A stretch of DNA of 63,020 bases, the filler included, from Collodictyon triciliatum (lineage: Eukaryota), in NCBI GenBank assembly GCA_043381765.1. It is 17 parts of 17 records of this genome, joined end to end, with 100 filler letters (N's around TTAATTAATTAA, not from the genome) between each part and the next. Parts side by side here need not be neighbours in the genome. Positions count along the whole stretch, not along the records: positions 56,660 to 60,329 come from JBHJMP010007010.1; positions 60,430 to 63,020 come from JBHJMP010007046.1; 15 more parts are not named here. One strand, 5' to 3'. The notes under the pieces are model-generated. The model saw only the letters and a list, made by a program, of their open reading frames with translations, searched no databases and was not told where the DNA came from. Both the position numbers and the translations under genes were made by a program. Below, one piece after another: positions 1 to 63,020 of the stretch. The first letter of the stretch is position 1, and each line of letters begins with the position of its first letter.

Positions 1-48
<48 letters not shown>

Positions 49-173
49 TTTTTGTTTTTTTATGTTTTTTTTTGTTTTTTTATGTTTTTTTATGTTTTTT
101 TATGTTTTTTTATGTTTTTTTATGTTTTTTTATGTTTTTTAAATTGATTAATTAAATATTCGTTTATCATCAG

Positions 174-2181
174 ATTCACCGGAGCAGAAATTCTAATATT
201 AGGAGATGTCACGTATGGGGCTTGCTGTATCGACGATTTTACAGCAAGAGCCATGAACGCAGATTTTCTCATTCATTATGGGCATAGTTGTTTAGGTTTC
301 GTTTTCGATATTCTTTGACTATCTGTTAATTAATGTGTACATTTTTTGTTTTTATTTCTTCTTGTTTTTTGTTTGTTTAAATTATTTTTTTTCGGTTTCT
401 TTTGAGTTTATTTGGCATGATTGGGAAGATTTTCTTGTTTGCTCTTGTTTGTTCATTTTTATGTTGGTATTTACTATAAAGCAGTCTTCATAAACGCGAA
501 GATTTGATGTGCCAAACATGACTCTTAGTCCCGATACAATCAACGTCTGGAATCACGGTCCTGTACGTGTTTGTCGATATTCAAGTGGATATTGACCACT
601 TTGTAGAGACTATACGGTTAAACTTTGATGCTAGCAAGAGACTCGCATTTGTCAGCACTATTCAATTTGCCACGTCTTTGCAGGTTAGTTCCTAATTTTC
701 AAAATAACGAATGATTTAGAGTAAACAAACATTTATTTTATCTCTCTCTCTTTTTTTTTTGATATTCTTTAAAACAGACCGTGTTTCTAATCATTTTGAA
801 CTTTTTTGTTGGAAATATTTGCAGAATGCCAAAAAGAATTTGATTGGGTCACACCCAAACATATTTATTCCGCAAGCAAAGCCACTGTCTTCTGGAGAAA
901 TTCTAGGCTGCACATCTCCTAAAGTACCAGCTGCTGATGCTATCATGTAATTTGATTGATTATTGTGACATCCTACTTACTTTTTTTTAAAGAAAATAAT
1001 TGATTCATCGATTATCCTACTTTCATATCAGACANNNNNNNNNNNNNNNNNNNNNNNNNNNNNNNNNNNNNNNNNNNNNNNNNNNNNNNNNNNNNNNNNN
1101 NNNNNNNNNNNNNNNNNNNNNNNNNNNNNNNNNNNNNNNNNNNNNNNNNNNNNNNNNNNNNNNNNNNNNNNNNNNNNNNNNNNNNNNNNNNNNNNNNNNN
1201 NNNNNNNNNNNNNNNNNNNNNNNNNNNNNNNNNNNNNNNNNNNNNNNNNNNNNNNNNNNNNNNNNNNNNNNNNNNNNNNNNNNNNNNNNNNNNNNNNNNN
1301 NNNNNNNNNNNNNNNNNNNNNNNNNNNNNNNNNNNNNNNNNNNNNNNNNNNNNNNNNNNNNNNNNNNNNNNNNNNNNNNNNNNNNNNNNNNNNNNNNNNN
1401 NNNNNNNNNNNNNNNNNNNNNNNNNNNNNNNNNNNNNNNNNNNNNNNNNNNNNNNNNNNNNNNNNNNNNNNNNNNNNNNNNNNNNNNNNNNNNNNNNNNN
1501 NNNNNNNNNNNNNNNNNNNNNNNNNNNNNNNNNNNNNNNNNNNNNNNNNNNNNNNNNNNNNNNNNNNNAATAAATTTGGAATTATATTGGGAACACTTGG
1601 GAGGCAAGGAAGTCCTCTCATTTTAAATGTAATGAGCAAGATTCTTCAGATATATTTAAAGCCAAAAAAAATTGAGGAAAATAGAAAGAAAAAGGTAAGA
1701 GTGTGTAAAAACCTATGTAAATTGTAAAGAAATTATATAGCGTCTTCAAGAACGATTGGAAAAGGCTGGAAAGACTTTCATCATTCTTCTATTGTCTGAA
1801 ATATTCCCTCAAAAACTTCGCCTTTTCTCGGATATTGACGCGTATGTATATAAGTTATTTAATTTCATGCCCATTCTAACTGGCAGAACAAGAATCATAA
1901 CATGACCCATAATTGTATTTACACCCCTCATTAAGCATCTGTGAACCTCCTTTATTTCATCTCTTAATAGTTGGATTCAAATCGCTTGTCCACGGTTGTC
2001 GATTGACTGGGGTGAAGAGTTTGACAAGCCATTGCTGTCTCCTTATGAAGCTGAAGTTGCCTTGAAAGCCATAGAGTGGCAAAAAGAGTATCCTATGGAC
2101 TTCTATGCAAAAGACGGGGGTTCGTGGTCAGTCAACTACCAGCCTTCGCGCTCACAGAAGTTGGATACATCCAATACATAG
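174..2181 (+). CDS. DPH1: Diphthamide biosynthesis protein 1 (multi-exon, 5' partial, one internal gap)
   Basis: Exons translate to [31 protein letters not shown] (174-296), [10 protein letters not shown]...[44 protein letters not shown] and [26 protein letters not shown]...YPMDFY. These are the hallmark Dph1 motifs; introns are GT-AG. Confidence 0.95.
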
Positions 2182-2991
2182 CAGCACCCACTGCCAAATT
2201 ATCACCACTTATTTCAGGAGGAATAATAAATAAATGAATAAATTAATAAACTAAAACTGCATTTAACCTTCCGACTTGAAGAAAATCAATTGAAGCCTTC
2301 AAGACAGACGTTATAAGATGGTTAAGTGTTTTTTTTTTAAAAAAAAAAAAAAGTAGAGTATCTAATCATACTATACATTTGCGAAAATAATATGCAATAA
2401 TTCTGATTAAGATTCCTGATTATTGTGACCAATCATCATACAATTGCTTGTGGTATTTAAACAGGAACAATATGTTCAAACAAAAAAACTTGCATGGGTG
2501 ACAACTGTTGTCTTTACCAAAATCATTTCACTCTAGGGTTGGTAATGATTTCTAATATCATGTTTATCAATTTCGCTAATATTTGTCCCTTACACCAGAC
2601 CACACTCAAAAAGGAAAACCACCTTGCCATAACAGACAGTTCTATGCTTTTTTCAAGGGAAATGGCCAAGCTGTGTCGTATATATGCGTTGAGGTATTGC
2701 CACCGCAAAAGTCAAATACGTAATTGCAGTATATGTTGAAGTCATGCGTGATGTAATTGCATTCAACGCGATATTGATGTAAGGATGCCTTCTTTGTGCC
2801 ACATTCCGCAAATAATAGAAAATGTGAATCATTTTCGAGAAATGCGTCTCAGTGCGACTTGGATGAGACTTCTTTTCATCAATATTGTTCACTTCATAAT
2901 ATTGGGTACATAATTTAAAGGAGCTCTCCCAACCCCCAGCCCTTCTACCTTAATGAAGCGCATTATGCACATTTTAAGCCAGTCCGTGTTT

Positions 2992-3064
2992 TTTTTTTTT
3001 TAATGTTTTTTTATCATTCCTTTCAATTTTGTGTAAGATGGTGGGGGTGTTGGCTTTGGTTCGG
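2992..3064 (-). mobile_element. Short poly(A)-tailed retroposed insert, family 1 (longest body)
   Basis: Minus strand reads CCGAACCAAAGCCAACACCCCCACCATCTTACACAAAATTGAAAGGAATGATAAAAAAA plus an A tail. Degenerate direct repeats AGCCAGTCCGTGTTT (2977-2991) and AGCCTGTCTGTGTTT (3065-3079) flank it. Confidence 0.75.
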
Positions 3065-3689
3065 AGCCTGTCTGTGTTTCAAATCATCAATAACCCCTCT
3101 GTTCATCCGGTTTACCGCAGCGATTGTCTGATTGCGAATTTGCTCAACTCCTCCGCCCGTTACCGAGTCTCGGCCTACTACAAGGAATCCCTGTAGGTCG
3201 CTTGAAAGGGCAGCTTCGTTTCTTTCGTGTGAATGTTAAAGCCTTGTTGGCAAATACAATAAAGAGACTAGTTTATGGTCTGCTTCGCGCGGCAAGCTGG
3301 GCTGTCGGTCACTGCACAAGCATGGCGCCGGAGACATTTTTGAGGGGTGCAAACAGAGTCTTTCTCTTTTTGATTCAGATTCATTTACTGTACATGAAAA
3401 TCCGCCCCTAATTGGAAAGTATAATCGTGAAAAAAAAAATGAGAAAGGGGGTGCAAGAATTGTTTGCTGTGGTTCGATTGCAAATCCTTTTTCCAGGTGC
3501 GTCATTCCGTCACTGAGTGGCTGCCAAGTTCCGATTTGCTCCTGGTTGACTTTCAATATCTTCGTTTCGTGGTTTTTTATGGTTTTTTTTATGGTTTTTT
3601 TTATGGTTTTTTTTATGGTTTTTTTTATGGTTTTTTTTATGGTTTTTTTTATGGTTTTTATGGTTTTTATGGTTTTTTTTATGGTTTTN

Positions 3690-3788
3690 NNNNNNNNNNN
3701 NNNNNNNNNNNNNNNNNNNNNNNNNNNNNNNNTTAATTAATTAANNNNNNNNNNNNNNNNNNNNNNNNNNNNNNNNNNNNNNNNNNNN
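3690..3788. other. Artificial contig linker N-TTAATTAATTAA-N (first of 16)
   Basis: The same linker (stops in all six frames) starts at about 3733, 7514, 11298, 15080, 18861, 22642, 26419, 30194, 33970, 37745, 41518, 45291, 49062, 52833, 56604 and 60374. Spacing falls almost monotonically from about 3.78 to 3.77 kb, which indicates size-sorted contigs. Confidence 0.98.
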
Positions 3789-3901
3789 AAGCAAGAGTTG
3801 AGCAAGAGCCTTTAAACCCAAGAGGTTTTTTGTTTTTGTTTTTTTTTTTTTTTGTTTTAATTTTTTTTTTTTTTTTTTTTTGTCTTTTCCTTTTTTATTT
3901 G

Positions 3902-3952
<51 letters not shown>

Positions 3953-4283
3953 TTATGTGTGGTGATATGACTGAATTAAACATGTAGTATAGAACTCTAA
4001 AAAAACATATGTTCTCCGCCCGCAGATTTCGAAAGCGAGGCAAAAGCAGCTGCTGACCTGGGCATGATTATCAAAACAATCTTTAAACTATAAACACAAC
4101 TTTTGTCTCGCCATCAGGCTTTTCAAATACTTTACAACAATGATATCATACATACAAGAAGGATGAGAGGGAGATTTTTGCCTCATAGTCCTTAAAGGGG
4201 CCACCCGTAAACCTTATATCGAGAAGGCGATGACAGAGTTTTTCACTTAAGGACTGGAGAGCGTGTAAGACACAGTTTCGGCA

Positions 4284-4469
4284 CTAGCGCCGCTCAAGTA
4301 TATATAACCGGAAATTTATTTAATGCCTAAAATCGTTATATTTTATAAAACTTATACTAAAAGGCTTATACAATCTTTCGATTGATAAGCCTGGTACTCT
4401 AGTATCCAAAGTCTCACCACTTTTTCACAAAGATTGTGTAGTGGCGAAGGCTGCCAGGAAAGACCCGAC

Positions 4470-4472
<3 letters not shown>
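4284..4472 (-). ncRNA. Candidate Fanzor omegaRNA scaffold / element right end (copy A)
   Basis: Lies immediately 3' of Fanzor copy A, and 4354-4472 is homologous to 62468-62588. Three predicted stems: 4450-4472, 4414-4447, and a long GAAA-tetraloop hairpin at 4354-4405. The distal boundary at 4284 is inferred. Confidence 0.6.
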
Positions 4473-6512
<2,040 letters not shown>

Positions 6513-7371
6513 CTGAAAGTCTTTGTTTTACGTTTCCCTTTAGAGAACTACCGAGTTTTCAGTTTTAATCAGCCTTTAGTCAATCAGTCGATTTAATATA
6601 TATAAAATTGCACAGAATCAATTCAGGTAAAATTAAGCACCTACCGAGACTCTCAAAATGTGTGCATTGTGGCAAACACACACACACAAAGTTTTTTTTT
6701 ACAAGTGATTTGAGACAAAACGCTAAGAGCCGACTCGGCAAGTTCGAAAGGACGGCCGTATAGCCGTTGCGACTGAAAGTTAACGCATCGACCCCAAACA
6801 ACATGATTGCCGATGCAAGTGCGGATAGTATACTTTTTTGAAATGCATGTTTGGTGGCAGGTTTATGGGCTGATTTCTGTCTGGGCCAAGGCAAGGGCTT
6901 GTTTGTCAGTTTTGAATTTTTGAATGAATATTACATAACGGAAAATAAAATATAAGCTGATTATAGGAATTGAATGAACTTATTATGTATTTTTAACTAT
7001 ATTATATATACCAATCATACTAACATATTATTCAGATTCTTTCTTGGATTCATCAGAGCTCCTGCTTTCGTCAATCCAGATTTAATTCGATGGTTTTCTG
7101 TGCAAAAAACTGCTTTTGATGAGTACACTTTCGTTGTATATAAAGTGGTGTGCCTTGAAAGGGATAAAACCAAGTTGGTCACAACCTTTGCAATGAAGTT
7201 TATCCATTAACAGGCTGAATGAGACCGAAGAGAAAGAAAAGAAAAAGGAAGAAGATGAATGAATCAGAGCAACTAATACTGAGCACCATATGCATACTGA
7301 TCTTGCTGCCAGAAGCCTTTTTTTATTCCACTTTACTACCACTACTACTACCACTACTACTACCACTACTA

Positions 7372-7469
<98 letters not shown>

Positions 7470-9028
7470 NNNNNNNNNNNNNNNNNNNNNNNNNNNNNNN
7501 NNNNNNNNNNNNNTTAATTAATTAANNNNNNNNNNNNNNNNNNNNNNNNNNNNNNNNNNNNNNNNNNNNGGAAAGAAATCAACTCGTGGATATAAGTTGA
7601 CCTATCTTGATTAAATGTTGATTTTTGTGGGCTTCCTCAAATTCATCCTTCATCCGGAATCAAGCCTTTCGGAGCTGACACAAAGTTGAAGACCTATAGT
7701 AGCCATTGGTAGGACATCACCTCATATTTCTAGGCCTCACCTGCTTTTAACGAGCCAAGTGTGTGGTACCCTTGTTCATGTTTTGTATGCTGTGAGGTGA
7801 CTCATGATCAATTAATGCAAAGTAGAATTAATCTCTAGATTTTTGTGACAACTTCAAAGCCCCACCGTTTCAAAGTGATTGACTTACTGTGACTTACCGC
7901 ACCATTGTTCATGTTGAATCGTAGTCGGCTATTTATACCGGTCGCTCTGATAGCAGAAAAATGAGTATTAAGGAATTCTTAATTTTTTTTTTAAAAAAAA
8001 AAACATAAATCCACAGGTTGAACAAAAGGTACTGGGTAATTTGATACGGTGTCGCGTCCGCATCAATGCTAACGCGCTGATTAGAGTCAACTTCTCTATG
8101 TATTTTCAAATGAGAGAGAAAATCTCGTATAGCTTCTAATTTGCCTACAGATGAAGCATTTGCATCCCGTCATTCTCGCAACCAGAATGCACTACTCAGG
8201 TGCGGTTGAAAGGGGTGTTAAAACGTAGACTCAGCGGCAATATCTCTAGGCCATCAATACTGAGCCGGAAAATAAAAGTTCCACAGTACTGCAATCTTTG
8301 TTGCCGCCCCCGACGCCAATACTCATGTGCCAATACAGCTGGTGCATAATTCATAACTTGGGAAGAAAGAAAGGGGGATAGAGGGTCGGTATATCGGTTG
8401 GTGGGCTTTTGGTCAGCTGCAACGACAACCTTTGTAGTTTATCCAGTTCCTTCCCGATAGCATTCTAGTCTCGTGCGAAAGTACATCACAGTCCGGTATA
8501 TTGCGGTATATGCGATGTCTCCAGCCTTCCCACTAGCAAAAAAGAAAAAGGGAAAGAAAATCTTGCACTTTACTAAACTTTGACAGGCTTCAGTGAAGCA
8601 GAATAGAGCGGAATAAGAAAGAATCAGAAAAATTCCACATATGTACATTAAGATTGCTGCGTCACTGGCCTTCACGACAGAATGAATATTCTTTTCCAAG
8701 CGAAGCGCACCTAAAAGGAATTAATTTCCATCACATGAATTCAATCATTATACATATTTACTAAAATCATCGAATGTTCCATCCATTGGAAAAAAATCCC
8801 TCAACAGCCTAAAAACATACCACGACGCGCTTTCAACCGCTCTTTGAAAAAATACCAGCATGTAACTATACACAAGCGCCAAAGCCCAAAGAGAGAACGA
8901 GAGAAGATGCACCCAACAAACCCAAGTGCTCTTCTTGTGCAGGAGAGAAAGGGATTCGTATAGTAACGAGAGGAAAATGAATCTCAAAATCGCTTGCTTC
9001 GGCAGGCTTTTGTCTTTTACAGAACACG

Positions 9029-10273
9029 ATGACGAGTCCTCGTCAGGCTGCCGTCTTCGCCATGATCCTTGTCTCTGTTTTGCTCGTGGGCCTCTCCTTT
9101 GCGCCTAGATCCTTGTTGCCCTTTAACAGCAATCCTCTTCATCGCCCGAGCGTGCGGGTCAGAAGTGTGCCTGTGGAGCTCAACTTGAAGGCACAGTCGG
9201 ACAAATCAGACGCAGCCAGTGTACAACTACCTGTGGATTTGAAGAGCGACACAGTCAACCTGACCCAGCCTCGACTCACCGACGATGAGCTTCTCCAGTT
9301 CATCCAAGACTGCCGGCCCGAGTATCCGTCCATTATCTACTATAACAGAGTGCCAAAGTGCGCCTCCGAAAGTATGATACATTACATCGCAAAGAACGCG
9401 GTGAAAGCTGATCATCTAAAGAAGCCCTTTGTCCAAAAACACTACTCGCCCAACTCCATGGAGGAGCACCCGATCAAAAACCCATACCAGCTTTATATCA
9501 CACCGTTGGAAGTCGCAGTGCGAGTCAAGGAAATGGTTTATATGAGGCCAGCTATTTTCGATAGCCATACAGCATATGTGTCTTATATGCCGCATAATGC
9601 GCACCTGTCTGAAAAAGGAAAAGGCGACATCTCTTACATCAACGTCATTAGAGAGCCCTTATCGAGAGCACTATCCGACAAGAACTACATGTGTACTAAG
9701 CATCAAGTTTATTGAAACACATCCAATGTCGACTATTTTATGCATGCAAAGAACGCACAACTTCTGTACATGTGCGGACACCAGAATGAATGTCGGAAGA
9801 ACGACGCAGACGCACTGTACATCGCCAAGGTCAGGCTTGCACACACATATAGCCTGGTGGGGATTACAGAGAGATTGAAGGAGACGACGGAGATACTTCA
9901 GAAAATCTTCCCTCGCTTCTTTGTATTGGTAAGAAGGCAATAAAATATTGACAGTAGTGTTTTCATGAATTCGAACAGCCTATTCAATTCGATAACGATA
10001 TTAATTCAAATTGCAATAAAAAAAAGCACGATGATGGTACCGTTGATACATGAAATTTGATACCCTTTTATCACGATAACGGATATTTGCGCGTTAAACT
10101 CATAGGGCTTTACAGACATCCACGTGAACGTATTTCACTCCAGCTCTGAGTCATTGAATATCACATCCCATGATTTGGATGCCTTCCGAAACATCAGCCG
10201 TAACGACATCGAGTTTTATGACTTTGCCATGAAAGCATTCGATAAGAAGAGAAAGCTTTGTTTTGGTAACTGA
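9029..10273 (+). CDS. Heparan-sulfate/uronyl 2-O-sulfotransferase-like (Sulfotransfer_2) type II membrane protein
   Basis: N-terminal TM anchor, PAPS-binding IIYYNRVPKCASES and YINVIREPLSRALS, LLYMCGHQNEC, LVGITERL, C-terminal DIEFYDFA. An in-frame TGA at 9713-9715 is either inside a possible 45-nt intron (9707-9751) or a nonsense change. Intron at about 9929-10105. Confidence 0.8.
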
Positions 10274-11525
10274 GAAATCAAGAAAATTATAATAAACAAC
10301 TGTACACAACGCTCCTTTGACTGATTCTTTTCATTTACTGAAAAACCACTCAATTAGAAATTAAGTACCTGTTTTTAAGGTAGATATACGTATTGATTTA
10401 TTGCGTATAATCTAACATACTTGGTTGGGTTGCAATCAGAATGAAAAGTTGTTTGATTTCCAATCTCTTGTTTTATTGACCGTGCTGCGAAGTTTGAAAA
10501 TCCAGGTAACGAAGCGGGATTCTGTTATTGAAGGCAAGACAGAGGTGCGCTGCTTGCTCGATAACCAACACTCTTGTATGAATCGAAGGGTGTTGGATGT
10601 GGAGCTGGTCACGTATACATTTTACAGATTCTTCATGAATTCAGCACAGGAATGGATGATGACTTCATAAAGTTCGAGAGTGTGGGAAGCAACTCAGCCA
10701 AGGTTGTATTATTGATGACAATCATTACCTTTTGAAGGGGCTTACCCAAAGTAGACAGTTGAAGAAAAATGATATGGCAGGCTCTATTGATTATCCAACG
10801 TTAAAAAAAATGATGTCATAGCAATCCGCATAGCTCAGCCACATACCAAGAAGTGCACCCTTCCTGTTCGATATCTCCAACAGGGAGCTGTGGTTAGGTG
10901 CGTGCGTAGTCCATGCAAAAAAATCTCTCCAGAATGTATCATATTCCAGAGTGGAGATGACTCTATCGAATGCTAATTTATTCAGTGCTCTCTTGCTAAA
11001 AAAGTAACAGAATCTGCTGAAAGACGCTCTCCAAGACTGATTGTGCTCCCAACCGACTCAGCACGCCCGGCATCATGTTTGGAAAGTAGTACCAAATGAC
11101 CCACGACTCTAGAATACCCTGTACACAAAGCATCACCCCAGATACAGATTTCGATTGATTCTCCTAGATTCAAAGAGCGAGTGCCAGCGGCTGCACACAA
11201 CTTCGCTTCTTCCCACAACAACACCAGCACATTACTTGGTAGAGCATTCGTAANNNNNNNNNNNNNNNNNNNNNNNNNNNNNNNNNNNNNNNNNNNNTTA
11301 ATTAATTAANNNNNNNNNNNNNNNNNNNNNNNNNNNNNNNNNNNNNNNNNNNNAAACAAAAAAACCAAAAAACCAAAAAACCAAAAAACCAAAAAACCAA
11401 AAAACCAAAAAACCAAAAAACCAAAAAACCAAAAAACCAAAAAACCAAAAAACCAAAAAACGAAATAAAAGATAAAAGATAAAAGATAAAAAGAAAACAA
11501 TTCTTTTTTCACAGCCACCAGCAGA

Positions 11526-14500
11526 ATGGACCAAGAGTCCATTCTCCTTTCCACGGAGCACGAAACAGCCAGCACCTCTGGCCTCCCTAAAATCACCGCG
11601 ATCAGAGGCCTGAAGGTTGGGCCGAGCAGCATTGGCTCTTCCCTCTCAAATGCAACCCAGATCGCTCCACCACACGGGAGCCAACAAACACAAACTCAAA
11701 CACAGACAAAAACCGCTACAAATCAGCACGCAACATATCCCACAAACACTCAAACATCACCACTCCGCTCGTCTGTTCGTTCCTCACTCCCAGCAATATC
11801 CAACGCCTCGGTTTCATTCGCTGTTCCTGAACCCGCGGTTCCGCAAGCAAACAAAGGAGGACAAAGCACTGCGCTGACTCCGCGAACCCCAAGGCCGCCT
11901 CAGGCTCCACACACACCTCGAACACCGCGAACACCACAAACTCCTCGTTTAGCCACGCTGGAAAAAGTGAAGGGAAATGTGACCTATCCTGGCCCACAAG
12001 CTACGAACCAAGTGACACTGGTTGTGCCCACATCTACATCCGAGCTCTCCGTTTCGGTCAGTGACGCTTCTTTATCATTATCTGGAAGAAAGCCGGCTGC
12101 CCCGATTGTTGCGAGCGCGCCAGCTGAATCATCTTCTTTCCCGCCATATCGCCTGCCGAACACAAAACTGGCCAAGCGTGATGCGAAAAAGCACTACAGG
12201 TTCATCAGAAGACAAAATTCTGTTTGATTACAACACGATACTAGCATCGCAGTCAATCACACACCAAACTCAGTGCGTAATATGGATTGTAGTAAGCAAA
12301 TATAGTAAGAGCAAACTAATCCCCCCCAAAAAATTAATTACATAGCTACCCGCCTTTCCGATATTACATTTGCGAAACAAAAGCTTACAGCCCTCGCTTT
12401 GCCATCCTGTTATCTGAACCAGAAACAAAATTATTGAAATGGTCATTTCATGACTCGATCGAGTCTCTAGTGCTCAGGTTGACCAACTCTGATTTGCATC
12501 ATTCAGTATCCCCTGGCAGATTTGTAATTTTTTTCCCTACCCAGAAATGCAGACAGATTGCCATGCCTATCAACACGGATACCACATAGATTTCATTTAC
12601 TAAAGTCGAACCCGTTGGCATCAGCATTCGACCCAGATAATGAGGTATGCTATTTTTTATGTTACTCAAAGGGAGTTAGTTATTATATTGAAAAGGAATT
12701 CCTTGCGCGATGCTTCCATGAACAGGGACCTCTCGGCGAGCAAATGAAAACATGGCAGTCCACCATTTTCCCAAGCAACTCTCCAAATAGCAGACAAGAG
12801 GTATTGCAACTTTGCCGAACCATGGATACCTTGATGACTGAATTCAATCAACTTCAATCGCGGCATTTCTCCACGTACATTATTCAATAGTTCATTTACT
12901 AATGTTTTCCTTATCCTAAAACATTTGCATCATATTTCATTTTCTATCCATCATGTTGAACGGATCTGTACTAAGTCATACCGTTCGTTGGAAACAAGCA
13001 TTCATATTTCTATCTTTCACTGCGACATTTTCAAACAAGATTCTTGAAAGCTAACGAAGAAAAGAGAGGAAAAACTCTTTGTAATGATTATATGATGGAC
13101 CATGCCATCCTTCCTGAGTTCGAACTTTGGGATTTGGCCTTGTCTGAGATTGTTAGACAAGTATGTAATATTTATGCACAATTTAATTTTGTTTGAATTC
13201 TGATAATTGCCTTTCATCACAATATCAATGACATTTCCAAGGTATACACAACTTGTTCAGAAAGAGGAATCCTCATGGAATTGGTTCATTCAAGGCTTGT
13301 ACAAATTTGGCAAATACTAATTGGTGAAGTGTACAAGTCACGTTTGGAAAGGGACCGTTTGAGGTTTGTAAAACTTCAGAGAACACTATTCATGTAACTC
13401 CCAAAAAATATTCCAAGTTTAAGCGATAACTTCTTTATGTTTGTTAATACAGAATTAAGTACACCGAAAGTCAAAAGATCGTCAACCATTACCTGGACCT
13501 TGAAAGAAAAACAGCTCTGAAAGAATATCAGGTAAACCATTACAAAAGTATATCACAAGGCATGAAATTCAATTAAGTAAAGCTGACTTACAGGGATTAA
13601 AAGATGATTTTTTTCCTTTATTCGATTAGAGAGGGATTCAAAGAGGATAAATATTTGCAAGGACCGTAATCTATAAATGCTTATTTTAAAAGCCATCTAT
13701 TACAGGATGTCGTTTCAAAAGCACTGGAGTCTGATATAATAAAATCAGTACGAGAGGAAATCGACAATCCAAAATACCAGGAGTCCCAAAACGAGGAATT
13801 TGATGATATATTTGAAAATGGATTCTCAGCTGAAACAACCGCTGAAGCGCCAAATCCTTCCTCTGTAATTAGCCAAAGTGCAAACGCTCAGTTAAAAGAA
13901 AAAGACGAAAAAATTGATCCGTTCGAAATGACTGATACAGAGAGTTCTGATGATGACGTGGATGAAATGAAGAATATCTTTTATGCCCAAAATAAGCCAT
14001 CTAGAAGGTTATTTCCCACTGTGTATATCTTATCTGAAAAGACTAAAACTATAATTAAAAATTCTTTCCTTTGTAAATTTCCAATAAGGTCATCTAATTT
14101 TTTTTTTCAAAGGAAAATACCTGATGGCATCTTTGCACTCAAGACACACGAATCAAGAGATGCCTCCACACAAACCACAGACCCTTCTAAAAAAAGAATA
14201 GCAGGGAGTTACCATGATAATCAGAATGATGATATTCTATTTCCAAAAATTCCGCAGGCAAATTTCACCCGAGTGTGTGAGGATGCCTTGAAGACGATTT
14301 TTGATCAGATAACCGAATTAAGGAATTCATTACCCAGCGTACGTCTTAACAGTTCAGATCGAAAAGCCACGATCACATACTAATAATGAAGTTACCTAGT
14401 CTATACAAGCTCATCCATTTATTAAATCAAGGATAAACCCATCGTTTCTCCCTCCTTTGGGAGAATTCGCCAGCACAAACAAAACCAAAAGCTGGACCCG

Positions 14501-14752
14501 ATCTTATTGGAAGAATATATCCAAGATATTCTGTCATGCACATCTTCATTGACGACTGATTTCATCACTTTCAAGAAAAAATACTTTTCAGAAGCAACAT
14601 TAAATCATGAAAATACCCAAACCGATGATTTTGCTGTTACAGATGTTGGAATTACGACTGATTATACGCCTCATGAATTAATATGTTTTTTCGAGAAGTC
14701 CTATGTTCAAATCTCCGTTCAGACAGACGGTTTTCTTTCTTCTATATGCTAA
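11526..14752 (+). CDS. Uncharacterised multi-exon protein with Ser/Thr/Pro-rich N-terminus
   Basis: 233-aa GC-richer first ORF with TPRTP repeats, followed by several plus-strand coding-like segments separated by AT-rich GT-AG introns. No family recognised, and it may be more than one gene. Confidence 0.4.
13609..13631 (-). mobile_element. Short retroposed insert, family 2 (degenerate)
   Basis: Minus strand CTCTAATCGAATAAAGGAAAAAA, flanked by imperfect repeats AGGGATTAAAAGATGAT / AGGGATTCAAAGAGGAT. Confidence 0.55.
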
Positions 14753-14963
14753 AATTTGAAGTAATTGAAACATATCAGTTTTCATCATTAATAAATTGCT
14801 GAGATATGTACATTTTTTCCCCCTTCAAACAAAATAAAACAGAAGTTGTACCTGCGGTGAATTTTATTGAAAAGGACATAGACCGGGTACCTTTCTTTCT
14901 TTATAAATACAATCAACAAGCTTTCTGAATACTTTCTACGTCAGATTGATTTCCTTTGCACAT

Positions 14964-15035
<72 letters not shown>

Positions 15036-15135
15036 NNNNNNNNNNNNNNNNNNNNNNNNNNNNNNNNNNNNNNNNNNNNTTAATTAATTAANNNNNNNNN
15101 NNNNNNNNNNNNNNNNNNNNNNNNNNNNNNNNNNN

Positions 15136-15210
<75 letters not shown>

Positions 15211-15277
15211 ATCGTCTTCTCTACCTCCTTCTCTCCAACTAACGCCACCGAACCCTCCAAGTTTCTACAAAGAAGAT

Positions 15278-17464
15278 ATGAGCTCCGAATCTGAACAAGC
15301 AGAGCCGGCTGTTCCAGTGGAAGCAAATGAGCCGGCTGCTCCGGTAGAAACAAATGAGCCGAATCTGTCCGCTGGTGAGGCCACTACGACCGCCCCTGAG
15401 GAAAAAAAAAACTCCATCAGCCCGCCTAAAGTGCTTACGGAAGAGCAGCTGAAGGAACATCGCTTTTATGAAATGACCTCGTTTGAGCTGCGCAGGATTC
15501 TCATCCGACTCAAAGAGACTGCTGCAAAGAGAAAAAAACGCCGAGTGAAGGAGAACCTGGTCGAAGCAGCCAATATCCGAGTGCTGCAGGCGATCTTGAC
15601 GCTTCGTTGGGAGCGGAAAAATAGTGGAGAGATAAAAAAGAACCTGCGTCAAATCCAGAACAGGCTCAAGCTCAATACTAAGAAACGCGCTCATAAGTTG
15701 ACAAAGGAAAAAGAATCTCAAACGAATGCGGAGCCAAACACTGGCGAAGGACAGTTGTTGGACCAGAAGTTGGAGGAGGCAAATAAAGAATTGTCTGCAT
15801 TGAAGGTCCGCTGAATATATGCATAAATACATATATTGTTATTAGTCTCCTTTAGCCAGTATTAATGGTGTTATTCAACTTCTCCCTGTCTTTTTCTTAC
15901 ACATTTTTCAAGGTTACTTTTTTTCTAAAAGTTTTTTTTTAAAGTAAAACAAAACATGTTTGCTAAATAAACTCATTAGTGATATTGTTTTCAATTGTAG
16001 GAGACATCGGTGGATGAACTTTACCAGGAATATCTCGTTGCAAAGAGATTTCACGAGCACATTAACACCCCGAAGGAAAATCGCAAGGAATCCGAAAGCA
16101 TACGAAAGTACGGGCCGCTCTGTCAGAAAAGCGTACACCACAAGCGCATTGCTACGTGGATCATAAACCATCAGCAGATACGATCCTTCTTTGATGAAAA
16201 AGTGCGGAAGGCCAAGGAAGAGACAAACGCTCAAAAGAAGCAGCCGCAAACGAAATATGCCGAAAATGATGAATCAGATAACTCAAGCGGGGGCGTCGAA
16301 GAGAGCAGAGATGGTGACGATTCACCATCTGCATCTAAAAAACCAAATGCATCTATCCAGAAGAAATTAATTGACAAACTTCTTCAAGCAAAAGCAAAAC
16401 GTGGTGCAAATAGTGATGGGGATGAGGACGATGGTGATGAAGAAGAAGATGTTGATGATGAGGAAGATGCCCAGGAAGAAGATGAAGAAGAGGAAGATAG
16501 TGACGATTACTTTGTAATAGATGAAAATCTTGGTGGTGAAGACGAAGACGAAGACGAAGACGAAGACGATGACGAAGACAAAGACGAAGATTTAAATGTC
16601 CGACATTACGACACACACCAGGGTAAGAATAAAGCCTCATCGCAACAAAGAAACGCCCCTGGGAAATCAAACCCGACAAGAAATCCAAGAGGAAAAAATG
16701 ACGACATATTTCTGTCATCGCTGAATTCCTCAAAATCGGTATGGAATTGTAAACCAATTTTCTTTTGTTTAACTTTAGTATTATTTCAAAATTATGAAGG
16801 CCTTTTTTACCCAATGAAAGATTGAAAGCTATAAAGAAAAGAGAAGAAAAGAGAAGAAAAGAGAAGAAAAGAGAAGAAAAGAGAAGAAAAGAGAAGAAAA
16901 GAAAAGAAAAGAACAGAACAGAACAGCACAATTTAAGAGACAAAGAGAACTTGGCTTGTAGTCAGTTCTCAAAACAAATGCGCATTCATAGGGCCGTGCT
17001 AAACCTGACCATGGAGGAATGCCCCAGAAAAGGAACAGAATGGGCCAACGACAAAGGAGAATGTAGCATCAACTCTAGCATCGCACATATACCAATCATG
17101 AATTTTCATATTCTATATCTCAAATTCAGCCAATTGTATTGTCTGTTCTTTGTGAAAGCCTCATCTCTATACACATACACTTCAAAATATTAACTGCGTC
17201 ATGTCCTCTAGGCTGGCCGAACGCCAGTACGGAAACACTGCAAATCATCTGGAGAAAGAGCGCCAACAGCGCCCGAAAAGCAGCAGCTATTCAACCGGGA
17301 AGCCATATGGCAACAGGCTGGGTGGACGAGATGCTGGACAAGAAAGGAAGAGGAAAGAGCCTGAAAGTATCGAGCAACTGCACCCTTCATGGCAAGCCAA
17401 GCGCCTGCAGAACCAAAAGATATCTCTCAACTTCAAGACTCAGAGAGTCACTTTCGATGAATGA
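15278..17464 (+). CDS. BUD22/SRFBP1-family ribosome biogenesis protein (multi-exon)
   Basis: Basic N-terminus, long acidic tract, KRNRMGQRQRR-like segment (~17030-17060), ERQYGNTANHL, and the diagnostic C-terminal LHPSWQAKR...RVTFDE*. Confidence 0.8.
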
Positions 17465-17673
17465 CAGGGCAATAACACCCCGACGATTGATTAAAAGAAC
17501 AAGAAAAGAGCAAGTGAATATGTGAAGTTGAATTTAAAAGAAGCTTTCGGTGTAATGATAATAATGGTAATAATTCCTTTAAATGAATAACAGGAAATAA
17601 CAACGATAAACATGAAAAAAGGTGTGAATTATTCAGTGGCAGAAATCCTCCTTTTATTACTGAGGGTATTCAA

Positions 17674-18400
17674 CTATATTTTGCTCTTGGCGCCTGGCTC
17701 TTCTCTGCAATTGCACATGCTGGACCGAACGAAAGGATTCCTTCTTTTCTCATCACCTATGCACGTATGCGGACCGTGGCCAGGAATCACCTTTATACAT
17801 GTACAGTGAATTAAACAAAATGATGCATTTTGGCGAATTACAGGCAGTCACCGAGAAAGAAGGACAACACTCAAAAACGTCGGTGCCCTGCAAAATGAGA
17901 TGCGATTGGATTTCACGTCTTTGTTTGATATACCCGAATTTCATCATCCAGGGTGTACAGTTTCTTGCAAATAGATGACTTTATCTCCGTAAAGCTACAT
18001 GTTAACGAGGGAGGGAGAGAAAAGAAAAGAAGTAGACAGTTTCCGCTGAGCTCACAAAAAAGTATCCAGAGTTGCATTCATTGCGAATGGCTAACATAGA
18101 TGACACAAAAAAAAAACAATAAAAAATCTACAAAGTACAAATATATATAAAGAAACATGGCCGACATTAGGCAACGTTTTGTAGGGAATAAACTGTAGAT
18201 ATAAACGCGTTGGAATCTAAAAATAAAATAGAATAAAATAAGACAGAGAACCTCCCACCAAACAGGTCTGTGCGTCCTATTCCGCTCTTGAACAGTGTGT
18301 CTCCTGTGCAGACCATTGACAGTGGCTCAAACAAAACACATATAGAGCCCATAGAATGCCCGGGTGTATGGAGAATCCGGGCACCAAAATCGATTTCCAT
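17674..18400 (-). CDS. Metallo-beta-lactamase-fold hydrolase (glyoxalase II/YcbL-like), 3' part
   Basis: ILHTPGHSMGSIC...TGDTLFKSGIGRTDLFGG, KKLYTLDD and VIPGHGPHTCIGDEKRRNPF over three exons. Confidence 0.88.
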
Positions 18401-19334
18401 CTGGATGCGATTTTTTTTTTTTTTTATAAAAAAAATTGAACAAATGATTATTCTTGCAATGTAATATACTGGAAAATAAAATCATCATTTTCATCGTAGT
18501 CATGTAATATTCAAGGACAACTTCTTTAAAATAACTAACAAGAAATGGACAATTCTCAATATATTCTCTTAAATTGATAATAAAAGCGAATGGGACTCCA
18601 CGGGCAACGATTGTAAGTGGAGCTTGATATATTGAGAAGTAAAAAACAAAATAAAACTAAATAAAATTACAAATAACAAAAAAAAATAATCAAAAATAAC
18701 AAATCAAAAATAACAAATCAAAAATAACAAATCAAAAATAACAAATCAAAAATAACAAATCAAAAATAACAAATCAAAAATAACAAATCAAAAATAACAA
18801 ATCAAAAATAACAAATNNNNNNNNNNNNNNNNNNNNNNNNNNNNNNNNNNNNNNNNNNNNTTAATTAATTAANNNNNNNNNNNNNNNNNNNNNNNNNNNN
18901 NNNNNNNNNNNNNNNNGAGTGCGTTGGTGATGTTGCGCTTCTGAACGTCTTCCTTGTTTGTTGTGGTCGCCACGAAAACAGGGATGCGCTACAGCTACTT
19001 CAAAAGATCCATCAAAGGCTCTCTAGTTTTGCGGAAGACTTACTGCTGATGAGCCGACCGCTGAATGCCACGCGGTAAAACTTCCTTTTCGCTTGAACAT
19101 CATATCATCATGTCATCATTTCATCATTTCATCATTTCATCATTTCATCATTTCATCATTTCATCATTTCATCATTTCATCATTTCATCATTTCATCATT
19201 TCATCATTTCATCATATTATCATTTCATCATTTCATCATATTATCATTTCATCATTTCATCATATTATCATATTATTATTTCATCATTTTTGTATTATGA
19301 TTCTCAAATCTCTTAAATAACTCCCTCTCTCTAG

Positions 19335-21180
19335 ATTTGTATCGTCATTATTGGAATTCCTTGAGCGTGTTAATTCACTTGCTGCTTCGACACCCGACTG
19401 GGTAATATTCGATGATTCAATACAGAAAGATATGGCTTTCCAACGAGCCAGCAACTTTGCCTTATCGATTCTGCAAAAAGCGATGCTGCGGCCACGACAG
19501 CCTGATCCAGTGGAGGCGATGTTGCTTCACATCGGGATTGATGAAAAGTCGATGTATGATGCTTTCCAGTTGCAATACTCGGGCGTCATGAAATCAGCTG
19601 CAAGGGCCAGTGGAGATAATGTATATGCATAATTTTTCTTCTATATTTCAATCAATACTACTTGTATTTGCGGTCTCGTTTGCACAGTCCTTGCGCAGTG
19701 GCTTTAAGTGATCCCTTTAATTCACAGTTTATCTCTTGTCAGATATCCATTTTGGAACAAGCACGTTGGCCTGCTTTGTTGCCACATCCTCCTGGTAAAC
19801 TACATAGGCAATTTAATCCAGTTTCTCTAGATATTGCACCATAATATTGCACTCCTATCTCGAATATGCAAATTTATAAACAAAGGTTATTATTTATAAT
19901 GCGAGCATTCATAGGCGCTGGATACGAGTGTGGCTTTCAAGAAATCCAACCAGAAAAAACTGTATTCAAATTTAAATTTTATCTTATTGACTTTCATATC
20001 ACATTCAAGAAATTATAACAAGAGCATGATAACTATTACTCTAATATTTTTAAAAAAAATCCTTTTTTTTTGCTTGATATTTTAAGGTATTGCAAACACT
20101 CCAGTTTTTGATTGAAAATCCGCGCTCGACAAAGGAGGACATCCTTTCGAATTTCTCCGAGTTACTTGTTATATCATCTTCTCCTGTTTTGCATTTGCGC
20201 TTTTTCACCTGTTGCGCAACCATTTTTCTCAAGACAGGAAACATTATAATCACTCGGATACTTATGATAATCGGCGACACCGTCTCAAAACTTATTTCAG
20301 GAGAAGGAAGATTCATGATTCACCAAGTACACCAGAAGACCTACTAAATCCAGATGTTTCCTCGTTCCTTTCCTTTAGAACTAATATTTTCTTATTATTA
20401 CTAATATCTTTAGCCTCTTTGGATATTAATTTTTGTTTTTGTTATTGGCTCCATTTTAAATTCAATGACCAACATATACTGTTTTTTTTTTTGTATAGTT
20501 CTACCCATCCCTTGTTCGAGACATGTCTCTCAGACTCTCGTCTTTTCATCATTCATCGAGCATAATTGCGCAAAAAGGAGCAGTTTCTTTCATCATACAC
20601 GAGTTGAATCAAATCAAATCGCAGGCAGAAAAACGAGAAAGTTTACATCAGTCAAACTACCAAATGTGCATCGTCTTTTGCTTGTTATGGGAATGGTCGA
20701 GTCCGTTCTATGATTTACTATCACAAGACGATATTTCTGAAGTAGGTCTAGTTTTTAAGTTCAGCAGAAACTCAATTTATATTTCTATAATAAAGTCCTA
20801 CCTTAATTCTTCAAATTAAAACCAAGGATGGCTTGAAGTACGTTTCTTTCATGATTCATCCTGGCATCCACTCGATGAAACGCATCGACCAAGTTCGAGA
20901 ATACTTGCAAATAAATATTTCAGAAGATAACCTACCACGACTTGATGAACTGTTCAATTCCCCAGAAAAGACTGCTTCTGTCGTAATACTTTTTTTTTTC
21001 AGAATAGAATGGCTTAAACGCAATACCTTTAACTTTTTTTTTTTTCTCATTGACTGGTCCTCTTGTTCTTGTTTCCAGCATATGTTGTAAACATTTATCA
21101 ACTTTTAGGTTATTATGGGCCGATATATACAAAAGTGCTTGAACAATCAACTTTCCAGAAGCGAGGCAAAACGGATGGTC
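19335..21180 (+). CDS. Uncharacterised multi-exon protein (partial)
   Basis: Series of helical-looking coding segments (19351-19620, 20087-20160, 20500-20745, 20827-20982, 21109-21177) bounded by AG/GT. No family recognised. Confidence 0.4.
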
Positions 21181-22099
21181 AACTTTATTTTATTTTTCCT
21201 TTTTACCCCATGAACTCGTTTCTTACTCTTGACACAAAATCATGAGGCATAATCACGCTTTCTTTCAATTTCACAATTTCACAATTTCACAATTTCACAA
21301 GGAATCAAAAAGGACTGACCAGCGACTTTCCCCAACAGAACAAGGTTGTTTTTCGGGTATTGTCCAAGCTCCCAAAGGAAGAAAATGCATTCAAGCATTT
21401 ATGTTTCGCACAAATAGACCGCTCTCATCAGCCTCCGAGTGAAAAGGAGACCTTAGTCAACACTCTTTTTCCTTGCCTGGAGAGCTAGTTAAAAGACGTT
21501 TACAGTTAAAATGTGTATTAAAAAAACTGAAGCATTCCAAAAAAAAGAATACAAAAGAAAAAAAAGGAGCAACCCAACCTATTCTCCCTAACCGCTGACA
21601 TGAAAAAAGCAAGAATAAAAAGTTGGCACTTTCGCACTATCTTGGGATTTCGATGTCCCCAGATTGCAGCCTAGACTAACGCATTTTACCCTTATTTGAA
21701 GAATTTCAATGTATTGATTGTCCGTTGAAAACGGTCACCAAACCTGGAAGCTGAAAAACCACATTTCAATTCTTTGTTTCGATCGATGAATCACAAATCA
21801 GCAGAAGTCGCAACGCAACCGGCAGTGATCATCGGCTCGGGTGCGACTCAAAAGCATACAGTGCGCTTCCTCTTCGTGGGCTCAAAAAACCAACTATCAT
21901 CATCGTGAATGTACCGGCTGTCTGAATGGGCTTTAAAAAGGGGGTTCAGTGGAGCTTAATTTTTTTTTGTTTTTTGCTTTTCTGTGCTCGCAAAAACGAA
22001 GTTTTCTCTCGCGTTGGCAAAGGAGCACAAACTTTTCCTGGCCTCTTTCCTACTGACCAGTTGCTATAAAAAGAAAAAATTATAAAAAAGAACGAAAAT

Positions 22100-22145
22100 C
22101 CCCTCGGTCCTGCACAAAAGTTGAAAGGAAGAATAATAAAAAAAA
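22100..22145 (+). mobile_element. Short poly(A)-tailed retroposed insert, family 1 (CGGTCC variant)
   Basis: CCCCTCGGTCCTGCACAAAAGTTGAAAGGAAGAATAAT plus A tail, between direct repeats ATAAAAAAGAACGAAAAT (22082-22099 and 22146-22163). Confidence 0.88.
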
Positions 22146-24349
22146 ATAAAAAAGAACGAAAATGAAAGGAACAAAACCGAAAAACTGCGTTGAATCGAGA
22201 TTTGCGTCACGTCAGATTGCAACGCTTGGAATGACTGCTGCAGGCCCACATCATCTCCACCAAACACTCAACGAAACTGTCGGCAAGATGCAGGTGACTG
22301 TCAACGCGCATACTTATGTATTTAACCGAATAGGAATATATGGAACCCCCAAAAAACCATAAACCCCAAAAAACCATAAACCCCAAAAAACCATAAACCC
22401 CAAAAAGCCAGTAATAAAAACCAATAATAAAAACCAATAATAAAAACCAATAATAAAAACCAATAATAAAAACCAATAATAAAAACCAATAATAAAAACC
22501 AATAATAAAAACCAATAATAAAAACCAATAATAAAAACCAATAATAAAAACCAATAATAAAAACCAATAATAAAAACCAATAATAAAAACCAATCATNNN
22601 NNNNNNNNNNNNNNNNNNNNNNNNNNNNNNNNNNNNNNNNNTTAATTAATTAANNNNNNNNNNNNNNNNNNNNNNNNNNNNNNNNNNNNNNNNNNNNAAA
22701 AAACAAAATAAAAAACAAAATAAAAAACAAAATAAAAAACAAAATAAAAAACAAAATAAAAAACAAAATAAAAAACAAAATAAAAACAAAATAAAAAACA
22801 AAATAAAAACAAAATAAAAAAATAAAAAAATAAAAAAAATAAAAAAATAAAAAAAATAAAAAAATAAAAAAAATAAAAACAAAATAAAAACAAAACATAA
22901 AGAAGCAAAAACAAACACCAACCTGGTTTGTCAGATTTAGGAGGGGGTGATTTCATGGGTGGTCTTTTGGGCTTGATTTTTTCTATGAACACATTTATCC
23001 ATTAAGTCGACGTTTCGCATAGGAGTTCCCGGATCAATTTTCCCCCGATACTCAACATACATTCACTTCAATTTTATCAAAGCTGCAAATAATACCTCCA
23101 TATAGCTTCAAGCCCAGTTGAATGGCTGCCTGGACAGATTCATCGAGAGTCATGGGTACATCGGACACTACAATGAAAAACGCTCACAGATATGGATAAC
23201 ACTCTCAAAACGAGATTTATTGTCCCGAAGAATTTATAGATGGAGAGTTACACAGAATTCAAACTACTTGGATAAACATAACCTTTTGGTGCGTCTGCAT
23301 TATCCGCCATGTTGTCCATAGTTTGGGCATCGCGCTTTTTTCTGTATCACCACGAATTTTTAAAAGAAAATACAGAAATATAAAATACAGAAATATAAAA
23401 TACAGAAATATAAAATACAGAAATATAAAATACAGAAATATAAAATACAGAAATATAAAATACTCATATACTTCATAATGCAATAAACGTAGACACAACA
23501 AAACATTTGAAAAAGCATACGTTGCATTCTGTACTTCTACAGTTTTTTTGACGTTAAAGCACGCCGCACGAAACGGAAGGCAGAGAAGGAAGCAGTGCGT
23601 TTGGTTTTAAAAAGGATTTGAACAAAATCAGTTTGAGATCCAAAGTGCCGGCATAGGAAGTAAAAAGAAAAGATGCGTGTGCCAACACTACTCCCCCAAG
23701 AAAGAGAAACAAACTTACCTGAGTCGATCACGTCAGTCATCGGCAAAGTGTCACTTCTCGCTGTTCTTTGTGCGTTTGTAGAGTGGATCAGACCTACAAG
23801 CATCGTCAAACAGCATGTTTTTTTTTTTTTTTTGAGGGGAACTAAAGCATAAAGCTAGCCCGTTGTTAACAAAACGCCGAAAAACCCTCACAGAAAACTT
23901 TTGAGGATAACAAACATATTACTTCAGATTCTTGATAAGAAAAATAGTAAGAAAAAAAGAAAAAAAAAAGGGGATGAATAGATAAAGTGCATCGAATACC
24001 AGTGCAAAAGCACAGTATTCATCAACGCAGATAGCATCTCGAGTAAACCTAATCACTTTCATGGTATTATGAGAGAGGTGTCCTTGTGACCAAACAAAAC
24101 CTTGGATATTTATATATATATTTATTTGCTTTGCGACATCTTCAACACTTTCTATATCCAATGCTCGGGACATGGCCCGTTTCCCTCAAGGCGTCTCTCT
24201 TAGGATATCCCGAAATCTGCGTTTGTTTATATGCTTTGATTGAGATGAATCGATTCGAATAATGAAGCAACATTTCCTTCTTTTTTAGAATAAACCCAAG
24301 CAAAAAGTATGTACAACTTTCGAAAAAAAGGTAAATCATATACAGCTTT

Positions 24350-26081
24350 TCCATCAATGAGGTAGGTATATGAATTTGAATACTCGATTATGTGTGATAT
24401 CTAGAGACTCGATCCAACCCATACGAAAAATGCAGTCGGGTATTTCACCAAACTATGTAAATGTATCAATACATCAGAGAAAGTGGTATGCTGCAAGTCT
24501 AAAGTATTTGAGGAGATGTATGTAGATCACTGTTACGTGATTATGGGAAAGACAAAGGTCTTTCAAGGCAGTTAGCTCATCGAATTCCTGGGGAAGCGTT
24601 TCAATCTGCACTTTTTTTTCCCGTACGACGTTGCATATGATTAATGTGAGTGGCATATGATCAATTCTCGAAGTGACATTTTGGTGGATAAAGCCCTGAC
24701 AACCTTGTTGAAAGAAATGTCAATCGAGCACAAGCCTGCCCAAGAATCGATAAGCCCTTTATGGATATTACTCAGACCTTGGTTAATGCAAACAGCTTCG
24801 AACAGAGCCAAGGAGTGCATGATTTCTGACGTCGATTTGCATATGTAACGAACCTGTGTAGGGTTCCTATAGAAAGGCAACGAAGATATTCCCACGTGTG
24901 ATCTTTTTGTATGAACGAAGTCTCGGTATTCGATGTTAAAGTTTTTTAGATTCTTCATGAAGGTAATGGCTTCAGGCAAGACTTCTACCTACAAAAAGCG
25001 CCTCAGTCAAAATTTTTTTTAATTAATCATTCGAAAAGATATTTTGATATTGTATCAGTTTCTTGTTTTAAAAAATCGTCTACGTGGCGCATACTTCGTT
25101 CTCTTGAAGGTAGAATGTTGTTAATTGCGATAGAATCGAAAGGCCATCAGGTAATGATGTGATTGCGTTTGTTGACAAATCCATGTGCTTCAAGTTTGAA
25201 AGGTATGAGATACTATTCGGAAGTGATGTGATTGAGTTTTTATTCAAGTCAATCAGCGTCAAATTTGTCAAGGAGAGAACAGGAATAGGAATCTCCATGA
25301 ACATGTTGTGCCTCAGACTGAGCGCCTTCAACTGAGTCAAAAGTGAAAAGTTCATGGGTGTGGAAGATAGTTTATTTTGACCCAACTGAAGTATCACAAG
25401 ATTTGACAGGGTATATATCTGTTCTGGGAGTGCACTGATATTTATTTTGTCCAAGTACAAACCTGTAAGGTTCTGCAAGGCCAATATCTGCAAAGGAAAG
25501 GAGGCAAGGTCTCTGTATCCCAGGCTCAAGTTTTGAAGATTCGAGAATATCGATATCTTATGAGTAATATTTGTAAATTTATTTTGGTTGGCATAGAGCG
25601 TTTTCAAGTTTATCATTAGCATTAGCTCCTCAGGAAATGACTCAAGACGATTGCAATCGAGTTGGATAGACTCTAACTTTGTCAAGAGTGCAAAGCTGGC
25701 ACCCAAAACAGATAACCTATTGTAGGAAAAACCCAGTGAGAGCAGCCCAGTAAGCAACGAAATACCATTAGGAAGGTGGTTGTAGTGGTTTTGGTTCAGG
25801 TGAACTTCAGTCAGACGAGACAAAAGTGAAAGATCTGCCGGCAACTCAGCAATTCTGTTTTGATTGAGCCAAAGTACCTCCAAGTTTGAAACTAAAAATA
25901 CACCGCCAGGAATATTGACCAGGCTTCTTGCGGAGATGTTAAGGTATGTGCAGTTTTCCAGTTGGCCGTCGCCTCCTTTTGTTCGATCTGCGATATCTCC
26001 GATGATTTTTCCAAGAGCTTTTAGTTGGCTTTTGTGGTTATCGATTCCTCTGGTGCTTTCTTTCGTATAAAAGTTTCCCAT
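24350..26081 (-). CDS. Leucine-rich-repeat protein with putative N-myristoylation signal (3' extent uncertain)
   Basis: 333-aa first exon with about 12 LxxLxLxxNxL repeats, starting MGNFYT (MGxxxT). Further LRR exons at about 24990-24350. Confidence 0.85.
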
Positions 26082-26764
26082 CTAGCAGGTGGGAGTCGTT
26101 TTTCCTGATTTCTCTCCTGTTTTTACAACAAATATTACAATTGTTTCCTTCATGAATCATTTTATATAATTCCTCCTCAAAGTTCGTACTTGTTCATATA
26201 TTTTTTTTACAGGTTACTTTGTTGACGATTGAGTATACAAGGCCATACAAAGAATGTAAACCCATAAAATAACCCAAAAAACTCCATAAAAAACTCCATA
26301 AAAAACTCCATAAAAAACTCCATAAAAAACTCCATAAAAAACTCCATAAAAAACTCCATAAAAAACTCCATAAANNNNNNNNNNNNNNNNNNNNNNNNNN
26401 NNNNNNNNNNNNNNNNNNTTAATTAATTAANNNNNNNNNNNNNNNNNNNNNNNNNNNNNNNNNNNNNNNNNNNNTTTTTTTTAAAAAAAAAAAAAGAAAA
26501 AAAAAAATATTTTATACCTGATTTTTTTTTTTTTTTTTTTTTTGTTTTTCTGACTGGTTTTTTTTGTTTTGTTATTTTTTGTTATTTTCGTTTTTTTTCG
26601 TTTTTTTCGTTTTTCGTTTTTTTTTTCGTTTTTCTGTTGGTTTTTTTTTTTGGTTGGGTTTTTTTGTTTTTCTGTTGGTTTTTTTTTTGGTTGGGTTTTT
26701 TTGTTTTTTGTTTTGTTTTGTGACTGAAAGCGCAGAGACCGATTGAGCGAATCGGGACCGTGCA

Positions 26765-28272
26765 ATGTCCCTCGCGTCATCGTCGTCGTCTTCGCTGAAA
26801 GCAGCCCGCATCATGATGCGATCGATGCGGCCTTTCAATTACGCCCACGTGGGTCGGGAGGCTGCAGTTGGCGAAGCCGCCGATCCGCTCCGCATTCGGG
26901 TGGCCTCCTACAACGTCCTTGCCCAGGTCTACTCGCGATCAGAGTATTTCCAGCCCTTTCAAAAGTATGGCCACTCATTTATGCCTTTAGGCATAGAGTT
27001 TTAAATTGGATTTTTATTGTTTCTTTATTGGATTTTAATTGAATTATGTTGCATGCTTTTTTTCACTTTATTGATTCTTTTTACTTTGATTTTTTGCTTC
27101 TTTATTTTGCATTTTTTTTGCATTTATGTGTCATTTTTTTCATTTTTATCATTTTTTTGAATTTGTTGGTGATTATTTAGGTTACTCAATTGCAATCCCT
27201 ATGTATTTGTCCTTTTATTACGTACAATATCGTTCAAACCCTGTCTTTTATGAAATTAAAAAAAGTCTTACTACAGATCTCAAGTGCGTTGGAAAAGTCG
27301 AGGCCCGCTATTTTACTCCGAAATATCCCATTTCAAGCCAGACTTGTTGTGTCTACAAGTAATACTAGCAATTATCGTTTAGATTGGCTCTGGTTTCTTT
27401 ATTATTTTTTATAGTGTTGTGTAAAGCTAACAATATTTTTAAGGGATTGGTCAACTTATTTATGTGGATACCTGCCTTTTCTGTCCCTTCAGGAATGTGA
27501 TTCATTCGATACCTGTTGGAAGCCTCAGCTAGCTGAAATGGGTTATGATTCGTTATACTCCAAACGAACCGGCAGCAAGAAAGACGGATGCGCTATTTTC
27601 TACCTGAGAGAAAGGTACAATCAAATGTAGCGAATAATTCGACTGTCCAATGAATCCTCTTGTTGCTTTCAGCATATTGATTTATTTTTTTATTCTTCCT
27701 TTCAATTTTGTGCAGAATGGTGGAGATGTTGGAACATATTGATTATTTTTATTATTATTTTCACTGTTAACCATAGTGACACTGTTAATCTGTATTTTGA
27801 TGTGTAAGAGTAAAATGTAGAACAAATTAGCATTTAATCAAAAAAATCGTTTATTCAATCCAGATGAAGAGGTTCTGTATTGTTTGTTTGTTTGTTTGTT
27901 TGTTTGTTTGTTTGTTTGTTTGTTTGTTTGTTTGTTTGTTTGTTTGTTTGTTTGTTTAAAATGAAACCATCAATAGGTTCACCATTCTTAACCACAGAGT
28001 CTTGAATTACAATGACATTGCAAATGGTTGCTTGTTAGATTAACTATCTTTCATATACATTCACTGTCTATGTTACCTTTATTTTCCCTTCGTTTTCGTT
28101 TATTTATCATTTTGCCAGGATAATCACAAAACTGAGAATAGACTTAATCTTCTAGATTATCCTGCAGACGAACGCCAAGATTACATGAGAAATAATGTTG
28201 CCTTAGTGGCAGAAATCCGCCAACTAACGGATAATTCCAGATTCTTGTTGGCTTGTACGCATCTTTTCTGGG
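26765..28272 (+). CDS. EEP-superfamily CCR4/Angel/Nocturnin-like nuclease (partial, runs into gap)
   Basis: RVASYNVLAQVY, QECDSF..WKPQLAEMGYDSLYSKRTGSKKDGCAIFY and RNNVALVAE...LLACTHLFW. Confidence 0.88.
27683..27734 (-). mobile_element. Short retroposed insert, family 1, intronic
   Basis: Minus strand TTCCAACATCTCCACCATTCTGCACAAAATTGAAAGGAAGAATAAAAAAA. TSD CATATTGATT at 27673-27682 and 27735-27744. Confidence 0.85.
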
Positions 28273-29138
28273 GTAAGAAAAAAAAAAGACGGATACCTAT
28301 GTTATGTCATGTCCGCTTGCGTCACATGAATCANNNNNNNNNNNNNNNNNNNNNNNNNNNNNNNNNNNNNNNNNNNNNNNNNNNNNNNNNNNNNNNNNNN
28401 NNNNNNNNNNNNNNNNNNNNNNNNNNNNNNNNNNNNNNNNNNNNNNNNNNNNNNNNNNNNNNNNNNNNNNNNNNNNNNNNNNNNNNNNNNNNNNNNNNNN
28501 NNNNNNNNNNNNNNNNNNNNNNNNNNNNNNNNNNNNNNNNNNNNNNNNNNNNNNNNNNNNNNNNNNNNNNNNNNNNNNNNNNNNNNNNNNNNNNNNNNNN
28601 NNNNNNNNNNNNNNNNNNNNNNNNNNNNNNNNNNNNNNNNNNNNNNNNNNNNNNNNNNNNNNNNNNNNNNNNNNNNNNNNNNNNNNNNNNNNNNNNNNNN
28701 NNNNNNNNNNNNNNNNNNNNNNNNNNNNNNNNNNNNNNNNNNNNNNNNNNNNNNNNNNNNNNNNNNNNNNNNNNNNNNNNNNNNNNNNNNNNNNNNNNNN
28801 NNNNNNNNNNNNNNNNNNNNNNNNNNNNNNNNNNNNNNNNNNNNNNNNNNNNNNNNNNNNNNNNNNNNNNNNNNNNNAGAATGTATTTGTGAAGTAGTTA
28901 TAGCCCCACCACATCCTTTTTTTTCTATTTTATTTGATTTAAGGATGTAGCGATTAATATAATAACGACATACACTTCAGTTATGGGACTCAGCTTTGTG
29001 CAAAACTCGACGAAAGTGTTAGGCTTTTAATTTATAGTCGACCATAACATCAGCATGTTGTAGTTATTAATTTTGATTAAAAAACTTGTTTGTGCAATAT
29101 ACAACGAAAAGTGAATCCTTTATTTTTTAATAACTTAA

Positions 29139-29191
29139 CCCACGGTCCTGCACAAAAAGTTGAAAGGAAGAATAAAAAAAAAATTTTTTTA
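29139..29191 (+). mobile_element. Short retroposed insert, family 1 (CGGTCC variant)
   Basis: CCCACGGTCCTGCACAAAAAGTTGAAAGGAAGAAT plus A tail. TAATAACTTAA occurs at 29128-29138 and 29192-29202. Confidence 0.8.
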
Positions 29192-30399
29192 TAATAACTT
29201 AAACAAGCGAAGTAATTTCTGACAGACCTGTGTTGCTGCCATCGTTAGTTCTACTATCAACTCCTTCCTAAGATATAATAGCGTTGGTATCCATTTGGTT
29301 ATGATATAATACATATTAGTATCGTGAACTATGCGTACGTAAAAAAAAAACCCCCCTTGATATCCAGACAATATTTGATCACCAATTTATCGTTTGGGTA
29401 AAGATGCATAAATTTATATATTCATTATCAATCAACAAACTCCTTCCGATTTCCCTCCACTGTGGCTGTGAAAGTTGGCAATAGATTCCGACAACTCTCG
29501 TAGGCCATCGTTGGCGAGCTCGAAGTAATACGGAATTCTCTATGATTAAATAATGAATAAGATGTAAATTGATGAATAAGAAACAATTGAAATTAAAATA
29601 GAATAGAATAGTGCAGAATATAATACAATGCAATAAGAGAATATATATAAACCAATTTAATGCTTTTCGTTGAACATCATTAAAATTTGATGAAAGATAC
29701 AATATATACACACATCATAACAAAACAAAGAAATTAAAGGACACATGTCAGAAGGCACATTCTAAAAAGAACGGGGATAATATCCTTCATTGGACAAGTC
29801 CACTTACAGGCTTTGCGCTGTTTGAGGTTGGAAAGAAGGCTGTGTGTTTGTTGGTGTCTGTTGAGCGAATCCTGCTGAAGAAGGAGACGAGACACTCGTT
29901 GGAAGAGACGAATTCAAGGTCAACTGAGAGACATGAAAGTGAAGCCCTTTGTTTGATCCGTCATGGCGGTGCGGTGTTCTCCCAGGGAAGTCCATCGATC
30001 GTCTGCTTCGGCTTGGATCAAAGATTTGGTTCGATCTTTCCAGTAAACTGTTGTTTGTTTTTGTTTTTGTTTTTGTTTTTGTTTTTGTTTTTGTTTTTGT
30101 TTTTGTTTTTGTTTTTGTTTTTGTTTTTGTTTTTGTTTTTGTTTTTGTTNNNNNNNNNNNNNNNNNNNNNNNNNNNNNNNNNNNNNNNNNNNNTTAATTA
30201 ATTAANNNNNNNNNNNNNNNNNNNNNNNNNNNNNNNNNNNNNNNNNNNNAAAAAGAAAAAAGAAAAAAGAAAAAAGAAAAAAGAAAAAAGAAAAAAGAAA
30301 AAAGAAAAAAGAAAAAAGAAAAAAGAAAAAAGAAAAAAGAAAAAAAAAAGGGGGATATGAGAGCTTATCATAGCCACTCTTATTAAAAGCTAACCGTGT

Positions 30400-33300
30400 G
30401 GTTTGCATTCAAAAGATGCCGATAATGCAGTTATTATCAGGATAAGGAACTTTGAAAACTGGTGAGAGACTTTGCTGTCATCAACTTCTCCTTAAAATGA
30501 GAACCTTTATTTTAATAACATTCTATTGAAATAAACGTACTTTTCCCCTGGAACAACTTATTCAAAAGATTTAAATACCATGTGCAATTCTGTCGCGTAG
30601 CCGTGGACCTTCGGGGTAAATAAAAAGATCATTCAAAGCATTCAATACCTGTGCTTTTATGGCACATAAGAATGCGTTTGGGTGTCTATCTGCTGCTGGC
30701 TGTAAATACATACTTTTAATAGATTGAAAATAAAAAGGCAACTTGAATGATTTGATGGAAAATACAGAATACTCTCACGGATGAGGATCAACAATTTGAC
30801 AGATGTATTACTGTTCCGATATACTCATGAGGGATTGTTGTGTTTAGAAAAATATCCAGAGTTGTATATAGGACTTCTGAATCTAAAAATGCAGACGAGG
30901 TTGTATAAATCAGAGTCGAACTAACTTTTTTCTTTTTTCACTATCTAGGTTGAGGTCACGTGCAATTTTAAATAACAAATAAAAGTATGCAAAAAATAAA
31001 TAATCAATAAATAAACACTTTAATTAGATGTTGAGGGTGGCTATGGATGAAGAGTGCTTGTAAATTAACAATTTAAGAGGCTATTTCTGAGTTATAAACC
31101 TGCAGTGGTAAGTCCTGGTGTTAGATGGTTCAGGGAGACATACGCACGGCGAAGGGAGTGCTCCAGTAATGGTAATAACACAAGACATGAAGAGTAGTGA
31201 TCTCCAGAAAAATGGCGAACAATTCCATCCTTCAATAAATTGTACCTAGCTGGTGCTGCATGATGGTTTATCAAATCAATTGTACGGCCACACCTAGAAA
31301 TCACACAGCGCTAGATGCTTCAAGGTTTCAAAACACTTTATATCAATATCAAATACTAGCCAACATATCAACCACCCTGCATAAAATTGAAAGGAAGAAT
31401 AAAAAAAAATCAATATCAAATATACTCACCAAGAAAGTATGACTTTTCCACACAATAACCAAATATATGGTCTGCATCTTCAGCTAATTTTTGCATGATA
31501 TTTGACTCGTTGAACTATTTTCTTAGATCGTTCAAGAAATATTCAATGGGATAATTTTTCAAAATTTAAAGGAAAAACCTTCGAGCGGAACGGAATCGAT
31601 CCATTTGAACCACATCATTCTAGATATATCGTTATTCAGTAGGTTTTGAATCTTGGGGCGCTTCTCTAGGGAACCTTCGAAATATCGGGATGCCCTAGTA
31701 TGTCATATTTGAAGGGTCAGTTCTTTGAATCAATGAAGGAATTTTAATTTTTGAAAATCAGTGAAAATATTTCTAGATGCCACAAAAGAAAGTGACTTGT
31801 CATACGATGATATGTAGAGAAGGATGAGAATTGCATATCCAGCAGGTGCTTCGTTTGGAGACAAAAAGCCATGCCAAGATATATTCCGAATATTAATACC
31901 TTTTTGATTTTTATATTAGTACAGTGTGAATCATTTTCCTTTTGGCCACACATGTTAAATCCATATAACATATACAAGATAGGAAATGAAAAACATAAAT
32001 TTGTTAAAAAGATTCAATCATTCAAATACCCAATTGGGGTTCAACATTCATGACACAGTTATTTTAAAATTTGTCATTTAATTATTATTATTATTTTACA
32101 AAATTAATGATTTAATTAAACAATACCAATAGGAGGACCCATCAAGGCCTTTAAAAATAATATCTATATAGTTTTTAATTTTTTTTATTAGCTCTAGCTT
32201 TCCAAAGAATCGCTTATGTATGCCATGGCAACTCAAAAAATAAATATATAAAAAGCATTTTTCCCTGGACCTGAGAGATCCCAAGAAAAGCCAATAAGTG
32301 CATAGAGTCGAGCAAATCTCTAATTATTCTAGGACATGGAGTGTACGCACATCGGGCCTGCATTTAATCAGATTTCCCCCTAGAAATATGACTCATGGAC
32401 CACAACATAATTGAATGCATATCCATCGGATAACTTGTGTGTTACCTGGCTTTTTTGGTATGTGACAAAAGCATCGCCCAAAAATCTCTCTATAGTAGAT
32501 GTTCCATGCAATATAGCTTCATAGTTCTGACCTTTCTTCATGCAGTTCGTAATACGAATTATCTTAAGAATGCAGTTGACGTCATATAAGGGGATGAGGC
32601 ATAATGAAAAAAAAATTAGTAGCTATTATTACCACTGTTATCACGATATCTAAAGGAGATAGAGCGTCCACTTTTTTCTCATCAGAACACATAAAAGGCA
32701 AANNNNNNNNNNNNNNNNNNNNNNNNNNNNNNNNNNNNNNNNNNNNNNNNNNNNNNNNNNNNNNNNNNNNNNTTTTTTTTTTCTTACATCTATTTTGGAG
32801 CAAATAAGAGGCTCCTGGTTGGAAATTTCGTATAAGTTTGTTAATTGAATTTCTGTTAATCCAGTCAAGGAGTGGGCCATAGACTTCACAGCCTCGATGT
32901 ATGTAAAAAGCTTGACATCCTGAGATTCATCTATGGCATTGAGCATTGCTTAATCAGAAGAGCAAGATAAATGCATTGACAGGAAATGGAGAGGATAAGT
33001 GAAGGTGCCAAAGCTAATGCTAAAATAATTCCTTTTAAAAGATTTTATGTATGCATAAACTAAATGAAATATTGATGCAAAAATTACATTTTCTTTTGTA
33101 TAAAACTTTAACTTTTACATGAAAACGTCCACAAATACACAAAACACAAAACACAAAACACAAAACACAAAACACAAAACACAAAACACAAAACACAAAA
33201 CACAAAACACAAAAAATCATAAAAACACAAAAAACAAAAAACAGAAAAAACAGAAAAAACAGAAAAAACAGAAAAAACAGAAAAAACAGAAAAAACAGAA

Positions 33301-33751
33301 AAAACAGAAAAAACAGAAAAAACAGAAAAAAAAACAGAAAAAAACAGAAAAAAACAGAAAAAACAGAAAAAACAGAAAAAACAGAAAAAACAGAAAAAAA
33401 ACGTCAAAAAACTCAATTTTTTTGAATGGTGGTTTGTGATTCGAGATGTTATTGACAAAAACAATAACTAGGAATGATAAGGCTTCATAATATCGATGCT
33501 GGATTACCAGGATGAATGATTTTTTCGTGTATTTCTTTCATGTCATGAAGTGAAATAGACACATTTTCATCACTTTTATACAAAGCTTTGCAGATATGGT
33601 GAGAGGGAGCTTCGCATCTTCTTCCATCAGATTCATAATGGAGAATACGTGTAACATTCGAGGATAAAAAGGAGACGTTCTCTCTGGCCTGACTTAAGGC
33701 TAATTTCTGTTTCAAATATGCGCAGTGTTCAAGCAGTGTTCGGATATGCAA
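30400..33751 (-). CDS. ERMARD: ER membrane-associated RNA degradation protein (DUF4209), multi-exon
   Basis: Motifs IERFLGDAF, NIRNISWHGFLSPNE, LVLLPLLEHSLRRAYV..N and EGPRLRDRIAHG occur in the order expected for ERMARD/C6orf70. Ends are approximate. Confidence 0.75.
31356..31408 (+). mobile_element. Short retroposed insert, family 1, in ERMARD intron
   Basis: CTAGCCAACATATCAACCACCCTGCATAAAATTGAAAGGAAGAAT plus A tail. TSD ATCAATATCAAATA at 31342-31355 and 31409-31422. Confidence 0.88.
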
Positions 33752-33780
33752 CGTGCAATATGCTTTACACTAATATGAGG

Positions 33781-33822
<42 letters not shown>

Positions 33823-34025
33823 GATAAAAAAGAGATAAAAAAGAGATAAAAAAGAGATAAAAAAGAGATAAAAAAGAGATAAAAAAGAGATAAAAAAGAG
33901 ATAAAAAAGAGATAAAAAAGAGATANNNNNNNNNNNNNNNNNNNNNNNNNNNNNNNNNNNNNNNNNNNNTTAATTAATTAANNNNNNNNNNNNNNNNNNN
34001 NNNNNNNNNNNNNNNNNNNNNNNNN

Positions 34026-37000
34026 TTCGGAGCCGTAGCTTCCATTTGGACATGTAATGCATGATGATTGATTGAATGAGCCGGTTTTGTTGTTGAATGT
34101 GCCAGCTGAACATGATGTGCATGATGCTTGGCCATCTTTATCGCTCCATGTTCCTTGTGGACATTCAATGCATGATTTATTGCCATATAAGCCGGATTTT
34201 GAGTTGAATGTGCCTTTTGGACAAGCATAGCATGATTCCGAGTCTTTTGTGATTCCTTCTTTTTGATAGAATCCTGGTGAGCATGAAAAGCATGATGAGC
34301 TTCCGACTGAGCTGTAACCTCCATCTGGACATGAAATGCATGATGATTGATTGGATGAACCAGTTCTATTGTTGAATGTACCGGCTGGACATGATGTGCA
34401 TGATACTTGACCCTCTCTATCATTCCAAGTACCTTGTGGACATTCGATACATGATGCATTTCCATATGAGCCGGAGTTTGAGTTGAATGTGCCTTTTGGA
34501 CAAGGAGAACATGATTTTGAGTCTTTACTGATGTCTTCTTTTTGATATAATCCTGATGAGCATAGACTGCATGAAGAGCTTCTTTCTGAGCTGTAGCTTC
34601 CATTTGGACATGAAATGCATGATGATACATTGAATGAACCAGTTCTATTGCTGAATGTACCAGCTGGACATGATGTGCATGATGCTTGACCATCTTTATC
34701 ATTCCAAGTACCTTGCGGACATTCAATACATGATAGGTTTCCATATGAACCGGATATTGAGTTGAATGTGCCTTTTGGACAAGCATGGCATGATTTGGAG
34801 TCTTTTGTGATATCTTCTTTTTGATAGAATCCTGATAAGCATGAGTTACATGATGAGCTTCTCTCTGAGCTATAGCTTCCGTTTGGACATGAAATGCATG
34901 ATGATTGATTGAATGAGCCAGTTTTGTTGTTGAATGTTCCAGCTGGACATGATGTGCATGATGCTTGACCATCTCTATCATTCCAAGTACCTTGTGGACA
35001 TTCAATACATGATATGTCTCCATATAAGCCGAAATTTGAGTTGAATGTGCCTTTTGGACAAGCATAGCATGATTTGGAGTCTTTTGTGATATCTTCTTTT
35101 TGATAGAATCCTGATAAACATAGACTACATGATGAGCTTCTTTCTGAACTATAGCTTCCATTTGGACATGAAATACATGATGATTGATTATATGAGCCAG
35201 TTTTGTTGTTGAATGTGCCAGCTGGACATGATGTGCATGATGCTTGACCATCTCTATCATTCCAAGTACCTTGTGGACATTCAATACATGATTTGTTGCC
35301 ATATGAGCCTGAGTTTGAGTTGAATGTGCCTTTTGGACAAGCATAGCATGAATTTGAGTCCTTTTTGATATCTTCTTTTTCATAGTATCCTGATGAACAT
35401 AAACTACAAAATGCGCTTCCGACCGAGCTGTAGCTTCCATCTGGACATGAAATGCATGATGATTGATTGAATGAGCCGGTTTTATTGTTGAATGTACCAG
35501 CTGAACATGATGTGCATGATGCTTGGCCATCTTTATCGCTCCATGTTCCTTGTGGACATTCAATGCATGATATATTTCCATATGAGCCGGAGTTTGAGTT
35601 GAATGAGCCTTTTGGACAAGCGTAGCATGATTTTGAGTCTTTTGTGATTTCTTCTTTTTGATAGAATCCTGGTGAGCATGAAAAGCATGATGAGCTTCTT
35701 TCTGAGCTGTAGCTTCCGTTTGGACATGAAATGCACGATGATTCATTGAATGAGCCGGTTTTATTGTTGAATGTACCAGGTGGACACGATGTGCATGATG
35801 CTTGACCATCTCTACCATTCCAAGTACCTTGTGGACATTTAATACATGATTTGTTTCCATATGAACCGGATATTGAGTTGAATGAGCCTTTTGGACAAGC
35901 GTAGCATGATTCAGAGTCTTTTATGATTCCTTCTTTTTGATAGAACCCTGATGAGCACAAACTACATGATGAACTTCTCTCTGAGCTGTAGCTTCCCTTT
36001 GGACATGAAATACATGATGATTGGTTAAATGAACCAGTTTTGTTGTTGAATGTGCCAGCTGGACAGGATGTACATGATGCTTGACCATCCTTATCATTCC
36101 AAGTGCCTTGTGGACATTCGGTGCATGATGTGTTTCCATATGAACCAGATATTGAGTTGAATGTGCCTTTTGGACAAGCATAGCATGATTCTGAGTCTTT
36201 TATGATTCCTTCTTTTTGATAGAATCCTGATGAACATAAGCTGCATGATGAACTTCTCTCTGAGCTGTAGCTTCCCTTTGGACATGAAATGCATGATGAT
36301 TGATTGAATAAACCAGTTTGATTGTTGAATGTACCAGCTGGACATGATGTGCATGTTGCCTGACCATCTCTATCATTCCAAGTACCTTGTGGACATTCGA
36401 TACATGATGTGTTTCCATATGAGCCGGAGTTTGAGTTGAATGTGCCTTTTGGACATGCATAGCATGATTGTGAGTCTTTTGAGATGCCTTCTTTTTGGTA
36501 GAATCCTGATAAACATAGACTACATGATGAGCTTCTTTCTGAACTATAGCTTCCATTTGAACATGAAATACATGATGATTGATTGAATGAGCCGGTTTTA
36601 TTGTTGAATGTACCAGCTGGACAGGATGTACATGATGCTTGACCATCTCTATCATTCCAAGCACCTTGTGGACAATCAGCACATGACGTGTTTCCATATG
36701 AGCCGGAGTATGAATTGAATGTGCCTTTTGGACAAGCATAGCATGACTGTGAGTCTTTTGTGATGTCTTCTTTTTGATAAAATCCTGATGAGCATAGACT
36801 GCATGATGAGCTTCCGACTGAGCTGTAGCTTCCGTTTGGACATGAAATGCATGATGATTGATTGAATGAGCCAGTTTTGTTATTATATGTTCCAGCTGGA
36901 CAGGATGTGCATGATGCTTGACCATCTCTACCATTCCAAGTACCTTGTGGGCATTCAATACATGATATATTGCCATATAAGCCAGAGTTTGAGTTAAATG

Positions 37001-37700
37001 TGCCTTTTGGACAAGCGTAGCATGATTCAGAGTCTTTTGTGATTTCTTCTTTTTGATAGAATCCTGGTGAACATGAGATACATGATGAACTTCTTTCTGA
37101 GCTGTAGCTTCCATCTGGACATGAAATGCATGATGACTGGTCAAATGAACCAGCCTTACCGTTGAATGTACCAGGTGGACACGATATGCATGATGCTTGA
37201 CCATCTCTGTCATTCCAAGTACCTTGTCGGCATTCAATACATGATTTGTTTCCATATGAGCCGGAGTTTGAATTGAATGTGCCTTTTGGACAAGCATAAC
37301 ATGATTTTGGGTCTTTTGTGATTCCTTCTTTTTGATAGAATCCGGATGAACATGAGATACACGATGCGCTTCTTTCTGAGCTGTAGCTTCCGTCTGGACA
37401 TGGAATGCATAGTAATTGATTCAATGAGCCAGTTTTGTTGTTGAATGTGCCAGCTGGACAGGATGTGCATGACGCTTGACCATCTCTACCATTCCAAGTA
37501 CCTTGTGGGCATTCAGTACATGATTTGTTTCCATATGAGCCCGAGTATGAGTTGAATGTGCCTTTTGGACAAGCATAGCATGATTCAGAGTCTTTTATGA
37601 TATCTTCTTTTTGATAGAATCCTGATAAGCATAAGCTGCATGAAGAGCTTCTATCTGAGCTGTAGCTTCCATCTGGACATGAAATGCATGATGATTCATT
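34026..37700 (-). CDS. Cys-rich surface protein fragment (GCC2/GCC3, ephrin-receptor-like CxxCPxG repeats), open across the whole contig
   Basis: About 13 tandem 279-nt (93-aa) units, each with five CxxC(P/S)xG(T/S/F)(F/W/Y) modules and several NxS/T sequons. Confidence 0.9.
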
Positions 37701-37800
37701 NNNNNNNNNNNNNNNNNNNNNNNNNNNNNNNNNNNNNNNNNNNNTTAATTAATTAANNNNNNNNNNNNNNNNNNNNNNNNNNNNNNNNNNNNNNNNNNNN

Positions 37801-37859
<59 letters not shown>

Positions 37860-37968
37860 CTTTTTTTTTCTTTTTTTTCTTTTTTTTTTTGCCATGTTCA
37901 ATTTGTGTTCCATAAATAAAAACAAAAAGAAACAATAGCAGTAATATTATTCATCCAAGGAAATATCA

Positions 37969-40900
37969 TCAATCCTGGCACTCCCGGCTGCTCAAAGGGA
38001 GAAGAAGTTTAAGCTTCTGAAAGCCCAGTACCATCCCGACCGAAACCAAGAGAACGAGGCTCTGGCCACACTCATATTCCAGTTCATTCAAAGTGAATAT
38101 GAAAAGTATCAAGCTTAGCATCGAGGAGCTCGTGATTCGGATATGTAAGTAAGATAAGCACAGACTCTCCCTTGTAGCAATAAGACTCGATTGTGGTATA
38201 TTGTTTGCGAGTGATGATATTGTGGCGATGAATAAAGGAACAAGCAAGACCCGTTGTTTTGTACTTAAAGTCAGGTTTATGATGATGCTTATCCTTCGCA
38301 TGAAAGGAATGTGCGAAGCCTGTCCTGAGGCAAATCGCAAGTATTTGTATATTTGATTGATTATTTTTTTTTCCTTTATTCGATTCAAAGTTATTTGATT
38401 GATTATAATAGAGAAAACAGGACTATGGTGACAGCAGGTGATAGGTTTAATGCAACGTGTTAAACAGCTAAAACACGAATCAATACCAAACAGAGAGGTG
38501 AGTAGAACATGTCTTTCTCCATAGAAGACAAGTAGAAGAGCGTAAAGAAAGAGAAAACGAGCACCTATATCATGATTTTCCCTTTCGTGCTCTTCGCATA
38601 GAGCCACCGACTGTAGGCCAAGGCTACACAGGGCACTATTGCATTCAAGATATTCCTGGACAAATAGTACGACCCATCGTGGTTTTGGTATGCAAAATCT
38701 GGGAAGAATATGTGCACCCCTGCCACGATTAACTTGACGAGAACACATTTTCTCGGCTCGTGTGATTCGGTGATGCTGGTGGTGAAGCGGTCGATGATGA
38801 AGACCATGAATGGGAGAAATGACCAAATCCATATCGAGGATGCATCCGACCTTGGGTTGTCACGAAGGCAACTGGGAAAGAGGTCTCTTAGCTTCGATGC
38901 AACCAACAACCAAGACAACATATCTTTTTAATTTTCAGCGGTGTATGGATTACTTACAGGACAGATGTTGCCAAGACAGTTGAACAAAACGCAAAATAAA
39001 TGGATATCATGATTCCATAAATCATGGCTCTATTGTATGGGACGTAAAAAAGCCTCCCTCTCCTCCGACGTCCGTGCGTCTAACCGTGAGGTAGATATAT
39101 ATTTTAGAATCGAGTGTCTGATTATTATAATTGGTATATCACGAGAGACTAGGTAGTCTGAATATCAAGACGTGTTCGTTAGATTTTCTTGTCAAACAGC
39201 CGCAAGTGCGTGAGACGTTGAACCAAAATCACATCAAGTTAGGCGTACCGCTCTGATTCTACCGGCAAGTGCCTCGATTTCTGGCTCGTCTATATGGATT
39301 CCAGCAAATCTTGCGCTCCCAGCATTGAGTGGTGAGACTAGTAAATCATTATCCCCTTCAAGCCCATTATCAACGAATATCTTTGTGAGATATTTTGGAA
39401 AATAGTGAGTTATCAGTTTTTGTTTTCTATTGATTTAGGGCTTTTTGGAGGGGGTTTTGGTTTAATTATGAAACATCTCTTCGGTATCCTACAAATGAAG
39501 TCATTACTTTACGGAAAGCCTCTGAATGAACATAGTGGTAGTCAGTTCCTATGTATTTTGCTACTCGATTACGCCCTTGTTCGTCTGAGTTATTGTTACC
39601 TAATCTTGAGGTTTGGTCATCATGGAGGCAAGCAGCTGTTCTATTTTCTCGATTACCGACGAATGCTGTAACGTCTGGTTCAGTATATGCATCGTCAGAG
39701 CGAATGACAATCCGATTGATTCTATGCCAGAATATCATCAGAAGGGATTAAGAAAAAAGGAGCTGAGTAAAGTCAGCCTCTGCACAAAAACTACAACCCC
39801 TCAAATGTCTTTATTCATGCATACCTGGATTAAAGTTTGAAGTGGATATATGTTGATTTTAGGCATACCTGGGCTTTGCTTCTTCCAGCATAGTAAGACT
39901 TGGATGAGGGGCTTCTCTGTGATTTCTGGTTTGTGCTGTTGGGGAGAAATCAGATATTGGAGTATTAAGAGGAGCAATATCTGGTTGGTCTTTGTTGGAT
40001 ATGAAGTCGTCTTCCGGTGCTTCAGCTCGCCCCTAAGTTCCATAGGAATGTCATTGTGACATGAATAAAAAAAAAAAAAATACACTATTAGTTTCGGTCG
40101 CATGAACTTAGCTATGCAAAAATGGATGAAATAGATCGTACTTAAGTGAAGTGCATATGGTCCAGCAATAACACAATTAAGTATAAAAATGTTGGATGTC
40201 GTTATAATTTGATTCTAAAAAAAAAAAACTGAAAATGCTTACCTCATTTTGTATCAATTTTGGAGAACCCTGGACCTATATAGTAGATAATTGTATATTA
40301 GATACGAGCGGGATTAGATTAAAGAGCGGTATAATAAGTGCAGTGCTTAAATAAAATCATCAGGTAATACACATTTAAAGACTAACATAGATCATTTCTG
40401 AAATACGAATAAAAAGCTCAGAAGAATATTAGAATATCGTGGGTATGTGGCTGCTTCGTCAGTAGAAAATTATGAAAAGAAAAGTAGTGCCTACCTGAAA
40501 GTAAATAACCTCCCCTACAATCTCTTCATTCGTCAAAGGGTTAAGTTGAATAACTGGATGGTGCTTATGATATCGCGAAAGGATTTCTGTTCCTCTTTTT
40601 CGAAAGAGAACTTTGTTCAGCTGAAAGGCAGAATAATACGAGTAAAGAAACTTCCCGACGTCCTGCTTATTGCTGGGTGATAGGGACATGTGAAGGGAGG
40701 ATCCAATTGTTAGGACATGTTTTTGTGAATAGACCGTAAGTATGGCTTATTTTGGTCTAAAAAACATATTTTTATATTTTACTTTATTTTATTGTTCTTC
40801 CTTTCAGTTTATTTTTAGATTTAAATTATGAAACATTTGCTCCTGCAAGATTTTGTATTGCTTGCGTTGATTAAAAAAAAATACTTAAAAAAAAAAGGAG

Positions 40901-41161
40901 CCAGATTTTCATGAAAAAGACAAAACAAAGAAAACAAAGAAAACAAAGAAAACAAAGAAAAGTTACATACTATGTTTTTGCCCGAGCCACGATAAGCTCA
41001 CGGTTGTTGGAATCATACAGATCGATCAGGTCGGAAAAAGTATCCAGGGTAAGGCACTCTTCCTGACTCAGTGGCACAGACTCCTCCACTGCTCCATCGG
41101 GGCCGAGCAAAGTCAGAAGCCCTCCTCTGCTTGGCCTACCTTCTGGCTGCTGTGTGGCCAT
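37969..41161 (-). CDS. DUF5092-like protein with hydrophobic C-terminal region (multi-exon; joining of the 3' part is tentative)
   Basis: ECLTLDTFSDL...ELIVARAKT, YSYYSAFQLNKVLFR...NPLTNEEIVGEVIYF, AKYIGTDY and KIFVDNGL resemble DUF5092 motifs as I recall them. TM-rich ORFs lie at 37969-38921. Confidence 0.5.
38365..38391 (-). mobile_element. Short retroposed insert, family 2
   Basis: Minus strand ACTTTGAATCGAATAAAGGAAAAAAAA. Perfect TSD TATTTGATTGATTAT at 38350-38364 and 38392-38406. Confidence 0.88.
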
Positions 41162-41576
41162 TATCCCTTCCGACTGAAAAAAGAGAAGGAATAAAGAGAG
41201 GCACAGGCGGAGAAAGGCGAAGTACTTTGGTGTGACTGGGCGGCAGCTACGATTACAGAGAATCGTGCACGAAAACGAGGCGCTGTCGATTTTTGTGTAG
41301 ACTTCTTTTTTTCTTCTTTTTTTCTTCTTTTTTTCTTCTTTTTTCTTCTTTTTTCTTCTTTTTTCTTCTTTTTTCTTCTATTTTCTTCTATTTTCTTCTA
41401 TTTTCTTCTATTTTCTTCTATTTTCTTCTATTTTCTTCTATTTTCTTCTATTTTCTTCTATTTTCTTCTATTTNNNNNNNNNNNNNNNNNNNNNNNNNNN
41501 NNNNNNNNNNNNNNNNNTTAATTAATTAANNNNNNNNNNNNNNNNNNNNNNNNNNNNNNNNNNNNNNNNNNNNAAA

Positions 41577-41679
<103 letters not shown>

Positions 41680-42070
41680 ATATAATCAAATAAAAATCAC
41701 CCCTGCAAACCCATCACCGATGTTGACCTGAACGCAAGGCCATTTCTTCCAATCACTCACAAAGCGTGGTGGATGTGATAACCAAAACCCTCCAAATTTT
41801 TCAATGTGCGTTCGTCAGCCAAATATGTAACAGAGGAGAGAAGGAAACAAAGAAAGAAACACAAGGCAGGATAATCACATATCTCTTTTGGCGCCTGAGT
41901 TCATGCATGCACACATATTCATTTGCACCATGCATGCTTGCCACCAAACTCCAACGGCATGAGCAAACTTGCTTAAAGGGCAGCTCTACATATGCGCAGA
42001 ACCATTAATATGTTTGAGTTTAAATATATAAAAAAAATAAAAAAAAAAAAACAGTAAAAAGGTGCGTCGC

Positions 42071-44024
42071 ATGGATCCGCTTTTCCAGACTCTGAAGATC
42101 GAGACGCATCTTGTCCCACTCGGCCCGCTTTTCCACCCCGTCGATCTTGAAACACCTCAGGGATTTGATAAAACATCCTCTTCAAAGAGTGTGGAAGTCC
42201 GATGCGATCCGTATCGCTCCCCGAGATATGTTGTGGACGAAGGTTCATCACATTCCTTATATCATGCTTCTTGGATATATCAGTTAGATATCGTCATTGT
42301 ATGTGACGTCCATGATGTATCAACTTTTCAATTTTTTTACCTTCATTTTATGTTTTCATGTAAGTAAATATATAGAATGGACAAGATAACTTGTTTCTGT
42401 TCTTTTATTAATATCATTTTTTTGTGAGATGGTTTTGGTTGAACCACGCCATCATCCACCTTCAGCTTTGTTCCAGTCATTTTATCAGAATATTAGATGG
42501 ATTATTGCATTACATGCGGACAACAAATTACGACTCAAATTTACATGATTATAACATCCTATTTATATGTATACATATACTTATAGATGACTCTGATGGC
42601 GCGAGCGATGGAGGTGACATTTCGTTTAATCAATACAGAAAACGCATCCGGATTGGCCTTGCATATCAAACTAATATCCCTCCAGTCCCAGCCCCAAGTA
42701 AGAATATGTCATCATGACAATAATTGGATTTCTTTGTCATCATATTCTCATAAACTCTAGTTGATTATGCATTCGTGGTTTGGTTTTCGAAGTTAGCTAT
42801 TTTTACTCTTTTTTTTTGAAAAAAAAAAAGTAATTTAACATTGTGGTGTTTCATCGTTGCGGGTTATAGGTGAAAAGCTTGACGCTGTTGTTTGCAAAGC
42901 CAAGCTCAAATGGGATCCAGAGAAAATAACCCCAGAAGAAGGTAGAGATGAAAAAAATTACATTTATTAATTATATCATTAGACATTAAGATTCATGTAT
43001 GATTGTTACATGAAATCCTTGTTATTTTTGTATTGAATAGAGGGAACTTGGTCAGGATTATTATTTAATACACTTTAATTGTGCTTTTATTTTGCGATAA
43101 CACTAGTGGATGAGTACATACACACATTAAAGTCACTTGTATATGGTGAGTCGGACTTTAATCAGGACCGAGCGCTCGAAATTCTACATAATTGTGGATA
43201 TGATACAAACAAAGCATTGGTTGCCGCTATGGAAAAGCCTCTTTCATCAAAAAGAAGGCTTTTAGGTACGTAGGTGAATGCAATAGCCCACCGTCTCGAT
43301 GATGTTTTCCACCTTTCCACTTAACGTTCCTCTTTGTATTACGCATTGAGCCATCCCAATTGTAATTCCCATTTATAATGATTTTTCAGTCGCATCATGG
43401 TCTGAAGCTGAAAGGGAACGTTTTGATACCGCCTTGAGGCGATCTGGAAAGGACTTTATCGCCATTCAAAGCTATGTATGATTTTTTTCTTCAAACGCTT
43501 TTGTATATTCATCATGCTTTCTGAAAAGAAAGGAAGAGAGGAGATAGGAAAGGGAATGAAACACCCTTTTCCCTTTCAAATTTGAATATACTATTGTATA
43601 GAGGCAAAGAAGCAAACTCTAAAAATCTGCCAAATCATGCGGTTTTCTTATTTTTCCCAGTGATATATTCCCTACTACATACGCTCATATCCAGATTATA
43701 TGCTAGGTCAAAACAAAAGAAATTCGCGATGTCATTCAGTTTTATTATTTGCGACCATTTGCAAAGAGACCAGCCCTTGTATCGGAATTGGTTGCATCTA
43801 TGAACTCCACAGGAAGACCTGCGGACACTTTGCATCTCTCAACTATGCCTGGCGGGGTTTCGAGGGATTCTAATCGCCTGATGCGCTCGAATACAAACGA
43901 GTATTCAGTGTCGATGTCTTTCTTGGATGGAAGGCGAAAAGATCGCAGCGGAGGTAATCGTGCGAAGCTCTTGGGAAACTTTAGCAATCGTGATGAGTAC
44001 GAAGACCGATTCGACCTGGTGTAA
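42071..44024 (+). CDS. ELM2-SANT chromatin corepressor (MIER/RCOR-like), multi-exon
   Basis: ELM2 RIRIGLAYQTNIP...KLKWDP...DRALEILHNCGYDTNKAL, followed by SANT WSEAERERFDTALRRSGKDFIAIQ...VKTKEIRDVIQFYY. Confidence 0.88.
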
Positions 44025-45569
44025 GCTTTATTGATAGTCGTTGTCTTTATCAAAAGACTCAATGGGCATCTCGCTTGAAAGAATATATTCACCCTTGTCA
44101 TTTGTCTTTCTTCGATTCGGGTGCATCGTGCTTGCTCGATGAATTATGTTGGCGTCTTTGTTGCATAATGAGAAAAGAAAGAAAAGGGAGAAAGACATAG
44201 TAATTCCACAGTGAATCGTTTTTTATTTTAATAAATCTGGCTATTTAAGAAAAAAAATCATGCACCTATTTCCCCCGGATTCTGATATCTGGTTTATTTA
44301 CACCTTTTTCTTCTCTTTTAATTTCGATTTTTTTCTTCTCTTATTTTATGAAGACTTTGTCACCATCTTACACTATGATTGCCGAACCGTTTCCTTTTTC
44401 TTTACTTGTTGAATATCGCGCATCATTCTCTCCTGTGATGACGTTCAGAAGCGAGGATTCCGAATAAAATAGCCTGCTTAAATCGCTTCGTGTATCTGGT
44501 GATTCGCCTCCGGGGATTTAAGCCGGATCAATGCGGATTATTGCGGATTATTGCGGATTATTGCGGATTAATGTTCAGAAACATACTTCCCGTGCGGGAA
44601 AATATCAAAGTTATATTCCGTCCACTTTTCTTTGGTCACGGCGGATTAAATCAAGCGCAGGGATCACCGAAGACATCGGAGACAAAAAGGCCGTTCAGTT
44701 GGTTGCGTGGGAAGCATTTGCCTTTCGCAAAGTCCTAGCCGACCCATCAGGAAAACTTGTGGGCGGCTCTCTATATTCTTTTTTCTTTTCTTTTCTTTTC
44801 TTTTCTTTTCTTTTCTTTTCTTTTCTTTTCTTTTCTTTTCTTTTCTTTTCTTTTCTTTTCTTTTCTTTTTTCCATTTTTTCCATTTTTCCACTTACCTTG
44901 TCTTAGTACAATTCCTGCTCCTGTGACACTGTTTGGGTGATCCTGGGCGGAGTCCGACTTCTTTTCTCTCTTTTTCTCTCTCTCTTTTTTCTCTCTCTTT
45001 TTTCTCTCTCTTTTTTCTCTCTCTTTTTTCTCTCTCTTTTTTCTCTCTTTTTTTTCTCTCTTTTTTTTCTCTCTCTTTTTTTCTCTCTCTTTTTTTCTCT
45101 CTCTTTTTTTCTCTCTCTTTTTTTCTCTCTCTTTTTCTCTCTCTCTTTTTTTCTCTCTCTTTTTTTCTCTCTCTTTTTTTCTCTCTCTTTTTTTCTCTCT
45201 CTTTTTTTCTCTCTCTTTTTTTCTCTCTCTTTTTTTCTCTCTCTTTNNNNNNNNNNNNNNNNNNNNNNNNNNNNNNNNNNNNNNNNNNNNTTAATTAATT
45301 AANNNNNNNNNNNNNNNNNNNNNNNNNNNNNNNNNNNNNNNNNNNNTCTTTCTCTTCTTCTTCTTTCTCTTCTTCTTCTTTCTCTTCTTCTTCTTTCTCT
45401 TCTTCTCCTTTCTCTTCTCTTCTTCTCTTCTTCTCTTCTTCTCTTCTTCTCTTCTTCTCTTCTTCTCTTCTTCTCTTCTTCTCTTCTTCTCTTCTTCTCC
45501 TATGCCGTCGTCTCTCATGCAATGGGGAAAAAGTCACAGAGAAAATTATAAATATTATTTTTTTTATAG

Positions 45570-47452
<1,883 letters not shown>

Positions 47453-48911
47453 AACAACCTTTTATATTTCATCGTTGCGCATGATTAAAACATAATCAAA
47501 TGTCATATCATCTCTTACACAGCACCTTTTTTAAGAGACCAATTGAATAAATAAATTTAAATGAATGAAAAGACCTATAAGTAATTATGTCAAGTACAAT
47601 AAATCCATAATTTTCATCTTACCTTTAAAAAATAAAAACATGTATCTACTGAATATGTTTCTCGTCTTCTAAATTTAACACCCTCCAGTAATGTGATTTA
47701 TTATCATTAAAATATTCTTCATGTTTTTTTGTTTGTTTGTTATATAGTTATAAAAAGTATGTAATATATGGTGATCTATGTATACTAGCTCATTAAAGCC
47801 CTAACTTTTATTCACCAACAAGACTGAAATTAATTGTAATATATTCCTCAAAGCATCGACTGCACGCGTTAGAATTGCGTTCCGGACCAATATTCGATTC
47901 TGATACTGAAGAGTGTGAAGCCTGTAAGAGTTAGAAGTCGAGCAAGACAGAAGAAATGTTTTTCAATGCCCCAGAGTTCTAAAACCTTACTTTCAGAAAG
48001 CACTTAGTCTCGGAATTTCTAAATCAATCAAAAGAAGATGATATAGGAATATTTAGAATTTCGAAATAGTGCATCACCCTGCGACTCCATATACAAATCC
48101 CACACGATTTTCCACGCCAATATATTCCGTGCTACCGTAAGAGATACAGGCTCACTGCTTGATAAAGCGCTTCTTATAGTTCCAAAATGTTCATATCTCA
48201 ATTGTCACTATTAGAAAAATAAATCTGGTAAGATATTTTGTTGAGGATTGAAAATCGACAAAGAATTTGAATAGTTATGCGATTCTAATCTGCAATTCAT
48301 TTTTGAAAATAATAACGTTTACTGCTCGAGCGTGTCCACCCCTTTCATCATCGAAAACTACAGTGCGCGCATTAGAGGAATAACAAAGTGCTCTGCCATA
48401 ACATTCTTATGGTTCTCGGGGCAACTCCTGTGATTACGTGAGGAAAATTGTCTACGATTCACTTAATATGATAAAATAGATAGAAGAAAAAGGAGATTAG
48501 TATTTTTTTAAGCTCGTATGAACATCCCATTCATCAACCGAGAATCCCAAAGATGGCTGTGTATGGAAACCTTCCGAATTAATAATAGAAATGTAATGCA
48601 AAGGTAGTGCGTGAGTGAAATGGTTGCGATTCAATTTAGCTTTCGATATCGCAGAAAGACTCAGAAACGTGATGAAAAGGGGGAAATAGTCACAACCCCT
48701 GGAAACATCTGGTGGTGTTGTTATCAGAAAAGGAATCAGAAATTACTTGCACACAGCAATAGATTTAATGACATTCGTGTTTTGGATTACCTATCCACTT
48801 TTCATGACATTTACAATCCGCCAGCAAAAGTTACGGCATGAAGCTTCCCAATGGCAAAACACGAGACAGCAAGTTTGAAGCTGACGACACTCGAGCAAAA
48901 AAGGAAGGTGA

Positions 48912-48994
48912 TGACAAGAGTGGGATTTGAACCCACGCCCACAGAGTAGACTGCGACCTGAACGCAGCGCCTTAGACCGCTCGGCCATCTTGCC
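48912..48994 (-). tRNA. tRNA-Leu(CAG)
   Basis: GGCAAGATGGCCGAGCGGTCTAAGGCGCTGCGTTCAGGTCGCAGTCTACTCTGTGGGCGTGGGTTCAAATCCCACTCTTGTCA. It has a 7-bp acceptor stem, anticodon arm CTGCG-TT-CAG-GT-CGCAG, long variable arm and TTCAAATC T-loop, with a T6 Pol III terminator just downstream. Confidence 0.97.
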
Positions 48995-49117
48995 CTTCTT
49001 GATGCCAGTGGTATTATNNNNNNNNNNNNNNNNNNNNNNNNNNNNNNNNNNNNNNNNNNNNTTAATTAATTAANNNNNNNNNNNNNNNNNNNNNNNNNNN
49101 NNNNNNNNNNNNNNNNN

Positions 49118-52100
49118 AGTGTTTCGATTGTCTCATTTGATTTGTGTGCTTCCTCCTCCTTCGATTTCCTTGTGGATTCTATCTCGTCTCTCAGCTTACT
49201 GATTGCTGATTCATGCTCCTCAATAAGAAGCTGTCTTTCACGAAGAGATGAAGCTGTCGTATCTTGTTGCGACAAGATATTAGTTTTCAGCTGGTCCATA
49301 TTGGTATTCAGCTGAGCCACCTCATTCAAGAGAGACTCGTTCTCTTTTTGAAGTGATTCGATTCGCTCTTTCATTTGCAAAATGCTTACATTTTTTTCAG
49401 ATATTTGAGCGAATTGAGATTCATTCTCCTTCTGTAGTAATTCGATTTTCTCTTTCAGTTGTAAAATATTTACATCTTTATCAGAAATTTGAGCGTATTG
49501 AGATTCATTTGCTTTCTGTAGTGTTTCGATTTTCTCTTTCAGTTGTAAAATGCTTACATCTTTTTCGGATATTTGATTGGATTGGGACTCATTCTCTTTC
49601 TGTAGTGACCCAATATGCTCTTTCAGTTGCAAATTACTTGTATCTTTTTCAGATATTTGAGTGGATTGGGATTCATTCTCCTTCTGTAGTGATTCAATTC
49701 GCTCTTCCAGTTGTAAAATATTTACATCTTTTTCAGAAATTTGATTGGATTGGGACTCGATCTCTTTCTGTAGTGACCCAATATGCTCTTTCAATTGCAA
49801 AATACTTACATCTTTTTCAGATATTTGAGTGGATTGAGATTCGTTCTCCTTCTGAAGTGATTCGATTTGCTCTTTCAGTTGCGTTACAACTTGCTTTGCC
49901 TTCGATTTGAGTGCTTCGATTGTCTCATTTGATTTGTGTGCTTCCTCCTCCTTCGATTTCCTTGTGGATTCTATCTCGTCTCTCAGCTTACTGATTGCTG
50001 ATTCATGCTCCTCAATAAGAAGCTGTCTTTCACGAAGAGATGAAGCTGTCGTATCTTGTTGCGACGAGATATTAGTTTTCAGTTGGTCCATATTGGTATT
50101 CAGCTGAGCCACCTCATTCAAGAGAGACTCGTTCTCTTTTTGAAGTGATTCGATTCGCTCTTTCAATTGCAAAATGCTTACATCTTTTTCGGATATTTGA
50201 TTGGATTGAGATTCATTCTCTTTCTGAAGTGATTCGATATTCTCTTTCAGTTGTAAAATGCTTACATCTTTTTCAGATATTTGAGTGGATTGAGATTCGT
50301 TCTCCTTCTGAAGTGATTCGATTTGCTCTTTCAGTTGCTTTACAACTTGTTTTGCCTTCGATTTGAGTGTTTCGATCGCCTCATTTGATTTGTGTGCCTC
50401 ATCTTCCTTCGATTTCCTTGTGGATTCTATCTCATCTCTCAGCTTGCTGATTGCTGATTCATGCTCCTCAATAAGAAGCTGTCTCTCACGAAGAGATGAA
50501 GCTGTCGTATCTTGTTGTGACGAGATATTAGTTTTCAGTTGGTCCATATTGGTATTCAGCTGGGCCACCTCATTCAGGAGAGACTCGTTCTCTTTTTGTA
50601 GTGACCCAATATGCTCTTTCAGTTGCAAAATGCTTACATCTTTTTCAGATATTTGAGTGGATTGAGACTCGATCTCTTTCTGTAGTGATTCAATTTTCTC
50701 TTTCAGTTGCAAAATACTTGCGTCTTTTTCAGATATTTGAGTGGATTGAGATTCATTTTCCTTCTGTAGTGATTCAATTTTCTCTTTCAATTGCAAAATG
50801 CTTACATCTTTTTCAGATATTTGAGTGGATTGAGACTCGATCTCTTTCTGTAGTGATTCGATTTGCTCTTTCAGTTGCAAAATGCTTACATCTTTTTCAG
50901 ATATTTGAGTGGATTGAGACTCGATCTCTTTCTGTAGTGATTCGATTTGCTCTTTCAGTTGCAAAATACTTGCGTCTTTTTCAGATATTTGAGTGGATTG
51001 AGATTCATTTTCCTTCTGTAGTGATTCGATTTGCTCTTTCAGTTGCAAAATGCTAACATCTTTTTCAGAAATTTGAGCGTATTGAGATTCATTTTCTTTC
51101 TGTAGTGACCCAATATGCTCTTTCAGTTGCAAAATACTTGCGTCTTTTTCAGATATTTGAGTGGATTGAGACTTGTTCTCTTTCTGTAGTGATTCGATTT
51201 TCCCTTTCATTTGCAAAATGCTTACATTTTTTTCAGATATTTGATTGGATTGGGATTCATTTTCCTTCTGTAGTGATTCGATTTGCTCTTTTAGTTGCAA
51301 ATTACTTGTATCTTTTTCAGATATTTGAGTGGATTGAGACTCGTTCTCCTTCTGAAGTGATTCGATTTGTTCTTTCAATTGCAAAATACTTGCGTCTTTT
51401 TCAAATATTTGAGTGGATTGGGACTCGTTCTCCTTCTGAAGTGATTCGATTTGCTCTTTCAGTTGCATTACAACTTGTTTTGCCTTCGATTTGAGTGTTT
51501 CGATCGCCTCATTTGATTTGTGTGCCTCATCTTCCTTCGATTTCCTTGTGGATTCTACCTCATCTCTCAGCTTGCTGATTGCTGATTCATGCTCCTCAAT
51601 AAGAAGCTGTCTCTCACGAAGAGATGAAGCTGTTATATCTTCTTGCGACGAGATATTAGTTTTCAGTTGGTCCATACTGGTATTCAGCTGAGCCACCTCA
51701 TTCAAGAGAGACTCGTTCTCTTTTTGAAGTGATTCGATTTGCTCTTCCAGTTGCGAAATGCTTACATATTTTTCGGATATTTGATTGGATTGTGATTCGT
51801 TGTCTTTTTGAAGTGATTCGATTTGCTCTTTCATTTGCAAAATACTTGCATCTTTTTCAGATATTTGATTGGATTGGGACTCATTCTCTTTCTGTAGTGA
51901 CCCAATATGCTCTTTCAATTGTAAAATACTTGCGTCTTTTTCAGATATTTGAGTGGATTGAGACTCGTTCCCTCTTTTGAGTAATTCGATTTGCTCTTTC
52001 AGTTGCGTTACAACTTGTTTTGCCTTCGATTTGAGTGCTTCGATTGTCTCATTTGATTTGTGTGCTTCCTCCTCCTTCGATTTCCTTGTGGATTCTATCT

Positions 52101-52788
52101 CGTCTCTCAGCTTGCTGATTGCTGATTCATGCTCCTCAATAAGAAGCTGTCTCTCACGAAGAGATGAGGCTGTCGTATCTTGTTGTGACGAGATATTAGT
52201 TTTCAGTTGGTCCATACTGGTATTCAGCTGGGCCACCTCATTCAAGAGAGACTCGTTGTCTTTTTGAAGTGATTCAATTTGCTCTTTTAGTTGTGAGATG
52301 CTTGCATCTTTTTCATATATTTGAGTAGAGCGAGACTCGTTCTCTAACTGAAGTGATTCAATTTGTTCTTTCAATTGAACAACAACTTGTTTAGCTTTCG
52401 ATTTAAGGACTTCAATTGTTTCATTCAGTTTATTAATTTCATTTTCCTTCAAAACACGAGCGGATTCTATTTCACTCCGTAAATTTCTTATAGTAGTCTC
52501 ACAACTGTCTAGATCCTTTTCTAGCCCATGCAATTTTTGATCTCTTTCCGAAAGTATTGATGAATTATCTATGTATTCTGAGTGAATAATGAGGCGTGAT
52601 TCATTCATGTTGTCTGATGATATATCCTGACTCGGACGAGCAGGTTTTAAATGTCCCTTAAGTGATCTATTTTGGTTCACAATTGATTCAGTTTGGATGT
52701 CTCTGCCGTCATGACTTACCTCCCCTGTGGTAGATTCGGCATATAATTCGGTGCTATCGTTCACCCTATTCGATTTGGACTCTACCCC
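49118..52788 (-). CDS. Giant coiled-coil repeat protein fragment
   Basis: ORF of more than 1200 aa. Tandem 28-aa units (QLKEQIESLQKENESQSTQISEKDASIL) are interspersed with five copies of an ~80-aa module (LLNEVAQLNT...KAKQVV; the last is cut by the contig end). Confidence 0.88.
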
Positions 52789-54246
52789 NNNNNNNNNNNN
52801 NNNNNNNNNNNNNNNNNNNNNNNNNNNNNNNNTTAATTAATTAANNNNNNNNNNNNNNNNNNNNNNNNNNNNNNNNNNNNNNNNNNNNATGAGAGGTTTC
52901 TTCCAAAAAAAATGAAAAAAAAAAAAAAAAAAAAAAATTCAAACCTTCGCTACTAGATTGAGGTCTTCATATATCAATATATACCAGCAGAAACGATATC
53001 CTTGAACAGGCGAATAAGCAGGGGAAAACCGAATACTTGAAGACAATCCAAACAGAACATTTAAAAAAAAATAGAGGTGAAACTAAGAGAGTTGCAGGTC
53101 ACAACCTGGTGGATTTATGAGAGCACAACCAATTATCTCTAAGGTGACACTTGGCAGTGGAGCTTGGTGTTGATAGCCTTCGCACAAACTGCAGGGTCAG
53201 GTAAGTGCACAAACATTTTTGGCTCAAGCAACCTGGCGATTGGGCTTGCCTCTTAGTGCGACAAAGGCATTCTGGATTCACATTTTTTAACAAATCGCCC
53301 TAATTTCCGCATGTAGCTTTTATACCTATTCTGGAAAATAGTGAGTAATTTGTCAAACCAACAACTTTAACAGAATGTAAGACATATTTGTCACTTTAAT
53401 TATATAATTACACTTTCCTAATTTTCTATAGATATGCAGCCTTGTTATCTCTGCTACATGTCATTATATGTGATTATTTATAAAATCCACTTATTAACTA
53501 AATTAAATACTGAAGATTGGATAATTGAAGTAATTTTCATAGAAAGTTCTTTGTGACAATCACCTCAACGGATTCAGTCAGAACATTATTTGGGAATTCC
53601 AAAAAAAAGGCCAGTGCGAATACAGATATGTGTCAACGCATGCGCCACAGATTTTCACCGAAAACAAGCAAGGCATCACCAGAGAGAGGTCAGCACACCA
53701 AAACAGGCCTTGAAAAAATTCCTATGGACAGAATATCCAGAAATATACGTTCTCTACGAAAATTCATTGGGAGATGACATCGGAAAACGGTTATCAATTT
53801 AGGTTTGGGCAGAAAACGTGAATTAGAAGCCGAAGCTACGTTGTGAATCAAAAAATTCAAACAAAAAAGAAAAACAAACATCAGGATAAATTCAAATTCA
53901 AAATGAATGGACTATTGTGGAAGCGAGATTCTCCATGCAACTTGCCACCTAACCAGCAGCCATTCGGCTCACCCCAGGCCACGGCAAGCACACAAACACG
54001 CGCGCCACTTTCACATATAAAATTCACAACACAACACAACACAGATATAACGCGCCCATAAAAACGCACCCACCGCACCAACCAAAGATGCAACGAAATC
54101 TTCCCATGCAGCCGAAAACCCACAGCAAAGAAAGAATCCCAACCACCGCACACTGCCACTATTCTAGAGTCCTCCACAAACCAAAGGACCGCAGCCAAAA
54201 TCCACACCCAACCTGATCACCAACGACGCAGAGAGCTGCGCCAGAA

Positions 54247-55002
54247 ATGGAGACGGAGTGGCAGCACCACCGCAGCAAACACATGCAGAGAAGACCCGGC
54301 GGCAGCGAGAGGCGAGTGTGGCGGGCGGAGGAGGATGCGGCACTTCGGGCAGCGATGGCGGAGCATCAGCTACAACAACAACAACAACTTCAACTTCAAC
54401 AACAGGAGAGTCAGAATCAGAGTCAGAGCGAGGCCGAGCGCGTGCGGGAGCGAGTATGCTGGGCGGCGATTGCGCGGCGGGCTGGGCTGGACCGGAGTGG
54501 CGACCAGTGCAGCCAGCGATGGACACGGGTGTTGGACCCGAGCATTGCACGCGGGGCGTGGACACCGGCAGAGGATGCGGCTCTGCTTGCTCGCGTGCGG
54601 CTGGTGGGGCCGCGCTGGTGGCGTGAAGTGGCGCGGGCATTGCCGGGGCGGACGGATCAGCAGGTGCGTGCCCGTTGGGAGTGGCTTGTGGCTCGCCATC
54701 GCCAGTCCGCTGCCACAAATGCGTCATCATCATCACTCGCTGCCACAAATGCGTCATCATCATTACTCGCTGCCACAAATGCATCATCATCATCACTCGC
54801 TGCCACAAATGCATCATCATTACTCGCTGCCACAACATCCGGTCCTGTCCGCATCCACATTCATGACTGCACCCGCTATCTTCGCGCTGGGCGCAGACTC
54901 CCCTCCGAACACGCCCTTCGTGCGATGCATCTGCCTTCTCCTCCTTCTCCGGCGGCTGCGCGAATTGCTGTTGCCTCTCTCCTCAATCCCCTCCCAGATT
55001 GA
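54247..55002 (+). CDS. Myb-domain transcription factor (two Myb repeats, poly-Q insert), intronless
   Basis: W..EED..L...[polyQ]...WAAIARRAGLDRSGDQCSQRW...LDPSIARGAWTPAEDAALL...GPRWWREVARALPGRTDQQVRARW; C-terminal IAVASLLN. Confidence 0.92.
   Translation: METEWQHHRSKHMQRRPGGSERRVWRAEEDAALRAAMAEHQLQQQQQLQLQQQESQNQSQSEAERVRERVCWAAIARRAGLDRSGDQCSQRWTRVLDPSIARGAWTPAEDAALLARVRLVGPRWWREVARALPGRTDQQVRARWEWLVARHRQSAATNASSSSLAATNASSSLLAATNASSSSLAATNASSLLAATTSGPVRIHIHDCTRYLRAGRRLPSEHALRAMHLPSPPSPAAARIAVASLLNPLPD
54709..54836 (+). repeat. 27-30-nt tandem repeat within Myb gene (AATNASSSSL x4)
   Basis: GCTGCCACAAATGCRTCATCATCATYACTC repeated four times. Confidence 0.9.
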
Positions 55003-56659
55003 CAGACTGGCTGACGGATTCGACTCTTTTTGCTTAAACATCATCCGTAGCGTCCGCCTGGCCTGTCTCTGGTTGGTTGATTCGCCTGACGAAGAGAGCC
55101 CTTTGTAGGCCTCGATTGACTAGGCATCCTTTTACTTTTTCTTTCTCTTGTGTTTTGATGTGCGATGTGTTTATGATTTCGGGTGAAGCATGAATCGGTG
55201 TTGGATGGAACCTACACAGGTCGTACGATGGGAAGCTTGGCCGAGTTGGCTGGCATTTCGCTGGGATAGGTGCTTGCTTCTGCGCAACAGGGAGGTGTGA
55301 AAAAGCATATCGAAAGCGAGTTCTCTGCTGCGTCTGATGTTGAGTTTGGATTAAGAGAAAATAAAAGCCAGGGGTTTTGGAAGGCGGCATGGTAATTGAC
55401 GGACCATAAGACTAGCCGAGAGCGTGGATTAGAATCCTCGCACAAACGCATTCAGCTGTCTGGTTAGGTGGTAGGCAGCCATCCAGTGCCTTTTGTTTGA
55501 TGGCATTGTGATTCGATCAAGGCTTGATTCTTGCGAAAGGTTGCCAGGCAAATGGCCGAATCCCTTCCGGTACATCCTTCAATCTCTCCCTCTCTTATCG
55601 GAGAGTACGTTATTCTCCCTTCCACAGCAAAAATTCTCTGCGTTTCTCTCCTTCCCATATATACAGCCCAAATCGCACGCAAATGGCTCAAGTATTTTCC
55701 GAGCGTTTGTACATATGAATATGATTCATCCAATCACCTGCCAACACGAAACATCTCAATCCTCATTGGGAAAAGCAGTTTGCCGCTTAAGGTGATAATT
55801 GATGCCGGATTTAGAACTGGGCGAGTGCGAATTTGGAAAACGTTATGGACTTTTATGGACAAACATATATCCAACTCTGGACAAACGATTTGGTGCGCTA
55901 TAGAGGCTAATGTTCTAGCAAGATATAGTTTTCGATATATTTGGGTTGCAAGATTTTTCAACCAATTGTGGAAAATCGAAATGTGTTCTGCTATTTAATT
56001 AATGATACCAAATTAGTATATAGTTTATTATTATATGATGTCATCTTTGAAAGATACCTATCCGAATCAGATCAATATTTTATTCAAAGACAATATACAT
56101 AAGAGGATATTCCTACTGAATGTTTTGATTTGTAAAGTCGAATCAGAAAAATATTTTTTCTTTGGGCTGATCTGGTTTGTCTTTGATCAAAAATGAAAAA
56201 AAGCTAAAGGAAAAAAAAGAGCAGCAGTCTGTCACAACAACTTTGCAGAAAAGAATAGGGAGAATCAAATCAAATCAAACCAAACCAAAACAAAAAGCAA
56301 ACAGAAGTAACAGAAAAGAAAAGTATAGCAACTGCATATCTAAAAAACCTCTCCCCTGGATTCTCCGAACAACTTCCCCAACCCCAACAATCTCTGCTCT
56401 CGATCCCTCTCTCGCACAGCTCGAAACACAGCACCAAACCGCAGTGGACCCCTACACCAACGAAACAAAACAAAACAAAACAAAACAAAACAAAACAAAA
56501 CAAAACAAAACAAAACAAAACAAAACAAAACAAAACAAAACAAAACAAAACAAAACAAANNNNNNNNNNNNNNNNNNNNNNNNNNNNNNNNNNNNNNNNN
56601 NNNTTAATTAATTAANNNNNNNNNNNNNNNNNNNNNNNNNNNNNNNNNNNNNNNNNNNN

Positions 56660-59600
56660 CAGGTCTTTCTGTCATGATTTTCACTTTCCACAGTACAAAA
56701 GCAGGCAGACCAACCAAGAAAAGAAAGAAAACCGGAACAGATATTGCAAGCAGTTTTTGATATTCATCCGTGGCTGGGCTGCATTGAACCCAGGGCTTGA
56801 AATTCAGATACCATTTATTCACACCTTCGTCATAAACGGTGCATCCAAAAACACCAAACACCTCTTTTGCAACCGAGTAGTATATAAAAAACAGAAGATT
56901 CAATGCGATGAAAACAGCCTGCAATAAAATATTTTTTTTAGAATTACTAAAGATGAAACTGTATCTAATAGAAAAATTGATAATTGAACATTAATTTTTT
57001 CATCCTTACTTTGTTCTGTTTGTGTCCATATCCGAAATAGTACGTAGCTGAGCCAACGATGATAAAGATTGGTATTCTTGCAAAACTGAACATCAGAGAA
57101 GCAAATACATCGTCTACTCCAAGGACACAGGAAAGGCTGGGAAATTGAATTGAACCAATCGACGATGAGACTTCGATAAAGCTGTTTGCATCTTCTGAAA
57201 GAACAAGTCCACTAGACACAATCGACAGTGTTTGCATGTGGAACATTATTATCCTGAGTTTCGCTACAAAAATATTCTGATTAATATAATAAGAATCAAG
57301 TGAAATAACTTAGTAACATTTACCTGATTTTGATGTCTCTGTGAAATACAGATAGCAAATGAACATAAAGAATCCAATCGAAGCAAGAATCAGAGTTGAA
57401 TAAATTGTTCCTTTATCGCATTTCACACACGACCTTCCTTGATTTCCGTATCCATTCTGACATTTTGAGCAGGCATAACCTTCATAGCCCTCTTGACAAA
57501 GGTCTATGATTTCGACCGTCGTATTTGAATTCGAAATTTTCTCTGGAATCGACACATCACATGGCTCGCGACGTGGACACGGCAGTATTGATTTCACAGA
57601 GGTGACGCTTGGTGAAGCATGACAGAATTTCAAGGACGTTCCATCAAGGCAATCACATCCTCTTGGGCATTGAACGCAGTTATTTCCAAATCCAAAATAT
57701 CCAGGCAAGCATTTACAAAATTCAAAGTCATAGTATTCTGGATTCAAGTCAACCTCCAACTCAATCAGACCAGATTTCGAAATAATAGAAGGACAAAGGT
57801 AGCGTTTCGTTTCATCTTGGAGATTGAAAGATGTTGTAAAATTCATGAAATCAGGAAGAAAATTGGCTGTTCCGTGATTCATCGATGTTCTATTCAATCC
57901 CAAATACTCGAGCTTTGAAAACCCGATGTATGATTCGGGAATGCTTCCAACAATCGGATTTCCAGTGAGGTCAAGGTAAGTCCATCTCAATAGATTTGTG
58001 AGTTCATCAAGCTTAGTGATGTTGTTTTTCTTAATACTAAACGTTTTTATGTTAACAACATAGTTATAAAGTCTCCAATTCAATGCTCCATAGAGTTGGT
58101 TGTCATCAAGCAAAAGGTTTTCATAAAAGTAATCGTAATTTCCTGAAGCTGGAACAATAAAAATGCCAATGTCTCCTGAAAATGAGTTGTTTCTCAAGTC
58201 AATGGTGACTAGATTCGGCAGATTCCAGAATAAATCAGGCATACTTCCGGACAATTTATTGTGAGATAAAACGAGTGATTTCAGCTCTGACAGTCCCTGA
58301 AAATAGGTTGGGACTGTGCCGTTCATTTTGTTCCAAGACAAGTCGATGTATTTAATTGATGGTAATTTCCAGTAATTGGGAATAGAGCCAGTGATTTGGT
58401 TTTCGCTCACATCTAGTCTCGTCAGGTTATTCAGATTGAACATCGGTAATGTGCCTGACAACTTATTTCGGAACAACACTATTTCCTTGATGTTTATGCA
58501 ATCTTTGAAATCTGGAACTTCTCCCTCTAGTTGATTATCATAGACAGAAAATATCTCCAGTTTACGCATATTTGAAAGGTCTGGTATTGTGCCTAAAATT
58601 AATCATTAAATTTACAGGAAATATGAAAATCAAAAGAAATAGAAATGGAAAATAAATAGAAATCACCATTCAATCTGTTTCTGTCAAGATAAATTCTTCT
58701 AACACTTGGATTTCCATTAAAGTTTGGAACCGTTCCTATAATGTTGAGTTAGTTTTTATTAATAATGCATGAAATAATAGTTAAAAATTACCAGTCAATT
58801 GGTTGTCGACAAGAGAAATCCTTTCAATATTTGGAATTCCACTGAAGTTTGGAACGGTTCCTGTAATATAAAGTGAGCTTTTTCATCAATATTACATGAA
58901 ATAATGATTAAACTTACCAGTCAATTTATTGCTGGAAAGATAAATTCTTAAAACATTTGGAATTCCACTAAAGTTTGGAACTGTCCCTGTAATATATAGT
59001 TAGTTTTTTTTTTTTATTAATAACATATGAAATAATAATTAAACATACCAATCAACTGGTTGCTGGAAAGATAAATTATTTCAACATTTGGAATTCCACT
59101 GAAGTTTGGAATGGTCCCTGTAATATATAGTTAGTTTTCATCAATAATGCATGAAATAACAATTAAAACTTACCATCCAACTGGTTGTTGTAAAGAATAA
59201 TTCCCAAAACATTTGGAATTCCACTGAAGTTTGGAACTGTCCCTGTAATGTAAAGTTGGCTTTTTTTATATTACGTGAAAATAATAATTAAAACTTACCA
59301 TCCAATTGATTGCTGGAAAGATTAATTATTAAAACTATCGGAATTCCACTGAAGTTTGGAACCGTTCCTGTGTTATAAAGTTAGTTTTTCATCAATAATA
59401 CATAAAATAATAATTAAAACTTACCATCCAACTGATTGCTGTGAAGATAAATTCTTAAAACATTTGGAATTCTACTGAAGTTTGGAACGGTTCCTGTAGT
59501 ATAAAATTAGTTTTTTTAATAATACATGAAAATAATAATAATTAAACTTACCAGTCAATTGATTGTTGAAAAGATAAATTCTTAAAACATTTGGAATTCT

Positions 59601-60328
59601 ACTGAAGTTTGGAACGGTTCCTGTAGTATAAAATTAGTTTTTAAATAATAATTCATGAAATAATAATTAAAACTTACCAATCAATTGGTTGCTGTAAAGA
59701 AAAATTTCTAAAATATTTGTAAGTCCGATAAAGTTTGGAACTGTTCCTGTAATGTGAAAATCATTAGAATTCAGAATAAACCTTATAGAAAATTACTTGA
59801 TACCTGTAATTTTTTCACTTCCACCAATGTATAATTTCTTCAATGACTGTATTCCTGAAAAATCCGGTATTGTTCCTTCCAATTCATTCCTATCAATCTC
59901 AAGATGTTCAATATTCGGCATATTTTGAAAGTCTGGAATCGTTCCGGTAATTAGATTCACAAAGAGATTAAGATACGTAATACTTGGGAGATTAAAGTCT
60001 GGAAGAATTCCGTAAATGGAATTGTAGCTCATGTCCAAATAATCCAATAATTGAAACTTTTCAAAAATCGCAGAGGCAGCTTCAATGTCACCGTTAAGAT
60101 TGTTTCCAGACATACTGATTCTGAATATGGGACATGTGTTGTTCTATAAATATAAAGGAAAATATGTTAAGAATAAAATCAAAAGAGATTATTATAATTG
60201 TTTCAAGAAATTACCTTATGGTCTTCATCCGAACAGCTCTGATGACACGATATTCCATACCAATCACATATCGGAATACTTTCATTCTTCCATCCAGTGT
60301 TCCGAAACCAATTATCGCCGCCAAGTGA
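56660..60328 (-). CDS. Plant-type LRR + Cys-rich + multi-pass TM receptor-like protein (partial both ends)
   Basis: LxxLDLSxNxLxGxIP repeats, then CKCLPGYFG...CQEGYEGYACSKCQNGYG, then several TM segments with FGCT...YLNFKPWVQC. Confidence 0.88.
58667..59746 (-). repeat. Nine tandem exon+intron cassettes, one 23-aa LRR per 69-nt exon
   Basis: Period about 125-130 nt. Exon consensus GTVPNFSGIPNVLRIYLSSNQL(D/T/I). Homologous ~55-60-nt phase-1 introns GTAAGTTT...CTAAC...CAG. Confidence 0.9.
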
Positions 60329-61250
60329 ANNNNNNNNNNNNNNNNNNNNNNNNNNNNNNNNNNNNNNNNNNNNTTAATTAATTAANNNNNNNNNNNNNNN
60401 NNNNNNNNNNNNNNNNNNNNNNNNNNNNNATTTTTTTTTTAAAAATTAATTTAATGAAGATTTTTTTTTTTTTTTAGATGGACTGAAGTTTTATTAAAAT
60501 TGAAAACTCTGTGGTTTCCTAAAGGGGAAAAAAAAATAAAGACTTTCAGATGAGGAAAAGAAAACGTCTTGAGTCTGAGAGTCTAAAGTATGTAAAACCA
60601 GACTATCGAAATGTGGAAACATCTCTAAAGTCGATTGTAAAGAATCTGGATGACTATGAAGAAATCAACGACATGCTTTTATTGTGTCATAATTTGGTTA
60701 CCGACAATTATCTGTTTGCAAGATGTTACGTATTGAAATCACAACTCCCAACAACAGATGAAAACTTTTTTTTTGGACGCTTTAAAGACAGTCGGAATAG
60801 TTTCACAAGACAGACCCGCAAGATTAAAACATCCAGAAATGATTAAAGACATGATGACTTTTTATCTCAATGATTTCCGATTCCTTTTGTCCCAAGGAGA
60901 ATGCTTTCCGTTGGTTGGACTGTCTCGTGTACTACCGTACTTGGCGAAGAAAATGTTAACAGCTTATCATAACAACATTAAGGAGCGTTTTGCAAAGAGG
61001 TTACTGCGCTTTATAAATCTAACAGTTCCTGGAGATGAGAATATAACGGAAGCTATTCAAAAGGCAGACCTACGAAAGTTAAAAAAAACCATCTTCAAGA
61101 AACTCGAAATACTGGAACAATGTAAAGAATGGGCTAGAATGTATTTGAATCGTATCATTCCCAGCGATATTGTAAAAGGTATCGAATATGACGTCAAAGT
61201 CAATTCAAGTAAGTAGATTCCATGTCTGATTTACATGAATCGCATTTTTG

Positions 61251-61296
61251 TATGGCATAACCTCGCTGCACTTTGAATCGAATAAAGGAAAAAAAA
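61251..61296 (+). mobile_element. Short retroposed insert, family 2, replacing ~61 nt of Fanzor B
   Basis: TATGGCATAACCTCGCTGCACTTTGAATCGAATAAAGGAAAAAAAA sits where copy A has 5750-5810 (EDIGTKLFQPIPLRTNNIPCR). There is no TSD; the target site is deleted. Confidence 0.8.
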
Positions 61297-61577
61297 TATT
61301 ACTCTAGATACTATATGTTTGATAGATATATTAGTATTGTCTGGAAAAAAATCATTAATGAAGAATTATTAGGATGGAAAGAGACACTATGGGATACGTT
61401 CTTTGAAATGAATAAGAGGGTCTTTCATCAAAGAGGCTACAATTTTAAATACATGATACAAACAGACGGCTTGGCGGTGTCATTATTATTTGAAAAGAAA
61501 GGTATTTCAAACTCAAAATTCAAAAATAATCAAAAAAAAAAACCCCCCAAGAATATGTTTATATAGACGAACTTTCC

Positions 61578-61603
61578 CTTTGAATCGAATAAAGGAAAAA
61601 AAA
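61578..61603 (+). mobile_element. Short retroposed insert, family 2, inside Fanzor B
   Basis: CTTTGAATCGAATAAAGGAAAAAAAA between perfect 17-nt TSDs ATATAGACGAACTTTCC (61561-61577 and 61604-61620). Copy A has the empty site (~5331-5347). Confidence 0.92.
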
Positions 61604-62467
61604 ATATAGACGAACTTTCCGAAGAGCAAGTATCTTCATTATTGACAAAAAATAGTTTGAGTGGACGCAGGCAAGTTTAATTTGGTTTACATGGTGGATG
61701 AGACAGGTAAGAAATCACGTTACACGACACACCAAGGAAGAAATGATAGCAAATCTCTTGAAAATCACAAAATACTCTTGCGCGAGAGAAAAGTACATTT
61801 CTTCATGGATATACATGGCAACAGATTTACAAAGTGCTGTTTCTTTTGGTGCCAGGACTTGTGAAGAAGATCAGCAGTTTGAGACATCAAGAGTATCTTT
61901 AATCGATTTAGAGACAGAACCGAGTAAACATAATTCATGCACCGTCGATTATGAATAATTTCGAAAATATGTATCTATGAAATCAAGATACCAGATAGAA
62001 CTATCCGGATTTTATGAACAAGTAACTTTTCGAAAGATGAACTGGAGGCATTATGTTAATACAAAAAGAAGTGAACAGTTGTTTATGGACCGATTCGAAA
62101 AGACATTGGGCAAGGATGTTGTAATGACGTATTGAGACTGGAGCAGAAAATCTCTGATGAAACATTTTATGCCAACAATCGGAATAGGATTACGAAGAAT
62201 ACTATCTAAACGTTTTGAACCAGTTAGTGTAAATGGATTAAAAACCTCCAAGATGTGCTGTAGCTGCGAAAAAGAACTGGGATATATGAAACTGAAAGGA
62301 AACTCAAAAAAAGTGTATATAGATGTCTCATATGTAAATAATGCAATCGCTCAGAAAGCAAACAAACTGTATTCTCGACAAGAGACTTTAACAGCGCTCA
62401 AAATATACTCGACAAAGTTCCTTTAATACTTCAAAAATATAGATACAATTTCCTCCAAAAAAAATAG

Positions 62468-62588
62468 GCTGTTGGGTCTTTCCTGGCAGCCTTCATCACT
62501 ACACGACCATAGTGAAAAAAAGTGGTGAGACCTTGGATACTAGCGCACCAGGTTTACCAATCGAAAGAATGGTATACTCATCCTAGTA
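62468..62588 (+). ncRNA. Candidate Fanzor omegaRNA scaffold (copy B)
   Basis: Homologous to 4354-4472. Stems at 62468-62490, 62493-62528, and a GAAA-capped hairpin closed by TACTAG/CTAGTA (62538-62588). Confidence 0.6.
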
Positions 62589-62926
62589 GGCAACAATATG
62601 GAAGTATGTCTTCGGTCTCGTTTTTTATATTTTCCACCAGCACCGCCACATACGCAAAATTCTCGCTGGATTGCTTGAAAAACACCAATTTCACACAATT
62701 TACGTTTACCAGCCATTCTGCTCCATTTAGCACCGACCCAGCCCAATCCGACTTTGCCTTGACGAAGATATGTTTCCATAAGCAAGGGCAAACCCACCCA
62801 AGGAAGATGCACCCAACCGAACAGAAACATAGGGGAAATTGTCTCGAATCAAACTCGAAATAAATCAATCAATAAATAATATCAAATAAATAAATAAATA
62901 AACAAACAAACAAACAATCAATCAAA

Positions 62927-63017
<91 letters not shown>

Positions 63018-63020
63018 ATA

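Follow-up and report, generated by a model that had tools for sequence, protein, structure and literature searches.

The window, a 63,020-nt stretch of DNA from Collodictyon triciliatum, consists of 17 contigs of approximately 3.67 kb that are joined through 16 spacers, each 100 nt long (N..TTAATTAATTAA..N). Two of the contigs contain a copy of the same repeat (Table 1). Copy A is located in contig 3789-7469, and copy B in the final contig, 60430-63020, which is cut by the window end. A blastn search with the contig of copy B against the window identified copy A as the sole match besides microsatellites and a unit of 26-29 nt. The two copies are colinear, with 82.6% identity between B 60477-61443 and A 6585-5605, and 82.3% identity between B 61430-62576 and A 5470-4367. 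In the MAFFT alignment, the similarity begins at 60477 in B and 6585 in A, 73 nt upstream of the ATG (60550 and 6512, respectively), and ends at around 62572 in B and 4371 in A. The repeat unit common to both copies is thereby approximately 2.1 kb long, and the similarity is lost abruptly at each end. When only substitutions are counted, the copies are about 87.5% identical overall (82% with gaps included), the leader being 79.5% identical, the two parts of the ORF 88.0% and 87.5%, and the final 106 nt 86.5%.

Table 1. Positions in the window of the two repeat copies and of the features discussed in the text.
Feature	Position	Strand	Basis or remark
Copy B: leader of 73 nt, then the decayed ORF of Fanzor1 and a structured 3' tail	60477..62572	+	blastn, MAFFT against copy A
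Copy A of the repeat	4371..6585	-	blastn, MAFFT, alignment to P0002
T9 run in B, +1 frameshift after codon 79	60766..60774	+	A (6284-6292) and the public fragment P0161 show the same state
B: second copy of the retroposon tail of the 26-nt unit, displacing about 60 nt of ORF kept in A	61251..61296	+	
B: 26-nt retroposed unit (61578-61603) flanked by 17-nt target duplications, post-insertion	61561..61620	+	
B: TGA (GGA in A), GTG and the GAC that encodes the RuvC-I aspartate (61664-61666)	61658..61666	+	sequence
B: RuvC-II glutamate changed to glycine (GGA); A retains GAA at 4702-4700 (VDE)	62235..62237	+	sequence
B: zinc finger with its first CxxC (CCSC) intact; RRNC in A	62256..62267	+	sequence
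B: RuvC-III RD (AGA GAC); KD in A (AAG GAC, 4558-4553)	62381..62386	+	motif as in Bao and Jurka 2013
B: 3' tail, predicted to form three stems and a candidate for an omega-RNA scaffold or for a right-end region	62467..62572	+	structure prediction
A: retroposed insert 5471-5604 (family D16; 134 nt, composed of some 36 nt and some 98 A) between target duplications of 14 nt, post-insertion	5457..5618	-	

An earlier reading of this DNA, here called the sequence-only reading, had described the copies as colinear, on unrelated contigs and with different flanks, and the alignments agree with it on each of these points. Outside the repeat, A and B are identical at 24 of 47 aligned positions on the 5' side and at 44 of 105 on the 3' side, which is the level expected from the AT-rich background. 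Long homologous flanks had been named as the sign of a segmental duplication or of haplotigs, but the flanks are similar only at this background level and the ends are sharp. It is true that the assembly is highly fragmented, and that repeats may be over-represented among contigs of such a size. However, the flanks refute the idea that A and B are haplotigs, an assembly artefact or the product of a recent segmental duplication, and the substitution divergence of approximately 12.5% and the indels and retroposon insertions that differ between the copies also speak against it. We regard this reading as extremely improbable.

Fanzor1 is a eukaryotic TnpB-like RuvC nuclease with an omega-RNA guide. 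Sequence comparisons confirm that A and B derive from a Fanzor1 gene, as had been proposed. The query P0001 is a read-through translation of the C-terminal half of copy A with two stops written as X. All three of its matches in PDB (E ≤ 10) are Fanzor1 proteins, from Parasitella (3.9e-5), Spizellomyces (7.2e-5) and Guillardia (0.24). A phmmer search of 1.84 billion representatives with P0001 gave 1072 matches at E ≤ 1e-3, of which 273 reach E ≤ 1e-10, and the top match is P0002, an intact protein of 634 aa with 50% identity. Residues 14-607 of P0002 align in turn to SpuFz1 of Spizellomyces (E 9.2e-37), and Fanzor1 is the only family among its PDB matches at E ≤ 1. Frameshift-aware alignments to this Fanzor1 homolog show colinearity over the whole length. 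In A the alignment starts with M1 at 6512 and reaches residue 616 at 4445 (273/590 identical residues), and in B it starts with M1 at 60550 and reaches residue 588 at 62407 (250/564). Both alignments cover the full-length architecture of Fanzor1, with an N-terminal REC/WED half and a C-terminal RuvC/zinc-ribbon half in approximately 600-650 aa. The N-termini are basic, MRKRKRLE in B and MKKRRRLE in A. The window family also contains approximately 33 additional amino acids between RuvC-I and the NSxTVDY block, which are absent from the viral protein P0002. TnpB or Fanzor families of Pfam were identified in none of ten stop-free pieces from the window, nor in P0001. Among the relatives, P0007 passes the cut-off of 26.3 bits for PF07282 (OrfB_Zn_ribbon / Cas12f1-like_TNB) with a score of 28.8 bits, and P0008 and P0002 score below it (21.8 and 16.6 bits).

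The motif of Fanzor and TnpB proteins given by Bao and Jurka 2013 is D-X(125,275)-[TS][TS]-X-X-[C4 zinc finger]-X(5,50)-RD. Every element of this motif is present in a composite of A and B, and neither copy alone contains them all. In copy A, the aspartate is located in GVDAG, DELRTSK follows 195 residues further on, the first CxxC of the zinc finger is lost (RRNC), the second is kept (CLMCKEC), and KD is found instead of RD. In copy B, the aspartate lies behind a TGA, the RuvC-II glutamate is replaced by a glycine, and both CCSC and RD are intact. The TGA in place of GGA before RuvC-I, the glutamic acid-to-glycine change and the intact CCSC had all been listed by the sequence-only reading, and a check of the sequence found each of them where it had put them. 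GVDAGKF at RuvC-I is intact in A (5290-5270) and also in P0158, a fragment from the public protein sets described below, while the fragments P0157 and P0023 retain VDE(Y/F) at RuvC-II.

The sole PDB sequence matches of the window family are the Fanzor1 proteins SpuFz1 (8GKH), Parasitella Fz1 (9CF0) and Guillardia Fz1 (9CER). Similar to these, the order in the window family is the aspartate of RuvC-I, the glutamic acid of RuvC-II, the C4 zinc finger and the RD of RuvC-III, and the N-terminus is basic, with the end of the ORF placed near the right end of the element. Unlike the solved proteins, the window copies are dead, and they differ further in the low sequence identity (E of P0001 around 1e-4 to 1e-5) and in the extra segment of about 33 aa as compared with P0002. 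The family shares the RuvC and zinc-ribbon core, and a guide RNA that presumably derives from the right end, with the bacterial TnpB/IS200-IS605 OMEGA systems. However, it is eukaryotic and viral, has a longer N-terminal half and lacks a Y1 or serine TnpA, and the TnpB-related models of Pfam do not match the window pieces.

Relative to P0002, the frameshift-aware alignments contain five frameshifts and seven stops in B, and eight frameshifts and five stops in A, counts that vary with the alignment path in gapped regions. There are thus approximately 12-13 disabling lesions per copy, far more than had been listed from the sequence alone, and nearly all of them are private. A and B are dead copies, and probably nothing in them is functional now. 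The private lesions, together with the unrelated flanks, bear out that the copies represent two separate insertions. The suggestion that the lesions are complementary also holds for nearly all of them, but not for a frameshift in a run of T residues that is common to both copies.

A run of eight T residues after codon 79 would preserve the reading frame, and both A and B contain nine. The fragment P0161, which is sourced from NCBI, can be read in a single frame with B across this run, with 105 of 136 residues identical. The copies had been said to have decayed independently, and this is correct for most of the lesions, but A, B and P0161 all carry the +1 frameshift of the T9 run. A second coincident net +1 change is located just before RuvC-I (net +1 in A, and net +1 after a 6-nt difference in B). 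An independent origin is equally parsimonious for this change, and it was not counted as a shared lesion. The fragment P0158, from ENA, is in frame at this site.

The differences between A and B are distributed almost evenly over the three codon positions, with 74/579, 74/581 and 66/578 differences (12.8, 12.7 and 11.4%). The ratio of nonsynonymous to synonymous divergence, which the sequence-only reading had proposed to calculate, was estimated with the Nei-Gojobori method from 523 codons, which are the 552 shared codons minus those containing stops and residues 238-262, which are replaced in B. The resulting omega of 0.81 (bootstrap 0.62-1.08) is equal to the value of 0.81 obtained in two frame-shifted controls. 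The entire distance of approximately 12.5% between A and B is neutral-looking. Since the divergence is fully neutral and the T9 frameshift is common to A, B and a third copy, the source that amplified into A and B was probably already Fanzor-defective. Alternatively, the neutrality could be explained if all divergence accumulated after insertion from one master. The shared T9 state might also reflect recurrent slippage rather than common ancestry.

Public protein sets contain another ten distinct fragments with 67-85% identity to A or B (P0161, P0159, P0160, P0158, P0027, P0051, P0156, P0088, P0157 and P0023). They are encoded on contigs of 500-740 nt, five from NCBI and five from ENA, and their source assembly may differ from that of the window. 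The fragments are mutually distinct wherever they overlap, and two segments are represented by five versions each, including A and B. By these sequence comparisons the family is multi-copy, as had been expected from the two copies in the window. A substantial copy number in the genome would be an extrapolation, and short contigs are likely to be repeat-enriched. A metagenome scan with P0001 yielded no close copies and relatives at about 35% identity only, and scans of viral sequences with P0001 and P0003 yielded nothing closer than the relatives already found. Exact-pattern scans of genome contigs and of viral contigs with two conserved 21-22-mers gave 0 matches each. An index of sequencing runs gave only small shares (0.05-0.11), in metagenome runs from freshwater, lake, aquatic and subsurface sources and in a pair of runs from coded organisms, with no RNA run listed, and these values bear on neither habitat, copy number nor expression.

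The right-hand part of the repeat extends beyond the ORF of copy B. The first in-frame stop in B is a TAG at 62465-62467, and the repeat continues for approximately 105 nt beyond it, as against the 120 nt past the coding region that had been noted earlier. This part had been taken as non-coding, but much of it was probably formerly coding, since copy A has a CAA in place of the TAG and reads on, and the intact relative has about 27 further residues at this position. The tail of B starts with a predicted 9-bp hairpin formed by GGCTGTTGGG and CCTGGCAGCC at 62467-62491, and the z-score of the minimum free energy is -2.25 for the last 106 nt. In a consensus structure of the two copies, none of the 26 predicted pairs is broken in A or B, and four of them persist via one-sided changes, a weak sign of stem conservation given that the folding was itself derived from this one pair of sequences. 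A search of the window against Rfam identified only a tRNA, located elsewhere. The guide is placed 3' of the omega-RNA, and a TAM is required, according to Saito et al. 2023. The predicted structure fits, if weakly, a tail that would serve as an omega-RNA scaffold overlapping the end of the ORF, as it does in SpuFz1 (Saito et al. 2023).

The ends of the copies were searched for signatures of transposition. No significant TIR was found in A or B by a repeat search and anchored alignment, and out of 2000 shuffles per copy, 296 in A and 1800 in B equalled or exceeded the similarity between the left end and the reverse-complemented right end. A TA is located directly after the right end in both copies (62573-74 and 4370-69). 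At the left end, a TA immediately precedes the repeat in B (60475-76), and it is placed 8 nt further out in A (6595-94). The alignment of flanks that had been recommended for defining TSD and TAM thus gave no consistent TSD or TAM from the ends of the two copies. An internal inverted repeat of 20 nt (60626-45 with 62371-90), conserved in A, was considered as a terminus and rejected, as it is not terminal and probably arose by chance. Helitron-type ends and TSDs of variable length were sought in the sequence, and none were seen. An origin as processed pseudogenes was rejected as there is no 3' poly-A.

The sequence-only reading had seen no transposase in either contig, and this is borne out for the shared unit, an observation that says little by itself given the available flanks of 47 poly-T-rich nt 5' of B and of 884 nt upstream and 582 nt downstream of A. 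In the 63-kb window, the best tblastn match with the transposases of the relatives had an E-value of 0.063, and Pfam transposase domains were found in none of the ten flank ORFs, one poly-K translation of which gave low-complexity matches below the threshold. The sequence-only reading had proposed a search for longer copies with a transposase; none was found in the window, and units with a transposase exist among viral relatives.

Genes that are 80-88% identical to P0002 are present on giant-virus contigs in IMG/VR, where one of the neighbouring genes encodes, for example, an mRNA capping enzyme. Two of these contigs (L019 and L021), which represent two contexts, share exactly a unit of 3.3 kb. 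This unit has perfect 32-nt TIRs starting with CACCCTTGAACATTTAAAACGCCGA and a TA on either side, and it encodes a DDE_3+HTH transposase of 343-346 aa, which is divergent to the Fanzor gene and located 320 nt upstream of its ATG. Lake metagenomes are the source of a more distantly related clade with about 35% identity to P0001, some contigs of which also occur in IMG/VR, two of these as GVMAG entries. Its members form a Fanzor-only unit of 2.37 kb, the TIR of which is similar to that of the 3.3-kb unit and shares a CATTTAAAACGCCGA core (CACCTTTTCTCATTTAAAACGCCGA). The 2.37-kb unit is flanked by TA in all eight aligned loci, with unrelated flanks, and its ORF of 621 aa is intact in both of the loci examined. 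One transposase copy was found in the one virus record, out of five for the relatives, that was searched. The ends of A and B show no significant similarity to the TIRs of these relatives. The pairing of autonomous and Fanzor-only units in the viral relatives makes mobilisation in trans reasonable by analogy, the relatives being 35-50% identical, viral and not from this genome.

There are other readings of the repeat. The copies may be remnants of a larger element, either a transposon with transposase and Fanzor genes like the 3.3-kb viral unit or an integrated fragment of a giant virus, in which case the 5' limit would be a breakpoint created by a deletion or a nested insertion. The position of the transposase upstream of the Fanzor gene in the nearest intact relatives would be consistent with this, as would the lack of a TIR at the 5' boundary, the short and poly-T-rich 5' flank of B, and the retroposon insertions and deletions within both copies. 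However, the similarity between A and B ends at the same nucleotide on both sides, which is not expected of two independent truncations, and the flanks of A contain neither a transposase nor a viral ORF. We consider an origin from a larger element unlikely.

A still less likely explanation is that the copies are pseudogenes of a domesticated or captured host Fanzor gene family, spread by DNA duplication or ectopic repair. The repeat unit hugs the gene, with only 73 nt upstream of it and its right end close to where the stop is expected, similar to the right end of the viral elements, and at least ten more diverged fragments are located on separate short contigs, both of which speak against host pseudogenes. 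Moreover, Fanzor1 genes are known almost only from within transposons, according to Bao and Jurka 2013. That neither TIR nor TSD was found, that the divergence is wholly neutral and that a frameshift is held in common are nevertheless points in favour of such pseudogenes.

We therefore favour, as the fairly probable explanation, that A and B are old and dead insertions of one multi-copy family of mobile elements, in which a Fanzor1 of approximately 640 aa was the sole gene, and that this Fanzor-only element was moved in trans. Since there is neither a significant TIR nor a consistent TSD or TAM in A and B, we infer transposition in trans from the relatives only, and it is plausible by this analogy that the copies are non-autonomous. 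The unit would then be a non-autonomous, Fanzor-only DNA transposon, and the mover would, judged from the relatives, most likely be a Tc1/mariner-IS630 (DDE_3) transposase acting on TA-flanked TIRs. An active complex of Fanzor and omega-RNA would have taken its guide from the sequence immediately beyond the right end, and it may have cut element-free sites beside the TAM, which would have favoured retention or homing. The lineage of A, B and the third copy would have been amplified after the +1 frameshift in the T run had broken the ORF. The stems of the 3' tail still pair despite the four substitutions that fall in them, although the divergence bears no trace of selection on the protein. It is conceivable, if unlikely, that the family spread after its nuclease gene broke as a pure passenger, which contributed its ends and perhaps an RNA while a transposase and possibly Fanzor acted in trans, perhaps from an infecting giant virus with the autonomous form, or else that slippage or recoding at the T9 run still gave rise to some full-length protein.

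Such arrangements have been described for other Fanzor1 elements. Bao and Jurka 2013 report Fanzor-only Mariner elements with TA TSDs, such as PUl-4, as well as Mariners with both a transposase and Fanzor1, including the virus-borne PGv-1. Similar to these, the repeat in the window is a Fanzor-only unit without a transposase, and its relatives show both forms, TA duplications and core-sharing TIRs. However, the window copies themselves have no significant TIR and no consistent TA duplication. The same paper presents CRe-1, CRe-2 and CRe-3 of Chlamydomonas as non-autonomous Helitron2 families with Fanzor1. They resemble the window family in being multi-copy and Fanzor1-only, and the T-rich sequence 5' of copy B is another point of similarity, but A and B lack target duplications of 7-19 bp, Helitron-type ends and terminal hairpins at both ends.

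Fanzors are eukaryotic RNA-guided nucleases, and each new lineage extends their catalogue, but two dead copies add little alone. The lineage in the window is a previously unannotated, diverged Fanzor1 with an insertion of about 33 aa after RuvC-I, although published element lists might include it. A consensus from the whole genome could yield a testable nuclease, omega-RNA and TAM. The copies also hint at continued amplification by a Fanzor-defective element, and the giant-virus contigs provide a clean example of autonomous (DDE_3 plus Fanzor1) and Fanzor-only elements with TIRs that share a core. In the ESM Atlas, the clusters nearest to a 171-aa piece of A, taken as leads only, are eukaryotic, with Zoopagomycota and Mucoromycota being the commonest, and Nucleocytoviricota.

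Two viral loci, L019 and L021, carry a 3.3-kb transposon with terminal inverted repeats (TIRs) that is flanked by TA. Besides an intact Fanzor1, this transposon encodes a DDE_3+HTH transposase and has a small basic ORF, about 69 aa long, that is conserved; its neighbour in L021 is a gene for an NCLDV-type mRNA capping enzyme. The more distant relatives contain a Fanzor-only element of 2.37 kb, which occurs in at least eight different contexts and has TIRs that resemble those of the transposase-bearing form, with the CATTTAAAACGCCGA core common to both. A block of about 40 nt around its stop codon is invariant, against an ORF identity of 80-93%, which makes it a candidate for an omega-RNA segment or for one that binds the transposase.

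Copies A and B, the two decayed Fanzor1 repeats of the window, share with the public protein fragment P0161 an ATG (ATGAAA...) in the downstream frame, located just 5′ of the T9 run. As judged from sequence, a product truncated by about 75 residues at its N-terminus could in principle have been made from this codon. Both copies have also kept a 20-nt inverted repeat, 80-85% complementary, which is probably due to chance, although its arms are symmetrically placed, about 150 and 180 nt inside the left and right ends, respectively.

An 18-nt unit, CTTTGAATCGAATAAAGG, followed by A8-9 was found three times in the window, a number of matches that was reached by 0 of 100 shuffles. With an identical 5′ end and 14-17-nt target duplications in two of the three copies, it resembles either a very small retroposed sequence or a LINE or SINE 3′ tail, which would indicate non-LTR retrotransposition in the genome. 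A second, different retroposed insert is located inside copy A.

Positions of the features in the window and in related loci
Feature	Position	Strand	Context
Downstream-frame ATG + T9 run	60757-60774		copy B
Downstream-frame ATG + T9 run	6301-6284	-	copy A
20-nt inverted repeat	60626-60645 with 62371-62390		copy B
20-nt inverted repeat	6417-6436 with 4549-4568		copy A
CTTTGAATCGAATAAAGG + A8-9	61578-61603		inside copy B
CTTTGAATCGAATAAAGG + A8-9	61271-61296		inside copy B
CTTTGAATCGAATAAAGG + A8-9	38362-38391	-	
Retroposed insert, ~36 nt + ~98 A	5457-5618	-	inside copy A, flanked by 14-nt duplication AAAAAGACTACAAT
Fanzor-only element, 2.37 kb	L001-L018 and L024-L032, e.g. L015 3501-5861		
TIR transposon, 3.3 kb	L019 3631-6952		giant-virus contig
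TIR transposon, 3.3 kb	L021 3625-6951		giant-virus contig
Long intron-free ORFs	33978-37424, 49118-52764, 57310-58569, 25080-26081	-	other window contigs

Of the long intron-free ORFs on the other contigs, one encodes a protein of 1148 aa containing 25 Ephrin_rec_like repeats, another encodes a coiled-coil protein of 1215 aa, and several LRR proteins are also encoded. These ORFs point to an AT-rich eukaryote that uses the standard code.

Follow-up and report, generated by a model that had tools for sequence, protein, structure and literature searches.

The window examined here, the whole 63,020-nt stretch of DNA that was analysed, is of AT-rich eukaryotic composition (36.7% G+C, with N gaps) and contains two decayed copies of a Fanzor1-like element, A and B, each of which closes with a tail of ~120 nt. 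The question raised by this locus is what that tail is. The earlier note had proposed an omegaRNA scaffold, and had pointed to differences between the two copies that preserve base pairing. As the best explanation of the tail the proposal stands, on the strength of the Fanzor1 gene, the sense strand, the position and a fold that is an outlier, while the argument from pairing in two copies failed a chance control. We hold it reasonably likely that the tail is a relic omegaRNA scaffold together with the right end of a Fanzor1-only DNA element of ~2.1 kb. Feature coordinates are collected in Table 1.

Extent and coding content of the two elements

The second copy was located with the 25-mer of stem 1, which recurs at 4449-4473 on the minus strand with 2 mismatches (0 expected by chance). 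Pairwise alignment of the whole elements gave 80-93% identity in most 100-column blocks, and the homology stopped at ...TAGTA, at 62588 in copy B and 4355 in copy A; beyond this point identity drops to 6/15 (40%). The claim that both copies share a ~120-nt 3' segment was borne out by this second tail and by the homology running to these two positions. An N gap lies ~50 bp upstream of the left end of copy B. At its right end, copy B is matched without a difference by contigs of two coded freshwater-metagenome runs (62542-62793), which continue across 62588 into unique flank, so the junction is real and not an assembly artefact, and the host organism occurs in lakes. Many copies of the element are present in public runs, with 173 contigs in one coded run; none of the runs listed is on record as RNA, and among the variant positions listed for the contigs none falls within 62466-62592.

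Further copies of the tail were sought by pattern. The 18-base stem-1 word was found at 36 loci in a metagenome scan, none of which (0/36) had the rest of the tail. A gapped pattern of the tail gave no match in the viral collection and 83 loci in the genome collection, all of them bacterial or archaeal and none related (0/83), the best agreeing at just 15/37 adjacent bases.

On their sequence, both nuclease genes are pseudogenes. The longest stop-free piece is 171 aa in copy A and 159 aa in copy B, against ~630 aa in intact relatives, and one conserved coding block is missing from copy B. The 171-aa piece of copy A (4655-5167, minus strand) matched the PpFz1 chain 9cf0 from Parasitella (E 8.7e-5) and the SpuFz1 chain 8gkh from Spizellomyces (E 2.7e-4), and had 978 homologues at E<=1e-3 among 1.84 billion representatives. 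One of these homologues, the 682-aa protein P0001, matched three solved Fanzor1 structures at E 1e-31 to 8.5e-19. The motifs G-V-D-A-G, zinc-ribbon and R-D-F-N-S-A are legible in the translations. RuvC motifs, a zinc ribbon and homology to the PpFz1 and SpuFz1 chains thus give the tail the Fanzor1 partner gene expected of an omegaRNA, and the description of the locus as two Fanzor copies was right, with the qualification that both are dead. Pfam searches with six gene fragments returned no relevant family, and a cluster look-up of five close protein matches returned no names. The best match of the 171-aa fragment, P0002, a predicted protein of 7727 aa, is matched along 59 stretches and probably represents a gene prediction that spans an array of decayed element copies.

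Neither copy has the features of a Tc1/mariner element: both are without long terminal repeats, and a length of 2.1-2.2 kb leaves no room for a transposase. A gap-free repeat finder reported no long terminal inverted repeat in A or B. Read by eye, a possible short imperfect inverted repeat joins the ends of copy A (left ACTAAAGGCT, 6580-6571; right AGCCTTTTAGT), and its right arm would be the 3' strand of the last hairpin of the tail; the repeat finder did not report this short repeat either.

Several smaller observations were made along the elements. The sequence GAT(T/G)G, common to both copies (6581-6585; 60477-60481), precedes the left arm of the possible short inverted repeat (ACTAAAGGCT in A); a conserved CA stands upstream of the left repeat of SpuFz1 (PMC10432273), and by analogy GAT(T/G)G could belong to a target-adjacent motif, as seen in two copies only. 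A run of ~100 A (5470-5575) interrupts the Fanzor pseudogene of copy A and is missing from copy B. A word of ~30 nt (...GAATCGAATAAAGGAAAAAAA...) occurs twice in copy B, at 61271-61300 and 61578-61607, both times where B departs from A; these may be small insertions or repair footprints. Each copy has two 20-nt stretches, one close to the start of the gene and the other immediately before the tail, that are 80-85% complementary to each other (60626-60645 with 62371-62390; 4549-4568 with 6417-6436). This complementarity may be due to chance, many pairs of similar quality being listed.

The tail and its relatives in giant viruses

The tail is ~120-122 nt long and consists of three stem-loops on the sense strand at the 3' tip of the element. 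It begins at the in-frame TAG of copy B, a stop codon that shares the frame of the C-terminal R-D-F-N-S-A motif and takes in the first base of stem 1; its other end is the homology boundary. Its position is that expected of an omegaRNA: in sense orientation, at the 3' end of a Fanzor gene and reaching the right end of the element. All three stems described earlier were predicted by RNAfold on the sense strand of both copies. The minimum free energy of the sense tail was -50.8 kcal/mol in copy A (z -7.27) and -40.2 kcal/mol in copy B (z -2.72), and in each case 0/200 shuffles folded as well. When 120-nt windows were slid along copy A (67 windows), the tail ranked top with z -5.5 and -3.5, followed by a next value of -1.85 and a median of -0.08; along copy B (68 windows) it again ranked top (z -4.4), with a low-complexity stretch at 61407-61526 close behind at -4.3. 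Under the folding model, the three hairpins are real and lie at the 3' tip of both elements. Rfam had no family for the tail; within 61900-62800 a search up to E 10 gave a single match, to L10-leader on the other strand (E 2.4; 17.9 bits, with a gathering score of 44).

Contig depth in run X5 drops after ~62510 and ends at ~62592, as recorded from contigs and not from reads of RNA ends. A loose end in the same run at 62506, seen in a single contig, could pair as a 6-bp alternative SL2.

Table 1. Positions of the two elements, the stem-loops (SL) of their tails and the related viral module; window coordinates except for the viral loci
Feature	Position	Strand	Details
Element, copy A	4355..6585	minus	2231 bp, decayed; poly(A) tract of ~100 nt inside; from A/B alignments
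Fanzor1-only element, copy B	60477..62588	plus	2112 bp; from A/B alignments
Decayed Fanzor1 gene, copy B	60550..62467	plus	ATG 60550; stop TAG 62465-62467; from three-frame translation
SL1, copy A	4450..4472	minus	9 bp, two of them G.U
SL2, copy A	4413..4448	minus	9-bp outer stem, 5-bp inner hairpin
SL3, copy A	4355..4405	minus	13 bp, one bulge, GAAA loop, closed by outer helix
SL1, copy B	62466..62492	plus	11 bp (9 bp common with A), 5-nt loop; from RNAfold
SL2, copy B	62493..62528	plus	8-bp outer stem, 3-bp inner hairpin (5 bp in A), A-rich 3' internal loop
SL3, copy B	62538..62588	plus	Terminal long hairpin, GAAA loop; weakened, register-shifted; ends at right end of element
Putative guide-templating flank	62589..62609	plus	Provided that the RNA continues for 15-21 nt beyond the right end; by analogy with the 14-15 nt of SpuFz1 and with 21-nt guides
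Viral 3' RNA module	L037 4567-4721; L038 4549-4702; L041 4537-4677; L042 4588-4745		Covarying

A protein-based scan of viral contigs returned eight giant-virus loci with a Fanzor1 33-48% identical to the window fragment. Four of them (L037, L038, L041 and L042) are complete mariner-type elements, all four (4/4) with 24-nt terminal repeats of 0-1 mismatch, and L037 carries a DDE_3 transposase together with a 634-aa Fanzor1. These relatives, with the gene-less locus L056, are of the PGv-1 type of Tc1/mariner Fanzor1 as given in the excerpted text of Bao & Jurka 2013 (PMC3627910), and over the fragment tested the nucleases of L037-L042 are 43-48% identical to that of the window. The repeats and transposase of Tc1/mariner elements are thus found in the viral relatives, whereas the window elements are without both. 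Another protein-based scan of the viral contigs contributed just L051, and a scan with a 26-base pattern just L056. Locus L056 (2600-2744), on a giant-virus contig, has the viral RNA module and the right end; the 260 nt upstream of the module are unlike the 3' coding end of viral Fanzor1 genes, and the locus was absent from both protein-based scans. From its sequence, L056 resembles a 'ghost' copy without a protein.

At the 3' end of the viral nuclease gene, a 12-bp SL1 leads directly into a nested SL2 whose 3' internal loop is A-rich, and the last hairpin reaches the end of the element, its 3' strand being the right terminal repeat. In the window tail the parts come in the same order (SL1, 1-2 nt of linker, then a nested SL2 with an A-rich 3' loop), and its last hairpin likewise reaches the element end; unlike in the window, SL1 and SL2 of the viral elements fall inside the ORF. 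An alignment of five distinct viral sequences (L037, L038, L041, L042 and L056) had 91.2% of its cells paired and two-sided changes in 7/21 pairs. Only 2-7 of 500 shuffles reached the observed values, and slid controls were 35-49% paired. The viral stop codon stands at three sites, in the loop of SL2 (L041), after SL2 (L042) or after SL3 (L037 and L038), which points to conservation at the RNA level and means that bases which are translated in one element lie outside the coding sequence in another.

A covariance model, R1, was built from the viral sequences alone. In the 63-kb window, it placed the tails of A and B first and second of 10 matches, in the expected register, at 12.9 and 12.4 bits (E 0.19 and 0.25 over the whole window; best background match 10.6 bits), a weak similarity at the RNA level of 12-13 bits. 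Searches of 401 nt centred on the two gene ends gave E 0.0012 and 0.0016; default filters miss both tails. An 89-kb control was made up of two distant Fanzor loci and six metagenome contigs unrelated to the element; its top score, 17.1 bits, fell within a bacterial ORF and exceeded that of either tail, so homology of the tail to the viral RNA module is unproven, and the resemblance in sequence and layout is no more than suggestive. An alignment of the window and viral rows was fitted to R1, and its "compensatory" columns therefore prove nothing. A 15-base motif of the viral module occurred at 119 loci at least in the viral scan, and among the 78 of these searched R1 found no new member.

Readings of the tail

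The tail is the non-coding right end of a Fanzor1-only element; it follows a Fanzor1-like gene on the sense strand and has an exceptional structure specific to that strand. The antisense of the copy A tail folded to -36.2 kcal/mol, so that the sense strand is better by ~14.6 kcal/mol, and the antisense of copy B to -34.7 kcal/mol (z -1.05, 30/200 shuffles as good), a difference of ~5.5 kcal/mol in favour of sense. Both copies thus have the stable, sense-specific fold expected of an omegaRNA. A cruciform would fold alike on both strands, and the sense-strand advantage, together with at least five G.U pairs in the fold of copy A, speaks for RNA over a DNA palindrome. It weighs against the reading of the hairpins as a DNA-level signal of the transposon end with no guide-RNA role, be it a terminal or subterminal inverted repeat, a transposase binding site or a Helitron2-like 3' hairpin. 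That reading, which we regard as unlikely, draws on the tail being the physical right end of the element, on the short inverted repeat seen by eye in copy A, on the viral terminal repeats and their overlap with the last hairpin, and on the fact that Fanzor1 rides in Mariner, Helitron2 and other elements with end repeats or hairpins, as described in the excerpts of PMC3627910. SL1 and SL2, however, sit 60-120 nt inside the element end, the long terminal inverted repeats sought with the repeat finder were found in neither copy, and in the known systems, as excerpted, the two roles coexist and do not exclude each other.

The changes between the two copies bear on a second reading, in which the tail is shared neutral sequence such as an ordinary 3' UTR, with a predicted fold that has no function. 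The earlier count of 13 substitutions and a 2-nt indel in the first 104 alignment columns was reproduced; beyond it, there is a 1-nt indel at column 105 and 5 further substitutions in the last 17 columns. The changes quoted as preserving pairs also exist (C-G>U-G in stem 1; G-U>A-U and C-G>U-G in stem 2; G-U>G-C in the outer part of stem 3), but as support for the fold they equal chance, since the pair-breaking changes had been omitted. With the previously proposed structure of 41 pairs in the register of copy A, 31 pairs are unchanged, 4 are changed yet paired and 6 are broken in B, one of them the inner pair of stem 2 (A-U>G.A) and the other five in the body of stem 3. A null model that scattered these 11 transitions and 7 transversions at random 50,000 times gave an expectation of 7.6 broken pairs (P of <=6 = 0.27) and 4.0 preserved pairs (P of >=4 = 0.61). 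The RNAfold structure of A gave the same picture, with 8 pairs broken against 8.1 expected (P 0.59), and among the 26 pairs compared between the two copies, two copies being all there are here, two-sided compensatory changes numbered zero. The covariation expected of an omegaRNA is thus not seen in this pair of copies, in which 4 preserved and 6 broken pairs equal random expectation. Stem 3 of copy B persists only through a one-base shift of register with two mismatches. The remark that overall identity resembles that of the coding part agreed with our figures: 100/119 aligned bases (84%) in the tail and 1595/1852 (86%) in the dead coding part. In practical terms, an RNA fold cannot be supported by single-sided transitions when two decayed copies are compared; here such changes equal chance.

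Neutral sequence would account for this identity and for pair changes that match random expectation, and background sequence can outscore the tail with the viral model; the fold itself is what tells against it. The tail of copy A, which none of 200 shuffles equalled, is a clear outlier along its element, and the viral relatives have the same layout, which covaries there. In a decay simulation, random mutants of A averaged -31.4 +/- 5.0 kcal/mol, and copy B was stabler than 91.5% of them (8.5% as stable; P ~0.085, not significant). Conversely, none of 1000 random mutants of B reached the energy of copy A, which implies a highly structured ancestor and not a chance fold. The simulation hints at an originally selected fold: copy A looks close to a highly structured ancestor, with its fold almost perfect, and copy B like a partly decayed version that has lost part of stem 3. 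We judge the neutral reading quite unlikely.

It is very improbable that the tail is what remains of a C-terminal coding extension of the nuclease, its structure being incidental: SL1 and SL2 do lie inside the ORF of the viral relatives and one frame of copy A is open through the whole tail (99-aa ORF, 4352-4651), but the in-frame stop of copy B precedes SL1 and the frame left open in A carries stops in B, the two tails are separated by 2-nt and 1-nt indels, the viral stop codon stands at three places along a conserved RNA, and a protein search with the ORF that reads through the A tail had one match, P0154, a decayed copy that ends before the tail.

The relic omegaRNA scaffold is the reading that we retain. 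Guide RNAs at the 3' end of Fanzor elements are already established, and a relic scaffold in dead copies is an expected feature of such elements. All steps of the presumed mechanism are taken over from published Fanzor1 and TnpB systems. In an active copy, a sense transcript of the nuclease gene would run through the tail and ~15-21 nt into the flank. The protein would bind SL1 through its RuvC/TNB surface, with the WED and RuvC domains holding the junction of scaffold and guide, and the flank-derived 3' extension would guide DNA cleavage at a site consisting of the target-adjacent motif and the flank, i.e. the element-free site. With both genes dead, any action of the RNA at this locus would have to be in trans, through an intact nuclease encoded elsewhere; that the tail RNA works with the dead copies in cis is very unlikely.

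The guide RNA of the bacterial TnpB system (IS200/IS605, e.g. ISDra2) is likewise encoded where the 3' end of the nuclease gene meets the right transposon end, with a flank-derived guide and a scaffold that for the most part overlaps the ORF. The present tail shares this location. Fanzor guide RNAs reach farther past the ORF and overlap the right inverted repeat, and guides of 21 nt have been used with Fanzor, according to the parts of the text drawn on (PMC10530073). The guide of SpuFz1 is 14-15 nt (PMC10432273). In the excerpted description of Fz1 omegaRNAs, SL1 is followed by 1-3 more stem-loops for a total of 75-150 nt, and SL1 is 7 bp in the three solved complexes, GtFz1, SpuFz1 and PpFz1 (PMC11423790). 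In comparison with those three complexes only, SL1 is longer here (9 bp in A, 11 bp in B) and in the viral relatives (12 bp). Fanzor1-only elements with borrowed ends are known, as reported in the excerpts of PMC3627910. With ~122 nt, three stem-loops and an SL1 of 9-11 bp, the tail fits the published Fanzor1 picture, as far as the excerpts present it, as one more family.

The SpuFz1 omegaRNA of Spizellomyces punctatus (Saito et al. 2023, PMC10432273; Xu et al. 2024, PMC11423790, the latter in excerpt) is alike in having SL1 first and further stem-loops after it. It differs in having two stem-loops in a 75-nt scaffold, against three in ~122 nt here, in its 7-bp SL1, and in the 30-nt inverted repeats of SpuFz1 loci (PMC10432273), none being found here; the genes here are dead and the tail is known from sequence alone. 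The GtFz1 omegaRNA of Guillardia theta is a longer multi-hairpin scaffold of 150 nt with SL1-SL4 (Xu et al. 2024, PMC11423790), and in size and number of hairpins, compared by that paper's excerpted description only, it brackets the present tail.

A wider proposal, which we put forward as tentative and rather doubtful, is that the core of SL1 and nested SL2 is homologous to the module that covaries in mariner-type Fanzor1 elements from freshwater giant viruses, that nuclease and scaffold moved as a unit between giant viruses and a freshwater eukaryote, that the stop codon slid across the RNA so that the same bases are coding or non-coding by lineage, and that the scaffold of copy A could be a 'ghost' guide for an intact nuclease elsewhere. 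If confirmed, the tail would add one more Fanzor1 family with a three-hairpin guide scaffold and may link the Fanzor1 RNA modules borne by hosts and by giant viruses.

Other features of the window

Pfam searches with the other ORFs of the window returned LRR, Myb and BUD22 matches only. Leucine-rich-repeat genes lie at 59000-60330, 57310-58569 and 25080-26081 (minus strand); at ~59000-59780 there is apparently one leucine-rich repeat per exon, with introns of ~55-60 nt. Two long minus-strand ORFs contain tandem repeats: 13 copies of a 279-nt unit at 34026-37677 (ORF of 1148 aa), and ~21 copies of an 84-nt unit at 49248-52465 (ORF of 1232 aa).
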